From positions 1 through 64,000 of the forward strand of contig JAUVXW010000005.1 of NCBI GenBank assembly GCA_030603385.1: a stretch of DNA of 64,000 nucleotides. Reading direction: 5' to 3'. This document shows, piece by piece, positions 1-64,000 of the stretch. Every line of letters starts with the position of its first letter. Within the stretch, counting starts at the first letter, position 1. Source of the DNA: Promethearchaeota archaeon. GTDB taxonomy: Archaea; Asgardarchaeota; Lokiarchaeia; Sigyniarchaeales; SOKP01. Below the pieces are notes generated by a model. The model did not search any database. It saw only the letters and a list, made by a program, of their open reading frames with translations, and had not been told where the DNA came from. Both the position numbers and the translations under genes were made by a program.

Positions 1-104
1 ATTATTAATAATTCTCTATAATACTTATGTAATCGTTCTTTATAGTTAAACATAATATTAGAATTAAAAAAAACTGATAATTGTTTTTTAAAATTTCGGT
101 TCTC

Positions 105-1868
105 ATGGAAGATAAAGAGATTACAAAGATCCTTTGGATTAATGGTTTAAAAAACGCGGTAGAATTTGGTGGAACTCCAAATAAAAAAGCCGTTATGGGA
201 AAACTAATGGCTGAGAGAAAAGATCTAAGGCCTCAGACTAAACAAATTATCCCTTTATTAGATCAAATTCTAGAGGAAATAAAGAACCTAAATTTGGAAG
301 AACAAAAAAAGAAACTAATACAACTTGATCCAAAAGCTTTAGAAAAAAAAGAAGCAAAGACAGAAGAGGAAAAGGAGTTACCTCCATTACCAGATATTGA
401 TAAATATGAAAAAATTGTGATGCGTCTTGCTCCTTATCCGAGCGGTGCATTACATATTGGTAATGCTCGGATGATTGTATTAAACGATGAATACGTAAAA
501 AAGTATGATGGAGAACTTATATTATTTTATGATGATACGATAGGGAGCCCTAAATCTCTAAGAGATAGCCCTAAGGCAAAGTATGTTTTACCAGAAGCAT
601 ATGATTTGATTCAGGAAGGATTAAAATGGTTGGATGTGAAATATTCTAAGATTCTTTATAAAAGTGACCGTTTAGAAACCTTTTATGAATATTGTGAGAA
701 ATTAATTAACGATGATATGGCATACGTATGTTTTTGCTCTGCTAATGAATTCAGGGAAAATTATAAAAAACAGGGTAAGAATTGTCCTCATAGACAACAC
801 ACAGTAGAGAAGAATCTTACTGAATGGCAAACTATGCTCAATGGTCAATATCATGAAGGTGAGGTTGTCGTAAGATTAAAAACTGGGATGGATCAAAAAG
901 ATCCTGCTTTAAGAGATCAAATTATTATGAGAATATCAGAAGCAGAACATCCTAAAGTTGGCACAAAGTACATAGTATGGCCAATGCTCGAATTTTCATG
1001 GGCGATTGATGATCATTTAATAGGAGCTACTCACATACTTAGAGGGATAGATCTAGTAAAAGAAGGAATTATTGAAGAATTTGTATGGGATCATTTCGGC
1101 TGGAAAAAAGCTAAATTACTCTATTATGGTAGAATGAATTTTGCAGATTTGAAGTTAAGTAAAACTGATGCTCGTAACAATATCCAGAAGGGAATATACC
1201 ACGGATGGGATGATCCAAGAACCTGGAGTTTACAATCTCTCAAGAAACGAGGGATAAAACCAGAGGCTCTAAGAAAAACATTACTAGATCTCGGTATGTC
1301 TCAAACAGGGATAACGTTTTCAGTAAACTGGTTATATTCAAAAAATCAGGATATTATAGATGCTATTTCTGATAGATACTTTTTTGTCGAAAATCCAATA
1401 TCGGTTATAGTTAATGACGTTCCTTCTGATGAGTATATTGCCGAACCTTTACTCCACCCTTCAAATCCAAAAAGAGGGAAAAGAAAAATTAAATGTGTTG
1501 CAAAAAATAATCAATTGAAATTGTTTATCTCATCTTCAGATGCAGAAAAAATGAAAAAAAACCAAATCATACGGTTAAAAGATTTAATAAATATTCAGAT
1601 TAAATCTATTGATATAAGTAAGAAAATTATTCATACTTCTTTTCATAGTAAGGAACTTAATAGGCAATTTTCAATAATTCATTGGCTACCTAAAAATGAG
1701 AATATTAGAGTTTCGATTGTTAGACCTGATGGTTCTATATCAAACGGTTTAGGAGAAATGAACCTTTTAAAAATTCCTATGAATAAAACTATACAATTTG
1801 AGCGTTTTGGTTTTGTGAATCCTATTGAATTAAAAGAGAATTGTCTTTTCTGTTATTTTTCTCATTAA
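105..1868 (+). CDS. gltX: Glutamate--tRNA ligase (archaeal GluRS)
   Basis: RLAPYPSGALHIGN (HIGH motif), KLSKT (KMSKS-like), WDDPR, QFERFGF C-terminus. ATG at 105 preferred over the TTG at 81. Confidence 0.97.
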   Translation: MEDKEITKILWINGLKNAVEFGGTPNKKAVMGKLMAERKDLRPQTKQIIPLLDQILEEIKNLNLEEQKKKLIQLDPKALEKKEAKTEEEKELPPLPDIDKYEKIVMRLAPYPSGALHIGNARMIVLNDEYVKKYDGELILFYDDTIGSPKSLRDSPKAKYVLPEAYDLIQEGLKWLDVKYSKILYKSDRLETFYEYCEKLINDDMAYVCFCSANEFRENYKKQGKNCPHRQHTVEKNLTEWQTMLNGQYHEGEVVVRLKTGMDQKDPALRDQIIMRISEAEHPKVGTKYIVWPMLEFSWAIDDHLIGATHILRGIDLVKEGIIEEFVWDHFGWKKAKLLYYGRMNFADLKLSKTDARNNIQKGIYHGWDDPRTWSLQSLKKRGIKPEALRKTLLDLGMSQTGITFSVNWLYSKNQDIIDAISDRYFFVENPISVIVNDVPSDEYIAEPLLHPSNPKRGKRKIKCVAKNNQLKLFISSSDAEKMKKNQIIRLKDLINIQIKSIDISKKIIHTSFHSKELNRQFSIIHWLPKNENIRVSIVRPDGSISNGLGEMNLLKIPMNKTIQFERFGFVNPIELKENCLFCYFSH

Positions 1869-2014
1869 ATCTTTCGATCTTTAGTTTCCAAATAATACAT
1901 CAAAATATCATGATATTATGTAATTAGGTGATAAAATTTTAATAATCTAGCATAAATTTATAATGGTATAAGAATAGTTTTCTTTAGTTCTTAAAATTTT
2001 AAAGGACACTTAAT

Positions 2015-3916
2015 TTGATAGCTCACCTCCCGTGTAAGAAGTGCGGTTCTTCGTTACCAATTTTGAAAGGATCTATAGTTCAGTGTCCTTATTGTGGGGC
2101 AAAGAATTTCTACATGGAATCTTTTTACACCTTAAAATATTACATGTCAGATATACTGAATATCTCCTCATTGTATAAATCAAAAAAGGTTAAGCCTAAA
2201 GAGATTTTGAGAAGAAAAATATTAATCGAGTCTTATTTTAATGATATTAAGTCTAGTTTTAAGGAATATCGGCATTTAATAATAACTAAACTAGACTCAA
2301 TTAATGTTGACCCTGTAAAATTATTTTATTTAATTCGCGCTTCAGGAAATTTTGAGATAATCATAGATAGATTCTTGCTTAATTACTTAGAAGAGGATAC
2401 TTCTAAAAAGAGGTATCTGGAATTCAGGGATAAGGCCTATATGATTAATAAATCACTATTAGGATTATACTATAGCTATTTAGCTAAAAATTCTACTGTA
2501 TATTCTAAATGTTTTAGATTTTACCAACTTGCTGAGAACAATTATCAAAATGTTGTAGATTACTGCAAAATTACTAATTTGGAAAATTACGATCCTCATC
2601 TTTATAAAACGTGTAAGTTCTATTCTATATTAGTTAATTTCACTATTATTATAAAAAATATTTTAGATAAAAACCCAAAACTCTTTTCAGAAAAACTCGA
2701 AGATTTACTTCACGAATTAGAAGAAATCTATAAATATGATATTCACATCTACAATTTACACAAACAAATCGAAGATATTATTCAATTAGAGCGAGATACA
2801 TGTATACTATTAGAAAATATTCGAATAGATGATCCTTTTTTATTAACAGAACCTTATACTGAAGAACAAATAGTCACTACTGACGAAAATCTTAATGAAC
2901 TAAACCGTGTTAGAAATTGGATTAAAAATCTTTCTGAAAAATATCAGAAATATCAAAATAGTCTTTTAAAATTACATTCTGGGAGAATAATTAAATATTT
3001 AGGCTCTTACCGTGAAGAATTTATCACTTACAAGAATAAAAATGCTGAAAAATTCGATCAGATTTTAGGATCAATGGTTAAAAAGGCTTTAGAATCTTAT
3101 AATTACGAAACTGTTGAAGCAATAGAATCTTTAAGTCATCTGATGCAAAAAAATATATATAATGTAAATCTTATTGACAAATTTAAAATTGGGCACAACG
3201 ATTTAATTGAAATGGATGAAGTACTAAAAAATTTTGTCAATAATTTATTTAAAAAGCCACTACTTAGAAATCTGGAATCAGAATATTATAAAAAACTGAT
3301 ATCTATTATTTCTGGTAAACACACTGAATTTGATAAACACATCTTAAAATATATTAATCGAATGCTAAAGAATTTCGAAGACATAAGGAATAAAAGGGTC
3401 TTATCTCTAGAAGAACAACGAACGCAGTTTATCTCAGAAATTAAGCCCAATCTTCAAAAACTTATTGATTTAAGCTTTACGTTAAATGAGGAAATCCTAC
3501 CTTATCCCCTTTTTATTGATATTAAAACCCCTAATCAAAAACTAAGGGTAAATAACCCTGAAGTTTTAACTTTAATTATTGAAAACCCAAATATAACTGA
3601 TATTAAGAATATCAAAATTTATTTCTTCATACCGGATTCATTTCAGAATAAATTGAAATTTACTAGTATAAAAAAACTAAAAGCAAATGAGAGAAGGAAA
3701 ATTAAATCAAGAATAAATCCTAAAGAAAAGGGTATTTTTCCTTCTATTGTAATGATTGAGTACCAACATTTTAATAAAACCTTTTGGATGCCTTCAATAA
3801 AATTCAAATTAGAAGTTGAGGAAACTAGAATGTTTAGCTCTTATCCAATAGTCTATAGAGATTATTATCAAGTTCAAGCTTCTAATATTTTAAAATTTGT
3901 AAGAGGTAACATATAA
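2015..3916 (+). CDS. Hypothetical protein: N-terminal Zn-ribbon, helical middle, C-terminal Ig/CARDB-like domain
   Basis: CKKC...CPYC at the N-terminus; beta-rich C-terminus (LIIENPN...IKIYF...IKKLKANE); 633-aa ORF with TTG start. Confidence 0.6.
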   Translation: MIAHLPCKKCGSSLPILKGSIVQCPYCGAKNFYMESFYTLKYYMSDILNISSLYKSKKVKPKEILRRKILIESYFNDIKSSFKEYRHLIITKLDSINVDPVKLFYLIRASGNFEIIIDRFLLNYLEEDTSKKRYLEFRDKAYMINKSLLGLYYSYLAKNSTVYSKCFRFYQLAENNYQNVVDYCKITNLENYDPHLYKTCKFYSILVNFTIIIKNILDKNPKLFSEKLEDLLHELEEIYKYDIHIYNLHKQIEDIIQLERDTCILLENIRIDDPFLLTEPYTEEQIVTTDENLNELNRVRNWIKNLSEKYQKYQNSLLKLHSGRIIKYLGSYREEFITYKNKNAEKFDQILGSMVKKALESYNYETVEAIESLSHLMQKNIYNVNLIDKFKIGHNDLIEMDEVLKNFVNNLFKKPLLRNLESEYYKKLISIISGKHTEFDKHILKYINRMLKNFEDIRNKRVLSLEEQRTQFISEIKPNLQKLIDLSFTLNEEILPYPLFIDIKTPNQKLRVNNPEVLTLIIENPNITDIKNIKIYFFIPDSFQNKLKFTSIKKLKANERRKIKSRINPKEKGIFPSIVMIEYQHFNKTFWMPSIKFKLEVEETRMFSSYPIVYRDYYQVQASNILKFVRGNI

Positions 3917-3995
3917 TTAATTTTGAATTTAACTCTACTCAACAAACTTGAAATGTAAAGCTTTTAGTATTTAGAAATCATTTTTTATTTTAGTA

Positions 3996-5093
3996 ATGAA
4001 TGATAAAGAACTTCACAATATTGATAAGGATCAAGAACCTGTTAAGTTAGATTGGGAGTTTTGTCCCATATGTGGTCACAATCTACCAAAAATTCAAAAT
4101 CTTAAATTTTGTACCAAGTGTGGTACAAATATTAAATATATTAAAGAGCATAAAAAGTTACCAACCTCCCAAAGCCTAAACCCTTATAAATCTCAAGTGT
4201 CATATCCTCAATATCAGCCACCTTCCATTTATTATGGCCCTCCAAAAATTTCAGATGAAGAATTAATTAATAATAAAGAGCATAAATTATGGGGACCATC
4301 AATTTCGATTGGGTTGCCCTTGGGTACTTTTTTATTAATGAATTTTATACTAGGAGGATTCTTGGCCTTTTTAACATTTCTTACACTTGATTTGGATAGC
4401 CTCTATGATTTAATATCAAATTCCTATTTTATCTCCATAATTTCGATATTTGAACTAATTTTTATATTTGTTCCAGTAATATATGTACGTAAATATCTCA
4501 AGAATCCAACTGTTAAAAATGGTTTAATTCTATTAGGATTTACTTCAAGGGGTTATGATAAAAGACGTATCTTAAAAGAAGTTTTAATAGGATTAATTTT
4601 TGCTGTAATAGGGGTATTACTAGTTTTAACTGTCTCAATTCTTATAGAGTTAATTCTAGAAATACTTTTTCGAGTTGAAATAATTCAGGATACTGGTGAA
4701 TTAACAGATGATATTCTACCAATGGATATACCAAGCTTAATTGTTTTTTGTATAGTTATGATATTAGTAATCGGAACTTCAGAAGAGATACTATTCAGAG
4801 GATTTATGCAAAAAGGTTTAGTACGGAGTTTAGGTAGTAAATGGGGGATAATAATAACTGCTTTTTCATTTTCGATGATTCATCTAATTGGGATCCTATT
4901 TTTTGCCTTAGAGTCACCAATTCTCTTTTTAATTTCTTTTCTTTTGTCTTTCCTTCCTTATTTCGCAATATCATTAATGCTCGGGCTTCTTTACCACTGG
5001 AGAAATGAAAATTTAATAGCAAATATAATTTGTCATGGTGTATATAATACTTTAACAATTATTTTAGCTTATATATTTTATATTGTGTTTTGA
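3996..5093 (+). CDS. CPBP (CAAX/Abi) intramembrane metalloprotease with N-terminal double Zn-ribbon
   Basis: SEEILFRG, FSMIH and HGVYN motifs; several TM helices; CPIC...CTKC. Confidence 0.9.
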   Translation: MNDKELHNIDKDQEPVKLDWEFCPICGHNLPKIQNLKFCTKCGTNIKYIKEHKKLPTSQSLNPYKSQVSYPQYQPPSIYYGPPKISDEELINNKEHKLWGPSISIGLPLGTFLLMNFILGGFLAFLTFLTLDLDSLYDLISNSYFISIISIFELIFIFVPVIYVRKYLKNPTVKNGLILLGFTSRGYDKRRILKEVLIGLIFAVIGVLLVLTVSILIELILEILFRVEIIQDTGELTDDILPMDIPSLIVFCIVMILVIGTSEEILFRGFMQKGLVRSLGSKWGIIITAFSFSMIHLIGILFFALESPILFLISFLLSFLPYFAISLMLGLLYHWRNENLIANIICHGVYNTLTIILAYIFYIVF

Positions 5094-5124
5094 AAGAGAC
5101 TAAATTTTTATACAAATTAATCTT

Positions 5125-5979
5125 ATGACAATTTTACAGAATTTTGAAGTAATAACAAAAGGAAAAAGCGGGAACATAGGAATCGGTCTAGGAACATCTG
5201 AGTTTCATAATCGTAAAATTTTATTAGCAATTCTCAATTTCTTGGAAGAACAGTCATCAAAGATTTACATTTTTGGCAATAAGGAATCTTTAAATCACAT
5301 ACGTAAGCAAATTAATTCCAAATATAAGTCTAGTATATTTTTGATTCATTCCGAAGTACCTGAAAAGGATATTTTTGAATTCCTTGAAAATAATACAATT
5401 AATAGCGTAATTCGAGGTTCATTAAGTTCTAGTAAATTCTTAGAAAATTTAAAAGAACATTTAAATACAGAAATAATCAATAGATTAGCACTGCTTGAAA
5501 CAGTTGACGGCCATCAGTTTTTTTATGGACCTGTGGGAATAGATGAATGTAATAATGTAGAAGATAAAATTGAATTTTTAGAAAACGCAAAAAAAGAATT
5601 AGAATTATTAAATATTGAACCTAATATTAGTATCTTGAGTGGAGGTCGGCTTGGAGATATAGGAAGGGATAATAATATTGATTTATCAATCGGGATTGGA
5701 GAAAAAACTGTTGAGGTTATGAAAGAGCGATATCCAGATTTAGTTATAAATCATGATGAAATTTTAATAGAGAATGCTGTTAAAAATAAATCTAACTTAA
5801 TCATTGCTCCTGATGGAATTTCAGGGAATTTAATCTATAGAACATTAGTTCATTTAGGTGGAGGAAAAGCTTATGGAGCTATATACATGAATTTGGAAAA
5901 AACCATTATAGATACATCGAGAGTGGGTGAATTATCTGAAATTCAAGGTGCACTTCTCTTAGCTCTAGCTTTATCTTAA
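5125..5979 (+). CDS. mtxX: MtxX / methanogenesis marker protein 4 (phosphotransacylase-like fold)
   Basis: IRGSLSS, GPVGIDE, LSGGRLGDIGR, IIAPDGISGNLIYRTL and IDTSR motifs. Confidence 0.85.
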   Translation: MTILQNFEVITKGKSGNIGIGLGTSEFHNRKILLAILNFLEEQSSKIYIFGNKESLNHIRKQINSKYKSSIFLIHSEVPEKDIFEFLENNTINSVIRGSLSSSKFLENLKEHLNTEIINRLALLETVDGHQFFYGPVGIDECNNVEDKIEFLENAKKELELLNIEPNISILSGGRLGDIGRDNNIDLSIGIGEKTVEVMKERYPDLVINHDEILIENAVKNKSNLIIAPDGISGNLIYRTLVHLGGGKAYGAIYMNLEKTIIDTSRVGELSEIQGALLLALALS

Positions 5980-6090
5980 ACAATTGTTTAATTCTAATTT
6001 TTAGTTACCGTATTTTTCGTGAAATAATTTTTATCTTGTTTATCAGAGATAAACTAAAAAAAAGAAATAATAAAAATTAATAAATTAGGC

Positions 6091-6390
6091 TTAACTTATT
6101 GCTCCAAGGAAAGTAGCCAGAATGACAATTATCCCACCAAGTAATATCGAGAAGACTATCAAAGCTATTCCTAAGATACCTAAAAAAGCAGGAGTATAGT
6201 GGATAGGCCGTATACTTAAAAAAATAACCAGAACTGCGAAAATTAAACCTAAAATGCCACTTAGCATATCGTTTCCGTAATCTAATACTTCAACTCCCAT
6301 AAATTGTAATATAGCTTCTATGAAAGCTACAATCCCTCCAACCATTGCGATAGCTCGCATTGATTTATCTGTTTCTTGTATTTCGCTCAT
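6091..6390 (-). CDS. Small multi-pass membrane protein
   Basis: 99 aa, 3-4 hydrophobic Gly-rich helices. Confidence 0.7.
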   Translation of the reverse strand: MSEIQETDKSMRAIAMVGGIVAFIEAILQFMGVEVLDYGNDMLSGILGLIFAVLVIFLSIRPIHYTPAFLGILGIALIVFSILLGGIIVILATFLGAIS

Positions 6391-6577
6391 TTCAAGATCA
6401 CTAAATATTATTATTAATTTTTAATTAAGAAGAAGATTAACAAAACTTAAAAATTTATAAGAATTAACAAGTTTTCAGGTCTAATCAAATTAAATAAAAA
6501 TAAACAAGAACTTAATTATATTAATTAAAAGTCACTTTATCTTATTACATATTCTGTTATTGTAATATAGTCTAATT

Positions 6578-8089
6578 ATGCTTTCAGAACAATTTCAAGT
6601 ACTGCTTAAAACAATAGGAACCGGAGATCTCTCTCAATTTGAAGACTTTTTCTTATACTATAAAGAAATGGATTTCTTAAATTTGAATGATTCAGAAGAT
6701 TTTGAAAAAATCAGTGATAATAGAGAAAAATGTTATTATTTAGCTCTCTCTAAATTGCTTTCATTATTATCTTTATATAGATGTATGGGCGAAGAAGTAG
6801 TAATATTTAATGAATTTAACCAGTTGCTTAATTTATCTGATAAGATGGGATTTTTTATTGAAGTTAAAAAGATTCCTTTTAGATTTAAAATAATTGCTCA
6901 ATTACATATAGATGGGATTCGAAAGGGACTAATAGGTAGGATATTTGTATTTATTCGATTTTTCAATAAATATAATTTATTTGAGAGAAATTTTTCTAAA
7001 GATGAATTAGAAATAATTAAAACAATTAAAAAGAATGATAAAGCTCTCATTGCTAATTTAAAAGATTTATTTGGCCATCTATCAGATTCATTAATTTTTT
7101 ACTCATGCAAAATCATGCCTTATGATCTTCTTTTATCAAATAAAGAGAGATTAAGAGAAATTCAAAATCATCGTGAATATCGGTTAGAGTTGAGAGGAAG
7201 ATACAGTTTAGATTATTTGAAAACTTGGACTGATTGGTATATTATGTATGGATTAAGTGTGAGAAACTTAGGTTCTATACAAAAATTTATTGATAACTTA
7301 GAAAAGAATTATGATGGCAGTAAGAAAGTTCTAGAATTTGAGATCATATATCGAACCTTCTATTTTGACGATGATGAGGATCATGAATTTCATGAAATTA
7401 AAAAACATTTTGTGACTCCAGAGAACATTTTAAAAAATAAGGACAAAATTTTGGAAAAGGATAATTATAAATTTTACAGCATCTCCATGGTCCTTCTTGG
7501 TGGTTTAGGTCCACAGGGTTTAGGGTTCACCTATTCCACCCCCAGAGGAGAGATCGTTGAAATTTGTTCAGATCAAAAAGAAAATGAAGCTATCATCATA
7601 AAATTTAAGCAATATTTAAAGAGAAAATTCTTAGCTAAATTAGAAAAAGAGATGGAGAAGTTAGGTATTAAAAATATTGTTAGAAAGAAAGTAATAAACT
7701 ACCTATCTAAGACACTTAATCCTAAAAACTTAATTAGCTACTATGATAAAGATCTGATCTTAAGAAGAATAAGAAATTTTATTTATCAGATTGATGAATT
7801 TCAACAAGATTACAAATCTGAACTAAAAGATATTATATATAAAATAACTGATGCCGTTTCTATAATCCTTAGAGATATAAATCTTAAAGATCAGTTCATA
7901 ACACGAATGGACTTAGTTGAAGAAGGTAAAATTAAATCTGAGGATATCGCAAAACTGACAAGCCTAAGAGGAAAATCTCACTATGATGTTTTAAGGGAAA
8001 GATTTTTCTTTCAAAATGAAGTTAATTGGTTTTTCAAGGATTATCCTAATGAAATAAAAGAACTTAATAAAAATTTTTCAATACTCTAA
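6578..8089 (+). CDS. Conserved hypothetical protein
   Basis: 503-aa ORF with a conserved-looking core GGLGPQGLGFTYSTPRGEIVEICSD; no family recognised. Confidence 0.65.
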   Translation: MLSEQFQVLLKTIGTGDLSQFEDFFLYYKEMDFLNLNDSEDFEKISDNREKCYYLALSKLLSLLSLYRCMGEEVVIFNEFNQLLNLSDKMGFFIEVKKIPFRFKIIAQLHIDGIRKGLIGRIFVFIRFFNKYNLFERNFSKDELEIIKTIKKNDKALIANLKDLFGHLSDSLIFYSCKIMPYDLLLSNKERLREIQNHREYRLELRGRYSLDYLKTWTDWYIMYGLSVRNLGSIQKFIDNLEKNYDGSKKVLEFEIIYRTFYFDDDEDHEFHEIKKHFVTPENILKNKDKILEKDNYKFYSISMVLLGGLGPQGLGFTYSTPRGEIVEICSDQKENEAIIIKFKQYLKRKFLAKLEKEMEKLGIKNIVRKKVINYLSKTLNPKNLISYYDKDLILRRIRNFIYQIDEFQQDYKSELKDIIYKITDAVSIILRDINLKDQFITRMDLVEEGKIKSEDIAKLTSLRGKSHYDVLRERFFFQNEVNWFFKDYPNEIKELNKNFSIL

Positions 8090-8109
8090 GAATAAAATGA
8101 AAAATTGAA

Positions 8110-8213
8110 TGGGAGAGGGGGGAATTGAACCCCCGACCACTTGGCCCCCAGCCAAGTTTTAAGCCGCAAAGATTAATGCTTTGCGGTATCATACCAAGCT
8201 AGACTACCCTCCC
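8110..8213 (-). tRNA. tRNA-Pro(GGG) with 30-nt non-canonical intron at position 25/26 (8158-8187)
   Basis: Acceptor GGGAGGG/CTCTCCC-A, anticodon arm CTTGG-CTGGGGG-CCAAG, T arm GGGGG-TTCAATT-CCCCC; the extra 30 nt between D and anticodon arms form a hairpin in a BHB-like motif. Confidence 0.92.
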
Positions 8214-8326
8214 ATTTGAATAAATGAGCCATTAGCTAAAGCAGGATATTCCAAATGGGCCTTATTATAATTATATTATAAAAAATAATAAATCCTATTT
8301 ATTTTTACTCGTGATTTAAAAAAAGA

Positions 8327-9877
8327 TTAGGAATTGAATAATTTCCCTGTTTTAGATTCTTCTTCTTCGCGTAGAGGTTGTTTCATTATTTTACCTGTAG
8401 GAGTCTGTTGTAAATTGGCTCTAAATTCCACATATTTTGGGATTTTAAAATCCGCTAAATTTTTTTTACAGTAGTCAATAATTTCTTCCTCAGTAATCGA
8501 TTCACCTTCCTTTAATACAATAAATGCTTTAGGAAGTTCGCCATATATCTTATCTCGCACGCCAATAACTGTTGCTAACGACACTGATGGATGCGAATAT
8601 AATACCTCCTCAATCTCACGTGGATAAATGTTCTCTCCCCCTCTAATAATCATGTCCTTCTTTCGGTCTGTTATAAAGAAAAAACCCTCGTCGTCCATGT
8701 GACCAATATCTCCCGTATATAACCATCCATCTTTAAGCGTTTGAGCATTTGCTTCTGGGTTTTTAAAATACTCTTTCATGATATTGTCTCCTTTAATAAT
8801 GATTTCTCCTTTAGTATTTGGAGGAACATTATTACCTTTATCATCAACAATTTTCATTTCATTACCCGGTAAAGGTATGCCGATACTTCCTACTTTGCGT
8901 CTATCTTCTGTTTCTGTAGGCAAAGGATTTACTGAAGAAGCACATGTCCCTTCTGTAAGACCATATCCTTCAACAACTTTACATTTAAACGTTTTTTCAA
9001 ATTCCCTAAATACCTCTACAGGTAAGGGAGCTGCTCCACAAATTATAAATTCTAAGGAAGAAAGATCTAAATTTTCGTGTGGCATTCGAAGCAAGATAGA
9101 AAGTATCGTTGGGACAGCACTGAAGGTTGAGGCTTTATATTTTGCTACCGTTTCCCAATGGGTTTGAGCTGAAAATCCAGGCGTTAGAATACAACTAGCA
9201 CCTATCGAAAAGGGTGCCATGACAGTTACAATTTGAGCATTGACATGGAACAATGGTAAAATGAGCATAAACCGAAAATCTTCTCTAGCTTTTAGGAATT
9301 CTTGTATCATTTCTGCATTTCTACGTATATTAAAATGGGTTTGTAATACACCCTTTGGGAAGCCAGTGGTCCCGGAAGTGTACAAAATAGCAGCGACATC
9401 TTTCTTTTCTTTAATTTTTACCTTTGGGGGTGCCTCAGCTGAAGCTTTGTCCATTAATTCCCAGAAATTAAGTGTATCTTCAACAGGTTCTCCTATTACA
9501 ATCACATGTTTTAAATTGGGGAGATCGTCTTTTATTTCACTAACTATTTCCATGAATTGTGGGATGGTAACTATAGCCTTGGCTTCCGAATGACCAACCA
9601 CAAATTTAACTTCTCGAGCTTTAAACAGAGCATTTACAGGACCAGTAACCGCGCCTAATTTAGGAATTCCTAAATATAGATATACATATTCAAGCATGTT
9701 TGGTAGATAAACGCTGACTTTATCTCCCTTTCTAATTCCCAATTCATATAATAAATTCGCTACTCTATTTGTAAATTCATTCAGTTGTTTATAAGATATT
9801 GTTGTATCTTTCCAATACAAAAATACTTTTTCTTTAAATATTTCTGCTTGACTTTCTACTAATTCTCTTAGATTCAT
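8327..9877 (-). CDS. Long-chain-fatty-acid--CoA ligase (AMP-binding)
   Basis: YTSGTTGFPKG, EGYGLTE, WLYTGD, PTGKI motifs. Confidence 0.92.
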   Translation of the reverse strand: MNLRELVESQAEIFKEKVFLYWKDTTISYKQLNEFTNRVANLLYELGIRKGDKVSVYLPNMLEYVYLYLGIPKLGAVTGPVNALFKAREVKFVVGHSEAKAIVTIPQFMEIVSEIKDDLPNLKHVIVIGEPVEDTLNFWELMDKASAEAPPKVKIKEKKDVAAILYTSGTTGFPKGVLQTHFNIRRNAEMIQEFLKAREDFRFMLILPLFHVNAQIVTVMAPFSIGASCILTPGFSAQTHWETVAKYKASTFSAVPTILSILLRMPHENLDLSSLEFIICGAAPLPVEVFREFEKTFKCKVVEGYGLTEGTCASSVNPLPTETEDRRKVGSIGIPLPGNEMKIVDDKGNNVPPNTKGEIIIKGDNIMKEYFKNPEANAQTLKDGWLYTGDIGHMDDEGFFFITDRKKDMIIRGGENIYPREIEEVLYSHPSVSLATVIGVRDKIYGELPKAFIVLKEGESITEEEIIDYCKKNLADFKIPKYVEFRANLQQTPTGKIMKQPLREEEESKTGKLFNS

Positions 9878-10116
9878 TTAGATTTCCTCATATATTTTAC
9901 AATAAAAAATAGATATCCTTCTAATTAAAATTTATTCTAAGGAATTCTATAATCTAAACCAATAATTTTTATATTGTTTAAAGAGTTTTTATTCTTATTA
10001 TTTTTTCTATTTAATTATTATAATTATCTACAAGTTTTGTGAGACATTATATTAATTCTATGGAAGAGATTAACCTAAACTATTAGATATTTTAGGAACA
10101 TCATACAAAACTATGG

Positions 10117-10425
10117 TTGGTGCATAAAATTCGCTCACGTAAGCCTTTCTTAATATTTTGGCCCCAATATTTTGATGCGAAGAGAAGCCGCTCAAAGGGT
10201 AGACGATTGTCAATTAAATTTGCTATAGATAGAGTTTCTCTCAGTGATATTGCTAAAGCAGCCAGGAATTTAGGGTACAACGCTGATATTGAACAACATT
10301 ATAAGTATTCTAGAACTTGGTGGGATGATCCTGGAAGAGTAGTAATAGATGCTAAAGGAAAAAAAAAATCCAAAGTAATGCTTGAAGTTGCGAAGGAAAT
10401 TAGAAAATTACAATCAAAAAAGTAA
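10117..10425 (+). CDS. srp19: Signal recognition particle protein SRP19
   Basis: WPQYFDAKRSRSKGRR, YSRTWWDDPGRVVI, KSKVMLEVA. Confidence 0.92.
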   Translation: MVHKIRSRKPFLIFWPQYFDAKRSRSKGRRLSIKFAIDRVSLSDIAKAARNLGYNADIEQHYKYSRTWWDDPGRVVIDAKGKKKSKVMLEVAKEIRKLQSKK

Positions 10426-10435
10426 ACGATAATAC

Positions 10436-10807
10436 ATGCATGAATTCTCATTTGCGTATAATATTTTCAAGGTAGCCGAAGCTACTGCCCTAAAATATAA
10501 CGCTAAAAAAATAACTGAAGTAATTCTTGAAATAGGAGAATTAACTCTTATTGTCCCTGAATTGCTCCAACGTTCTTTTGAAATGGCTACAACTGGTTCA
10601 ATAGCTCAAGGAGCAAAATTAATAATTACAATTACGCCAGGGAAAATAAAATGTCGAGACTGTAATAAAATTTCAGCAGTTTCGTTAACTAGGGATGCCC
10701 AATTAACAGGATTACAGTTGTTTGAATGCTCCCACTGTCGAAGTAATAATACTGAAATTATCGAAGGGAAAAAAGCAAATGTAAAAAATATCAAAATTCA
10801 AGAATAA
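10436..10807 (+). CDS. hypA: Hydrogenase maturation nickel metallochaperone HypA
   Basis: N-terminal MHE, IGELT, two CxxC (CRDC, CSHC), IIEGK. Confidence 0.93.
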   Translation: MHEFSFAYNIFKVAEATALKYNAKKITEVILEIGELTLIVPELLQRSFEMATTGSIAQGAKLIITITPGKIKCRDCNKISAVSLTRDAQLTGLQLFECSHCRSNNTEIIEGKKANVKNIKIQE

Positions 10808-10870
10808 CTATTATTGTATTACAAATCGAAAATTACGTAGCAACCAATTAAGATGAGAGAAAACTTTATT

Positions 10871-11254
10871 TTAAATTGGGATTAAAACCCCATTAAGTGC
10901 TCCATGTTGACCAGGACGACTTGTTATTCTTGCATTACCTAACTCAGTCTCAACCATCGCTCCTTTTGTTAAGACGTGTCTTCTATTCAAATCTTTTGAA
11001 GCAGCATTACTTTCAAATCCCAAAATCCTAACCTTTGAGGTTTTATTTGAATTAGGGTCGGTAACATTAATAAACTTTGTAGAAAATAATTTGAGTTTAG
11101 AGTTTCCACCCAAAACACGGTGTTTTTTAACTTTATAATCACCTATTTCTGTATTTATTGTAGGACGAGCAAGTTCTCGGTTCCTTTTCTTTCTAAAATG
11201 TTTATATTTTTTACCTGTGTATTTTCTTTTACTTCGAGCGTGACTTCTTGCCAT
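10871..11254 (-). CDS. rps8e: 30S ribosomal protein eS8
   Basis: RVLGGNSK, LTKGAMVETELGNARITSRPGQHG. Confidence 0.97.
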   Translation of the reverse strand: MARSHARSKRKYTGKKYKHFRKKRNRELARPTINTEIGDYKVKKHRVLGGNSKLKLFSTKFINVTDPNSNKTSKVRILGFESNAASKDLNRRHVLTKGAMVETELGNARITSRPGQHGALNGVLIPI

Positions 11255-11434
11255 AAAATATTTACCAAAGAGAATATTACTGAATATTATTGATAAAAGA
11301 AGGATATCTTTAAAATTTTTTTAAAAAGTGAACTAAATTATGTTTTATTAAGGAAAAATAAATATAGAAATAATTTTTATTTAACTTATATCAATCTTTA
11401 GTAATCGATTATAGCAGAAATTGTTTGAACTAAA

Positions 11435-12076
11435 ATGATGAATGATAATCCAAATCAAAATATTTACGATGAAAAAGTGTATGAAAAAATTATTAAATCC
11501 GGTACTACAACGGTAGCAATAATTGTTAAGGATGGTGTTGTAATTGGTACCGAAAGCCAGGCCTCAGCAGGTTTTACTGTCGCTTCTAAGCAAGCTCAAA
11601 AACTATTTCAAATAAATAATTTCACAGCTACTACGATCGCTGGGGGTGTTGCTGATTGTCAATACGTTGTCAATCAATTAAAAGCACTATCTCGATTAAA
11701 AGAAGTGGATGAAGGAATTGTTCCAGAACCTAAATATATCGCAAGCATTACTCGTAATATTCTTTTCTCAGGTCGTGGTTTTTTCATTAGTATGATGATC
11801 GTGGGAGGTTTTTCCCAAACAGAAAAATCTGGTAATCTTTTCGGCATTGATATGTTAGGAACACTCTATTCTGAACCAGAATTCCTTTCTTTCGGTTCAG
11901 GTTCACCATTTTCTTTAGGTGTCTTAGAAGCAGATTGGAAACCAAATATGACGAAAGCTAAGGGAATTGATCTTATAAAAATGGCAATAACAAGCTCAAG
12001 AGAGAGGGACGCTGGTTCTGGATTTGAGCTACAAATCTGTACTATTGATAAAACTGGTTTTAAACAAATTGAATAA
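11435..12076 (+). CDS. psmB: Proteasome subunit beta
   Basis: Propeptide followed by G|TTT catalytic Thr; AGGVAD, GSGS, RDAGSG. Confidence 0.95.
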   Translation: MMNDNPNQNIYDEKVYEKIIKSGTTTVAIIVKDGVVIGTESQASAGFTVASKQAQKLFQINNFTATTIAGGVADCQYVVNQLKALSRLKEVDEGIVPEPKYIASITRNILFSGRGFFISMMIVGGFSQTEKSGNLFGIDMLGTLYSEPEFLSFGSGSPFSLGVLEADWKPNMTKAKGIDLIKMAITSSRERDAGSGFELQICTIDKTGFKQIE

Positions 12077-12142
12077 ATTCTATTTCATTCTTCTTCTCTG
12101 AATGACTATAAAGGTGCATCAATTTTTTCTCTAAATTGGTCA

Positions 12143-12212
12143 TTTTATATTTCTTTAAATTTTTCTTCACAATAATACAAATTGAAGAATTTAAAATTGA
12201 GATTAGATGTAA
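12143..12212. repeat. Dispersed ~70-bp imperfect direct repeat, copy 1
   Basis: Ungapped alignment to 16833-16902, 60/70 identities counted by hand. Confidence 0.75.
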
Positions 12213-12306
12213 GATGTAAGATGGATTTATCACCATAATTTGCTTGGAGATATAGAAACTTGGATGATATATATGAATATCGCTAACGAAATAGTCTGGA
12301 AAGATT

Positions 12307-12462
12307 TTATTTAGGATTATTAAAGTTTACTACTTCAACTCCTTTTTTTTTCAGATCTTTAATAGTTTCTTCTGTAAGACAATTATTAAATTCTAACCTT
12401 TTTAATCTTTTTAATAGCAGAATATGTTTAGGATTAATTAAATTAGAAGAGATAATTCTCAA
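12307..12462 (-). pseudogene. Short ORF resembling the C-terminal end of a leucine-rich-repeat protein (probable remnant)
   Basis: LRIISSNLINPKHILLLKRLKRLEFNNCLTEETIKDLKKKGVEVVNFNNPK*: LxxLxxLxLxxN-like segment plus a cap-like KKKGVEV; no upstream ATG. Confidence 0.35.
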
Positions 12463-12662
12463 GTATGTGGATTATTCTAATTTCTGGTAGGGGTATAAAT
12501 TTTTTTTTATAATGAATTTATTAGTATATTCATATTAATGCTTCGGGGAGTCCTCAGCCACATACTATACCATGCCGTCAAGTCACTCTTGAAAATATCG
12601 GTAAGAGTTCTAATATTTCAATGTGAAAGGTATATTTAATAGAGATTAATCCCATTTGAAAC

Positions 12663-13118
12663 ATGATAACAATGAAGAAAAAATGTAAAAATTGTGCTTA
12701 TTATCGTCGTTCTTTATTAGGCATTGAATACTGTGTAGTTGATGTTCAAAAAGTGTGGTTGGAAAAAAGAAGAAAAAGACATGAAATAATGTGTGATCGA
12801 TTTATTTCATTGAAAAGAAAAGAGAGAAAGGAATTAATGAAAAAAACTCGTTCTTTAGAAAAAGAAATAGTATCCCGATGGGGTATAAATTATGTAGAAA
12901 ATTATCAACGAAAAATTAGGATCATGGAATCTCTGTTGGAACGTGCTAAGAATTTAACTCCAGAAAGGAAAGAAAAACTTTATGCAATATTGAAAGATTT
13001 AAAAAAAAGAGAATTAGAAAAAAGAAAAACACCTAAAAGGGTATGCATACACTGTGGAAAACATATTCCTTTAAAAGCAAATTTTTGTAGTAGATGTGGC
13101 AATAAGGTTGAAAATTAG
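12663..13118 (+). CDS. Basic hypothetical protein with N-terminal Cys cluster and C-terminal double Zn-ribbon
   Basis: CKNC...C...C at the N-terminus; CIHC...CSRC at the C-terminus. Confidence 0.65.
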   Translation: MITMKKKCKNCAYYRRSLLGIEYCVVDVQKVWLEKRRKRHEIMCDRFISLKRKERKELMKKTRSLEKEIVSRWGINYVENYQRKIRIMESLLERAKNLTPERKEKLYAILKDLKKRELEKRKTPKRVCIHCGKHIPLKANFCSRCGNKVEN

Positions 13119-13378
13119 ACCGTTAAGAATTGTTGATTTTGATTAATATTGTTTAAGAATATAGTTTAAGATTGTTTAAGTCTTAAACAAAATTAAATGT
13201 GGTTTTTTCAATGGATTTTTAAAAAATGAATTCTTACCTATATTAACCATTGGAAAGAAACTTTTTTCCTATTTCATTATTCGGTGTTTCTCAATGGGTT
13301 ATTTTCTAAAATTGGCTAAAATTTGGCTAAAATATGATTCAGATTAGATTTTAAAAAAAATTTAACCTATAAAAAAAA

Positions 13379-13894
13379 TTATAAATAATTCCGATTATTT
13401 GCTATGTTTATATGTAAATCAACTTGTAATAATTCTTTATTGTAATATATAAATCCATTGATCTCTTCCGTACTCATATCCATAATTGTCCAAATTTGAT
13501 TTTTAAATGGATTTTTTTTTTTTCCTATATCCTCATCAAGATACCTCATATTTTCTATATCAATTGAACTCGGGTATGGAGGAACGGGATGTGAATGAAA
13601 TATACTTATCATTCTTAACTGTCTATTGTAAACCGCATCCTGATGTATTTCAAAATACTTATCAGAATCTTCAATTAAAGCAAATGAACCATACGATTCG
13701 ATGTTTGATTTTAAACAATAGAATTGTTTTCCAATATAATGAATTTGGAAATTTTCTTTTGCGGTCTCAATCTTTTTTATATCTCCAAAAATGAGCCCAC
13801 AAGCTTCAGTAGGGGCTGCGTTTCTATTACATTCTTTCAATTCTGCCACAATTTTTTCAGTTAACACTAAAATTATATCTTTTTCAACATTCAT
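13379..13894 (-). CDS. JAMM/MPN+ (Mov34/JAB) metalloisopeptidase
   Basis: EACG...FHSHP-x4-PSSID, the JAMM motif (E-x-HxH-x7-S-x2-D). Confidence 0.9.
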   Translation of the reverse strand: MNVEKDIILVLTEKIVAELKECNRNAAPTEACGLIFGDIKKIETAKENFQIHYIGKQFYCLKSNIESYGSFALIEDSDKYFEIHQDAVYNRQLRMISIFHSHPVPPYPSSIDIENMRYLDEDIGKKKNPFKNQIWTIMDMSTEEINGFIYYNKELLQVDLHINIANNRNYL

Positions 13895-13915
13895 CTTTTA
13901 ATCTCATCAAATTAT

Positions 13916-14599
13916 TTAAGTTAGTGTCAAAGCAGCATTAAGTGTTGCTAACCTTGCTTTTTGAGGGCTATCACCAGATCCGATTGCAATAACATCGTTC
14001 TTCTCTAATTTAATATTTTCTTTAGATAATTCTGATTCAAAATAAGTATGAAGGGCTTTATTAACAACCATATCATTATCAATACGTTCTAAATGGGATT
14101 TTGAAGGAAAAATTAAGTATTCACCATTAAATACCAAACAAGTTGCTCCGGAGCCGCTTATTTTAATAGCAGCATCTCTTTGGGAAATACCATTTGATAT
14201 TTTGTGAACTGCGTTTTTTATTAAACAGAAATAAGTATATATTATTTCAGTTTCTATAATAATATCTTTAAGTATTGATGATTTACCTTCTTTAATAATT
14301 GGTATAACTTTTTTAATTTTATTTAAATATTCTAAACCTGCTTCTGTTAAGAAATGTCCTTTTCGTTTTCTTTCATCTGTTACATTGATAAATTTGATAT
14401 TCTTATTTAACTTCTTAATCAAAGATTTAGCGGTTCCTTCGCCAATTAATAATTCTTTTTGTAACCGGTATCTTCCAATACCATCCCGATTTTCATCAAA
14501 TATGAATAAAGCTAATAAAACATGAACTTTCTCAAATGTTGGTCTAATTGTAGAGCTTTGAAATAGAGTATCTAATTCTTCAAACATTAATAGATTCAA
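13916..14599 (-). CDS. wHTH + DUF4443-like protein
   Basis: IGRYRLQKELLIGEGTAKSL...GHFLT winged helix; QRDAAIKISGSGAT C-terminal domain. Confidence 0.75.
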   Translation of the reverse strand: MNLLMFEELDTLFQSSTIRPTFEKVHVLLALFIFDENRDGIGRYRLQKELLIGEGTAKSLIKKLNKNIKFINVTDERKRKGHFLTEAGLEYLNKIKKVIPIIKEGKSSILKDIIIETEIIYTYFCLIKNAVHKISNGISQRDAAIKISGSGATCLVFNGEYLIFPSKSHLERIDNDMVVNKALHTYFESELSKENIKLEKNDVIAIGSGDSPQKARLATLNAALTLT

Positions 14600-14726
14600 G
14601 TATAAATAAGTAATTAAAGTAAAAAAATTAATATTAAAAAATATAAATCAAATTGCCATATTATTATTTATCAAAAAATAAGAAATTCAATACCCATTTT
14701 ACAAAATTAATTTCTCTTAAACCAAA

Positions 14727-15716
14727 ATGACTGGTAAAAAGGAAAAAACAAACCCTGACTTAATACAAAACCTCGTAATTTTCAAAGGTAAAGTAACAGC
14801 TAAAATTAAAAAGCCTGATAAATTCACATTTGAATCAATTGACCAAGAAGATAAAGTAAAAATATTAAGTGATTTTAAACCCTATGGAAGTCATTACGTT
14901 CTTTCAATTCAATTATTAAATGAAAGTTTGGCACCAATTTCTGAAGTAAAAATTAAAATTAGCTTTCCAACGTTTTTTACGCTTACCAGAAGTTATCCTC
15001 CTACTATATACATACCTGAATCTTTTGAAGAAGCGGGTTTGTTAAAAATAAATATTGAATTTGATGAATTAAACGAAAGAAGTTCAAAACAGATAAATTT
15101 ACATTTTACTCCTGTATCATTAGGTAATGAAGGAGAAATAAGAACTATTGTCACTTATGTTAATAATAAAGATTTTGTTAGAGTCTTAGATTCAAACCCA
15201 GTAGTAATCATGCTGGATAAAATAACCATTAATCCTAAAATAATTCCTAGTTCCTATATCAGAGAATTTTCTCAAATTCCAGGTATGAAGAGAGCAATTA
15301 AAAGCCTTGGAGTTGGAATATTAGGTAAGGGTGATCCTGATTTATATATCAATATTTTAGAACAAATATTTTTAAGGAACGACCTCCAATTAATAGCAAA
15401 AGATCCAGATAAAAGAATTCTCTGGTATTTTGGTGCTGAATTAGAATCGAGAGATGATGTTTTAGTAATCGGTCAAATAGTGGCGGATAAGGTAGAGTTA
15501 ATCGCTACTTCAAAGAATCATCATATACTTATCTCATTTTTAACATTATTTTCTAATGAGTTTAAAGAGCATATCCTCGTAAGAGAATTTGTATCCTCTC
15601 TAGATCAGATTTACGATTTAGAATGTAAGTATTGTGGAGCTATTCTTCCTTATTTTCCTAAAAAAGGAGAAGAAATCGTATGTAGTAAATGTAATTATGA
15701 ACAAAAAGTATGGTAA
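14727..15716 (+). CDS. Hypothetical protein: Ig-like sandwich + alpha/beta platform (adaptin-appendage-like) + C-terminal Zn-ribbon
   Basis: Beta-rich N-terminal half (LSIQLLNES...ISEVKI), alpha/beta middle, CKYC...CSKC. Confidence 0.5.
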   Translation: MTGKKEKTNPDLIQNLVIFKGKVTAKIKKPDKFTFESIDQEDKVKILSDFKPYGSHYVLSIQLLNESLAPISEVKIKISFPTFFTLTRSYPPTIYIPESFEEAGLLKINIEFDELNERSSKQINLHFTPVSLGNEGEIRTIVTYVNNKDFVRVLDSNPVVIMLDKITINPKIIPSSYIREFSQIPGMKRAIKSLGVGILGKGDPDLYINILEQIFLRNDLQLIAKDPDKRILWYFGAELESRDDVLVIGQIVADKVELIATSKNHHILISFLTLFSNEFKEHILVREFVSSLDQIYDLECKYCGAILPYFPKKGEEIVCSKCNYEQKVW

Positions 15717-15791
15717 ATACTATTTTGGCAACAGAGAATATATTAAATTATCTTATCTTACGAAAATAAAAAAAAAAAGTTTAGGTTAATT

Positions 15792-16532
15792 TTACTTAAC
15801 TCTCTTTTTATGGATATAAATCAATGAAAGAATTGCTAGACCTGTAAATATTAAAAAGAAATTCCCATAGGATATAGCTGGAACACCGCCAGATCCCTGC
15901 AATTCTAAGACATACTGATAAATACCATCACTATACTCACCACTGTAAGAAACTATTAATTTATGGCCTATATAATTACTAAACTCCCACATATATAACA
16001 AATCAGATGAAGGATCTTCTCCATGAACACTAGTTAGTTTACCATAATATACCATACTTCCCATGCTACCAAAGTTATAAGTATGATCAAAGTAATACCT
16101 AATACCATCCGCAAAATTCGTAGCATAATTTTTAGGGGCAAAAAAACAATGATCGTAAAATGGGGCATAAAAAGAGAAATTTTTTTTTTGTATATGTTCA
16201 AAATAAATAAATCTTTCGTTATTTAATCGTACCTCTGCAACTTCACCTGCACTAGTATATCTTGTGATTGTGGCATTTAATTCAGTAGCATCACCGCTAA
16301 GCATTGATCTGATAGAAGTTATCTTAATTTCAAATTTAGCACCTACAGGAGGAAAACCAAGACTCTCATTACTTACTTTAACAACCCATGTATATTTCTT
16401 TCCTTCTTTAACACCCCATTCTATATCCTCAGCAGAGGGATGGGGATTCCCATAGCTAAAAGAGATAAATGAAAAGGGTACCATTAAACTAGCTATCACA
16501 AATAAAGTCATTAAAAATTTTTTTGCTTTCAT
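15792..16532 (-). CDS. Secreted surface protein with C-terminal sorting/TM anchor
   Basis: N-terminal signal peptide; WGVKEGKKYTW start of domain; tail PAISYG + TM + KKRVK. Confidence 0.75.
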   Translation of the reverse strand: MKAKKFLMTLFVIASLMVPFSFISFSYGNPHPSAEDIEWGVKEGKKYTWVVKVSNESLGFPPVGAKFEIKITSIRSMLSGDATELNATITRYTSAGEVAEVRLNNERFIYFEHIQKKNFSFYAPFYDHCFFAPKNYATNFADGIRYYFDHTYNFGSMGSMVYYGKLTSVHGEDPSSDLLYMWEFSNYIGHKLIVSYSGEYSDGIYQYVLELQGSGGVPAISYGNFFLIFTGLAILSLIYIHKKRVK

Positions 16533-16832
16533 AATATTGGATTCAAAAATTTATTTTATAAATTAATATTTCACATATAAGTATATAATTATTTCTATTG
16601 GTTTAATGGGGAGAATAATGTAAAATTGCGTACTACCAAATAGTACGTAACCTTGATCGCTTTTATTCTATTATATAAGCGGCGCACGCAAAAAACTTGT
16701 ATTTTTTAGCCATTTAATCCCAATCTATCAGACATTTCTTCCAAATAACATAGTTAGATATCGTTTAAATAAAATCATTATCTCTTACAAGTCGTAAAAA
16801 TTACAAACCCAGCATCTCAATATTTGATTGAG

Positions 16833-16902
16833 TTTTTTATTTCTTTAAATCTTTCCTCACAATAATCTAATTTGAAGAATTAAAAACGGAGATTAAATGT
16901 AA
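16833..16902. repeat. Dispersed ~70-bp imperfect direct repeat, copy 2
   Basis: Matches 12143-12212 (60/70). Confidence 0.75.
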
Positions 16903-17171
16903 TAATACTAAGGATTAACGAAAAACGTCTTTCTATAAAAAATTCCAAACTTGCACGAGATTGATCATCTTCTTAATTTCGAATTTTATCGTTAAACTTT
17001 TTTTATTTTTTTCTTAATTAATCCAAGTTTATATCAAAATCTTTAAATAGGTAAAAGATCTTTCAATATATAACAAACTCTTTAAAAATAAAATTTAAAA
17101 TAAAAAAATGGATTTTATTGGTTTATCTTTAAGGAGATTAACCGAATTAATTATAAAGTGGAGGAAAAAAT

Positions 17172-17381
17172 ATGTCTGATTATATTAGTTGGAGTCCTAT
17201 TCGAAGATTAATGAAACACAATGGAGCCGTTATCGTCGCACGTGATGCCGTCAATGAATTAGTTGATTGGATGAGTAAATCAGCTGAGAAACTTACAAAA
17301 ACTGCTTTAACATTAACCAAACACTCTAAAAGAAAGAAAGTGACTCGAAACGATATCCTAATGGCTATTAAATACTTCTAA
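17172..17381 (+). CDS. Archaeal histone (histone fold, no tail)
   Basis: PIRRLMK-x-GAVIVARDAV...HSKRKKVTRNDI histone-fold pattern; GGAGG upstream. Confidence 0.92.
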   Translation: MSDYISWSPIRRLMKHNGAVIVARDAVNELVDWMSKSAEKLTKTALTLTKHSKRKKVTRNDILMAIKYF

Positions 17382-17430
17382 ATTAGAAGATCTATAGGTT
17401 AAAACCTTAATAAACAAAATATCTTTTTAA

Positions 17431-17449
17431 TTTTTTTTTTCTTTTTTTT
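17431..17449 (+). terminator. Oligo-T terminator downstream of the histone gene
   Basis: T10-C-T8 tract about 50 bp after the stop codon. Confidence 0.5.
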
Positions 17450-17489
17450 ATCTAAATTTAATGTCAAATTATTGAAGTTATTTGATATC

Positions 17490-18257
17490 TTAATGAAGAA
17501 CAACTCCACCACATACACTTATAATTTGACCAGTCATGTAGTTTGAATCGTTTGAAACCAAGAAAGAAATTATTCCCGCAACATCTTCAGCTGTTCCCAC
17601 TCTTCTTAAGAGAGGCTTCATATTTATCGCATTCCAAAAATTTCGAATTAAATTTGGATCATTGTTATATATTGGTGTGATATGATACCCAGGACAAATT
17701 GCGTTCGCTGTTATTACAGGCGCTAATTCTTTGGCCAAAATTTTTGTTAAAGCTATGAGTGCCGCTTTACTACAGCTATATATTCCGATACCCGGCATTG
17801 GCTCTAATCCGGCAATGGAAGACACATTAACAATTTTTCCTCTAAGAGGTTTTAAATTTCTCTGGTTTTTCATAACTTTCGCGGCGTATTTCGACACTAA
17901 TCAAGCTCCTTTAAAATTTATATCCATTATTTTTTGCATATCTTCTTCAGAAATATCAAGAATCGAGGAACTTATTCCACTAATTCCCGCGTTATTGATA
18001 ACTCCATGAAGCTCCTTCTTTTCAGTAACAATTTCTGAAATCATAGATGAAACAAAATTAGAATCAGATACATCTCCTGCTTTTATTAAAACATCAATTT
18101 GAAATTTTTTTAACATTTTTTCAGTTTCGGCCAATTTACTTTCAGTTCTACCGTTTAAAATTATGTTATATCCTTCTTCTGCTAATCGTATTGCCATTGC
18201 TCTGCCGAGACCAGAACCTGAACCTGTAATCAAAATATTTTTAAAATTCACTTTCAT
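17490..18257 (-). pseudogene. SDR (FabG-like) oxidoreductase interrupted by one in-frame TGA (17901-17903)
   Basis: TGSGSGLG and NNAG in the 5' part; NVSS, YSCSK, NAICPG and YMTGQ in the 3' part; both parts in one frame: NFKGA*LVSKY. Confidence 0.85.
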
Positions 18258-18428
18258 TTTTTCCTCATTTTAATAATTAGAATAAATATGAAATATTTAG
18301 ATAATTATAAAAAATTGTATATTTCCATTGTTAATTATTCTTCGTAGTTAGAAGAAAATTTCTCTCTTAGTGATATGTTAAATAAAAAGTGGTTACCTTA
18401 ATTCCTCAAGATTAAATTAAAGCTTCAA

Positions 18429-18890
18429 CTAAACTTTATGTCTTAGATATATTGCCTGTAATCTAAAGGTTTGATAAATATGACCAATTGTGTGATGTAT
18501 GATGAATCCAAACCAATCTTCGTAAGTCATTTCTCTCCCAAAAGGGGATTTAAATGTATTTTTAAGATCTTCTTCCCTATATTTAGTTCTTTCCTCCACA
18601 TAGGCTTCAATTGCTATGTTAAACAAATCTAATAATTGTTCATGCAAAGGAGCGGTAGATTCAGGATCTAATTTTATTGCTATGTCTTTATTGTTTGCAT
18701 CAGGATTGGTCATTTTCTTCATTGCCCAATTTAATAGGGTGATAGAATGTATAAATACATTGAGAGCAGTCTCCTCCCCTTCAAATAACGGATTTTTCAT
18801 AGATTCCTCAAAATGATTATCCTTTCGCTTTTCAAACAAAGTTTTAGCATAATCATATACAAACTTCAAAGATTTGATACTTTCTGGCAT
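18429..18890 (-). CDS. DinB/YfiT superfamily protein
   Basis: Four-helix pattern with His triad: FIH...HHTIGHIYQ. Confidence 0.75.
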   Translation of the reverse strand: MPESIKSLKFVYDYAKTLFEKRKDNHFEESMKNPLFEGEETALNVFIHSITLLNWAMKKMTNPDANNKDIAIKLDPESTAPLHEQLLDLFNIAIEAYVEERTKYREEDLKNTFKSPFGREMTYEDWFGFIIHHTIGHIYQTFRLQAIYLRHKV

Positions 18891-19034
18891 AATTTTTAAT
18901 ATAGGATGTTAAGTTTAAAAATTTTTAGTAAAAAAAATATTCCATTTCTATAGTTTAAATATGTTTAGAATTATAATTAAAAGCTGTAAATAGGAAAGAT
19001 TTTAAAAGATTCTATTGAGATTAATGAGATATAA

Positions 19035-19547
19035 TTAGATTCGTTGATTACTAACCCAGTTCTCCAATTTCACGCCTTTTCTATGGAGTCTTAAATTAAG
19101 AGCTCCTACGTGGAGCATTAAGTGACGAAGATTATAAATTAATGAACTTAAAACGCTATTTCCGTGCCATTCAAAAACAGAACGTTGTATTAATTCATCT
19201 GAAGTTAGATCTTCAAACCGATTTTTAGCTTTTTCTTTAATATCTGATAGGTAATCTAGTAATTGGTCACATGTTAATGTTATTTCTGGTGTTTTATTTA
19301 AATCTTCAAAATGCGATGATGCTTCGCCAAATTTCGATTTGAAACTTTCACGGGTTTTTTTTGAATCCGAAAGATACCAATCCAAAAACCACATCACGTG
19401 ATAAGCTACATGCCAAAATGGGGATCCACTGGTTCTATCATCCCATACTTCTTTTGGGCAACTTTTCAAATTTTGCTCCAACATCGTGATTGCAGCGCCG
19501 TATTGCTCGTGAATAGCATCCGATAATATTTTAAATGTTCTTTTCAT
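19035..19547 (-). CDS. DinB/YfiT superfamily protein
   Basis: FWHVAYH...YNLRHLMLHVGAL metal-binding His motifs. Confidence 0.85.
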   Translation of the reverse strand: MKRTFKILSDAIHEQYGAAITMLEQNLKSCPKEVWDDRTSGSPFWHVAYHVMWFLDWYLSDSKKTRESFKSKFGEASSHFEDLNKTPEITLTCDQLLDYLSDIKEKAKNRFEDLTSDELIQRSVFEWHGNSVLSSLIYNLRHLMLHVGALNLRLHRKGVKLENWVSNQRI

Positions 19548-19748
19548 AATTCACTCAACTAAAAACAATTTTTTATCATTTCTAAGGTCATATTATAATT
19601 TTTAATATTTCTTCTCTTTTAATATTTTTAAATTATCCGATATATTCTAATAGAATCTTTAAATAGAAAAGTTTTTTAAGATTCTAATGAGATTATTTAC
19701 AAGAATAAAGCCCTTAACTTTAAGATTAATAGGAAATAGGACAATACA

Positions 19749-20741
19749 ATGGATAAATTCGACCTAATTAAAAAAGCTTTAAAATCAGAACCCACCGAGA
19801 AAGTTCCCTATGCAATTTGGAAACATTTCCCCGAGTTCGATAAAGGTCCTGAAGGACTTTTAAAGGCGCAGATGGATTTTCAAAATAAATTCGATTCCGA
19901 TATTATGAAAATCTCAATCTCAGGTCGTGCTTTTGCTTCTGATTTTGGAGCGGAATTGGGAGGTTATGATCCAGATTCAGGATCTAGAATTTGTATGAAA
20001 TATCCAATCGAAAGTTTGGAGGATTGGGAGAATGTTAAAAAGGTTGATGTAACAAGGGGTGAATTCGGAAATCAGATTAAAGCAATGAAATTAATTCATC
20101 GGGAAGTTGACGGAAAAGTACCAACCATGATGACTGTTTTTTCTCCTTTTATGGTAGCGTCCCAAATCGATCCGAATGTAATTTCACACTACAGAAAGGA
20201 TCCTCAACTAATTGGGGAACAATTTAAAATAATAATTTCAGCAATGACAGATTTTACAAAAGCTTCACTAGATGCGGGAGCTGATGGCATATTTTTAGCC
20301 ACCCAACATTTTAACAATAAATTAACTGATGAGGAGCGATTAGAACTAGAATTTACACCAATGAAGTCCCTCATTAAAAAAACGTTAAAAAAGTATAATT
20401 TTCTGGTCCTTCATCTCCATGGTGACAATCCTGATTACGAATTGGCAACAAAACTGCCTATAAACGCCATTAACTGGCATGATCAACAAACGGCACCAAA
20501 CCTTTCTGAGGTGAGAAAAATTTTCAAGGGAGGACTTCTCGGAGGATTAAATGCAGAATCATGGAAAGATATATCCAATCCCGAAGATGTTTCATCATTG
20601 ATCTCTTCAGTTTACAAAAACTTTAAAGGTTCGGGATTAATAATCGCTCCCGGTTGTGTTATTCCTCAGTTTGTAAGTGATTCCATAATAGAAACCGCAG
20701 TAAAAACAATTAAAAATCTCAAAAAAATAATTAATGCTTGA
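19749..20741 (+). CDS. Uroporphyrinogen decarboxylase / MtaA-like (URO-D) family protein
   Basis: WKHFP, TVFSPF, AGADGIFLATQ, LHLHG, GLIIAPGC. Confidence 0.85.
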   Translation: MDKFDLIKKALKSEPTEKVPYAIWKHFPEFDKGPEGLLKAQMDFQNKFDSDIMKISISGRAFASDFGAELGGYDPDSGSRICMKYPIESLEDWENVKKVDVTRGEFGNQIKAMKLIHREVDGKVPTMMTVFSPFMVASQIDPNVISHYRKDPQLIGEQFKIIISAMTDFTKASLDAGADGIFLATQHFNNKLTDEERLELEFTPMKSLIKKTLKKYNFLVLHLHGDNPDYELATKLPINAINWHDQQTAPNLSEVRKIFKGGLLGGLNAESWKDISNPEDVSSLISSVYKNFKGSGLIIAPGCVIPQFVSDSIIETAVKTIKNLKKIINA

Positions 20742-20889
20742 GAAATTCGATGATTGGAATAAAAAATTCTTTTCAAAAAATAATTAGGCTAAGAATCATA
20801 TAATCAATTATTAAAATAACAGAAGATTTTTGAAAATTAAGCTGTTGCTTAGATGTATCAAAGAATAGTATTTTTAGTGTGAATTACGA

Positions 20890-21873
20890 ATGCAAGAATA
20901 TATTTCAGACTACTTTAATGATGACGTAGCTTTCTCTTCTAAGTATAATGGTCCGAAGTTTGATGCTCATGTTCATTTAGGGAGTATAGACGGTATTCAT
21001 AATTTAATTAAGTTCAGAGAAGAGTTTAATATCAAGAAATCAGTTGGTATCATCTGGGGGAATGATTATGATAAATTAGAAACAAATTTCCCTGATAAGT
21101 TTGTGTTGGCTAAATATTTTAGAAGTAGGCAGCTATTTAAAGCAAAGCCAAACCTTAAATTAACGTTAGATTTAATTGAAAAGATTTATCAACAAGGATT
21201 TCCAGTTGTTAAATTTTGGTTTGGCCCGAGAGTGAGAGATTTTGTAAGAGAACAATTCAAAATAGATCCACCAAAAATTAGATTATCTGATCCTTTTTTT
21301 AAGTCAATATTCGCCAAGATAGAAGAATTAGGGCTTATTTTATTAATTCACGTTAGTGATCCAGATCTTTGGTACGAGAAAGTTTATCAACCAGTTAGTC
21401 GATATGGTACCAAGAGAGAACATATAGATGATTTTGAGGAGATTTTATCAAGTTTTCCTAACTTAAAGGTACAACAAGCACATTTTGGGAGTCAACCAGA
21501 AGATCTTGAAAACCTCGCAAGGTGGATTGAATCATATCCAAATTACTACATTGATATATCTTCAGCAAGATGGATGGCACGAGAACTTGGGAGGTATCCA
21601 AAAAAAGCCAGAGAGTTTTTTATTAAATATTCAGATAGAATTCTTTTTGGGACAGATCTTGTGCAAGACCGAAATAAACCGATTTCAGATTATTATCGGA
21701 CTCGTTATTTTACCTTCCTAGCAATTTTAGAAACCTCATGTCGAGATGTACCATTACCTTTTCCAGATCCAGAAAATGATAATAATACAAAGATAAATGG
21801 CTTGGATCTTCCTCTTGATGTCTTAAAGAAGATTTATTGGGAAAATGCAATTAAGTTCTTCAAACTAAAATGA
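20890..21873 (+). CDS. Amidohydrolase family (Amidohydro_2) metallohydrolase
   Basis: DAHVH, IHVSDP, AHFG, YIDISS, RILFGTD, IYWENA. Confidence 0.88.
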   Translation: MQEYISDYFNDDVAFSSKYNGPKFDAHVHLGSIDGIHNLIKFREEFNIKKSVGIIWGNDYDKLETNFPDKFVLAKYFRSRQLFKAKPNLKLTLDLIEKIYQQGFPVVKFWFGPRVRDFVREQFKIDPPKIRLSDPFFKSIFAKIEELGLILLIHVSDPDLWYEKVYQPVSRYGTKREHIDDFEEILSSFPNLKVQQAHFGSQPEDLENLARWIESYPNYYIDISSARWMARELGRYPKKAREFFIKYSDRILFGTDLVQDRNKPISDYYRTRYFTFLAILETSCRDVPLPFPDPENDNNTKINGLDLPLDVLKKIYWENAIKFFKLK

Positions 21874-21881
21874 CCTACACA

Positions 21882-23591
21882 TTACAGAAAGATTTCTATT
21901 CCAGGAGGGAGCCACGGTTTGTAAATTCGAAAGTAATCATTAAAGAAATTAGATAACCCGTTTTTTAAACATAAATCCAACCAATGAAATACTGCCTCTT
22001 GTCCGTGTTTTTCCTTAGAGATTTTTCCGAACATATTACTTAAATAACTTGAAATGATATTTTTATCCTCTGAAGCTATATCGGTTGATTGGTTTTCTAA
22101 TAAGATATTTTCGATATGCATCATATATGGTTGAAAATTATTTAAAATTTCTATTATTTTTGCCCTTTCCATAACAGACACCTCGGATTTATTGATTAAA
22201 CGATTAAACTTCCCAAGATTTTTCATCAGGCCTTTTATATTTTCCAAAAATTGTGGTATATTTAATTTGACTAAATCTTGCTCAAGCTTCCTCGTGATAA
22301 ATGTATTCATTGTTATTTTATTATAAAAATAAATAACAGGTAAAGAAATATCTTTATCAAAATGTCTAATCAGAGGGATTCCCATCGTATAATATCTAGT
22401 TTCACCTGTACCTGCAATATGTATTGCGGGTTGGATGGTTTTTGAGATTAAATATTGACGGGATTCAACTCTGGGAGTGAAAAAAGAAGCATACTCAGAA
22501 AGATCAGGCTTATCCTTTTCGAGACTAAAATCTATTAAATCCCCGCAATGATCACATTTACATTTAACATGGATCATGGATGTATAATCTTGACAGGATA
22601 ATTCTAGTCTCTTACAGTTACACTGTTCATTAGTGCATTCAAAAAAAAAAGGGACAAAGTCATCTCTAATCTCTCTTAAGGGAGGTTGAATATGATGATC
22701 TATAAATTGATTTCTTAAATCTAAATATATATCAACATACTTACTTTGATTCTCTAATAATGTCTCATAAAATGGTGTTAATAGCTTTTTATATGCCAAA
22801 TCTGAAGCAGAAATAAAAAGATAGCCTTGATCAAAGATAATATTGGAAATTGTCCCAATTATGTTGATAAACCAGTCTGTATAGTTTTCTGCATTATTAT
22901 GTGCGATTTTGATTAACCGAAGCGCTTCCTCTAACCGTTCTTCTAATAGCTTTTTATGCCAATTATCCTCTAAGCAGGAATTAATAGAATTAATGTATTT
23001 TTTTCTAATTTCTTGAAACTGTTCCAAGAGATAAGACAGAGATGGTAGCGGAAGATTTCTAATTCTCATATCAAGAAACTCCTTTTCTATTTCAGGTTTT
23101 ATTGAAATCGAAAATCCATTAGGTGAATCACTTTGCGAAAATTTGGTTTTTATTAATTCAGAATGGACCTTATCATAATCAGCAACATAAAAAATTGGAA
23201 TTATATTATTATCAAGATTCGCAAAAGCTGCCCCGCATGCCATTTTGTTAAAAAGAAACCTTTCTCCACCTAAAAATTTAGGTTGATGTGAAACTTCTAA
23301 ACTCATACTATTATTATCAGTAAGGAAATTTTCTAAATGTCTCTTAGCTTTGTCAGTCAGTAGATTATATTTGCGATTTGTGTTTTCGAATATTTTTCCC
23401 AATGCAAATTTTATTTCATTCCTATTTGTATCTTTTTCCCTTTCTCTATTTACTTTTTTAGCAAGAAAAATGGCATCGCTCATTGATTGAGGTATAAGAT
23501 CTTTCATACCTTCAGAAATCCAAGATTCCTGTCCTTCCAGAGCATATAACAGGTAATAGGTTAATGGATCTTCAAATCTATCAGCTGACAT
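21882..23591 (-). CDS. BshC-like ligase (bacillithiol cysteine-adding enzyme family) with Cys-rich insert
   Basis: VSHQPKFLGG (cf. GQQ-x-LxxGP), PIFYVADYD (cf. PVFWxAxED), HIAGTGETRYY (cf. YxGGPGExxY); lies directly downstream of a BshB-like gene. Confidence 0.7.
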   Translation of the reverse strand: MSADRFEDPLTYYLLYALEGQESWISEGMKDLIPQSMSDAIFLAKKVNREREKDTNRNEIKFALGKIFENTNRKYNLLTDKAKRHLENFLTDNNSMSLEVSHQPKFLGGERFLFNKMACGAAFANLDNNIIPIFYVADYDKVHSELIKTKFSQSDSPNGFSISIKPEIEKEFLDMRIRNLPLPSLSYLLEQFQEIRKKYINSINSCLEDNWHKKLLEERLEEALRLIKIAHNNAENYTDWFINIIGTISNIIFDQGYLFISASDLAYKKLLTPFYETLLENQSKYVDIYLDLRNQFIDHHIQPPLREIRDDFVPFFFECTNEQCNCKRLELSCQDYTSMIHVKCKCDHCGDLIDFSLEKDKPDLSEYASFFTPRVESRQYLISKTIQPAIHIAGTGETRYYTMGIPLIRHFDKDISLPVIYFYNKITMNTFITRKLEQDLVKLNIPQFLENIKGLMKNLGKFNRLINKSEVSVMERAKIIEILNNFQPYMMHIENILLENQSTDIASEDKNIISSYLSNMFGKISKEKHGQEAVFHWLDLCLKNGLSNFFNDYFRIYKPWLPPGIEIFL

Positions 23592-23602
23592 CTCAATTTT
23601 AC

Positions 23603-24298
23603 CTAAAATTTTAAATTTTCAAAATCCACGATTAAATATTCAGAATTAATGAACCCTTCAGCGTACTTTACTCCAATTTGGTATCCCAAATATCCTGCTC
23701 GTTCTCTTATATAATCAAATATTCTTAAATACTTCTTATTATCAACAAACTGTGTTTTATAGGCTTTAAGAGCATTTATTTTTTCTTCGATAGAATCAGA
23801 AATATCGATTAAAAAGTCCAACTTTCGATTCTTATCTTTCAAATGTGAATGATCAAAATAAAAGACATATTTTGGGGAATATTCTGAATACTTTGATTCG
23901 GTTTTTGTTAATTTTGACTGAAATTTAGCAGCGTTTACAATCTGATGACAAGCAATGTGATCTGGGTGCCAATCATTAGAGGGATGAGTAATAAGGATAT
24001 TTGGTTTATATTTTCTAATCACTTCAGAAACCTTTTTCCTGTTCTCAATTGTATTTTCAATATATCTATTTGTCATGTCTAGAGTAATTCTTATATCTAG
24101 ATGTAAAATTTCAGAAGCAGCTTTAGCCTCAGCCATTCTTTTTTCAACAGTACCGAATGGGGTGGGTTCTCCATTTGATAAATCTAAAACCCCTATTTTT
24201 TTACCTCTTTTCTTATAATGGGCAATTGTTCCTCCACATCCGATTTCTGCATCATCTGGATGGGCTCCAATTACTAAAATATCTAACTCAAGGTCCAT
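23603..24298 (-). CDS. bshB1: BshB1-like PIG-L/LmbE family N-acetylglucosaminyl deacetylase
   Basis: AHPDDAEIGCGG, DLSNGE, HPDH, IDIS...KINALKAYKTQF, GVKYAEGF. Confidence 0.85.
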   Translation of the reverse strand: MDLELDILVIGAHPDDAEIGCGGTIAHYKKRGKKIGVLDLSNGEPTPFGTVEKRMAEAKAASEILHLDIRITLDMTNRYIENTIENRKKVSEVIRKYKPNILITHPSNDWHPDHIACHQIVNAAKFQSKLTKTESKYSEYSPKYVFYFDHSHLKDKNRKLDFLIDISDSIEEKINALKAYKTQFVDNKKYLRIFDYIRERAGYLGYQIGVKYAEGFINSEYLIVDFENLKF

Positions 24299-24307
24299 TT
24301 TAATCTA

Positions 24308-25210
24308 CTAAGTTTCTAGTTCTCTAATTTTTGTAAATATTGCTTCTTGTATTTTTTTATAATTATATTTATTAATATCATCCACACTATTGAAATAATT
24401 TGAAAAAATTAACTTAAAAACATTAATATTTGTTTTTAAAGGAGTATTCAAGAGTGATTCAATTAATTGAATATATTTTTCAATTCTTTCTTCTCCTTTT
24501 TTAAACAAGAAGCTATCTTTTGCATTTTTTAAAATTGCATCTCTATCTTTATATATTACTGGAACTTCTTTTTCAACAATGGTATATCCGTTTTTCATTG
24601 CTTTAATCCAGATTTCGATGGGTATTTCATATCCGTTTATCTCCAATTCTAAATCATTAATTGCATTACATTCATATGCCTTTAATCCGCAAAATGCATC
24701 TGTAATAGAAAGTCCGATAGTATTGAGAATTCCTGTGATGATCGTATTAACAAGAAATCTATCTTTCCATGGTTTCTGCCAGAATAGTTCTGAATTTTTA
24801 TATCTTGAACCAGAAATAATTTGTTCTGATGGTTTTTCAAGGATTAGTTCAATAAACTTGTAAAAACATTTAGGTTCATGTTGACCATCCATATCAAACG
24901 ATATTATCCAGGAAAAATTCTTTTTTTTAGCGTATTTAAAACCGTTTATAAGTGTATAGCCATAACCTTTATTTTCTTTAAAGTTAATAATAGTAAAAAG
25001 GGAATTTTGATTGTTTTTATCCAAAATTTGCATGGTTCTATCAGTAGAACCATCATTGATGATAAGGATCTCCAAATTAAATTCGCTTCTTTTCTGCAAA
25101 TTTTGTTTTACGTCACGGAGATGTTCTAATATATGCTCAATGTTTTCTTCTTCATTAAAACACGGGATAAGTAAGAGAATGTCAATTATTTCTTTAGAAA
25201 TGTCGAACAA
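24308..25210 (-). CDS. Glycosyltransferase family 2 (DPM1-like)
   Basis: IPCFNEE, INDGSTD, NKGYG, DMDGQH, SGSRY, TDAFCGLKAY. Confidence 0.9.
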   Translation of the reverse strand: MFDISKEIIDILLLIPCFNEEENIEHILEHLRDVKQNLQKRSEFNLEILIINDGSTDRTMQILDKNNQNSLFTIINFKENKGYGYTLINGFKYAKKKNFSWIISFDMDGQHEPKCFYKFIELILEKPSEQIISGSRYKNSELFWQKPWKDRFLVNTIITGILNTIGLSITDAFCGLKAYECNAINDLELEINGYEIPIEIWIKAMKNGYTIVEKEVPVIYKDRDAILKNAKDSFLFKKGEERIEKYIQLIESLLNTPLKTNINVFKLIFSNYFNSVDDINKYNYKKIQEAIFTKIRELET

Positions 25211-25318
25211 CCCATCATATTTTATGAATATTCATTGAAACAATAATTCTTAACTTTTAGAATTGTTGATTATGATTTATAAAAAATTGATAATTTAAGG
25301 TATTTACTTCTCAAAAGA

Positions 25319-26509
25319 TTATATTAATAAAAAGAAGAGCCAATAAAAACCAATTAATATTATAAAAGATATAAAAATCGGTTTTCCTAAGATCTTTACA
25401 ACTTTTTTGAAATCAGTCTCAAAATAATCTGTACTATAGGCAACACATGGATGGATTGGGGTGATGAGATATCCTAAAAAAATTGAAACGTAGATAAAAA
25501 TGAAATCTAAGAGCGGCATGGTAAAGACAGCATTTTGCTCGAGATAAATGCGAATTAAGATTAAAATTGGTAATTGAATCCTTCCTGTTGCAAAGCCTAG
25601 GAAGAAACCAATTAATATTAAAAGAAAGACTGATAAATTTAAGCTAGCTATTTCCTCAGGAGCACCAGAAAGAATAAATACTTCTAAAAATATAAACATG
25701 GAAAATATTATCAATGGGAAACGCCAAATTTTCATTCTTTTCGATATACTTTTAATACGTGAGAACTTCATGCTTCCAAATCGTAAAGCTAACCCAATAC
25801 TAAAAACAAGGGCAACAAGAAGAAATATTTCGGGAACACGCAGATTAAAAATTGTTCTTCCAATAAAATCTATTATTGGGGCGATAATAATTGGAAGCAT
25901 GTTATGAAGTGCTCTCTTAAGATCTCTTTCCCCTTGTTCTGAAAAAGGAGAAACATCTTTAATCAACGTGAGATATCCCACTAACCACATTATTATCAAA
26001 CAAGGCAATAATCCAATTACTATTATATAAAGATTAATACCAGTAAGAATGCTTGCTAAAATCAATGAAGAAGATAAAGGATAAATCAGGATTAGCATAT
26101 GTCGATACCAAACATTGATTGATACTTTTTTACTTGAATCTTCTTCAGAATCAATCTGTTCTACAATAGGGGCTGACATCAAAGCTCCTCCTGGTACGGG
26201 TAATAAGCCAAATAAGGCAGGAATGGTCATGAGAGAAGCTTTTCGTGAAACTCGCATTTTTTGAATCATCTCCCTCATTAGTCCAGATTCCTCCATAATC
26301 CCTCCTAAGATAGATATAAGTGTAACAATAATCATCAATACGAGAATAGTTGGATTTGTTACCACATTGATCAATGATTGTAAGATGTCAGCACCTGCCA
26401 AAATGGCAAAACCTACAGCTCCTAAGGAAAGTGTAAGACTTAACTCATACTTAGAAAGAATCATGACTATGCATATAATGATGACAAAACTCAGCCACGC
26501 AGGTAACAT
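25319..26509 (-). CDS. DUF401 family membrane protein (ion-transporter-superfamily-like)
   Basis: PALFGLLPVPGGALMSAP, NVWYRH, GYLITPIHPC; about 11 TM helices. Confidence 0.85.
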   Translation of the reverse strand: MLPAWLSFVIIICIVMILSKYELSLTLSLGAVGFAILAGADILQSLINVVTNPTILVLMIIVTLISILGGIMEESGLMREMIQKMRVSRKASLMTIPALFGLLPVPGGALMSAPIVEQIDSEEDSSKKVSINVWYRHMLILIYPLSSSLILASILTGINLYIIVIGLLPCLIIMWLVGYLTLIKDVSPFSEQGERDLKRALHNMLPIIIAPIIDFIGRTIFNLRVPEIFLLVALVFSIGLALRFGSMKFSRIKSISKRMKIWRFPLIIFSMFIFLEVFILSGAPEEIASLNLSVFLLILIGFFLGFATGRIQLPILILIRIYLEQNAVFTMPLLDFIFIYVSIFLGYLITPIHPCVAYSTDYFETDFKKVVKILGKPIFISFIILIGFYWLFFLLI

Positions 26510-26630
26510 ATCTTTGAAAGTAAATGGTTTTTTGATAATATTTCGAATTTCTTTCTTTAAAAAATAAATTTTATAAAAATCTTACAGCGATATTGGTTTT
26601 AAAAGGAAAAAATTTCATTCTCTCTATAAT

Positions 26631-28778
26631 ATGCAAATTGAATCAAAGAAGTATTTTAATGGACCACATCTTAAAAGAGATATCGTTCATTATCGACATT
26701 ATCAAAATAATATTATAAATAGTTGTAAGAATAAAAATTCTTTAGTAGTTTTACCAACAGGCTTAGGAAAAACAATTATTGGTATTTTATTAATTGCTTA
26801 TTCTCTAAAAAAATATCCGAGGGCAAAATTAATAATCCTCGCTCCAACCAGACCCTTAGTTTCTCAGCATAAAGCTTCTTGTGAAAAGTTTCTTAACATT
26901 AGTTCTGAAGAAATCATATCATTCACAGGTAAGATACCACCAGATAAGAGGATCCTTTTATTTGAAAAGGCAAAGATCATCATCTCTACCCCTCAAGTAA
27001 TAAATAATGATTTAATAAGAGGACGTTATGATTTAAGGCACGTTTCATTAATCATCTTCGATGAAGCTCATAAAACAAAAGGAAATTACTCTTATAATTT
27101 AATTTCAAAAGAATATATTAACACCTGTAATGATCCGTTGATTTTAGGATTAACAGCATCACCAGGAAAAGATTATGAGCGTATTCAATTAATATGTGAT
27201 AATTTGCATATTGAGAATATTGTTTTTAGAAATTATGAAGATGAGGATGTTAAAGATTATATATATGACATAGACACATACATAAATTTAGTGACCCTAC
27301 CGACAAGAATGTTAGAATTAAGCCAAGTTTGGCAAAATTTATTTAGCAAATTTTTAAGATTCTTTATAGATCGAAAGTTAATTAACCCCTACAAGAAATA
27401 CTACTCAAAATTAGATTTTCTGAGAATTACACATGATTTAACTCTTTCGTTCAGATATGAAAAAGATTATATTTCAGAAGAAGAGTATTTAGATTATTTG
27501 TTTTATCACGATCCAAAAATAATCGATATAATTAAAGAAAATGATATTGATGTTAATGCAGTATATTCATATTGCTCAAGTTGTATTTCATTACTACATG
27601 CTAAGGATTTAATTGAAACTCAAAACATTTCACTTTTTATATCTTTTTTAGAGAGAATTAAATATAGAGCTGAACAAGGGATATTATCTGCAAAGAGAAT
27701 AGTGAATTCAAAACATTTTAAATTTGTTAATTCTGCAATTGAAGAAGAAGATTTATCAAATTTAACTCATCCAAAAATAAATAAGATTATTTCAATCATA
27801 CGTGAAGAAATAGAGGAATTTAACAATAAAAAAATCATTATTTTTACACAGTTTAGAGAGATGGCAGAATTCCTAAAAAATAAACTAAAATATGAATTTC
27901 AAAATCAATTAAAAATTGAGAAATTTATTGGTCAATCTTCAAAAATTGATGACATAGGATTTTCTCAAAAAGTACAATCAGAAATTCTACAAAAATTTAG
28001 AGAAGATAAAATCAATGTTCTAATTGCAACTAGTGTTGCTGAAGAAGGATTAGATATCCCAAACGTAGATGCCATATTATTTTATGAACCAGTCCCTTCT
28101 GAAATTAGATTAATTCAAAGGCGTGGAAGAACTGGCAGATATGCCCCCGGAAGATGTTATATACTTGTAACTGAAGATACTGTTGATATTCCTTTCTACA
28201 TTGTTGCCAGGAGAAAGGAAGGTTCCATGAAATCCGTTTTAAGAGATTATGAGCAAATACAATTAAGTGAGAATTTAGAACGTAAATCAATTATATTCTC
28301 AAAACAAGATATAAACAAATGTTCCGATTTAGAACTCATCCAAAATTTTAAGGAAAGAAGAGAAAGAGAAAAAGAAATTTTGGCGAACCGTTCTATTGAG
28401 GATATCCTTAACCAATTAGATGAATTTTGTAATAGTAAGGATTATGAAAAATTAAAGGAATGTGGTGTGACTTTTTATTCAGACTTAATAAAAATGGAAC
28501 TCCCCGCTATGAAAAATAAGATATTGAAATTAAAAGGAAAAAAAAATCCCAATCAAAGTAAAAGAAAAGTGTATCTAAATAAAAACGTAAAATCTTTAAT
28601 CAATATGGTAAAAACTTATGGAGAAAATTGTAAAATAGATTTTAAAGAATTACTAGAGCTTGCTAAGGAGGAAGAAATAGTAGATCGGAAGTTCTATATC
28701 CATTTTAATCAAGCATGTTTTCGGGGGTATCTTAGAAAACAAGAGAATTATGTTCATTTTGTTATGGATTATGATTGA
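26631..28778 (+). CDS. Hef/FANCM/Mph1-family DEAH helicase without a recognisable ERCC4 nuclease domain
   Basis: LPTGLGKT, APTRPLV, FDEAH, TASPG, ATSVAEEGLDIP, YEPVPSEIRLIQRRGRTGR. Confidence 0.9.
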   Translation: MQIESKKYFNGPHLKRDIVHYRHYQNNIINSCKNKNSLVVLPTGLGKTIIGILLIAYSLKKYPRAKLIILAPTRPLVSQHKASCEKFLNISSEEIISFTGKIPPDKRILLFEKAKIIISTPQVINNDLIRGRYDLRHVSLIIFDEAHKTKGNYSYNLISKEYINTCNDPLILGLTASPGKDYERIQLICDNLHIENIVFRNYEDEDVKDYIYDIDTYINLVTLPTRMLELSQVWQNLFSKFLRFFIDRKLINPYKKYYSKLDFLRITHDLTLSFRYEKDYISEEEYLDYLFYHDPKIIDIIKENDIDVNAVYSYCSSCISLLHAKDLIETQNISLFISFLERIKYRAEQGILSAKRIVNSKHFKFVNSAIEEEDLSNLTHPKINKIISIIREEIEEFNNKKIIIFTQFREMAEFLKNKLKYEFQNQLKIEKFIGQSSKIDDIGFSQKVQSEILQKFREDKINVLIATSVAEEGLDIPNVDAILFYEPVPSEIRLIQRRGRTGRYAPGRCYILVTEDTVDIPFYIVARRKEGSMKSVLRDYEQIQLSENLERKSIIFSKQDINKCSDLELIQNFKERREREKEILANRSIEDILNQLDEFCNSKDYEKLKECGVTFYSDLIKMELPAMKNKILKLKGKKNPNQSKRKVYLNKNVKSLINMVKTYGENCKIDFKELLELAKEEEIVDRKFYIHFNQACFRGYLRKQENYVHFVMDYD

Positions 28779-28781
28779 TTA

Positions 28782-28804
28782 AATTATGAGTTAAACTCAT
28801 AATT
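28782..28804. terminator. Perfect 10-bp hairpin between convergent genes
   Basis: AATTATGAGT-taa-ACTCATAATT in the 46-bp gap between two stop codons. Confidence 0.5.
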
Positions 28805-28824
28805 AAATTTATAAAATTAGATAG

Positions 28825-31800
28825 TTATTTTATTTTTGCATCTTTCTTTCTTAAAAAGTAGAATCCTAAAACCATGAGCGTTAATAATACAGGGAAAACA
28901 ATAACAGCGGGATTACCTCCACTGAAGAGGAATAAATAATATGAAATCGTTAATATTGAAGCAAAGAAGGCTATTACACTTCCATATTGGCTCGCAAAAT
29001 TTTTGAGATGACGCATAACCATATTTACTTTAAAATTTGTGCTTTTTATTACTTCTAGTTCAGTTTCGTCTAAATCATCTAATATTTCTGGATTTTCATA
29101 GTAAATTCCAAACCTAGGGTCATACTTGCCCTGTAATTCTCCTGAACTTATTAAAAATAATAGATGGTTTTGGATGTTTTGTTTCTTTATTTTTAATTCA
29201 TTATTTAAGAAACCTGTAGTTAAGAATTCATTCGCAACTGCTTTAATTGTCATTTCAATATAGGATTTCAATATTAATCTTTCTAATGATTTTACTTTTT
29301 CATTTAAGATCTCATTATATTCACTGATAAATTTATTAAAATCTTCTAAAAGAAATCTAGATAGTTGGTTAAAGTTTTTTGATTGTCTATTGTATTCTTT
29401 AATCTTTATTGTGGCATTTCTTTTAATTTCCTTGATTTCTGCTTCAATAGTCTTAGCTCTCTTATGAATTATTACATTGATTTTTTTAAATTCTTTTATT
29501 TCAATATTATCCTCTACCTTTCTCTCAAGATTTCCAAGTAACTGGCTCAAGTTAATTTTACTATTATTTATGAAATCTATTAATTTCTCACGGAAAGATT
29601 CATTTTTCATAATCTCTATTTGATCGTTAATTTTTATTACTTTAATGTTGAATTCCTCTAAATATTCGCTCTTCTTCTTAACAAACATTTCTCTTATCTC
29701 TGGTATTAATTTGTTCGAACTCTCTGTCTTATTTGCAGTATTTCTTATTTCATTTCCTATGTTATCTTCTGTTTGCCTTGATTTTTCTCTAAAATCTTGT
29801 TTCTTAATTCCAAAGTCTTCTTGAATATCATTGTAAGAATCATATTCTTCAGATTCTTTTAAAAACCTATTATAATATTCTTTTAACTCTATTTTAAGTG
29901 AATTATATTGCTGTTCAATGAAATTTTGCATAGAATTAAAGAGATTTAAGTTAATACTTATTTTATTTATAGCATTTCTATCATTTTCTATTATTGATTC
30001 GAAGTATTCTTTAGTTTCAAGGAATTCTTGCCATTCTTGATTTATTTGGAGCTCATTTACTTTATTATAAAATTTCTTTGGGATAACTTCTTCAAAAACT
30101 CTTAGATCACTGATTCTATTTTGAAGTTCTAACATATTTGTGTTTAAATTTAAGTTTCTAATACTTGAGTCATAAAGGGCTAATATCTTACCAACTCTTT
30201 CTCTGTTCAATTTTAATAATTGATTTTCAATATAATTTCTTAATTCTTTATTTAAATAATAAAAATCTGTATATATCAGAATAGTTTTATCACTTTCATT
30301 CAACTCAGCATTAATTTTTGAAATATCTATCATATCTTTCAATCTTTTAATTAAAACCTTACATGAAAGTTTAACGTCATCTTTTAAATCTATAAGCCTG
30401 ATATTATTAGTTTTTTTCTCTACTGCCATAATATTTATTCTATTCGAAATTATATCATTAACATATTCATCTTTTAAATCAGAAATCTCATTTTGAAAGA
30501 AACTAGTGAATTTCTCCCACTGAAGGATTGTTAATTTGGATTTCTCATCAAAATTTTCTATATTTTTATTACAACTGTTAAATTTTTTAGCAAATACTTT
30601 ATTTGTCTTGTCAAAACTAGCATCAAGAAGGTCAAATTCTTTAGTTATATCTGCAATTTTTAAATTATCTGATTGATTAAATTTATTCTTGATATCAGCT
30701 AACTCCGTTTTTAATTTAATAACCTCTTGCGAAACAAATTCATCAAAATCTTTTATTTCGGTTTTATTTCTTTCAATTATGACTTTATCTTTTAAAAATT
30801 GTGCCTGTTTAGCTATTGAGTCAATAATACTTGATTCTAAATTTTCAAGATTATCCTGTAAATGCTTATAAAGTAAATAGAGCTTCTGCTTTTCTTTTAT
30901 CTTATCTTTGACAGTAGATTGTAGGTTTTTAATTTCAGTTAATTTTTCATTTAAAACAACATCAGATTCTTTTTTAATAACATTGAAAGCCTCTTGAAAT
31001 TGATTTTCTACTATTTTACTTTTAATATTTTCACCGATTTCTGAAATATCATTATTCAACTTTTCATTGATTATAATGATCTTTTTTAAATTCGTCCTAA
31101 AAAATTGAAAACCCTCATGATAAAATTGATACTCATTTTCGAATTTTTCTTTAATCCTAACCCATTTGTTAATTATTTCTCTATGTTTTTCGACTATTTC
31201 ATTTTCTTTTGTCGTGATTTGCTGAGATATATTAAATATTACTTTATCATACTTGCTAATATCATCAGATATTTGATTCAATTGAGGAATGATTAGATTA
31301 AATTTGTTTTCAATATATTCTTTCTCGAGCGTTTCACTAAAAAGCTTCTTAAACGCATCTAATTTTTTCTTTAAATCTTCTTCTATTATAATAAGCTTTT
31401 CATTTAAATTTTCCAATAATCTATTTATATTTCTTATTGTTTCCTTTTCCTGGATCTTACCTTTAAGATAAGAATCAACTTCTACTAGCTCATTTTGTAG
31501 AGTGGAATATACTTTATTCCACTGAGCAATTTCAGCACCTAATATGGCACGGATATTACTATAATATAAAATTTCATTAAATGAATTTTCAATGTTTTCA
31601 TTTAGGAAGTCAGCTTCCATTATGGCATCTTTTATTACAAATTTCAATCTTTCCTTGGCATAATCGATTTCATCAATTAAAAGATAACTATCTATTTCTT
31701 CCCTTATTTGATTTCCAATGTTTTTAAGTTTTAAAGTCATATTATATATATCATTCTTAATATCCTCTAATTTCTCTTTTTCCTCCGAAATTCTTTCTGT

Positions 31801-33231
31801 ATTTATTTCTGTGTCTGACACAATCACTTTTTCTAAATTGTAATTTAAATAAAAGTTATATTTTGTTTTAGCTAGGAAACCTTTTTTAGTTCTGATATTT
31901 CCCTTGAAGAAATTTCTCGAAATCATATCCTTGATGATAGGAAAAATATCTTCTTTTAGCTTGAGATGTTCCAAATTCAAAGTTCTATGTTTCTTAAACA
32001 TATCTGAAAGGGAAACAATACTTTTAGTGCTAATTTGATTATAAAACTTCTGAATGAATTCCTGTTTCCCTCTACTAAGATTTCGAACATAATTTTTAAA
32101 TTCAATATTATTATCTAAAATTCTAATATTAAAATTATAATTGAGATTAATATATGAGATGAGGTCTTCAATATCATTGGATAATCCAAATGTAGTTTTT
32201 AATTGGTTTAGATCAATATAATTTTCTTTTTCTAATTCTTTAAACAATACTCTTTCTATTTCACCAATAAACTTTTTCCAAATTAATGATAAAAGAATTA
32301 TCAGTTTTGAAATTTCCATCAATTGAATAGTGGTCCAATTTTCTTCGCTACTTAAGACTTCATTTAATTTATTATTGATATAAATATACACGCCTGAAGG
32401 ATTATAATCTAATAACCATGAATAAATATTAAGGATATACACTATCCAAAAAGTTTCATTAAGATTTTCTGTTTGATTAAAACCAAATCCACCAGTCTCT
32501 TTTTGAAATTGAAGAAGATATTGGAGTTCCTTATCTTTAACTTCGGATTCTAAATCCAAATATTTCAAACATAAAAATTTATAAATTATAGCTTGGGTCT
32601 TTTTTTTACTATCCCCGATATACGAACGGAATTGTTCTCTACTATTTCGAATATCTACACCTAAAAGCGTGAAAATTTCTAATACGTAAAATAGAGTCCT
32701 TGCTGGAGAGATTACTCTACAGATAACACACTCTTTATCATGACAATGTAGAAATGAATTTCCTTTCCTAAGTGATAAAATAAAGTTTTTAATCTCTTCC
32801 TTAATATGATTCTGACCTTCAGAAGAAAAATACTCTTTTAAAAGACCTAGACTTTTCAAGCTACCTAATGCTAAATAAGTAGAGTAAATATCGGGGTGTT
32901 TTTGAGGATCAAGTGAAAGTTTAAAGCCTAATTGCTCATATTGTCTAATTTCACACTTTTTTATATATCTAAAGATCTCATTTCTAACTTTTTTCCTTTC
33001 TTCTTTAGTATATTTCCTAAATAAGGTAAACCAAAACACATTTTCTAGGGTTAAGTTAGGCTCATTTAGTAAATTATCTTTAAAATAATTATAAAATGAA
33101 ACTAATTTGTTAAAATCCCTTAAATAATAGTTCCCAATATTTCTTTTTTTAATATTGACAAATGATCTAAATGGCTCTTTCTTAAATTTAGTAATATATG
33201 GATAAGCAGACTTCTGTTCTATATTAAGCAA
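28825..33231 (-). CDS. Giant protein: prenyltransferase/squalene-cyclase-like N-domain, long coiled coils with PCI/winged-helix-like modules, two C-terminal TM helices
   Basis: PDIYSTYLALGSL and YLLQFQKETGGFG...ETFWIV repeats; heptad-rich middle; LISSGELQGKYD WH-like motif; hydrophobic hairpin plus basic tail. Confidence 0.65.
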   Translation of the reverse strand: MLNIEQKSAYPYITKFKKEPFRSFVNIKKRNIGNYYLRDFNKLVSFYNYFKDNLLNEPNLTLENVFWFTLFRKYTKEERKKVRNEIFRYIKKCEIRQYEQLGFKLSLDPQKHPDIYSTYLALGSLKSLGLLKEYFSSEGQNHIKEEIKNFILSLRKGNSFLHCHDKECVICRVISPARTLFYVLEIFTLLGVDIRNSREQFRSYIGDSKKKTQAIIYKFLCLKYLDLESEVKDKELQYLLQFQKETGGFGFNQTENLNETFWIVYILNIYSWLLDYNPSGVYIYINNKLNEVLSSEENWTTIQLMEISKLIILLSLIWKKFIGEIERVLFKELEKENYIDLNQLKTTFGLSNDIEDLISYINLNYNFNIRILDNNIEFKNYVRNLSRGKQEFIQKFYNQISTKSIVSLSDMFKKHRTLNLEHLKLKEDIFPIIKDMISRNFFKGNIRTKKGFLAKTKYNFYLNYNLEKVIVSDTEINTERISEEKEKLEDIKNDIYNMTLKLKNIGNQIREEIDSYLLIDEIDYAKERLKFVIKDAIMEADFLNENIENSFNEILYYSNIRAILGAEIAQWNKVYSTLQNELVEVDSYLKGKIQEKETIRNINRLLENLNEKLIIIEEDLKKKLDAFKKLFSETLEKEYIENKFNLIIPQLNQISDDISKYDKVIFNISQQITTKENEIVEKHREIINKWVRIKEKFENEYQFYHEGFQFFRTNLKKIIIINEKLNNDISEIGENIKSKIVENQFQEAFNVIKKESDVVLNEKLTEIKNLQSTVKDKIKEKQKLYLLYKHLQDNLENLESSIIDSIAKQAQFLKDKVIIERNKTEIKDFDEFVSQEVIKLKTELADIKNKFNQSDNLKIADITKEFDLLDASFDKTNKVFAKKFNSCNKNIENFDEKSKLTILQWEKFTSFFQNEISDLKDEYVNDIISNRINIMAVEKKTNNIRLIDLKDDVKLSCKVLIKRLKDMIDISKINAELNESDKTILIYTDFYYLNKELRNYIENQLLKLNRERVGKILALYDSSIRNLNLNTNMLELQNRISDLRVFEEVIPKKFYNKVNELQINQEWQEFLETKEYFESIIENDRNAINKISINLNLFNSMQNFIEQQYNSLKIELKEYYNRFLKESEEYDSYNDIQEDFGIKKQDFREKSRQTEDNIGNEIRNTANKTESSNKLIPEIREMFVKKKSEYLEEFNIKVIKINDQIEIMKNESFREKLIDFINNSKINLSQLLGNLERKVEDNIEIKEFKKINVIIHKRAKTIEAEIKEIKRNATIKIKEYNRQSKNFNQLSRFLLEDFNKFISEYNEILNEKVKSLERLILKSYIEMTIKAVANEFLTTGFLNNELKIKKQNIQNHLLFLISSGELQGKYDPRFGIYYENPEILDDLDETELEVIKSTNFKVNMVMRHLKNFASQYGSVIAFFASILTISYYLFLFSGGNPAVIVFPVLLTLMVLGFYFLRKKDAKIK

Positions 33232-33452
33232 ATTAAAATAAACCTGAAAAACTAAATATTATTATTTTGTAATTAATGAAAATCTTGACATATATTTTTG
33301 TTGAAATTAGAATTATTATGTTTAATTTTAGTTTAGTGAAAACAAGATACTTAAAACTATTAGAATTGCCTTAATAGATTGTTATTAAATCGTGTTAATG
33401 AAAAGAACAAGAAAAAAATAATGTATTTCAATAAATTACTCCGGCTATATCA

Positions 33453-34070
33453 TTATTGCTTTTTAGATGATGAGTAAGCGTGTTTCCTAGTAAAATATAC
33501 GAAGATACTTGCGATTACAACAGAAGCTATAATGAGATATAATATACCATATAGATATCCCGGTGATCTTGAAGTATAAACTGCCACATAAATGTATATA
33601 ACTCCTGACATGCCTAAATTCTCATTTACAGAAGAATCTTTAGCTGTCACCTTAAAAAAATATGTCATATGATTAGGATAGGATGTTATATTATCCCATG
33701 TGAAAGACCATTTGCTTCCTTCATCATTAATCATTGAAGCATTAAAGAGTGACGTAGTAGCATTTAAAACTTCTATTGAAACGTTTCCAAGTAAAGGTGG
33801 GTTGTCATCTGTAATATTCACGATTATATCATAAGATTTACCCGTAAAAAGTGTATCATTTATGTCAGGTTTAATAAACACGATAACAGGGGCAGTTGTA
33901 TCATTATTAGCAGATTTAATTGTATAAGGGAATTTACGTTCATCCATTATATCATCAGTACCAATAGTAGTTAAGGGTGTCTGTGGAATAATAAGAACAG
34001 TGAGATTGGCAAAACAAATAATAAATAGAAGCACAATCTTGGTTTTTCTCTTTGTTAACATAGCATTCAT
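33453..34070 (-). CDS. Ig-like domain surface protein with C-terminal TM anchor
   Basis: Signal/TM N-terminus; DTTAPVI...VTAKDSSVN Ig pattern; SPGY + TM + basic tail. Confidence 0.75.
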   Translation of the reverse strand: MNAMLTKRKTKIVLLFIICFANLTVLIIPQTPLTTIGTDDIMDERKFPYTIKSANNDTTAPVIVFIKPDINDTLFTGKSYDIIVNITDDNPPLLGNVSIEVLNATTSLFNASMINDEGSKWSFTWDNITSYPNHMTYFFKVTAKDSSVNENLGMSGVIYIYVAVYTSRSPGYLYGILYLIIASVVIASIFVYFTRKHAYSSSKKQ

Positions 34071-34220
34071 TTGTGATTCTATACAAATGTTATATTAAGT
34101 AAGAATAAATTCTAAGTTTCATATAAAGTTAAGTCAGAAAAATATCAGCAGTTAGAATTTAAAAAAATATGTCATAATTTTATTCTTTATTAGAATAAAA
34201 TGCAAAAAAAAAGAATTAAG

Positions 34221-35741
34221 TTATAGTTGAGGAGTATTGTTAAAACTCCAAGTATTTTTTATTCCTAAGTTATCTTGAATCAAAGGTGACTGAATATCAT
34301 TTATCGTCAGCACTTGTCCTGAAGGTATCCAATTTTTAGCATAATTAAAAGCCTCTTCTATCGTTCGATTTTGACTCAATTGAACCCAAAAATGATGAAA
34401 GAACCAAGTTCCTGCAAAACCATCAGCATTATTGTTATTTCGCCAACACCATGAAAGAACGTCTGTAGACGAAGTGATTAGAATAGCTTTTGGTAGGTCA
34501 TACCAACTGTATGGATCTTGATGAAGAAAATTACCGCTAAAACAAATATCGATATTTATCAGCATTCTCTCACAATTAATCTGCTTTATGAGATTAAAAA
34601 ATTCTAGTTCAGTAATATAGCTATCATCTGCCTCGAAATGGAATGTAGCATTTCCATCACCGAGTACTGCATTTGAACCATGGTCCACCATATAGAGTAT
34701 CAATTGATCTTTTGACTTAATGCTGGAGGCAAAAGAACCAGAAACAGAAATATTCAATTCTTGTTTAAACCTACTTGCATTTACATCATCATTTTCTACA
34801 TCAATTTTTGCAACAACTCCAGACCTATTTAAATCGTTAGGAATCCCATCAGACGTTTCAATATCTATCACATCATCCCCAGTATGATAAAGCATTAAAA
34901 ATATATTATCATCTGTGTATCCCTGATCCTTTAAAATCCAGTAAACTTGGAGGGCTTGAGCGGGAAAACCATCTGAGTTGATATTACTTGGTGGTGGTGT
35001 CGGAATTGGAGGCGGAAACCAATATTCTACTTTGACATCATCAAAAAGCACCATCTCCCCTCCAGTCATATTACCCTCAACTGCTAAAACTAAATGTAAT
35101 TGTGTGATTTCGTTTATAGAAGAACTATTGGCAATACCAGTTGCATTTAAAAATGTCCATCCCGCAAAAGGTCCAAAAATACCATTTGACCAGTCTGTTC
35201 TCACTACAACATTGCTAGAATTTAACCATCGTAAACCTATTCTTGCTCCAGCCCCGGGAGGTATTATTACAGCAGGATTAATAGGTGGTGTGTTTATATT
35301 AGTTGTGATATTAACCCATGCGGATAGATTATATGCCGCAAATTTGAATAGTGGATAATATTTTGTCCAATTGTATACTAATTCCATATTAACATATTTA
35401 GGTGTGGCTGGAGTTTTAACAATAAATTGTACAAACCCAGGAGTATCATGTCCAGGTAGATTACTCTCTTGTACTATATATCCATTGGGAAAATCTACAA
35501 ACTGGGGCCATCTATTGGTTTCAGTACTAAAGTTCGCATCTTCCCCATTATTGAAATCAGGAAAACCCTCCTTTCTATAGAAATCGTTTGCACTACATAG
35601 AATAATTGCTTTTCTCTCTCCCGGGATTTCCTCTCTTCGTGTTGTTTGGAGGTATAATGGCAAAAAAGAAAAAATCAAGACCATTATCAATATAAAAACA
35701 ACCAGAGGACCGTATTTCATTAAATTTTTTTTCGATTCCAT
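34221..35741 (-). CDS. Peptidase C13 (legumain/GPI8 clan CD) family protein with inserted beta-sandwich domain
   Basis: KAIIL..., VYWILKDQGYTDDNIFLMLY, YMVDHG (catalytic His), IDICFSG (catalytic Cys), QSP near the end; N-terminal TM. Confidence 0.75.
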   Translation of the reverse strand: MESKKNLMKYGPLVVFILIMVLIFSFLPLYLQTTRREEIPGERKAIILCSANDFYRKEGFPDFNNGEDANFSTETNRWPQFVDFPNGYIVQESNLPGHDTPGFVQFIVKTPATPKYVNMELVYNWTKYYPLFKFAAYNLSAWVNITTNINTPPINPAVIIPPGAGARIGLRWLNSSNVVVRTDWSNGIFGPFAGWTFLNATGIANSSSINEITQLHLVLAVEGNMTGGEMVLFDDVKVEYWFPPPIPTPPPSNINSDGFPAQALQVYWILKDQGYTDDNIFLMLYHTGDDVIDIETSDGIPNDLNRSGVVAKIDVENDDVNASRFKQELNISVSGSFASSIKSKDQLILYMVDHGSNAVLGDGNATFHFEADDSYITELEFFNLIKQINCERMLINIDICFSGNFLHQDPYSWYDLPKAILITSSTDVLSWCWRNNNNADGFAGTWFFHHFWVQLSQNRTIEEAFNYAKNWIPSGQVLTINDIQSPLIQDNLGIKNTWSFNNTPQL

Positions 35742-35975
35742 TAAATATCACATAGTTTTAATTTGATTTCAGTTATAAAATAATACTAAAATAATTGTAC
35801 TTTAAAGTAGAATTACGCGATTTTTTAATTTAAATCTTACTTTTCTTCTTTATTAATTACTAAGTTTTATATTCAATATAAACATGAATTTCCTGATTGG
35901 GGTTTTTTAACTAGGGACTTTATTAATGATGAAATACGTGAAAGAATAATATTTGGAGCTTTATTTGATCGTAAA

Positions 35976-36266
35976 TTGTATTATAGTGTCGAAAAAGGCA
36001 ATCTAATTGAACTTGAATTAGAATTAACTCAAAATCATCCTTCAATACCTATTGAGATCATAAATTTGGGAAAACTAAACACTTTAGTTGTTTATATACA
36101 TGATATGGATACAATAATGCCTGATTTTGGAGTAATATTGGAATCACTAAATAATCTGACCATAGTTACAGACATCCCTTTAGAACAGATTGACATTCCT
36201 TTAGAAAATTTTCCAAGATTAACATTTAATATTGTAAAGAGAAAAATAGTATTGTTTGACAGATGA
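35976..36266 (+). CDS. Hypothetical protein (start uncertain; frame stays open ~45 codons upstream without ATG)
   Basis: ORF track; plausible composition, possibly a 5'-truncated remnant. Confidence 0.35.
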   Translation: MYYSVEKGNLIELELELTQNHPSIPIEIINLGKLNTLVVYIHDMDTIMPDFGVILESLNNLTIVTDIPLEQIDIPLENFPRLTFNIVKRKIVLFDR

Positions 36267-36322
36267 TAATTCCAATTAGTCTAAGTCATTAGTATCTGTT
36301 AGATTACACAATCTATAGAATT

Positions 36323-36341
36323 AAAAAAAAAAAAAAAAAAA
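36323..36341 (-). terminator. T19 tract terminating the GlcD/HdrD-like operon
   Basis: A19 on the + strand, 17 bp beyond the stop codon at 36359. Confidence 0.55.
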
Positions 36342-36358
36342 TTAAACGAGGCATTCGC

Positions 36359-37780
36359 TTATTTTTTAGGCTTTTCTTCCATTGACTCTCTGATAGATGG
36401 GCTTAAGAAATCGTCTTCATTGGGCTTCTCTAAAATATCCAAAATATTATATTCTGTAATCATTTGAAGAACACCCATAACAACCATACCGTGATTGTAT
36501 TGATCATTAGCATCGTAAAGATTTCTCCAACAGAAGGGGCATTCGGTTGTTAAAATGTCCGCACCTACTGCATTCGCTTCATCACATCGAAGACTTGCGG
36601 TTCTGAGAGAAAATTCAGGATACCCTGCCCTCACACCTCCACCAGCTCCACAACACATACTATCAAGTTTTATGCGGTACATCTCTTTGAATACTATTCC
36701 TACATCTTCTTCAAGTTTTCTAAGAATTACACGTGGAACTTCATACCAATCATCAATCATTCTCTTAATTTTTCGGCTGTCCATCATTAGATTTTCTGAT
36801 TTCTCAATCATCTCTTGTTCCATATCAACTGCAAAATGTCTACCAGTGTGACAAGGATCATGATAAGTAACAACTTTACCTTTCAATTCTTTGTTAGGTT
36901 TGAATTTGATTTTCTCTTGTTGGACTAACCTTGCCACTAGTTCAAATGCATGTTGAGTTTTAAAAGGAAGTTCTTCGTCTTCAGCCATCCATTTTGGGTA
37001 ATCAATAGTAATAGTTCGATAACAACCAGCACAGCTGAAATACACCATTTCCATGTTTTTAAAAGCTTCAAGATTTTTCCTCATTAATCCCTGTGCTGTA
37101 TCAACTGCTCCTATCCTGAAAAATGGACTTCCACAACATACTTCGTCTGCAACTAGCGTGAAATTCATACCTAATTGTTCAAATAACTTAGCAGTCGTAA
37201 CAGCAACCTCTATTTGTCGATAACTCGCAGTACATCCGACATAATAAGCAATTTTCGCATCTTTATTGTCAATAAATTTTCCCAAGCCCGCATCTTTAGC
37301 CCATTTAAATCTATCAGCAGCAGCACCACCGTATGGGTTATTTCGCTCTTTCACTAGTTTGTCTACTAATTCGTGTTTTTCAATCATCGGTACTCCTGAT
37401 TCTATACAAGCTGCCCTTAAAGCTTCAATAATATCGACAGTACGAATTTTATTATCACATTGAGCTGAACATTGACCGCATGTAATACATGGTAAAAGAA
37501 CATCTCTAACTTCTTCAGTAATTTCTAAGTCACCAGTTAAGATACAACGAGCGATCCACATCTTACCTGCATTCCAAAAGGCTTCCCACCCATATTCAAT
37601 ACCAGCTGGACAAGCATCTATTATACCTTCATAAAGTACAGTTCCTTGTTTACCAGTAAACTCACCAATGCCTTCTCTATCAGGTTCACCACTGTAAGCA
37701 GATCTGCAAGCTTTACAGTGAATACATTTATAAATATCCATTTTAAGCTCTTCGAGCCTTTCCATTCCAGTTTTTGCCAT
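36359..37780 (-). CDS. (Fe-S)-binding HdrD/GlpC-like protein (2x[4Fe-4S] + two CCG domains)
   Basis: CIHCKAC, CITCGQCSAQC, EVCCG, YHDPCH, CCGAGGG, CPFC. Confidence 0.9.
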   Translation of the reverse strand: MAKTGMERLEELKMDIYKCIHCKACRSAYSGEPDREGIGEFTGKQGTVLYEGIIDACPAGIEYGWEAFWNAGKMWIARCILTGDLEITEEVRDVLLPCITCGQCSAQCDNKIRTVDIIEALRAACIESGVPMIEKHELVDKLVKERNNPYGGAAADRFKWAKDAGLGKFIDNKDAKIAYYVGCTASYRQIEVAVTTAKLFEQLGMNFTLVADEVCCGSPFFRIGAVDTAQGLMRKNLEAFKNMEMVYFSCAGCYRTITIDYPKWMAEDEELPFKTQHAFELVARLVQQEKIKFKPNKELKGKVVTYHDPCHTGRHFAVDMEQEMIEKSENLMMDSRKIKRMIDDWYEVPRVILRKLEEDVGIVFKEMYRIKLDSMCCGAGGGVRAGYPEFSLRTASLRCDEANAVGADILTTECPFCWRNLYDANDQYNHGMVVMGVLQMITEYNILDILEKPNEDDFLSPSIRESMEEKPKK

Positions 37781-37801
37781 TTTTTTCTTTACCTCCTTTA
37801 T

Positions 37802-39292
37802 TTATGGAAGAGCGAGTCTTCCTGGATGCATTATCATATTAGGATCTACCATTTTTTTAAACATTCGTAAGTATTTCCAGTACATTGCAGCTTGATAATA
37901 CGCTTGGATATGAATGTATGGATCTGGTCTATAATTCAACCAACCTTGTTTTAACGCATACTCAGTTGTCTCTCTATTCATATCTTGAACCTTCTCAAGG
38001 TTTTTGGGATCCATACTATCAAAACAAACGATAGGCATACATATGGCTTGTCTACATCGCTCAATAGAAGCAATCCACATTACTGGTGGAAATCCATATT
38101 TCTCCATAGCTTTAGTATACATCTCGGCGAAATGTGCGCATTCTGGCCACGGGACGTACCAAGTAATAAATAGGAAACCTGCTTCCCAGAAACTATATGG
38201 AATAGCAATTTTATTAGGTTTTTTCATCCTGCTTGCGATCTGTTTGGGATGGAGTTGTTGTTTTATAAGGGCATCAGGATCTTTTGCTCTTTTCTTAAAG
38301 TCCTCGGCCATTTTATCAATCCTGTTAGTTACATAATCCAATTCTTCTTGTGTCTGTGCCCAACACTCCCAATTCATCCACCACTGAGAGATTCCTATTT
38401 CTTTATAGAAAGCATAATCATGGGGGATTTTATCTTTGGGCCATCGTGCCATAACAAGGGGATAATTACCTCCTTGAACCATTACAGTGTTGTGAGCGAT
38501 ACCAAATTCTTGTTTAGCAATCTCAAGAGTTAGATCTTGCATATCATAAGGATTAGACATACCCCAAACAACTACAGTCTTATGCTTGGGGTGAGGATAT
38601 ATTTTCACGGCAACTTTAGTAACTACACCAAGCGAACCTTGAGATCCCATTAAGAACGACCACATGTCAGGTCCAAGACCATATTTATAAAATGGTTTCG
38701 CAGTTGGTAATGCCCAAGACCCAGTTCGCACAACATCACCATTAGGGAATACAACCTCCCCGCACATGAAGTTATCTCCTTGCGGTCCAACAGAGCTCGT
38801 GTAGAGTGAAAAACCTCTATCAATAGCATCACCCATAACAGTTGCTGCAGGTGGAGCACCATCAGGGATAGGAGGTGCCCAATCAGGATGGTGTTTATGC
38901 ATATAAGCCCAAAGTTCACCATTCGTGACCCCTGGCTCTACGATACAAAACCTGTTTTCTTCATCAATTTCAATAATTCGGTTCATTCTCCCTAAATCGA
39001 GCAGAACCCCTCCAGGTTTGATCGTCGGACATGCAAATCCACCCGATAATCCGCCGGAAACAGGGCTAACCGCAATCTTTTCTTGAGTGCAATATACTAA
39101 GATTTTACGTATCTCTTCTACATATTTTGGACGAACAACGATATCAGGAATTTGACTCTCTAAGCCCATGACAGACTTTGAAAGATAAGAGGCAGTAATT
39201 GCTTTGTTATTTGTAGCATATTCTTTACCGACAATTCCTATCATGGCTTGTAAATCCTTCTCATTTGGAAGTTTATAGCTCATAATTTCCAA
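37802..39292 (-). CDS. FAD-binding oxidoreductase (GlcD/VAO family)
   Basis: PDIVVRP, DLGRMNRI, VEPGVT, GSQGSLGVVTK, DPNMIMHPGR. Likely ATG start at 39283. Confidence 0.9.
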   Translation of the reverse strand: MEIMSYKLPNEKDLQAMIGIVGKEYATNNKAITASYLSKSVMGLESQIPDIVVRPKYVEEIRKILVYCTQEKIAVSPVSGGLSGGFACPTIKPGGVLLDLGRMNRIIEIDEENRFCIVEPGVTNGELWAYMHKHHPDWAPPIPDGAPPAATVMGDAIDRGFSLYTSSVGPQGDNFMCGEVVFPNGDVVRTGSWALPTAKPFYKYGLGPDMWSFLMGSQGSLGVVTKVAVKIYPHPKHKTVVVWGMSNPYDMQDLTLEIAKQEFGIAHNTVMVQGGNYPLVMARWPKDKIPHDYAFYKEIGISQWWMNWECWAQTQEELDYVTNRIDKMAEDFKKRAKDPDALIKQQLHPKQIASRMKKPNKIAIPYSFWEAGFLFITWYVPWPECAHFAEMYTKAMEKYGFPPVMWIASIERCRQAICMPIVCFDSMDPKNLEKVQDMNRETTEYALKQGWLNYRPDPYIHIQAYYQAAMYWKYLRMFKKMVDPNMIMHPGRLALP

Positions 39293-39481
39293 CCTTTTAA
39301 TTTATCTTCAATTTTTTGTTTTTTTATAAAATAATTTAATATTTTGGTAAATTAAGTACTGAATTTTAAATTTTCTTATATCTTTTTCATACTAAAGATG
39401 AATTCTCCTTATAGAGAATATGTATTACTTTTTAAAATGGATATATCTACTAAAATAAGGATATTTTATTAAAAATCTCAA

Positions 39482-40024
39482 TCAAATTTCTTGATCCAAT
39501 TGAATATGATTATAAATTTCGTTGAATTTAGAATCAATTAAAGATCTATCACGTCTTTTATCACATAGTAAAAATTCTCGAAATTCTTTATTATCTACTT
39601 CAATAAATTCCCAAAATTCTTCATAAATGTCTTTTAATGTTTTCTTTTTTAATATAATCTTCTGTGCTAATTCTCTGTCTTCTTCATTTCTAATATGATT
39701 TGATGATTTGGGGTGTAAAGTCCTATCAGCAGAAATTAGTTCTTTGCCTTCCTTTTCACTTTGATTAAATGCTTTAACTCCATTCCTTAATTTTTTTGAA
39801 TTTTCGTTATTTAATTCAAAATCTACTTTCTGATACCCACGAATTTGTAAATTCTTATCTACAAAAACCTGAAAATGATGGGGGCAAATCAATCCTTTAT
39901 GGATTGAAATTGTAGTCAAATGAGAGTTATTATTTAACTCTCTTTCTGGTACTCCAATAAGATCCTTCGTCTTACAAATTGGGCATATTATCTGAATTTT
40001 TTTGGTAGTAATTGGAACTAGCAT
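39482..40024 (-). CDS. Hypothetical protein with Zn-binding N-domain (CPIC...CPHHF)
   Basis: CPICK...ICPHHFQVFVDKNLQIRGYQKVDF motif. Confidence 0.65.
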   Translation of the reverse strand: MLVPITTKKIQIICPICKTKDLIGVPERELNNNSHLTTISIHKGLICPHHFQVFVDKNLQIRGYQKVDFELNNENSKKLRNGVKAFNQSEKEGKELISADRTLHPKSSNHIRNEEDRELAQKIILKKKTLKDIYEEFWEFIEVDNKEFREFLLCDKRRDRSLIDSKFNEIYNHIQLDQEI

Positions 40025-40209
40025 TATATTGTTAGAATATAGATACTATTCACGTAGTTGATATTTATTTGAATCTAAATATTTAAACTCCAGAATTTCA
40101 TGACTATTAATTCAATATTGTCAAGATTTCATTGGATAACCCAATCTTTAAGTTCAAATCACAATTTTTTTTTATTATTATATTTTATTCAATTTAATCT
40201 TGATGAAGG

Positions 40210-41619
40210 TTGAGTAACATTTCAGAAATGGATGTTTTTTTTAATCCTAAGACCGTAGCAATAATAGGAGCATCAGAAAAACCAAAGTTTGGTATAGGAA
40301 CAACGACCTACCTTCTAAATTCTAAGTTTAAAACGTATCCAGTTAATATAAACAGTGATACAATTTTTGGTCATAAAGCTTATAAAAGTGTTAAAGATAT
40401 ACCAGATCGCATTGATTTAGCAATAATTATCGTTAGTAATGAATTTGTACTTCAATCCATAAAAGACTGTGTTGAAAAAGAAGTAAAAGGAATAATTATA
40501 GAATCAGCAGGATTTGCGGAAACAGGCACAGGAAAATACATAAAAATACAAAATAAAATCGAAACAATTGCAAAAGAATCAAAAATCCGAATTATAGGGC
40601 CAAATTGTATTGGAGTAACTAATTTTCATAACGAATTTACAACATCAGACATGGATTTTGAACAAGCAATAAAAGGTGATATTGCTGTCATAGCCCAATC
40701 GGGTGTATTAGGAAATGTTTTTATTGATTGGGCTAATAGTCAAGGGATTGGGTTTTCAAAATCAATGACTATTGGGAACAAAGTTGATGTTGACGAGGTT
40801 GATCTTTTAGAATATTTAAATACAGACCCCGAAACAAAAGTAATATCTCTTTACTTGGAAGGCACAAAAAGAGGTAAAGCACTAAAAGAAGCACTTGGAA
40901 AGATGACTAAACCGGTATTCATTCTTAAAAACGGGAGAAGTGACATCGGGACAAGAGCAGTTAAAAGTCATACTGGTTCAATAGCGGGGAATGATAAGAT
41001 TTATGATGCTCTTTTTAACCAATTCCCAAATGTCTTTAGAGTTGATAATTTTTATGAATTGTTTAATATTGCCCAAGTTTTTGCCACACAGCCTTTATTA
41101 AGAGGAGAAAATGTTGCAATTGTTACTGGCTCAGGAAGTTTAGGTGCTTTAGCTTGCGATGAAATTGAAAAGCAAGGTCTAAAGCTTGCTAATTTAGAAC
41201 AAACTACAATTGAAAAAATAAAATCTGTTATCCCAAATTGGGTATCAATAGGAGGAACCATTGATTTAGGACCTTCAATGTTTCAAACATTTATCCCTTC
41301 TATTAAGGCAATTTTCCAAGATAATAATGCCGACTGCATATTATATATTTTTTCAGTTCCAAGAGTACCACTCCAAAGAATGGCTTCATATGCTTTAGAA
41401 GGAATCAGAGCACAATTTACTGCTCTAAAACAATCTGCTGAAAAATTTAAGAAACCTTGTATTATTGTTTGTTTTGGCTCAAGATGGGTTTTTGACTTTG
41501 TAAGTGAAGCAGCAACACATTCTGAATTAAAATTAATTATTCCCATCATGACCAGAATAAATCAGGCGATAAAAGCCTTCAAAATGATGTATGAGTATGC
41601 AAAATCAGAAAAAAATTGA
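40210..41619 (+). CDS. Acyl-CoA synthetase (NDP-forming) alpha subunit
   Basis: FFNPKTVAIIGAS, SAGFAE, IIGPNCIG, AQSG, GNKVD, SHTGSIAG (phospho-His). Confidence 0.9.
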   Translation: MSNISEMDVFFNPKTVAIIGASEKPKFGIGTTTYLLNSKFKTYPVNINSDTIFGHKAYKSVKDIPDRIDLAIIIVSNEFVLQSIKDCVEKEVKGIIIESAGFAETGTGKYIKIQNKIETIAKESKIRIIGPNCIGVTNFHNEFTTSDMDFEQAIKGDIAVIAQSGVLGNVFIDWANSQGIGFSKSMTIGNKVDVDEVDLLEYLNTDPETKVISLYLEGTKRGKALKEALGKMTKPVFILKNGRSDIGTRAVKSHTGSIAGNDKIYDALFNQFPNVFRVDNFYELFNIAQVFATQPLLRGENVAIVTGSGSLGALACDEIEKQGLKLANLEQTTIEKIKSVIPNWVSIGGTIDLGPSMFQTFIPSIKAIFQDNNADCILYIFSVPRVPLQRMASYALEGIRAQFTALKQSAEKFKKPCIIVCFGSRWVFDFVSEAATHSELKLIIPIMTRINQAIKAFKMMYEYAKSEKN

Positions 41620-41751
41620 GTAATTTTACCATTCTTATTCTGTCTTATTTTAGATCTTCTTCTAGTGTTTAAATACTAAATCTAAAAATTGGACCCCATA
41701 TTTTTTTAATTTGATAAAAATCACATTTTAATTAAGAAAAAATAATAAAAT

Positions 41752-42270
41752 TTGAGTGATAAAGAAATGAGAGAAGTAAATATTTTTGGTGTACCATGGG
41801 AAGAAATTGTGAATTGGTATTTAGCTCAACCAATATACGGACAAATCCTAGTTTTGGTTGGTTTAGTCGCGCTATTAGCTTTAGCAGTAGTTATCTTATA
41901 TTACGTCATAAAGGGGGTCGCTTATTTAGTATATTATGTTCTTAAGGGAATATATTATCTTTTGAAAGGAATTGGACTGCTTTTTTATAAGATATGTGAA
42001 GGTTTATATTATGCAATTTCAGGAAAGTCAAAGCCTGAACCTGCTTCTGCTCAAGAACAACAAGCACCACCTCAAGTTGAAAAGGAACCAGAGCCAATTA
42101 TTCCTGTTCAAAGAACTTATCAAACAGTACATCCTGAAGTTGCTTTTTGTAGTGAATGTGGTAGTCAATTCTCAGAATCAATGGTTCAAACTTTATCTAG
42201 TAGAGGATTTGTTTATTGTATTCATTGTGGAAATGGTTTTCAAGTAAATTCAATGAAAATTGAATCCTAA
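41752..42270 (+). CDS. Membrane protein with Tyr-rich helical repeats and C-terminal Zn-ribbon
   Basis: TM helix, YYxxKGx repeats, CSEC...CIHC. Confidence 0.7.
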   Translation: MSDKEMREVNIFGVPWEEIVNWYLAQPIYGQILVLVGLVALLALAVVILYYVIKGVAYLVYYVLKGIYYLLKGIGLLFYKICEGLYYAISGKSKPEPASAQEQQAPPQVEKEPEPIIPVQRTYQTVHPEVAFCSECGSQFSESMVQTLSSRGFVYCIHCGNGFQVNSMKIES

Positions 42271-42357
42271 TAATTTTTTTATTTTCCTTTTTTTAAAGTT
42301 CAATAATTGATGAATAAACAAAATATAAAAAATTAAATGAAATATTAATTGTAGAAT

Positions 42358-43251
42358 TCAATTTAGAGCTTTTTCAAATAAGATAACTCCAAAACGATCA
42401 TCTTCAGGATACATAAACCCCATCTTTTTAATGAGATCGACTACATCGGGTTTACAAAATACCTCAAAAAGTTTTGGATCTTCAGATTCACTCTCTTTTT
42501 GAATCGTATATTGAATTAACTCGCGTGCTGCTTTAGGTTTTCCATAAGCGATCATCCACAATTCTTGTTCTGATGGAAGCTCATAATCATGAGATCTTCC
42601 AAATTCGGCTTTTTGTAAAATTGCCTCTTTATTGTATATCCAGGAGCCATGTTCATCAGATATATATTTTAATGGAATATAAGACCAGCCCATACAGACT
42701 TCATCTCCCGGACCGATATTAAATTCCTTAATTAGCTCTCTTACATCCTTTGCAGCAAGTTCTTCAACTTTAGGAGCAATTTTCTCAGGTAATTTTATAT
42801 CATTAGAATTTACCATAACAAGATCCATGCATTTTTTACGTTTAAAACCGTAAAATTTAGCCAAAGAAATTGATGCAAAATTGTCTGATGCTGTATCATA
42901 CTGAGCTATTTTAACCCCTATTTTAGTAGCATATTCTACTGCATGACCCAGCTGTAATTTACCAATACCTCGCCCTTGATAAGAGACTTTAATTCTTCCT
43001 CCTTCTAACCAAGCGATATCCTTATTGTATAACTTAACTCTTCCAAATCCTATTAATTCTGTTTTATCTTCATCTATAAAAGTTCCATAATTCATAGAAT
43101 TTTTATCTTGGAGCCATTCTTGGATAACATAAGGAATATAATCATCTCCTTCCCAAATATCTTTACTAATACCCTTTATAGCTGGTATATCTTCATTCTT
43201 TAATTCTCGAAAGTAAACTTTCATACTAATTCTTTCAAAACAACTAATCAA
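42358..43251 (-). CDS. GNAT family N-acetyltransferase
   Basis: IWEGDDYIP, WLEGGRI, YQGRGIG (motif A), NFASISLA...GF. Likely ATG start at 43224. Confidence 0.85.
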   Translation of the reverse strand: MISCFERISMKVYFRELKNEDIPAIKGISKDIWEGDDYIPYVIQEWLQDKNSMNYGTFIDEDKTELIGFGRVKLYNKDIAWLEGGRIKVSYQGRGIGKLQLGHAVEYATKIGVKIAQYDTASDNFASISLAKFYGFKRKKCMDLVMVNSNDIKLPEKIAPKVEELAAKDVRELIKEFNIGPGDEVCMGWSYIPLKYISDEHGSWIYNKEAILQKAEFGRSHDYELPSEQELWMIAYGKPKAARELIQYTIQKESESEDPKLFEVFCKPDVVDLIKKMGFMYPEDDRFGVILFEKALN

Positions 43252-43410
43252 TGCTTATTATTAATTAAAAGAACACTGTAAAATTTATCATTTTTTAAAT
43301 TTCCTTGAGAATCTTATAATTAACCTTATCAAATAAAGGATTTATAAAAAGATTAAAATATGTGAGTGATAGTTTATATCTCACAACTATTTAAATAAAA
43401 GGTTAAGGAT

Positions 43411-44748
43411 ATGAAGAGTAAAATTTGGAAAATAATATTAGTATTCGTAATAATAATTAATCTTGCTCTTTTTGGGGTATTTTCGATTTCAAGAAACGAT
43501 AGCACTTCTTTACCACAAATTTCTAGTATTGGTGTAGATGGGATTATCACTGAAACTGAGTGGTCAAATGCAGATTGGAATATATCCTTTTATCTAGATG
43601 TTAATAATACAGCAGATTGGAATGGTAAAATTAATGTTGATGGAAACAACACTATGTACCTTGGACAAGATGGAAGTAATCTTTATATAGCACTTGATCT
43701 TTGGTGTGATAGATCTGATAACGGAACTGGAGAATGGGTTGGTGTATGGTTAAATACAAACAACAGGACATTCATTGGATATACAGAATGGATGGATTAT
43801 CTAAATGACGGTGTAGAATCTTTAGTTCATAATGTAGAAACAGACCAACCTTGGGATCCTTTTACTGATTATGTTGCTGCTTATGTTCAATATTTGGAAG
43901 ATGATAGTGCTTATACTTCCACATATGGAGAAACTGAAGGGACTTGGGGTAATTTCCAATATCCTTGGCGTGATGACTTCAATATAACTTCCGAATTAGT
44001 TGGATCAGATCACTTATATAGATTAGATTTTTCAATTGATATAGATGACTGGTTTCCTTATTTTGAAGTGTTTGATGTGCTTCAAGGAATGGAAGTTTGG
44101 GTAGCTACTAAATCAAATATTACTATAGATAATCATGACATCATTTTCTGGAATAATGATGGATCAATGCCCCCAATAACAGATAGTAATCAAGTTAAGC
44201 CCTTAAATACAGGAACTTCCTACCAAACGGATATAATTTTTTATGGGATGGGTAATTTAACTGCTGATCACATATTCAAATTTAGTTTATTTGGTAATCA
44301 TACAAATCCATTCATGATTAATTTAGATATACTGAACTTTAGGGTATTCTTGAATGAGAACAATTGGGCAGGACCTGTTGGAGCTCCTCTTTCATCAATC
44401 AAAAATTACCAGATTGAATGGGGCTTTGGACCAAGCCCAGGTAACTCAACCGATCATCGCATGTTTGAAATTTCAATCCCAAAAAGTGAACTTGAACATT
44501 ATAAGTCTAATAAAGAATTGGGTATTGTCGTAGGGGGTTATGGTACAATGGCAATTACTGGAACAAACTGGTGGTGCTTTGCAAAAATAGACTACGCCAT
44601 TCCATATTTGGAAAGTTCTCAATACAATTATTATGAAATGAAAGCCATTCCTTCCAAGGCAATTCCAGGATTCAATACTATCTTAATATTAGCTACTATA
44701 GGATTAATTTCAATAGTTCTTGTCAAAAAAAAGTTAAAAAAAATTTAG
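43411..44748 (+). CDS. Secreted DOMON/CBM9-like surface protein with PGF-like C-terminal sorting signal
   Basis: Signal peptide, VDGIITETEW, NLYIAL, HRMFEISIPKSEL; tail IPGF + TM + KKKLKK. Confidence 0.75.
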   Translation: MKSKIWKIILVFVIIINLALFGVFSISRNDSTSLPQISSIGVDGIITETEWSNADWNISFYLDVNNTADWNGKINVDGNNTMYLGQDGSNLYIALDLWCDRSDNGTGEWVGVWLNTNNRTFIGYTEWMDYLNDGVESLVHNVETDQPWDPFTDYVAAYVQYLEDDSAYTSTYGETEGTWGNFQYPWRDDFNITSELVGSDHLYRLDFSIDIDDWFPYFEVFDVLQGMEVWVATKSNITIDNHDIIFWNNDGSMPPITDSNQVKPLNTGTSYQTDIIFYGMGNLTADHIFKFSLFGNHTNPFMINLDILNFRVFLNENNWAGPVGAPLSSIKNYQIEWGFGPSPGNSTDHRMFEISIPKSELEHYKSNKELGIVVGGYGTMAITGTNWWCFAKIDYAIPYLESSQYNYYEMKAIPSKAIPGFNTILILATIGLISIVLVKKKLKKI

Positions 44749-45087
44749 TTTTAAAATCTCTTTTTTTTTTCTATTTTAAGATTGTAATTTGATCAAATTG
44801 GAAATTATAATTTAAATGAAATTTATTTAAATGCCATTTTTGTATTTTATTAGATTATAGAATAAGGTTAGGAAAATTCCATCTTACCTATAAACAATCT
44901 CCTTACATCAACCACATTTTTGGAATTTTTTGCCTTTTCTTTCTTATTTTCTTAGCTTTCTACTTATACAAAATTGTAGATTTATCCATAAAATTAAGGA
45001 TAATTATTATTAAATATCCTAATGTCTTACATTATAATTATCGAATTTTTTAATCTATAGGAAGAGTTTTCATGAAAGTGATCAAAA

Positions 45088-46818
45088 ATGACTCAAGAAA
45101 TTACTGAAAAAAGTCCATATTCAGAAAAATTATGGTTGAAATCATATGATAAACATGTTAAGCCTGAAATCCCGTTAGAAGCGTATTCTCTAGCAGAAAT
45201 GATGAGAAGGACGGTTAAAAAGTATTCAGATAGTCTTTGTTATGACTTTCAAGGCTCACGTGCGACATTTCAAGAAGCAGAAAAGTATATTATTAGTTTT
45301 GCTAACTTCCTTTTTAAAAATGGAGTAAAAAAGGGAGATCGCGTTGTAATAAATTTACCTAATATACCTCAATTTATTATCTCATTATTTGGAACTTTTT
45401 ATGCTGGATGTGCTGCTTCAGGAATGAACTTTCTTCTACAACCAAATGAAATATTTTACCAATTAAAAGATTGTGGAGCAGTAGTAATTATTACTCTTGA
45501 TTCTTTTTATGAAGAAAAGGTTAGAAAAGCTATTACAACGGGAGAAACTGATGTAAAAATTGTTATTACGACGAATGTAACAGATGTCTTAGATATAGAA
45601 CCAAGCATGAAAGAACAATTAATTAAAATTGGGAAAGTTCCTTCAGGGAAAGTTGAACCAATAGAGAATATCAAATTTTCAACTTTTAATGAGATTTTAG
45701 AAAAATACACCGGTGATAAATCTCCAGACGTGAAAATTGAACCTGATGATGTTTTATTACTTCAATATACTGGTGGAACGACAGGTCCTCCTAAAGGTGC
45801 TATTTTAACTCACAGAAATTTAATATCTATTATTCAAATTGTTAATCATTGGTTTGAACCTGCTCTTAATCCAGGAAATGACGTTTATATCTCCGGTTTT
45901 CCCTTCTTTCATTTAGCAGGATTACAATTTTGCTTGCAAACAGTAAGTCAAGGGTGCATGCAAATTCTGGTTCCAGATCCTAGAGATACAAACTATATGG
46001 CAGGGAAAATGAAAGAATATGAAGGGAATATCTCGTTACTCTATAATGTTCCAACGCTTTATATGATGCTTGTTAAGAACCGAAGATTCAAAAAATTAGA
46101 CCTGAATTCAGTTAAAGGCTATATATCCGGAGCTGCACCCTTTCCAACAGAAAATATAAATGAATTTGAAAATGTAGTTGGAAAAGAAAAAGTAGTCGAA
46201 GCTTATGGGATGACTGAAGCATCTCCAGGAGTTACGATGAATCCATATTTAGGAAAGAAGAAAATTGGAACTGTTGGTGTTCCCTTTCCGAATACAGAAG
46301 TGAAATTAGTGGATGTGTCTGATAGAACTCGTGAAGTTCCCTTAGGAGAACCTGGGGAGATAGCAATAAGAGGCCCTCAAATTTTTAAAGGATATTGGAA
46401 TAAACCTCAAGAAACGGAGAATGCTTTAGTAGAGGGATGGTTCTATAGTGGAGATGTTGGGGTGATGGATGAGGATGGCTATATTACTATTGTCGATAGG
46501 ACAAAGGATATGATTATCGTTTCGGGATATAAAGTCTTTAGCGTAGAGGTTGACGATAAAATGAATAATCATCCAGCAATCGAGCTATGTTCATCTGTAG
46601 GGCTTCCAGATCCAGATAGACCCGGTTCTGAAATAGTTAAATTATATATATTATTGAAAGAGGGATTTGAAGCTTCTGAAGAGATAAAAGCAGATATATT
46701 TAAATACGCTCAAGAAAATTTAGCTAAATATAAAGTGCCAAAAATCATCGAAATACTAAAAGAATTACCACTAACTACAATAGGTAAAGTAGATAAAAAA
46801 GTACTAAGAAAAATGTAG
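45088..46818 (+). CDS. Long-chain-fatty-acid--CoA ligase (FadD-like)
   Basis: QYTGGTTGPPKG, EAYGMTE, WFYSGD, DRTKDMI, TIGKVDKK. Confidence 0.92.
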   Translation: MTQEITEKSPYSEKLWLKSYDKHVKPEIPLEAYSLAEMMRRTVKKYSDSLCYDFQGSRATFQEAEKYIISFANFLFKNGVKKGDRVVINLPNIPQFIISLFGTFYAGCAASGMNFLLQPNEIFYQLKDCGAVVIITLDSFYEEKVRKAITTGETDVKIVITTNVTDVLDIEPSMKEQLIKIGKVPSGKVEPIENIKFSTFNEILEKYTGDKSPDVKIEPDDVLLLQYTGGTTGPPKGAILTHRNLISIIQIVNHWFEPALNPGNDVYISGFPFFHLAGLQFCLQTVSQGCMQILVPDPRDTNYMAGKMKEYEGNISLLYNVPTLYMMLVKNRRFKKLDLNSVKGYISGAAPFPTENINEFENVVGKEKVVEAYGMTEASPGVTMNPYLGKKKIGTVGVPFPNTEVKLVDVSDRTREVPLGEPGEIAIRGPQIFKGYWNKPQETENALVEGWFYSGDVGVMDEDGYITIVDRTKDMIIVSGYKVFSVEVDDKMNNHPAIELCSSVGLPDPDRPGSEIVKLYILLKEGFEASEEIKADIFKYAQENLAKYKVPKIIEILKELPLTTIGKVDKKVLRKM

Positions 46819-46854
46819 CTTAATCTTTATTATATTTTCTTTTTTACATAATTC

Positions 46855-47433
46855 TTAAATCTTTCTGAAGTTCTTTCTATAAAGATTATAATACAGGTAG
46901 AGTGCAATTAAGTAGTGAATTAAAATACAGACAATAAATCCTAACGTGTAGAATAGATAACCAAGATATAACCCTAATAATAATGTGTAGCTAAGATTTA
47001 TTAGCAGAATTGCTTGGCTTTTATAAGAAAACCATGTATGAATATGGTAAAGTGAGAATGCTATACTTGATATTAAAATGCTTAAGATTATCTTTAACTG
47101 TAATGTTGTAGCTAGAAAACTTATTAAGTAATACCTAAAAATTAATTCCTCCATTATCATAGTAACTGGAAAGAAGATCCATAAAACAATTCTATTGTTA
47201 TTTATGAAAGCATTGATAACATCATGCCTTCTCATTATTTCAATATCATAATTATTAAAGCCAAAAAAATTAATAATCTTACCGATGAATAGAAGCAGAG
47301 AAAAGCCCAGAATTAATAATAGAATTGTATATAAATCAGCATCTCTAACTATAAAGTTTTCGGTGTAAACACCAAATAATATTGGAATTATTAAAACAAC
47401 GGATATAATACTAATAACTGTAGACTTTTTCAT
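46855..47433 (-). CDS. CPBP (CAAX/Abi) intramembrane metalloprotease
   Basis: MEELIFR, FSLYH, ILIHY; hydrophobic. Confidence 0.85.
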   Translation of the reverse strand: MKKSTVISIISVVLIIPILFGVYTENFIVRDADLYTILLLILGFSLLLFIGKIINFFGFNNYDIEIMRRHDVINAFINNNRIVLWIFFPVTMIMEELIFRYYLISFLATTLQLKIILSILISSIAFSLYHIHTWFSYKSQAILLINLSYTLLLGLYLGYLFYTLGFIVCILIHYLIALYLYYNLYRKNFRKI

Positions 47434-47463
47434 ATAACTGACATTACAATATTATAAACAAGT

Positions 47464-47748
47464 TTATTCAACAAAATCTTTTTTTGATCCCATCAATGTG
47501 GTTGTTTCTTCAATCCACATCGATAACTCTTTATCAACTCTACAAAAAGTTACTATTTTATCTATATCTTTAAGTTTAGAAAAAGAACACTCAATAATAA
47601 CATCCCATCCTCCGTAAATTGGAGTTACATATGTTATTTTCCAATCTTCATCAGATTCTGTGGATTTTAAGTCTGTAAGTTTTCTAACAACGTCCCATTC
47701 AGTTCCAATTACTCTCAGTCTTATTAAAATATATCCCCTATAATACAT
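47464..47748 (-). CDS. Stand-alone Lrp/AsnC ligand-binding (RAM)-like domain protein
   Basis: GYILI...GTEWDVV...IYGGWDVII...IEETTTL pattern. Confidence 0.65.
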   Translation of the reverse strand: MYYRGYILIRLRVIGTEWDVVRKLTDLKSTESDEDWKITYVTPIYGGWDVIIECSFSKLKDIDKIVTFCRVDKELSMWIEETTTLMGSKKDFVE

Positions 47749-47875
47749 CGCTAACTTCTATCTTTCTAATTTTCAATCCTATAAATTTCTAACGATTCTT
47801 TAAAATTCATTAATTTTAAGTAGTTTATCTATTCTATTATATTATTTTATAATTACTAATTATGGTATTAAAACG

Positions 47876-49402
47876 ATGTTAGATGTATATCAAAAATTAG
47901 AAAAAATTGTGTTAAAACAATTTATTTCTAATGATCTTTATGTACGCCACGCTTATTCCCGAAATGTAGACGTCGCATTACAGGGAGTTCCTGATATTGT
48001 AATACGACCAAGAGATGCAAAGGAAATCTCAGAAATTCTTAAGATTGCCAATACAGAAAATATTGCCGTAATTCCACGAGGTGCTGGAATTTGCGAGTTT
48101 GGAGGAAGCAAGCCCATTGGAGATAACGGGATTGTGCTGGATTTGAAAAGAATGAACAATATCTTAAGTTTGGATGAAGAAAACCTAATTGTTACTGTCG
48201 AAGCAGGGATTTCTTGGGCTAAACTAAATGAGTATCTTTGTCATTATGGCTTATATACTGGATGTATGGGGCCTGGATCTGGAATGTCTGCATCAATTGG
48301 AGGTGGTATCTCCCATCACTCGGTAGGAGGAGGTGGGTGTGCTAAATATGGCGCATGTACAAATCAATTAGTCTCTTTAGAAGTCGTTTTACCTACTGGA
48401 GATATTATTGAAACAGGATCTCAGGCTAATCGCTACTCAAAACAGCCATTTAATAGGTTTGGTAATGGACCTGATTTAGCTGGGCTTTTTTGTGGTGATA
48501 ACGGAATCTTTGGTGTAAAAACAAAAGTATCACTACAGATTTTTCCAAGACCAGAATTTGCTGCTTATAAGACATTTCAACTACCACGGAAGGAACGAGA
48601 AGTTTCAGCTAAAATAATGTCAGAAGTAAGGCGAAAAGGAATCGATGTATATGATTTAATGTATATTATGGATCTACTGGTAAGAGTGGGGACTCAAGAA
48701 GGCTACATGCCAATGTGGGAACATTTGAAGAAAAAAAGAGGTGTTATTTTTTATACTGTTGAAGCTAATTCGGAAGTAGAATTGAATGAGAAAGTTAAGC
48801 AATTAGATGAAATTATGTTGAATAATAAAACCGAATTGTTAGGAGCTGAAATTTCTGATGGAAATATTGCTAAATGGCATTATGTAGAGCAAGGGCATTG
48901 GCAGTTTTATCATAATTTATGGGGGATGTATCCTTCAATGCAAGCTCTAACAGCAGAATGCTTTGCTCCGATCCATAGATATCCTTCAATATTAAATGAT
49001 ATTGACCAATGGGATATGGAACACGCAGAAGATATGCAGAAAATATCAGAGATTACTAAAATTCGCCCAATAGCTGGAAGTGGTCCTATCTTATTAATTG
49101 ATGGAAATAATGTTGAGATTACATGTGGATTTACCAGTTTTTGGGCATTTTATAACGGAAAAGTTCATAAAACTATTGAAGAAACTAATATTAAACTATG
49201 GAAGTCATTACTAGAAAGAGTTACAAAACAAGGAGTCCAATGGTATATGATGGGAGACTTTATGTCCCGTTTAATGGTAGATATTAATGCTTACTCTGAG
49301 GAATATTATAATTTAATGAAACCCATTAAAGAAATTATAGATCCAAAAATGATATTGAGTCGAGGGAAATTCAATTTTTGGGGGGATGGTAAACGTGTCT
49401 AA
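47876..49402 (+). CDS. FAD-binding oxidoreductase (GlcD / alkyl-DHAP-synthase-like)
   Basis: PDIVIRP, PRGAG, DLKRMNNI, LEVVLPTG, GPDLAGLFCGDNGIFGV, DPKMILSRGK. Confidence 0.9.
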   Translation: MLDVYQKLEKIVLKQFISNDLYVRHAYSRNVDVALQGVPDIVIRPRDAKEISEILKIANTENIAVIPRGAGICEFGGSKPIGDNGIVLDLKRMNNILSLDEENLIVTVEAGISWAKLNEYLCHYGLYTGCMGPGSGMSASIGGGISHHSVGGGGCAKYGACTNQLVSLEVVLPTGDIIETGSQANRYSKQPFNRFGNGPDLAGLFCGDNGIFGVKTKVSLQIFPRPEFAAYKTFQLPRKEREVSAKIMSEVRRKGIDVYDLMYIMDLLVRVGTQEGYMPMWEHLKKKRGVIFYTVEANSEVELNEKVKQLDEIMLNNKTELLGAEISDGNIAKWHYVEQGHWQFYHNLWGMYPSMQALTAECFAPIHRYPSILNDIDQWDMEHAEDMQKISEITKIRPIAGSGPILLIDGNNVEITCGFTSFWAFYNGKVHKTIEETNIKLWKSLLERVTKQGVQWYMMGDFMSRLMVDINAYSEEYYNLMKPIKEIIDPKMILSRGKFNFWGDGKRV

Positions 49403-50630
49403 ATTAGAAAATTTGAAAAAGGAATGGAAGGCAATATTTTCCTGCATGAATTGCGGTGATTGCGGATATGCAATTAGATCCGTAGTTGGAAGGTATTTAA
49501 CTTGTCCAGTGAAAGAAGCAAAGGGAGAAGAAGGGTTTGAAATTGACTTCTCTAGGGGACGAATGAATGTTCTTAAAAGTCTTTTAGAAGAAAAGATTCC
49601 TTTAAGTAAAATACTCGCGGATTGGGTATATCAATGCTCAGAATGTGGGAATTGTACTGAAGTCTGCCATATGTCGCATAATGAAAATCTTATTTTGCCA
49701 ACATGCAATTGGATTGACCATGTTAAAGTATGGGATGCCTTAAGAAAAGACTTAGTGAAAGCGGGATTTGCCCCACTTGATAGGCACAGAGATTTGATTA
49801 ATTATATGAACGATGACTCTATGAAAAATCCTTACGGTGAGAATATGGTAAAAAAGTTCGCATGGGCTTCAGAATTTCCAAACATAAAAGAGAAAGGGGA
49901 ATTAGTCTTCTTTGCCGGGTGTACTATGCCTTTAAGACAACAAGAAACATTGAAAAATATGATGAAAATTCTTATTGCTGCAGGAATGGAAATTGCCTTA
50001 TCGAAAGAAGAATGGTGTTGTGGTTCAATTGGGATCCGTATAGGCGAATATGAATCGGTAGAAGAACTCATGAGGCACAATATTGACATATTTAAGAATA
50101 TGGGAGCTAAAACAGTATTTACAGCATGTGCTGGCTGCTATAGAACTTTAAAAAAAGATTATCCTGAAATGCTTGGAGAAAAATTACCATTTGAAGTTAA
50201 ACATATTACAGAGGTTTTAGTTGAACTACTTAATAATGATCAAGTTCCATTTAAACCTGAAGTGGGGGAGAAATTAAGAGTTTCATATCATGATCCTTGC
50301 CATTTAGGACGACACATGGATTTATACGAAATACCGAGAGAAGTGGTTACTAAAATCCCTGGTGTTGAATTAATTGAAATGAAAAGAAATCGGAAACATG
50401 CTTGGTGCTGTGGAGCAGGAGGAGGGGTTAAAAGTCAATTTCCGGATTTGGCAATAGATATATCAAAGGAAAGAATTGGAGAAGCTTTAGAATCTGGAGC
50501 AGAGATATTAACAACTAGTTGTCCTTTTTGTATAGGAAATTTGCAGGATGCATATAATGAAATGGGTCAAGAAGTTAAGGAAAAAATATTATTAGTAGAT
50601 ATTATTGATTTAATCGCTTCTAAAATATAA
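49386..50630 (+). CDS. (Fe-S)-binding HdrD/GlpC-like protein
   Basis: CMNCGDC, CSECGNCTEVC, EWCCG, YHDPCHLGR, CCGAGGG, CPFC; overlaps the upstream gene by 17 bp. Confidence 0.9.
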   Translation: MVNVSKLENLKKEWKAIFSCMNCGDCGYAIRSVVGRYLTCPVKEAKGEEGFEIDFSRGRMNVLKSLLEEKIPLSKILADWVYQCSECGNCTEVCHMSHNENLILPTCNWIDHVKVWDALRKDLVKAGFAPLDRHRDLINYMNDDSMKNPYGENMVKKFAWASEFPNIKEKGELVFFAGCTMPLRQQETLKNMMKILIAAGMEIALSKEEWCCGSIGIRIGEYESVEELMRHNIDIFKNMGAKTVFTACAGCYRTLKKDYPEMLGEKLPFEVKHITEVLVELLNNDQVPFKPEVGEKLRVSYHDPCHLGRHMDLYEIPREVVTKIPGVELIEMKRNRKHAWCCGAGGGVKSQFPDLAIDISKERIGEALESGAEILTTSCPFCIGNLQDAYNEMGQEVKEKILLVDIIDLIASKI

Positions 50631-50772
50631 ATTAATATAATAATTATCTGAAAATAAGGCTTTTTCCTTTTTATATAATCAAATTTAAATATTTTTTCTT
50701 TTATTTGATATTAAAAAAACTCCTTATATTTATTTGAGAAAATAAATTTTACGATTAGTTTGAGGTTATAAA

Positions 50773-51681
50773 ATGGCTACTATGAAGGTGTGTTTTATTG
50801 GAAAGCCCTCGATGGGGAAATCTACCATTAAAAAGGTTATCTTTGAAGGAGAGGATCCGAGTGAATTAGTTCTTAGCCCTCTTGAAGCAACAATTGGAAT
50901 TAAGTATTCTATACATGAATTTATGGATTCAAAAGTTAGTTTAATTGACGCTCCTGGTCAATCACTACCGATCATATTAGAGGATGAACAAAAACAGATA
51001 CTAACGTTTGGCGACACAAGCGCAATCATATATATATTCGATTATCCAACATGGATATCGGATTCTCAAGACATCATTGACGATGTTAGAAAAATCTATG
51101 AAATCAATAAAAAACATGATTTTGGCGCGAAAATTATATTATTTCTACATAAAATTGATCTTATAATTAAGAAAAAGATCGGTACTCTACTCTCCTTTAT
51201 AAGGCGGCAGATAATCAAACAATTAAATCTTCCAGAAGAAATTCCGGTTTATTTTACCAGTTTACATCCAAACTTAATATATACTACTTACAATGCAATT
51301 TCGAATACAATTAGTGATTTCTCTGAAAACACCTCATCTTTAAAGGAAAGTATCAAGAATCTTTTAAAAAATTCATCAAAAACAAGCTGTTTTGTAACTA
51401 ATCGAGACGATTACCTTGTAATTCAAGAAATATCAAATGATTTTGATGCTAACATTTTGTATTATTTATATGAGGAAGTTTATAATATTAGCAAGTCTCC
51501 TGAAATAATTTCAACAAAAAGCAATGTAGTAAGCTTGGGTCCGAAATTGTTTAATAGGGTAATAGGTAGTATAATTAACCATAATTCTAATTTTAAAAAT
51601 ATTGTACTATTTTCTGAAACTTTAGAGAAAGAGGATATGATAAAGATATTAGATGAATTAAAGAAGGATTTAAATCAATAA
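50773..51681 (+). CDS. Rag/Gtr-type small GTPase with C-terminal roadblock-like domain
   Basis: G1 GKPSMGKS, G2 EATIG, G3 DAPGQ, Rag-type G4 FLHKID, G5 TSL; alpha/beta C-domain. Confidence 0.8.
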   Translation: MATMKVCFIGKPSMGKSTIKKVIFEGEDPSELVLSPLEATIGIKYSIHEFMDSKVSLIDAPGQSLPIILEDEQKQILTFGDTSAIIYIFDYPTWISDSQDIIDDVRKIYEINKKHDFGAKIILFLHKIDLIIKKKIGTLLSFIRRQIIKQLNLPEEIPVYFTSLHPNLIYTTYNAISNTISDFSENTSSLKESIKNLLKNSSKTSCFVTNRDDYLVIQEISNDFDANILYYLYEEVYNISKSPEIISTKSNVVSLGPKLFNRVIGSIINHNSNFKNIVLFSETLEKEDMIKILDELKKDLNQ

Positions 51682-51718
51682 TTTTAAACGTACATAATAG
51701 AATAACAAGATTCATAAC

Positions 51719-52768
51719 ATGCTACGCGAAATATTTATAATTTTAAATGATAAATTGATCTATCAGAGGAGTTATGCCAAAGGATTAGATACTTCTCTTT
51801 TTACAAATGTATATCAAAAAGTTAAAAAAGTAGCATTTTCTAAGTTTGGAAGCGAAACTGGAATATATGAATTTTTTGAGTATAAACTCTCATATATAGT
51901 CAATGAGAATTCTGATTTAGTTTTACTTTTTGTATCTGGATTAGGCGATGATTTTAAAGATATTGAACCCCAACTGAAAAAATTCAAAAAAGAATTCTTA
52001 GAATATTATGGTGATAGTCTCAAAAAAGATGATTTCGAAATAATAAATGAAGTTTTAGATCCAATAGTTGACAATATCCATAGAAACCTTAAACCTAAAA
52101 TTTCAATTGTTGGGTTTTCTGGAGTTGGGAAAACAACTACTACTAGATTAATAAAATCAGAGGAAATCCCAATGCAACACATTCCTACAATAACAGGTGA
52201 GGTGGCAACCATCAAGATTGGCAAACTAAACTTCTACCTTTGGGATTTCGCTGGCCAAAATCAATTCGATTTTCTATGGGAAAAGTTCATAAGAGGGAGC
52301 GATGCAGTGCTCCTAATGACCGATTCGACACTGGAGAACTTAGAAAAAAGCCGATTCTTTATTGAACTAGTTAATAAGGCGGTGCCTTATGCTCGATTTG
52401 CGGTAATTGCGAATAAACAGGATTTGCCCGAAGCGAAGGAAGTCGAGGACATAGAAAGATTAATGGGCAATAAGACATATGGATTTGTAGCAATAGATAC
52501 TAATAATCGTCCAAAAATGATACGTATAATAGCAGATTTATTAGATATGGATAGAAAAGTATCACCATTATTAAAACCCTTACTTGAGAGAGATAACCTG
52601 ATGGATGAAGCACAGAAGGCTTTGGAAGATGGAGAATTTGGAGAAGCTGCTGCACTTTTTGAAAATATCAGCAATTTGTGTCTCGAATTAGGAGATGACT
52701 CCCTTGCTATTGATTTTCAAAACAAAAGTGAGAAAATAAGTAGTATGTTAAAATCACTTACTAGTTAG
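51719..52768 (+). CDS. Longin-domain / Arf-like small GTPase with C-terminal helical hairpin
   Basis: N-terminal longin pattern (REIFII...LIYQRSY...LVLLFVSG); GFSGVGKT, PTI, WDFAGQ, NKQD. Confidence 0.85.
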   Translation: MLREIFIILNDKLIYQRSYAKGLDTSLFTNVYQKVKKVAFSKFGSETGIYEFFEYKLSYIVNENSDLVLLFVSGLGDDFKDIEPQLKKFKKEFLEYYGDSLKKDDFEIINEVLDPIVDNIHRNLKPKISIVGFSGVGKTTTTRLIKSEEIPMQHIPTITGEVATIKIGKLNFYLWDFAGQNQFDFLWEKFIRGSDAVLLMTDSTLENLEKSRFFIELVNKAVPYARFAVIANKQDLPEAKEVEDIERLMGNKTYGFVAIDTNNRPKMIRIIADLLDMDRKVSPLLKPLLERDNLMDEAQKALEDGEFGEAAALFENISNLCLELGDDSLAIDFQNKSEKISSMLKSLTS

Positions 52769-52804
52769 TAAAACTCAATTTCATTATTGTCTAATTTTCT
52801 AATA

Positions 52805-54472
52805 CTAATTCTTCCAGGTTCTTGTTAAATTTTGTAAAAATACTAAGACTTCTTTATCTCCAAGTGGAATTATATTTGATTGAAAGATTATTTGATTATT
52901 GTCTATTGGTACAATGAATTTCATTTCTTTAGGTTCATTGTCATTTAGAGCTTGTTCTATTTTTTCTTGAGCCTCTTCTGCAGTTTCGAGCGGTAGAAGC
53001 TTATTTATAGGTTTTCCTATAAAGTTTTTTGTAGTAAACATTTGTTCCATTATTGCTTCAATTTTTTTATCTAATTTAATATCTAACAATATACCATTCT
53101 TTGATATTCTGAAAATCGAGAATGGAATATGTTCAAAGAGAATGTTATTCTGTATTTCACTTTGTCGTAGCTCCTCTTTATTTTGCATCCTTTCTATTGC
53201 AGTGCCTAATTCTAACCCAATTGTAATTATTAATTCCATCTCTTCAGGTAATAGCGATCTAGTATCTTTAAAGACCATGTTTAATGAACCAATAATTTCA
53301 AGCTTTGAAAATAAAGGAATTATTGCAGTAGAATTAACTTCTATTCCATCAAAAAATCTTTTAATAACTTCTGGAAAATTATCATTAATAAGTGCTACAC
53401 CTTTAGTAAACACAATATCATAAGGATCTTTGTTAATATCCAATTCACTATGCTGTAGGACAAAATAAGACGGAAAACCTTTATGTACTTTAATTCTTGC
53501 CACATTTTGAGATTTTTCTATTAAATAAATGCTACATCCCTTAAGATCAAATAAATCAATAAAACTATCTCGTATCTTCGCTAACAATTCAGATAAATTA
53601 TTCGCTTGATTAGCTATACTTATGATTCTATTCAAGATATCAGTCTTTTTAACTTGCTCCTTAAGTTTATCTTCAATCAAATGTATATCAGTTATATCAT
53701 GAAATAGATATTGAATAAAATATTGATCTGCCAGTTGTATTTCGTTTACACTAACTTCTAAATACATTTGTGTACCTGTAGATTTTTTTATTCTAGAAAT
53801 AATTGGAGGTGGTTGATCAATTAAATGTTTTACCATATTTCGATCAACTAAACCTTCATCAAACAATTCAAACTCTAATGCCTCAATGCCAATAATGTCA
53901 TCTCTTGTTTTTTCGACTAATTTTTCTCCTTCTAAATTAACATCAACTATTACTCCTGATTCCCGATTCATTATGAAAATAGCATCCCTCGCTGCTTTAA
54001 ATAGAGCCTGATATCGGTGTTCAGCCATTACTAAAGTCTTAATTGCGGGTTTAATTGATTCAAAATAAGAAAAAAAGAAGTTTTTAATTTCATGTAATTT
54101 GTTAGGATCAGCTTTAAAATCTTTGGGTTCATGATCGAAAGCCCTATATGCATCATCAAGTTTTATGATATATTGAGCACATCCGGCTAGAAGTTCATTG
54201 GCAAGCATTAAAGTTAAATTTGTACTTGATTCAGTAACTAGCGACAGTAGAAAACTCTCGTATCCACCTCTAGCAAATGGACTGAGTAGTTTGAAAAACA
54301 AATTTGCTGTTTTTAATTTTCCAAATATATGAATAAATACACCTTTAGTTGGAAGCTCCATTAGTGAAGGAATCTTACTCACAATTTCATCCTCTAATGA
54401 TTGAGGTGCTTTTAAAACTATCTTGGGTCCGTATAGAGGATCGAAACGACTTAAAATTAATGCAACTTCCAA
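52805..54472 (-). CDS. uDENN/longin-like + PAS + GAF + PAS sensor with no kinase output domain
   Basis: LSRFDPLYGPKI N-terminus; RYQALFKAARDAIF...HDITD PAS; GAF (AIIPLFSKLEIIGSL); second PAS ends the protein. Confidence 0.75.
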   Translation of the reverse strand: MEVALILSRFDPLYGPKIVLKAPQSLEDEIVSKIPSLMELPTKGVFIHIFGKLKTANLFFKLLSPFARGGYESFLLSLVTESSTNLTLMLANELLAGCAQYIIKLDDAYRAFDHEPKDFKADPNKLHEIKNFFFSYFESIKPAIKTLVMAEHRYQALFKAARDAIFIMNRESGVIVDVNLEGEKLVEKTRDDIIGIEALEFELFDEGLVDRNMVKHLIDQPPPIISRIKKSTGTQMYLEVSVNEIQLADQYFIQYLFHDITDIHLIEDKLKEQVKKTDILNRIISIANQANNLSELLAKIRDSFIDLFDLKGCSIYLIEKSQNVARIKVHKGFPSYFVLQHSELDINKDPYDIVFTKGVALINDNFPEVIKRFFDGIEVNSTAIIPLFSKLEIIGSLNMVFKDTRSLLPEEMELIITIGLELGTAIERMQNKEELRQSEIQNNILFEHIPFSIFRISKNGILLDIKLDKKIEAIMEQMFTTKNFIGKPINKLLPLETAEEAQEKIEQALNDNEPKEMKFIVPIDNNQIIFQSNIIPLGDKEVLVFLQNLTRTWKN

Positions 54473-54705
54473 GATCTTTCACAGTTTTTAAGTTAATATT
54501 CTCGAATTCTAAGTAAAAATTGAATTATTTAAATTTATTTTTAAGCAATTATTTTTAAATTATTTTACTATTGAATATAGAACTATTATCTTAATGGCTA
54601 ATTGGGTTTTAACTTTAATCTTTAATTGCACTCTTCTTATGTAATAAGATCATTCCTTAATTATTTAAAGCAAATCTTATAAAACGATCTTTTTTTTACC
54701 TTATT

Positions 54706-55365
54706 ATGACTATGGAAGAATATTTACAACCAACAGAGTTTCTTGATTTTGACAAAAGTCGTGTATATAAAAAAGCCATAGAAATTACTAAAGAATTGAA
54801 AACCGATAAAGAAAAAGCGATCGCTCTTTTTTACTGGGTTAGGGATCAAATCAAGTATAATATGTATACATATAATCCAAGTAATAGAGCAAATCTTAAA
54901 GCTTCTGTTACATTACGCAGAAGTAATGGTTTCTGTATGTCAAAAGCCGTACTATTATCTACTTTTGCTCGAGCCGTTGGTATTCCTGCAAGAATCCACA
55001 TGATAGATATCATAAATCATAAAATTCCTAATTGGATTGAAGAATTAATGGGGACTCGGACATTTCATTGTCACGGATATAGTGAATTATATATTGATGG
55101 AATATGGAGAAAACTAACTCCTGTATTTGATAAAGATACAGCAATTAAGGCAGGCTACGTTCCGACAGTAGAATTTGATGGAGAAAAAGACGCCTTGTTA
55201 TCACATCATGATAAAGAAGGAAACCTATTCGTGGAGTATGCCGAAGATTGGGGAATTTATACTGATGTACCCTTAGAAAAAATTAGTGAGATCTTCTCAA
55301 ATAATTATGGGAAAATTTATACTAAATACAAATTTCAAAAACCAGACAAATTAGAAAATTCATAA
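54706..55365 (+). CDS. Transglutaminase-like family protein
   Basis: FYWVRDQIKY, GFCMSKA (Cys), HGYSE (His), PVFD. Confidence 0.88.
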   Translation: MTMEEYLQPTEFLDFDKSRVYKKAIEITKELKTDKEKAIALFYWVRDQIKYNMYTYNPSNRANLKASVTLRRSNGFCMSKAVLLSTFARAVGIPARIHMIDIINHKIPNWIEELMGTRTFHCHGYSELYIDGIWRKLTPVFDKDTAIKAGYVPTVEFDGEKDALLSHHDKEGNLFVEYAEDWGIYTDVPLEKISEIFSNNYGKIYTKYKFQKPDKLENS

Positions 55366-55375
55366 AATTTTGAAT

Positions 55376-56302
55376 TTAAGAAAAATAAAACTCTTTTAAA
55401 CCTAATTCTCGTAAAAATATTTTATATTTCCCTAATTTTCCTCCATAATTACCTGTTGAAATTTTAATAAGCCCCTCTAAATCAATAATTCCCTCAATTA
55501 CTTTTAACATTGTTTTTTCAATGGTTTCAATATCTAAAGCATTAAATACTATTTCTGGAATAGATAATACTCCATCAGGAACCTTAAATTCTTCCAGTGA
55601 GAGCTTGGATTTCAATGTTGGACAATATGGGTGATTTGTTGATGGTCCAATCTCAGGAAAATTTGTTTCAGGTTTAGAACCGGCGGAACATACATCAAAT
55701 GTTGTACAGACATTGTCAATTTCAGCAATTATTCTTACAGCTTCTCTTCCAACCTTTATTCCTGATTTAATTGAATCGCAATATAGCCATAAATTACCTC
55801 CCATAACTCCTGGAGCATAGGAGATTTCTTCCTCTATTATAAAATCATAACCCATCATTATGGGGACCGAAATTAGTTTTCGATTGAAATCTTCTATTAT
55901 CCATTCATATCCATCCCCGCAATGTCCTACATTATTCATCATGTTAAAACTATTTTCAATTGCTTTTGGATAATAATCGAAAACGGCAGTAGTAGGCACT
56001 ACCAGAATGCCTTGTCTCATTCTTCTTCCCAATTGATCATAAAATTTTGCAGTAGCTTTTTTGCCAGTCCCAGTTACCCACAATTGAACAATAGAACCTA
56101 ATCTACCGTCAATAGTTTCACTCTCACTAAGCCACCTTACAATTCCTCCTTCAGCATCCCCAAATACAGTTGAAGGAAGCGCCGTAAACGCGTTTACAGC
56201 CCTAGTTAAAAATTCAGCATCTTGGGCTGTTACCATTAATTGGATACATAGCCCTTCAAAAGCTTCACAATATGCATCTTCAATTATTGCCATTTTCAAC
56301 AC
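55376..56302 (-). CDS. ftr: Formylmethanofuran--tetrahydromethanopterin formyltransferase
   Basis: IEDAYCEAF, ETIDGR, PTTAVFD, GDGYE, GVMGGN, STNHPYCPTL, GNYGGKLG. Confidence 0.92.
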   Translation of the reverse strand: MLKMAIIEDAYCEAFEGLCIQLMVTAQDAEFLTRAVNAFTALPSTVFGDAEGGIVRWLSESETIDGRLGSIVQLWVTGTGKKATAKFYDQLGRRMRQGILVVPTTAVFDYYPKAIENSFNMMNNVGHCGDGYEWIIEDFNRKLISVPIMMGYDFIIEEEISYAPGVMGGNLWLYCDSIKSGIKVGREAVRIIAEIDNVCTTFDVCSAGSKPETNFPEIGPSTNHPYCPTLKSKLSLEEFKVPDGVLSIPEIVFNALDIETIEKTMLKVIEGIIDLEGLIKISTGNYGGKLGKYKIFLRELGLKEFYFS

Positions 56303-56422
56303 TTTATTGTTTGTTTCTTTTAAAATTTCTAGTAATATTTTTATATCTTATAAGATCCAATAAAAATTTAAAATCTATTATTAACTCTTAATTATTAACT
56401 TTAAAAACAGAGCTTAAAAAAA

Positions 56423-57346
56423 ATGCCAAAAGCTATAATTTTATACGAAATAGATCAATCATTTGGACCAAATATATTAGCAGAATATTATTTAAAACAA
56501 GATGATAAAATACCAACAAGTATATTAAGAGAATTTTCTGAAAAACATGTAAAAAAAGGTTATTCGGATGTAACTATTCGCGACGAAAACAATCGCTATT
56601 ATTCAAATATAGTTAATGCTGAGTCAATTGATAAAGAAAATCTCTATTTAGGATTTATATTACAAGAAGGAGAGGATCTTCTCTCGTTAAAAAGCATCTT
56701 TGAAAATATTGAAGGAAAAGTTGTGCAAGACTTTTCCGCTGATAAGAAGGAGATGACTGAACTTCTAAAAGATGGTTTAAATTCAATATTAAGTTTAATT
56801 CAAAAACTCCAAGAACCTAAAATTATAAAAGAAATTTTGAATGAAAGAACGAAAAAAATGCTTGATGATGGTCTTCTCCAAGAAGCAAGAGAATTGATTG
56901 ATATTGGTGAAGAAATTCCTGAAAAACTTGCAGAAGAAGTTAAAGTTGCTGAAAAATTACTAACTGCTAAAGAATATAGAAAAGCAAAAAAAAGTTTTCT
57001 TAAAGCTTCAGAGTTGGCAACACTCGTACAAGAAGAGAAAATTGCTTCTTTTTTAAAAAATAAAGGCGAACAAGTTGGTATGTTCCCTGATTTGCTAAGA
57101 GAACGTGAGAATCTTCAGAAAGAAATAGTAAAAATCACAAGTGAATTTGAGGATAATAAATTACATCTAGATGATTTATTAGTCGAACCGGTAGATAGGT
57201 TAATCGAAATTTCAAATAATTTTGAAGAAAATGAAATAATAAGGGAATTAACAAAATTAAAAAACAATATACAAAGAGTTTCTCGATTAGCAAAAGAATT
57301 AGAAGGATTAAAAAATAAGATAAAAGAAAATTTAACAAATATTTAA
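56423..57346 (+). CDS. uDENN/longin-like N-domain + helical (TPR-like) C-domain protein
   Basis: IILYEIDQSFGPNI N-terminus; YRKAKKSFLKASELA helix pair; coiled-coil end. Confidence 0.55.
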   Translation: MPKAIILYEIDQSFGPNILAEYYLKQDDKIPTSILREFSEKHVKKGYSDVTIRDENNRYYSNIVNAESIDKENLYLGFILQEGEDLLSLKSIFENIEGKVVQDFSADKKEMTELLKDGLNSILSLIQKLQEPKIIKEILNERTKKMLDDGLLQEARELIDIGEEIPEKLAEEVKVAEKLLTAKEYRKAKKSFLKASELATLVQEEKIASFLKNKGEQVGMFPDLLRERENLQKEIVKITSEFEDNKLHLDDLLVEPVDRLIEISNNFEENEIIRELTKLKNNIQRVSRLAKELEGLKNKIKENLTNI

Positions 57347-57347
57347 T

Positions 57348-59165
57348 TTATTCTGATGAATCTTCATCTAGAGTAGGTTCTTCTGTTTTAGGTGGTACAT
57401 ATTCACCAATATCTTTAAAAATAATCTTAGCTATATCCCATCCTCTTTGTGTTGGATATTTTAAGGCATTTTTAATCAATTCTTCTCCAATCTCATTATT
57501 TAACTCTACCCTATGAATATCCGGATTGCCTTTTAGAATCATCTCATACTTTGCGCCTCCAGTCCCTTGGGGTACTATTAGAATTCCATAATCTATTACT
57601 TTTTCTGAAATCGCATCTTTTAAACGTTTTGCAGCGTAATACCCTGCTACTCCCGCGCTTCTATCGAAAGTTTTAATAGATGGAATTTCCAAACCCCATT
57701 TTCTACCTTCTGCTTCGATCAAAGCAGCTAAAGTTTGCGCTCTTTTACCCATCTTAAACTTAAATTCCATTTGAGTTTTATATTTCTTTCCTTTATTATC
57801 ACCCACCATATTAATACACTTTAAAGTAGCACCGGCTACAGATTGAGGATTTACATCTATAGAATATTCTTCTTCTGCCAATATGTCTTCAATTGTCTTT
57901 TTAATAACTTCTCTGGGTTTTGAAAAATCTATTGCTTCTTCTTCAACATCCGATTTAGGTCTAGCAGTTGCAACAATGTCCGCTCCTACTTCTAAAAGCT
58001 CTTCTACAGTCATCTCTTCCATAACCACTTTGTCAATAAATCTTCTGCAAAGTTTGATAGAATTCCTTGGATTTCCTTTAGTCTTTTCATAAATCATTTC
58101 AATTAATTTTTCATTCAAGGGAAATAATGGATATAAAGGAGGATTTAAATTGTTATCCTCCCAAAAACTCTCCATGGATTTGGAGAAAAATATTTTAAGG
58201 TCATTTAGACTGAAAGGTTTTAATTCTTGTTCTGGTTCCATTCTCGAGCGTAATGGGGCGTCTGCTATTTCAATAATTCTTGGCCATATTTCCTTTAACA
58301 CAGCTATAGTAATGACTAATCCTTTCACTTCATTATACAATCTCTTTAAAATTTCCAAAAACTTTCTTTCAGCAACTTCACCTAACATGCGATAGGGCGA
58401 CTCGAGTTCATCAAAATATAGAATTAGAACTTTATCTAAATTCTCCGTGATGATTTTAATAAGGGCTAAGCACACATCATCTTCCTCAACAACAGAATTT
58501 ATTCCTAATTCATTTAATTCCTCATCCTCTAAACCTTCTCCGAGGAGCCATCTTTCTGCTAAAGCCTTCTTATTTTTATCTAATTGATAAGTAACTAATG
58601 CTTTCACACAATCTGCAAAAACACCAGGAAATTCCCTAATACCAACTTGAATTACTTCATCAATTTTAGGTTTTTGAAATAATCCTTTTTTCTCACCGCC
58701 CCACTTTTTAATTAATCTTTCAGAAACAGTATCTAATAGTTCTGCACCGAGTTCCTCGATAATACAAGTATATACATGAAGTAATACTCGAATACTCGCA
58801 GGAGGACTAGGAACATAAACAATTGTCCAATCTACAGGTAAAACGCCTACTTCTATTTCTTGAACTTCTTGTGATTGTTCTAATTTCTTTTTGTTCTCTC
58901 TTTCCTTAACCTTAAATGAGTGGTATGCGTGGGTTTTACCTGAACCCGCGCTTCCCAACAAGGGAATTAATCGGCTACTTCTGTCCCTAGAAGTTTGTTG
59001 TACGAGTCTAAAGACTTCTCGATCTATATAACTCCTTGGCCTAGCAATGTCAACTCTATCTGGGATGTCACCACGACTCACAAAGTTCGAAAAGGGCATA
59101 ATTGGAGCTTCACGTAAAACATCCAAATACATTGCCTTGTCATCGTCACTTAATTCACTATACAT
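57348..59165 (-). CDS. P-loop ATPase (AAA+/STAND-like, BrxD/DUF2791-like features) with extra C-terminal alpha/beta domain
   Basis: Walker A GSAGSGKT, Walker B ILYFDE, RWLLGE, TKGNPR. Confidence 0.75.
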   Translation of the reverse strand: MYSELSDDDKAMYLDVLREAPIMPFSNFVSRGDIPDRVDIARPRSYIDREVFRLVQQTSRDRSSRLIPLLGSAGSGKTHAYHSFKVKERENKKKLEQSQEVQEIEVGVLPVDWTIVYVPSPPASIRVLLHVYTCIIEELGAELLDTVSERLIKKWGGEKKGLFQKPKIDEVIQVGIREFPGVFADCVKALVTYQLDKNKKALAERWLLGEGLEDEELNELGINSVVEEDDVCLALIKIITENLDKVLILYFDELESPYRMLGEVAERKFLEILKRLYNEVKGLVITIAVLKEIWPRIIEIADAPLRSRMEPEQELKPFSLNDLKIFFSKSMESFWEDNNLNPPLYPLFPLNEKLIEMIYEKTKGNPRNSIKLCRRFIDKVVMEEMTVEELLEVGADIVATARPKSDVEEEAIDFSKPREVIKKTIEDILAEEEYSIDVNPQSVAGATLKCINMVGDNKGKKYKTQMEFKFKMGKRAQTLAALIEAEGRKWGLEIPSIKTFDRSAGVAGYYAAKRLKDAISEKVIDYGILIVPQGTGGAKYEMILKGNPDIHRVELNNEIGEELIKNALKYPTQRGWDIAKIIFKDIGEYVPPKTEEPTLDEDSSE

Positions 59166-59416
59166 AAGATTTCATTCCATTAATTTTAATAATATTCCTT
59201 TACTTTCCAATAACTTTACTTTTATTTGGAATATTATATAAGCGTTTACGATATTTGGAAAAACATTTTCTAATATAGATAAAAAATTTTTTTCCTAACA
59301 TTTAAGCTATTATGTATTTATATCTAAATAGACAAATAAAAATTTAAGGTGAAATTTATATCCATGTATTTATATCTTACATTCGCAGAAAAATATTGTT
59401 AACGAGATGATTTTTT

Positions 59417-60085
59417 ATGCCTAAAAAAGATAAATATGATGATGAGGAGGATGAAGATGAGGAACAAGATCCTTTTGAATTTTCCAAATTTTTTGGTGAT
59501 CCAAGTAAATTCTTTTCAGATCCTAACAAGTTTCTCATAGATCCTAATAAAATCTTTGGCTCAAAACAATTTAGACAGCTTTTTAATGATCTATTCGAAA
59601 AAATTTCAAAAAATTTACCACCTGAGTTTCAAAATCTTTCCCCGGAAGATCTTATGAGAGAATTCAGAAAAAATAAGTCTAAATTCGGTTTAAACTCTCC
59701 AATAATGTATGGTTTTAATATTAATATAGGCCCTGATGGTAAACCTACAATAGATTCATTTGGTAATATTAGACCTAAACCAACTTCAGGAGAACCGGTT
59801 GTCAAATCAAAGAGAGAGCCATTAGTCGAAGTTAGTGAAGAAAAAGACCAATTAATTGTGATAGCAGAAATGCCTGGAGTGGATCGCGATGATATCGAAC
59901 TTGAAGCAACAAATGATAGCTTAATTATTTCCACTAAAGAAAAAGCAAGAATGCATTATTATAAAAAAATTAAATTAACTTCAGCCGTAAATTCAGATGT
60001 TGCAAAAGCTCGTTATACCAATGGAATTCTTGAAGTCCGATTGAAAAAAATTGATGAAAAGCGTACAAACATCCAGATTGATTAA
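59417..60085 (+). CDS. hsp20: Archaeal small heat shock protein Hsp20
   Basis: YGFNINIGPDGKP, REPLVEV, AEMPGV, ARYTNGILEV, C-terminal IQID (IxI). Confidence 0.93.
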   Translation: MPKKDKYDDEEDEDEEQDPFEFSKFFGDPSKFFSDPNKFLIDPNKIFGSKQFRQLFNDLFEKISKNLPPEFQNLSPEDLMREFRKNKSKFGLNSPIMYGFNINIGPDGKPTIDSFGNIRPKPTSGEPVVKSKREPLVEVSEEKDQLIVIAEMPGVDRDDIELEATNDSLIISTKEKARMHYYKKIKLTSAVNSDVAKARYTNGILEVRLKKIDEKRTNIQID

Positions 60086-60180
60086 ATTTTTATATAAAAT
60101 TGTGGATAAATATCTACTATCTACATTTAATCTATGGTTTTTTAAATTCTTCTTCCTAAAATAAAAAGATTTATTAGTTA

Positions 60181-62027
60181 ATTGAGTAAATTTTAACTTT
60201 TAATCTTTTTATTTTTTTCTATTTCTTTACTTGGTTATTCGAGTTAAGAAGGTAATCTATAAAGATTTTTAATTCGTCGGCGTAAAACATCCAAGGAATT
60301 CAAGTAAAGATATCCTGATTTTCGTGCTTTATAAGGGAGCATCTGTCTAAAATTGAAATACCGAGAGGATTCGAAGGCAGAAGGCTTCATTATTAAGTCA
60401 GGACGTCCTAATTTGTATGCTGTCAACGTTTTTAACAGTTCTAATATATAAATTGTGCAACGAAGTTTTACCGCCGCGTCCATTCCTCTTGTATTCATTC
60501 GAAAGGCATTGTAGTATGTATTATTATATGAATTTCCTTGCTCAATCATCGGACGAAAGCCGTAGATCTTGAGAAAATAGTCATCCGACCATTCTTTTGG
60601 GATGAAATCCGTATTAAAAAAAAATCCTTTTTTTAACTCCCTTATAGGATGGGTTTTCAGATTCTTCCGTGCTCGAATAATCGGTACTAGACCTTTAGCT
60701 CGGATATTCTCCATGTTTTGCAGAGAATAGGGGCCTGAATCTGCTATGAGCACTTTCCATTCATATTTTGTTAGCTTAAAAAACTCTTCTATTGTTTCTC
60801 TAAACGCGAGGATATCGTTTCGATTTCCAGCAAACATCTTGAAATAAATGGGAAACCAGCGATTAAAACAATGAGCATATAATATTCCAGGATCATATCC
60901 TACCCCCTTTTTTATGCCGTTATGTCGGCAATATCCCGCTTCAAGATCGGAATAATTTGAATGTCCTTTCTCTTTGTTATTGTTACAATTTGACCGTATG
61001 AATTGACCATCCCAAATTAGGATTCTTGGAACGATAATACCACAATCAACGCATTCTTTCGCCAACAGCTGAAAAAACTCAAACAACGCATCCGCAGGGA
61101 TTTTCGTGAGAACATAACTGATATCGTGTGCATCGGGAAAAAAGTCAGGGTCGTGGGTGATACTAATTAAAGGTGGATCAGTTATAAACCTGCCCATTCT
61201 CTGAATTCCGGCGTAATTCTTAAAGCCTAAGTTAATCCGCAACATTTCATACGCGAACACATCTTCAATAAACATATCCTTAAATGACACGCCACGATTC
61301 TCAAGAATTCCTTGCAGGTCTTGGAAAAAGCTTAAATCATTAAATTCAAATAGGTTTTCAAAGAATCCATTAAAACCCTTAAGATATCGATGCATTTCCC
61401 ATTCCATTTTAGAGATCACTCCCAATCCAAATTCTTTAAAACGAGGGATCTTTACGCGAGAGAACCGATATAAGTATTTATCTTTTAGTTTAGGCACCCA
61501 ATCTATGAAGTCCTGTATCTTTTTCTGGAATTTGGACAAGATTCTCGTAGTAGATGATGCCCTCTTCCCCCATGTGGGATGTATTGGAATCCAACGAAAT
61601 TTTTTTCGAGCAATTCTATAATCTCTTGGGACACTCATATCATAAGTTTCGATAGATTTTAATCCAATGAAATCTGTCAATTGTGTTTGATAAATACTGG
61701 GCTTAATTCTATATAAGATTATTATCATGATGAACACTTTTTAAGATCTATAATAAACTATTAGGTAATCGCCTATTTATTCTTTTTGGTTAAGATTTAA
61801 ATCTATAATTAATCGAATACAGATCTCCTCTTTTATTTAAATTCTAATGCAAATAGAAATCCAGAGAATTTAATCTTGATGCTTAAATTTTGCGCTCGCT
61901 TTACGTGTAATGGATGTCTCAAATCGCACGACATAAATCTAATAGGTATAGAACTATTATAAAGGAAGCAATTAATATAAGAATAAGTAAAAAAAGTAAA
62001 AAATTTAGAGTTTAAAATTTACTCAAT
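60181..62027 (-). mobile_element. Insertion sequence, 1847 bp, 16-bp perfect TIRs, TTA target duplication
   Basis: ATTGAGTAAATTTTAA at 60181-60196, its inverse at 62012-62027; TTA at 60178-60180 and 62028-62030; encloses a DDE transposase. Confidence 0.85.
60244..61737 (-). CDS. DDE transposase (IS4/IS5-like superfamily)
   Basis: WDGQF (D1), IADSGPY (D2), YGFRPMIEQGN (Y-x2-R-x3-E signature); start uncertain. Confidence 0.85.
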   Translation of the reverse strand: MFIMIIILYRIKPSIYQTQLTDFIGLKSIETYDMSVPRDYRIARKKFRWIPIHPTWGKRASSTTRILSKFQKKIQDFIDWVPKLKDKYLYRFSRVKIPRFKEFGLGVISKMEWEMHRYLKGFNGFFENLFEFNDLSFFQDLQGILENRGVSFKDMFIEDVFAYEMLRINLGFKNYAGIQRMGRFITDPPLISITHDPDFFPDAHDISYVLTKIPADALFEFFQLLAKECVDCGIIVPRILIWDGQFIRSNCNNNKEKGHSNYSDLEAGYCRHNGIKKGVGYDPGILYAHCFNRWFPIYFKMFAGNRNDILAFRETIEEFFKLTKYEWKVLIADSGPYSLQNMENIRAKGLVPIIRARKNLKTHPIRELKKGFFFNTDFIPKEWSDDYFLKIYGFRPMIEQGNSYNNTYYNAFRMNTRGMDAAVKLRCTIYILELLKTLTAYKLGRPDLIMKPSAFESSRYFNFRQMLPYKARKSGYLYLNSLDVLRRRIKNLYRLPS

Positions 62028-62072
62028 TTAACAAATAGACTTTTTAATTAACTTTATTTTGGTAAAAAAAAT

Positions 62073-63080
62073 ATGTCTGAAAAAAAGGAATATTTATCTA
62101 AGCGTGGGTTAATGGTAATAGGGATTGTTTCTTTAATCATACTAGTCGCAGGGATAATATTATGCTATTTTGGTTTAAACGAGGAATTTTATAGTGAGTC
62201 CGGTTAAACAATCTTCAAGATCATAACTTACCTTGGCGAACCAGTGGTCTTTATAATAATCGCGACAATTATATATTTAGCATATAGTAAAACTTTGGCA
62301 AAAAATACAGTTCTCTGCTTGTTATTCTCTCATTATTTAAACCAAATTTTCAAATCAACATTTCAAGATCCACGACCTAACACTAATGTTGGCGATGAAT
62401 ATGGTTTTGCTGAACCTTCATACGGATTTCCATCAGGTCACACTCAAAATTCATTAAGTTTCTGGGGATATATAAGCTATGAGTTTAAAGATAGATATAA
62501 ATATAAACAAGTTCCAATTGTTCCAGTTATTCTTTCTTGTATAGTTTTTCTTGTCGGTATTTCAAGAATGGTTATCGGTGTTCATGATTTGCAGGATGTG
62601 ATTGGTGGTATTTTATTAGGTATTGGAATTTTATTGTTATTTATATATTTGGAACCAATTATTTCACCACAGTTCAGCAAATTAAGCTTTTTTGCTAAAA
62701 TTGTACTAACAGTGGCAGTTTCTTTATCGTTATTTCTAATTAGTACATTATTATTTCCAAATGCCGGCTTAGGGCTAGTCTCCCCTCAAATTAATTATGC
62801 AGATGATGGTGCTTTTGCTCAAGTTGGAGGTGTAATTTTAGGTTTTGGAGTCGGATATCTTTTGGAACAAGAATATGTTAAATATGAGCCATCACAACTA
62901 AACACTAAGAAAAAAATAATAAACATTATAATAGGAATATTGCTTTTACTCTTAGTTTTTGTACCATTCGAATATTTAATAAAAATAGATAGTGTATTTT
63001 TTCGGTTCTTCAGATATGCTCTTGTCGCATTTATTCTAGCTTATATATCCCCTTTAATTTGCACAAAAATAAATAAATAA
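62073..63080 (+). pseudogene. PAP2 family membrane phosphatase with in-frame TAA at 62205-62207
   Basis: K-x6-RP, GFPSGH, SRMVIGVHDLQDV; ATG at 62073 is in frame with the 62244 ORF, separated by one stop (SESG*TIFK). Confidence 0.75.
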
Positions 63081-63125
63081 GATTTCAATATTTTTTTATT
63101 AATTTTTAAATAGAGCAACTATAAT

Positions 63126-63284
63126 TTAATTAGCTATCTCAATACTTTCCCTTGCGACTTCTTTTAAAAGAATACGATTAATTATAATTTTGTCGCTTTC
63201 TTTAACCTCATTATAAGGTGTCACGATCTGATTAATATAAAGTTCATTACGCGACGGATGTGGAAGAACTTCCTCTAGTATCAT
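63126..63284 (-). CDS. Small hypothetical ORF (52 aa)
   Basis: MILEEVLPHPSRNELYINQIVTPYNEVKESDKIIINRILLKEVARESIEIAN*; below the ORF-track cutoff. Confidence 0.3.
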   Translation of the reverse strand: MILEEVLPHPSRNELYINQIVTPYNEVKESDKIIINRILLKEVARESIEIAN

Positions 63285-63409
63285 CTTAACTAGAAAAAAC
63301 TGATACTAATTTATAAAATTTCCTATTTATCATCCGACTAAAAGGAAATGATTTTGTTATAAAATATTATAGTTCCTATTAAATTTAATTAGCTTTTCAT
63401 CATTGGTTT

Positions 63410-63866
63410 TTAAAATAGTCCTAAATATGGTTTAATCTTCTCCTTCCCATCAGGATCATTAACACTTTCTAAGATTTTTTTAGATAATTCTTTTTTCTTT
63501 TCGTAATATATCTTCATAATTTCTTCAATAGTTTTCCCTGGGTAGCGCTCAACTAAAGCAACATCTCTCCTTGGACAGCCTCCTCTGCGCATGCAACAAT
63601 ATGAAACTGAGCCAAAACATGTAATATCGAAATCCCAATCATTATCTTTTGAAAATTCTTCCTTTATTTTTATAAATTCCTCAGCAGAAATGCCTAACTC
63701 TAGAAGTTTTTCGTCTCTTTTGCATTTAAAACCAAATGTTAAAGAAAATCCCGGTTTACAACAAAAAGTTAAGGCCCTATAATCTCCACCCATACAAATT
63801 GGAACAGGTGCATTTTTTTTCCCATCCAGGTAAATCTCGGAGTTTATCTTTCTCTATGTTTAGCAT
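63410..63866 (-). CDS. Methanogenesis marker 9-like Cys-rich protein, frameshifted in an A8 tract (63813-63820)
   Basis: ATG at 63866 gives MLNIEKDKLRDLPGWE; the shifted frame continues NAPVPICMGGDYRALTFCC...TCFGSVSYCC...CPRRD, matching the WE-x-AP...CxGGDxRxLxFCC pattern. Confidence 0.75.
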
Positions 63867-63912
63867 TGGTTAATTTGCTCTTGTATCAGCTAGTTTTAAA
63901 GTTGCCTGGATG

Positions 63913-64000
63913 GGCTCTCGGGGGGAATCGAACCCCCCCCTAGGGATAACTGTTAAAGCAAAATATCTGCGGTTATTCACAGTCCCCAATACTAACCATT
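63913..64000 (-). tRNA. tRNA-His(GTG) with canonical 37/38 intron (63948-63976); 5' end beyond the window
   Basis: Anticodon stem GGGGA/TCCCT, CT-GTG-A, BHB (CTGT/ACAG helix, GAA and TTA bulges), TTCGATT T loop, C73 discriminator. Confidence 0.88.

Follow-up and report, generated by a model that had tools for sequence, protein, structure and literature searches.

A GT2 glycosyltransferase in place of BshA in a bacillithiol-like gene cassette of Lokiarchaeales and its possible thiol product

Introduction

The known thiol buffers of cells are few, with glutathione, mycothiol, bacillithiol, ergothioneine and coenzyme A among them, and to our knowledge no cellular thiol buffer has been measured in Asgard archaea. 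DinB-type proteins have been linked to low-molecular-weight thiols as S-transferases. The bacillithiol pathway of Bacillus, Staphylococcus and Deinococcus comprises BshA (TIGR03999), BshB1 and BshC, and proceeds by glycosylation, de-N-acetylation and aminoacylation. In the mycothiol pathway (MshA, MshA2, MshB, MshC and MshD), an LmbE-family enzyme likewise removes the acetyl group of a GlcNAc glycoside before a class-I-synthetase-like ligase attaches cysteine, the phosphatase MshA2 adds a further hydrolytic step, and the resulting thiol is used by DinB-type S-transferases.

Reconstitution of the ligase activity of BshC in vitro has never succeeded, that of the Bacillus protein included (PMC4360819). 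In a 2020 review, Rawat and Maupin-Furlow pointed to Asgard homologues of BshA and BshC (PMC7278568), and in a RefSeq survey of 2025 the complete bacillithiol pathway was seen in none of the archaea (10.1101/2025.07.06.663066). Here, we describe a related cassette that begins with a GT2 glycosyltransferase, a variant of which no description was found in the literature searched.

Results

Gene arrangement of the cassette

The window analysed is a stretch of 64,000 nucleotides from a Promethearchaeota archaeon (contig JAUVXW010000005.1), and the names of close protein homologues likewise point to a Lokiarchaeia MAG. The following features were annotated in it:

24308..25210, minus strand: GT2 glycosyltransferase, 300 aa, TTG start (PF00535)
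23603..24298, minus strand: BshB1-type LmbE/PIG-L zinc deacetylase, 231 aa (TIGR04001, PF02585)
21882..23591, minus strand: divergent BshC-fold predicted ligase, 569 aa (family profile and fold match to 4WBD)
22545..22637, minus strand: Cys-rich zinc-ribbon-like insert with conserved cysteines, residues 319-349 of the BshC-like protein
20890..21873, plus strand: Amidohydro_2 metal-dependent hydrolase/decarboxylase-fold protein, 327 aa (PF04909)
19749..20741, plus strand: URO-D/MtaA-like protein, 330 aa (PF01208)
19035..19547, minus strand: DinB_2 superfamily protein, 170 aa, candidate thiol S-transferase (PF12867)
18429..18890, minus strand: second DinB_2 superfamily protein, 153 aa (PF12867)
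25319..26509, minus strand: DUF401/TIGR00529 membrane protein, upstream of GT2 (PF04165)

The genes for GT2, the deacetylase and the BshC-like protein form a three-gene operon on the minus strand with GT2 first, separated by gaps of 9 bp (24299-24307) and 11 bp (23592-23602); the original prediction had recognized this co-directional trio, and the ORF coordinates confirm it. The Amidohydro_2 gene is convergent with the BshC-like gene here, across an 8-bp gap, and co-directional with it in other Loki lineages. No TM segments were found by hydropathy in these four proteins. The cassette sits in an island of about 8.3 kb together with the two DinB-type genes, and no anomaly was seen in the composition of the island. 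A promoter and terminator scan, which used bacterial models inapplicable to archaea, gave counts at chance level.

Distribution of the cassette and absence of BshA

No BshA was found in this genome (94% complete), whose five GT4 matches reached at best 131.1 bits against the TIGR03999 cut-off of 273.7, and none was found in 25 genomes of the same family and 2 of the same order. BshA over the cut-off was present in 61 of 151 sampled genomes of the phylum, and 56 of those 61, from other families, have it at a distance of no more than about 1 kb from a BshC-like gene. Since other families pair a true BshA with the BshC-like gene, GT2 stands where BshA sits elsewhere, and the earlier proposal that GT2 takes the place of BshA is borne out. 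In the family f22, the BshC-like gene lies beside genes for an aminotransferase and ArgRS, with no glycosyltransferase.

When neighbourhoods were compared among relatives, in which conservation of the trio had been anticipated, GT2, BshB, BshC-like and Amidohydro_2 genes were found as a complete set in 25 of 28 Promethearchaeota loci. The complete set is carried by Promethearchaeum syntrophicum MK-D1 and Lokiarchaeum ossiferum. Such recurrence is far beyond chance, and Amidohydro_2, which adjoins the BshC-like gene in 25 of the 28 loci, is a conserved fourth gene of the cassette. Within the genus the cassette is accessory, being present in 13 of 54 species and absent from the other 41. Among 185,579 species genomes scanned by motif, GT2 orthologues came from Promethearchaeota only, apart from a single weak match to a MAG of Kaiserbacteria.

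The GT2 glycosyltransferase

GT2 enzymes invert the anomeric configuration, and a UDP-alpha-sugar donor thus gives a beta link. The protein encoded here matches PF00535 (E 9.6e-25), and its best NCBIfam matches are PpgS (77.6 bits), AglJ and ArnC, all far below their cut-offs. The Dol-P-Man synthase of P. furiosus (PfDPMS, 5MLZ) was the top PDB sequence match, the others being ArnC and sll0501 (5EKE/5EKP), which we take to be a GtrB-type enzyme. With these polyprenyl-phosphate enzymes the protein shares the GT-A domain and the DxD-x-Q-H motif: its FDMDGQH segment aligns with 89-DADLQH-94 of PfDPMS, which places the DxD, Q and H of the donor/metal motif (PMC5526996), and the acceptor-phosphate residue R117 is retained as R136. 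By contrast, at the other three Dol-P phosphate contacts of PfDPMS, R131, S135 and K178, the protein has D150, V154 and E195, aligned with HMM posteriors of about 0.7-0.9 that make a one-residue shift possible. The Asp and Glu at the R131 and K178 positions are acidic and would repel phosphate. Loss of R131 and S135 is nevertheless not decisive against a polyprenyl-phosphate acceptor, because clear counterparts of these two residues are also hard to find in GtrB (PMC5526996).

No TM helix was detected in any of four GT2 orthologues, with maximal 19-residue Kyte-Doolittle means of 0.99-1.55; the highest value, 1.55, falls within the GT-A core, and the neighbouring DUF401 membrane protein reaches 2.78. 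Taken alone, the missing helix is compatible with membership of the polyprenyl-phosphate family, because human DPM1 also has no TM segment (PMC5526996).

The BshB1-type deacetylase

The deacetylase scored 204.3 bits on the BshB1 model TIGR04001 (cut-off 182.5) and 48.7 bits on the MshB model of the mycothiol pathway (cut-off 224), and it is the sole PF02585 (PIG-L) match in the genome. In alignments with the BshB structures 2IXD and 6P2T it retains H13, D15, D16, R54, H111, D113 and H114, equivalent to the zinc-ligand and catalytic residues H12, D14, D15, R53, H110, D112 and H113 of the reference BC1534. Arg109 of BshB contacts the GlcNAc-Mal substrate, and an R109K mutant is impaired (PMC4101496). 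This residue of BC1534 corresponds to W110 here, and the position is Trp in 7 of 8 GT2-linked deacetylases and Phe in the remaining one. Comparison of this residue with the BshA-type lineages is not clean, because the PIG-L genes near their BshA-BshC pairs (loci L021, L022 and L024) encode a different subtype without the GEPTP loop.

The BshC-like protein

The 569-aa protein scored 31.2 bits on TIGR03998, far below the cut-off of 265.8, and had no Pfam match of its own, while many of its homologues do match PF10079. Because a single-sequence PDB search gave no match, its link to BshC is drawn from a family profile and a fold search. The family profile matched B. subtilis BshC (4WBD) over residues 53-546 (E 4e-48). 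In Foldseek, the AF2 model (pLDDT 93.7) had 4WBD as its top match (E 3.6e-16, TM 0.65/0.68), followed by class I LysRS. On the model, the protein has the fold of BshC, which is defined by a Rossmann core with CP motifs and a helical domain, so the BshC-like assignment, first made from the sequence, holds. Q103, K116, D138, D140, G394-x-G-E and Y400 are core residues common to the protein and a bacterial BshC, and a ligase that adds an amino acid, namely Cys, is the predicted function. Since BshC activity has not been reconstituted (PMC4360819), cysteine as the substrate is an assumption.

Within the Cys-rich insert, every archaeal-type clade retains C319, C346 and C349, the exception being the BshA/f22 clade, where two sequences have Asp at C349; C324 is present throughout the GT2-linked members. 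The cysteines are absent from the two bacterial-type rows, including a true bacterial BshC, and B. subtilis BshC is gapped there. In the phylogenetic tree, the GT2-linked proteins form one clade (SH-aLRT 100), separate from the BshA-linked ones, with which they share 24-31% identity. As the tree has a single bacterial outgroup and a three-way split without resolution, it leaves undecided which glycosyltransferase is ancestral.

The Amidohydro_2 hydrolase and other island genes

The Amidohydro_2 protein matched PF04909 with 73.8 bits (cut-off 26.4, E 2.6e-20), and its invariant residues D25, H27, H29, H154, H178, H198 and D256 supply the HxH, H, H and D metal ligands expected of a TIM-barrel amidohydrolase. 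It had no NCBIfam and no PDB sequence match. Foldseek with its AF2 model (pLDDT 85) returned LigI, LigJ, decarboxylases and dihydroorotase at TM of about 0.55, which are generic amidohydrolase TIM barrels only. Metagenome relatives share 25-44% identity and lie mostly on high-GC contigs, with no GT2, BshB/PIG-L or BshC neighbours. The genes beside these relatives encode TauE, DUF362, FMN reductase and topoisomerase IB, and give no functional clue.

Both DinB_2 proteins exceed the PF12867 cut-off of 24.8 bits, the 170-aa protein with 31.9 bits and the 153-aa protein with 25.2 bits, and both sequences contain candidate His residues for a predicted metal triad. A strong orthologue of the 170-aa protein occurs in 11 of the 13 genus genomes with the cassette and in 0 of the 41 without it, a co-occurrence that is not independent evidence, because most of the linkage is physical and these genomes are closely related. 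The second DinB_2 gene accompanies the cassette in genomes G152, G154 and G163 and at many other loci.

The URO-D/MtaA-like protein (PF01208, E 4e-22) has weak matches to methylcobamide:CoM methyltransferases. Its gene adjoins Amidohydro_2 in 13 close loci among L037-L053, and it is an island member in the genus-level clade only. A link of the DUF401/TIGR00529 protein (PF04165, E 1e-35) to the pathway is doubtful: its gene is within the island in this genome and adjacent in loci L038 and L049, and lies on a separate contig from the cassette in G152 and G154. The genome contains neither BrxA/B nor YtxJ, and none of its proteins reaches the cut-off for a bacillithiol disulfide reductase of the YpdA type.

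Discussion

The cassette keeps the order of reactions known from bacillithiol synthesis, with a deacetylase over the BshB1 cut-off and a third protein that shares the fold and core motifs of BshC. It differs from that pathway in its first enzyme, an inverting GT-A GT2 and not a GT4, in the Cys-rich insert and low model score of the BshC-like protein, in the Trp or Phe at position 109, in the added Amidohydro_2 and in the missing YpdA, Brx and YtxJ partners. Mycothiol synthesis is similar in its general logic and in the use of its thiol by DinB-type S-transferases, candidates for which are present in the island, but MshA belongs to GT4, and MshC is paralogous to CysRS and not BshC-like.

From these data we infer, step by step, a soluble four-enzyme pathway in Lokiarchaeales to a bacillithiol-like compound other than bacillithiol, a reading to which we give an even chance. 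The inverting GT2 would attach an N-acetylhexosamine through a beta link to an acceptor X, which is probably not L-malate; the sugar would most likely be GlcNAc, with UDP-GlcNAc as donor. The BshB1-type zinc deacetylase would then free the 2-amino group, and the BshC-fold ligase would acylate this amine, with cysteine as the likeliest of the amino acids, to give Cys-HexN-beta-X. The least certain step is that of Amidohydro_2, which may make or trim X, or may recycle conjugates as an amidase. In the genus island, the two DinB-type proteins would serve as S-transferases for this thiol.

Inversion by GT2 and the loss of Arg109 of BshB make it plausible that the product differs from bacillithiol, and it is probably an undescribed Cys-aminosugar compound, given the unrelated first enzyme and the added hydrolase. 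The new product suggested in the original prediction therefore stays plausible, while its lipid-linked form is weakened by the missing TM helix, the loss of R131, S135 and K178, and the lack of conserved flippase or oligosaccharyltransferase neighbours. The boldest form of our reading, a new Lokiarchaeales thiol that is a beta-linked cysteinyl-hexosamine glycoside with a non-malate aglycone, built by GT2, BshB, the zinc-ribbon BshC-like protein and Amidohydro_2, used by DinB-type transferases and made in both cultured Asgard strains as well, is tentative and falls slightly short of an even chance. Against the pathway as set out above stand the BshC-like score of 31 versus 266 bits, the absence of the redox partners, the dispensability of the cassette, and the fact that the closest characterised GT2 relatives all use polyprenyl phosphates.

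These relatives (PpgS, AglJ, ArnC, 5MLZ and sll0501), the retained DxD-Q-H motif and the R117 equivalent are what a lipid-linked route would call for, in which GT2 makes dolichyl-phosphate-GlcNAc or -GalNAc, and the deacetylase and ligase act on it to yield aminoacyl-GlcN-P-dolichol as the donor from which a surface glycan or lipid is made, by analogy with ArnC/ArnD or PIG-A/PIG-L. We nevertheless regard this route as distinctly unlikely: the GT2 orthologues have no membrane anchor, the GT2 described here aligns Asp, Val and Glu with three acceptor-site positions, the GT2 gene is in an operon with soluble enzymes and the other three enzymes are all soluble, and no flippase, AglB or glycan genes are conserved around the cassette (L006, L008, L010 and the window); the DinB co-occurrence also fits a soluble thiol better.

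The product could instead be a non-thiol aminoacyl or acyl aminosugar, with a different amino acid or a carboxylic acid attached to HexN-X; it might be a compatible solute, a precursor of a cofactor or a secondary metabolite, for example, and the DinB genes would be bystanders. Its arguments are the 31 bits of the BshC-like protein on the BshC model, the unproven chemistry of BshC itself (PMC4360819), a fold that is also near class I LysRS, the f22 gene that stands without a glycosyltransferase beside the aminotransferase and ArgRS genes, and the absence of the usual bacillithiol redox partners. However, the sister zinc-ribbon archaeal BshC-like proteins have a bona fide BshA as partner, and this pairing connects the family with chemistry of the bacillithiol type, and the DinB_2 orthologues occur only alongside the cassette, so that we consider such a product unlikely. 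Ordinary bacillithiol, with GT2 as a non-orthologous substitute for BshA acting on L-malate, seems very improbable. The BshB1 score over the equivalog cut-off and some NCBI homologue records named "bacillithiol biosynthesis protein BshC" agree with it, but an inverting GT2 would give a beta link where the GlcN-malate link of bacillithiol is alpha, the substrate-contacting Arg109 is lost in every GT2-linked deacetylase examined (PMC4101496), and the known pathway has no step for the conserved extra hydrolase.

If the thiol that we favour exists, it would extend the short list of cellular redox-buffer thiols by one from the closest prokaryotic relatives of eukaryotes. One phylum contains two states, the canonical BshA-BshC pair in many lineages and the rewired cassette of the Loki-order clade, which has no BshA and uses GT2 and Amidohydro_2; in both, the BshC-like protein is of the archaeal type and the zinc-ribbon cysteines are shared. 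These zinc-ribbon proteins may help with the lack of in-vitro activity of BshC. As the cassette is present in the cultured MK-D1 and L. ossiferum, the product can be sought directly in them. The lateral exchange of a Planctomycete-type gene pair that had been suggested is only a lead, which comes from protein-language-model neighbours: in the ESM Atlas, the clusters nearest to both GT2 and the hydrolase are from Planctomycetota.

A four-gene cassette with a BshC-like protein

Three co-directional genes, separated by gaps of 9 and 11 bp as the original prediction had described, encode a GT2 glycosyltransferase, a PIG-L/LmbE deacetylase and a BshC-like protein (P0001), and a hydrolase gene adjoins them:

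20890-21873, +, Amidohydro_2 hydrolase; inverted in the window's clade and convergent with the BshC-like gene, 8-bp gap
21882-23591, -, BshC-like protein P0001; 569 aa; 31.2 bits on TIGR03998 (BshC)
23603-24298, -, BshB1-type PIG-L/LmbE deacetylase; 231 aa; 204.3 bits on TIGR04001 (BshB1)
24308-25210, -, GT2 glycosyltransferase; 300 aa, TTG start; PF00535, E 9.6e-25

The deacetylase exceeds the curated cut-off (182.5 bits) and is the sole PIG-L gene found in a genome-wide search. The named relatives scoring best against the GT2 are the polyprenyl-phosphate glycosyltransferases PpgS (77.6 bits), AglJ and ArnC, all far below their cut-offs, and its closest solved structure by sequence is the Dol-P-Man synthase of P. 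furiosus (PfDPMS, 5MLZ). P0001 falls below the BshC cut-off (265.8 bits), with no Pfam match and no PDB match by direct sequence search. The organism is assigned to Promethearchaeota/Lokiarchaeia on the names of homologues.

P0001 belongs to a small family: searched exhaustively, 1.84 billion representatives yielded 87 proteins at E <= 0.001. An alignment of 42 family sequences matched the B. subtilis BshC structure 4WBD with E 4.2e-48 (profile positions 53-546, chain residues 52-526), and an AlphaFold model built on this alignment (mean pLDDT 93.7, pTM 0.93) returned 4WBD as the top Foldseek match in the PDB (E 3.6e-16, TM 0.65/0.68), followed by the class I LysRS 1IRX. As both the profile and the model match 4WBD, the BshC fold proposed for the 569-aa protein is upheld; P0001 is BshC-like by predicted fold and profile, yet not a member by curated score. 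The core residues Q103 in a (H/Q)QP..GG stretch, K116, D138, D140, G394-x-G-E397 and Y400 are common to P0001 and a true bacterial BshC (P0164, 576 bits on TIGR03998). A Cys-rich insert (C319, C324, C346, C349) belongs to the archaeal type: it is missing from both bacterial-type alignment rows, with a gap at that place in B. subtilis BshC. Since every archaeal-type BshC-like clade has it, C349 being replaced in just two cases, the insert is not specific to the GT2-linked proteins.

When one genome per species (185,579 species) was scanned with motifs from the GT2 alignment, 29 loci were found, comprising one weak Kaiserbacteria match and 28 Promethearchaeota loci, among them Promethearchaeum syntrophicum MK-D1 and Ca. 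Lokiarchaeum ossiferum. Two of the 28 end right after the GT2 gene; the four-gene set is complete in 25 of the other 26, two of these 25 being cut off within the BshC-like gene or right behind it. The distant homologue loci carry the GT2, PIG-L, BshC-like and Amidohydro_2 genes co-directionally (49% identity in Ca. L. ossiferum, 35-40% in others), apart from one without the PIG-L gene. The predicted trio is therefore conserved in relatives but was incompletely drawn: because Amidohydro_2 recurs with the other three, it is really a four-gene cassette. The exception among the 26, L054, has a short BshC-like ORF and no visible hydrolase. At this locus (7665-8717, on a 3.7-Mb scaffold of a Promethearchaeota MAG) the ORF is about 350 aa, with no Amidohydro_2 downstream, and the cassette may be decaying.

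No description of a GT2-type cassette came up in a full-text literature search, and a 2025 preprint on RefSeq reported no archaeon with a full bacillithiol pathway (10.1101/2025.07.06.663066). The cassette is a variant of the known bacillithiol-type pathway, its GT2 form being new to the literature searched. In language-model features (ESM Atlas), Planctomycetota clusters are nearest to both the GT2 and the hydrolase; this is in line with the Planctomycete resemblance suggested in the original prediction, and we regard it as no more than a lead.

Distribution of BshA and BshC-like genes in the phylum

A true BshA elsewhere in the genome, on which the original prediction also depended, was looked for and not found: in the 3.89-Mb, 94% complete assembly, the best of five GT4 matches to TIGR03999 (BshA) reached 131 bits, the cut-off being 273.7. 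Among 151 sampled genomes of the phylum, 72 carry a BshC-like gene and 61 a BshA over the curated cut-off. Comparing the coordinates from both searches by hand, we found the two genes no more than about 1 kb apart in 56 of the 61 BshA genomes and within 7 kb in three; one has them on separate contigs, and one had no BshC-like match with the query used. The BshA carriers fall in families f5, f7, f12, f14, f18, f24 and f25, whose BshC-like proteins are 24-31% identical to P0001. In the sampled Loki-order genomes (families f1 and f2) BshA is missing at E <= 1e-40; the BshC-like gene of the GT2 type is present in both f2 genomes.

Family f22 shows a third state, in which the BshC-like gene adjoins aminotransferase and arginyl-tRNA synthetase genes with no glycosyltransferase beside it, and GT2 and BshB1-like genes are placed elsewhere in the genome. 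Two such loci (L015:1851-13104 and L016:3464-8326), where the aminotransferase is of class I/II, also hold a gene resembling those for geranylgeranyl reductases and one encoding an LPG_synthase_TM (MprF-type) domain. This family may represent a third use of the BshC-like ligases, perhaps in lipid aminoacylation.

In a quick maximum-likelihood tree, ten GT2-linked BshC-like proteins formed one clade (SH-aLRT 100), which lies in an unresolved three-way split with a BshA/f22-type clade and a third clade. The GT2-linked clade is not nested inside the BshA/f22-type clade, and with this split the tree gives no direction for a GT2/BshA swap.

Clues to the product

GT4 enzymes retain the anomeric configuration. 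GT2 enzymes invert it (PMC5526996), so the linkage made here must differ from that of bacillithiol. In B. cereus BshB, docking and mutagenesis indicated that Arg53 and Arg109 contact the substrate, R53A being inactive and R109K impaired (PMC4101496). In the window's deacetylase the zinc ligands, the catalytic residues and Arg53 (here R54) are all conserved, and Trp stands at the Arg109 position; among eight GT2-linked deacetylases, seven have Trp there and that of MK-D1 has Phe. At the sequence level, this replacement suggests that the aglycone is not a dicarboxylate. With both the linkage and the Arg109 contact against it, ordinary bacillithiol is a very improbable product. Neither a YpdA over cut-off nor BrxA/B or YtxJ was found in the genome, which is counter-evidence to any bacillithiol-like redox system.

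A lipid-linked route, part of the original prediction, would agree with the polyprenyl-phosphate glycosyltransferases that are the GT2's best named relatives, and the donor-site residues D89, D91, Q93 and H94 together with R117 are common to the GT2 and PfDPMS. However, R131, S135 and K178, the remaining contacts of PfDPMS to the Dol-P phosphate (PMC5526996), align with D150, V154 and E195 of the GT2, although the alignment may be shifted by a single residue and in GtrB, too, clear counterparts are missing. None of the GT2 orthologues examined has a TM segment. While the BshC fold, the missing BshA and the conserved cassette favor the proposed GT2/BshB/BshC-like pathway, its lipid-linked product is thereby weakened, and we consider it improbable. 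A non-thiol acyl-aminosugar, which we rate as unlikely though ahead of the lipid-linked route, also deserves mention. To a soluble pathway yielding a beta-linked Cys-HexN-X thiol other than bacillithiol we give roughly even chances, a small remainder being assigned to none of these readings; the in-vitro ligase chemistry of BshC has never been shown (PMC4360819), so that cysteine as the added amino acid is an assumption.

Some GT2 orthologues of other Loki lineages have a C-terminal Cys-rich tail, for example C-x-C...CSPTCEI...CK (L007:5897-6985, L008:4960-6201, L019:8336-9358, L006:6339-7334 and L010:4062-5012), which the window's GT2 is without.

The Amidohydro_2 hydrolase

The metal ligands of the hydrolase (D25, H27, H29, H154, H178, H198 and D256) are invariant. 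Searches of NCBIfam and PDB sequences gave no specific relative, and its AF2 model (pLDDT 85) matched LigI, LigJ, aromatic-acid decarboxylases and dihydroorotase at TM about 0.55. The protein might make or trim the acceptor, or act as an Mca/Bca-like amidase, the latter being a candidate role because the PIG-L gene has no paralogue in the genome. Its metagenome relatives (25-44% identity) stand alone, outside the cassette. The nearest cassette-less ones (L072:1505-3517 and L073:944-2956, 41-42% identity), probably from other archaea, lie near a eukaryote-type topoisomerase IB and beside DUF362.

An accessory island within the genus

Only part of the genus has this accessory cassette: the BshC-like gene is present in 13 of 54 species genomes and in none of 25 sampled family genomes drawn from several genera. 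Window positions 19646-25292 form a block 85-86% identical in three relatives (G152, G154 and G163). G161, a cassette-less member, keeps both flanks (one with Hef and the large coiled-coil gene, the other with an intact SDR) and has a single metallo-beta-lactamase-fold gene between them (L066:7649-8644). Comparison with these flanks defines an island of about 8.3 kb (about 18.26-26.6 kb), in the order two DinB_2, URO-D/MtaA-like, Amidohydro_2, BshC-like, BshB, GT2 and DUF401. The base composition of the island is not distinct within the window. At the syntenic site of G161 and two other cassette-less members (L066, L067 and L068), the single gene adjoining Hef encodes 331-337 aa.

In G152 the block lies on another contig than its flanking genes. 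It occupies C1:95429-101028 (DinB, URO-D-like, Amidohydro_2, BshC-like, BshB, GT2) and the flanks C6:67486-81097 (L026, L012), with a second DinB gene on a third contig; this layout hints that the block has moved or been exchanged within the genus.

The DinB superfamily includes bacillithiol and mycothiol S-transferases. The 170-aa DinB_2 protein has a strong orthologue in 11 of the 54 genus genomes, all among the 13 cassette carriers (in G152 on another contig). This co-occurrence fits a thiol product, although the linkage is mostly physical and the genomes are kin. The URO-D/MtaA-like gene (19749-20741, +) is tied to the cassette in the window's genus-level clade only. It reads LHLHGD...PGC at what we take to be the position of the H-x-C...C zinc motif in methylcobamide:CoM methyltransferases, and its product may be a thiol-alkylating enzyme.

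The FabG-like SDR gene of the window (17490-18257, -) is split by one in-frame TGA (17901-17903) into ORFs of 118 and 135 aa. G161 has an intact orthologue of 256 aa, with Trp at this position (FKGAWLVSK). A TGG>TGA mutation, which would make the gene a pseudogene, or an error in sequencing could explain the split; recoding is a less likely cause.
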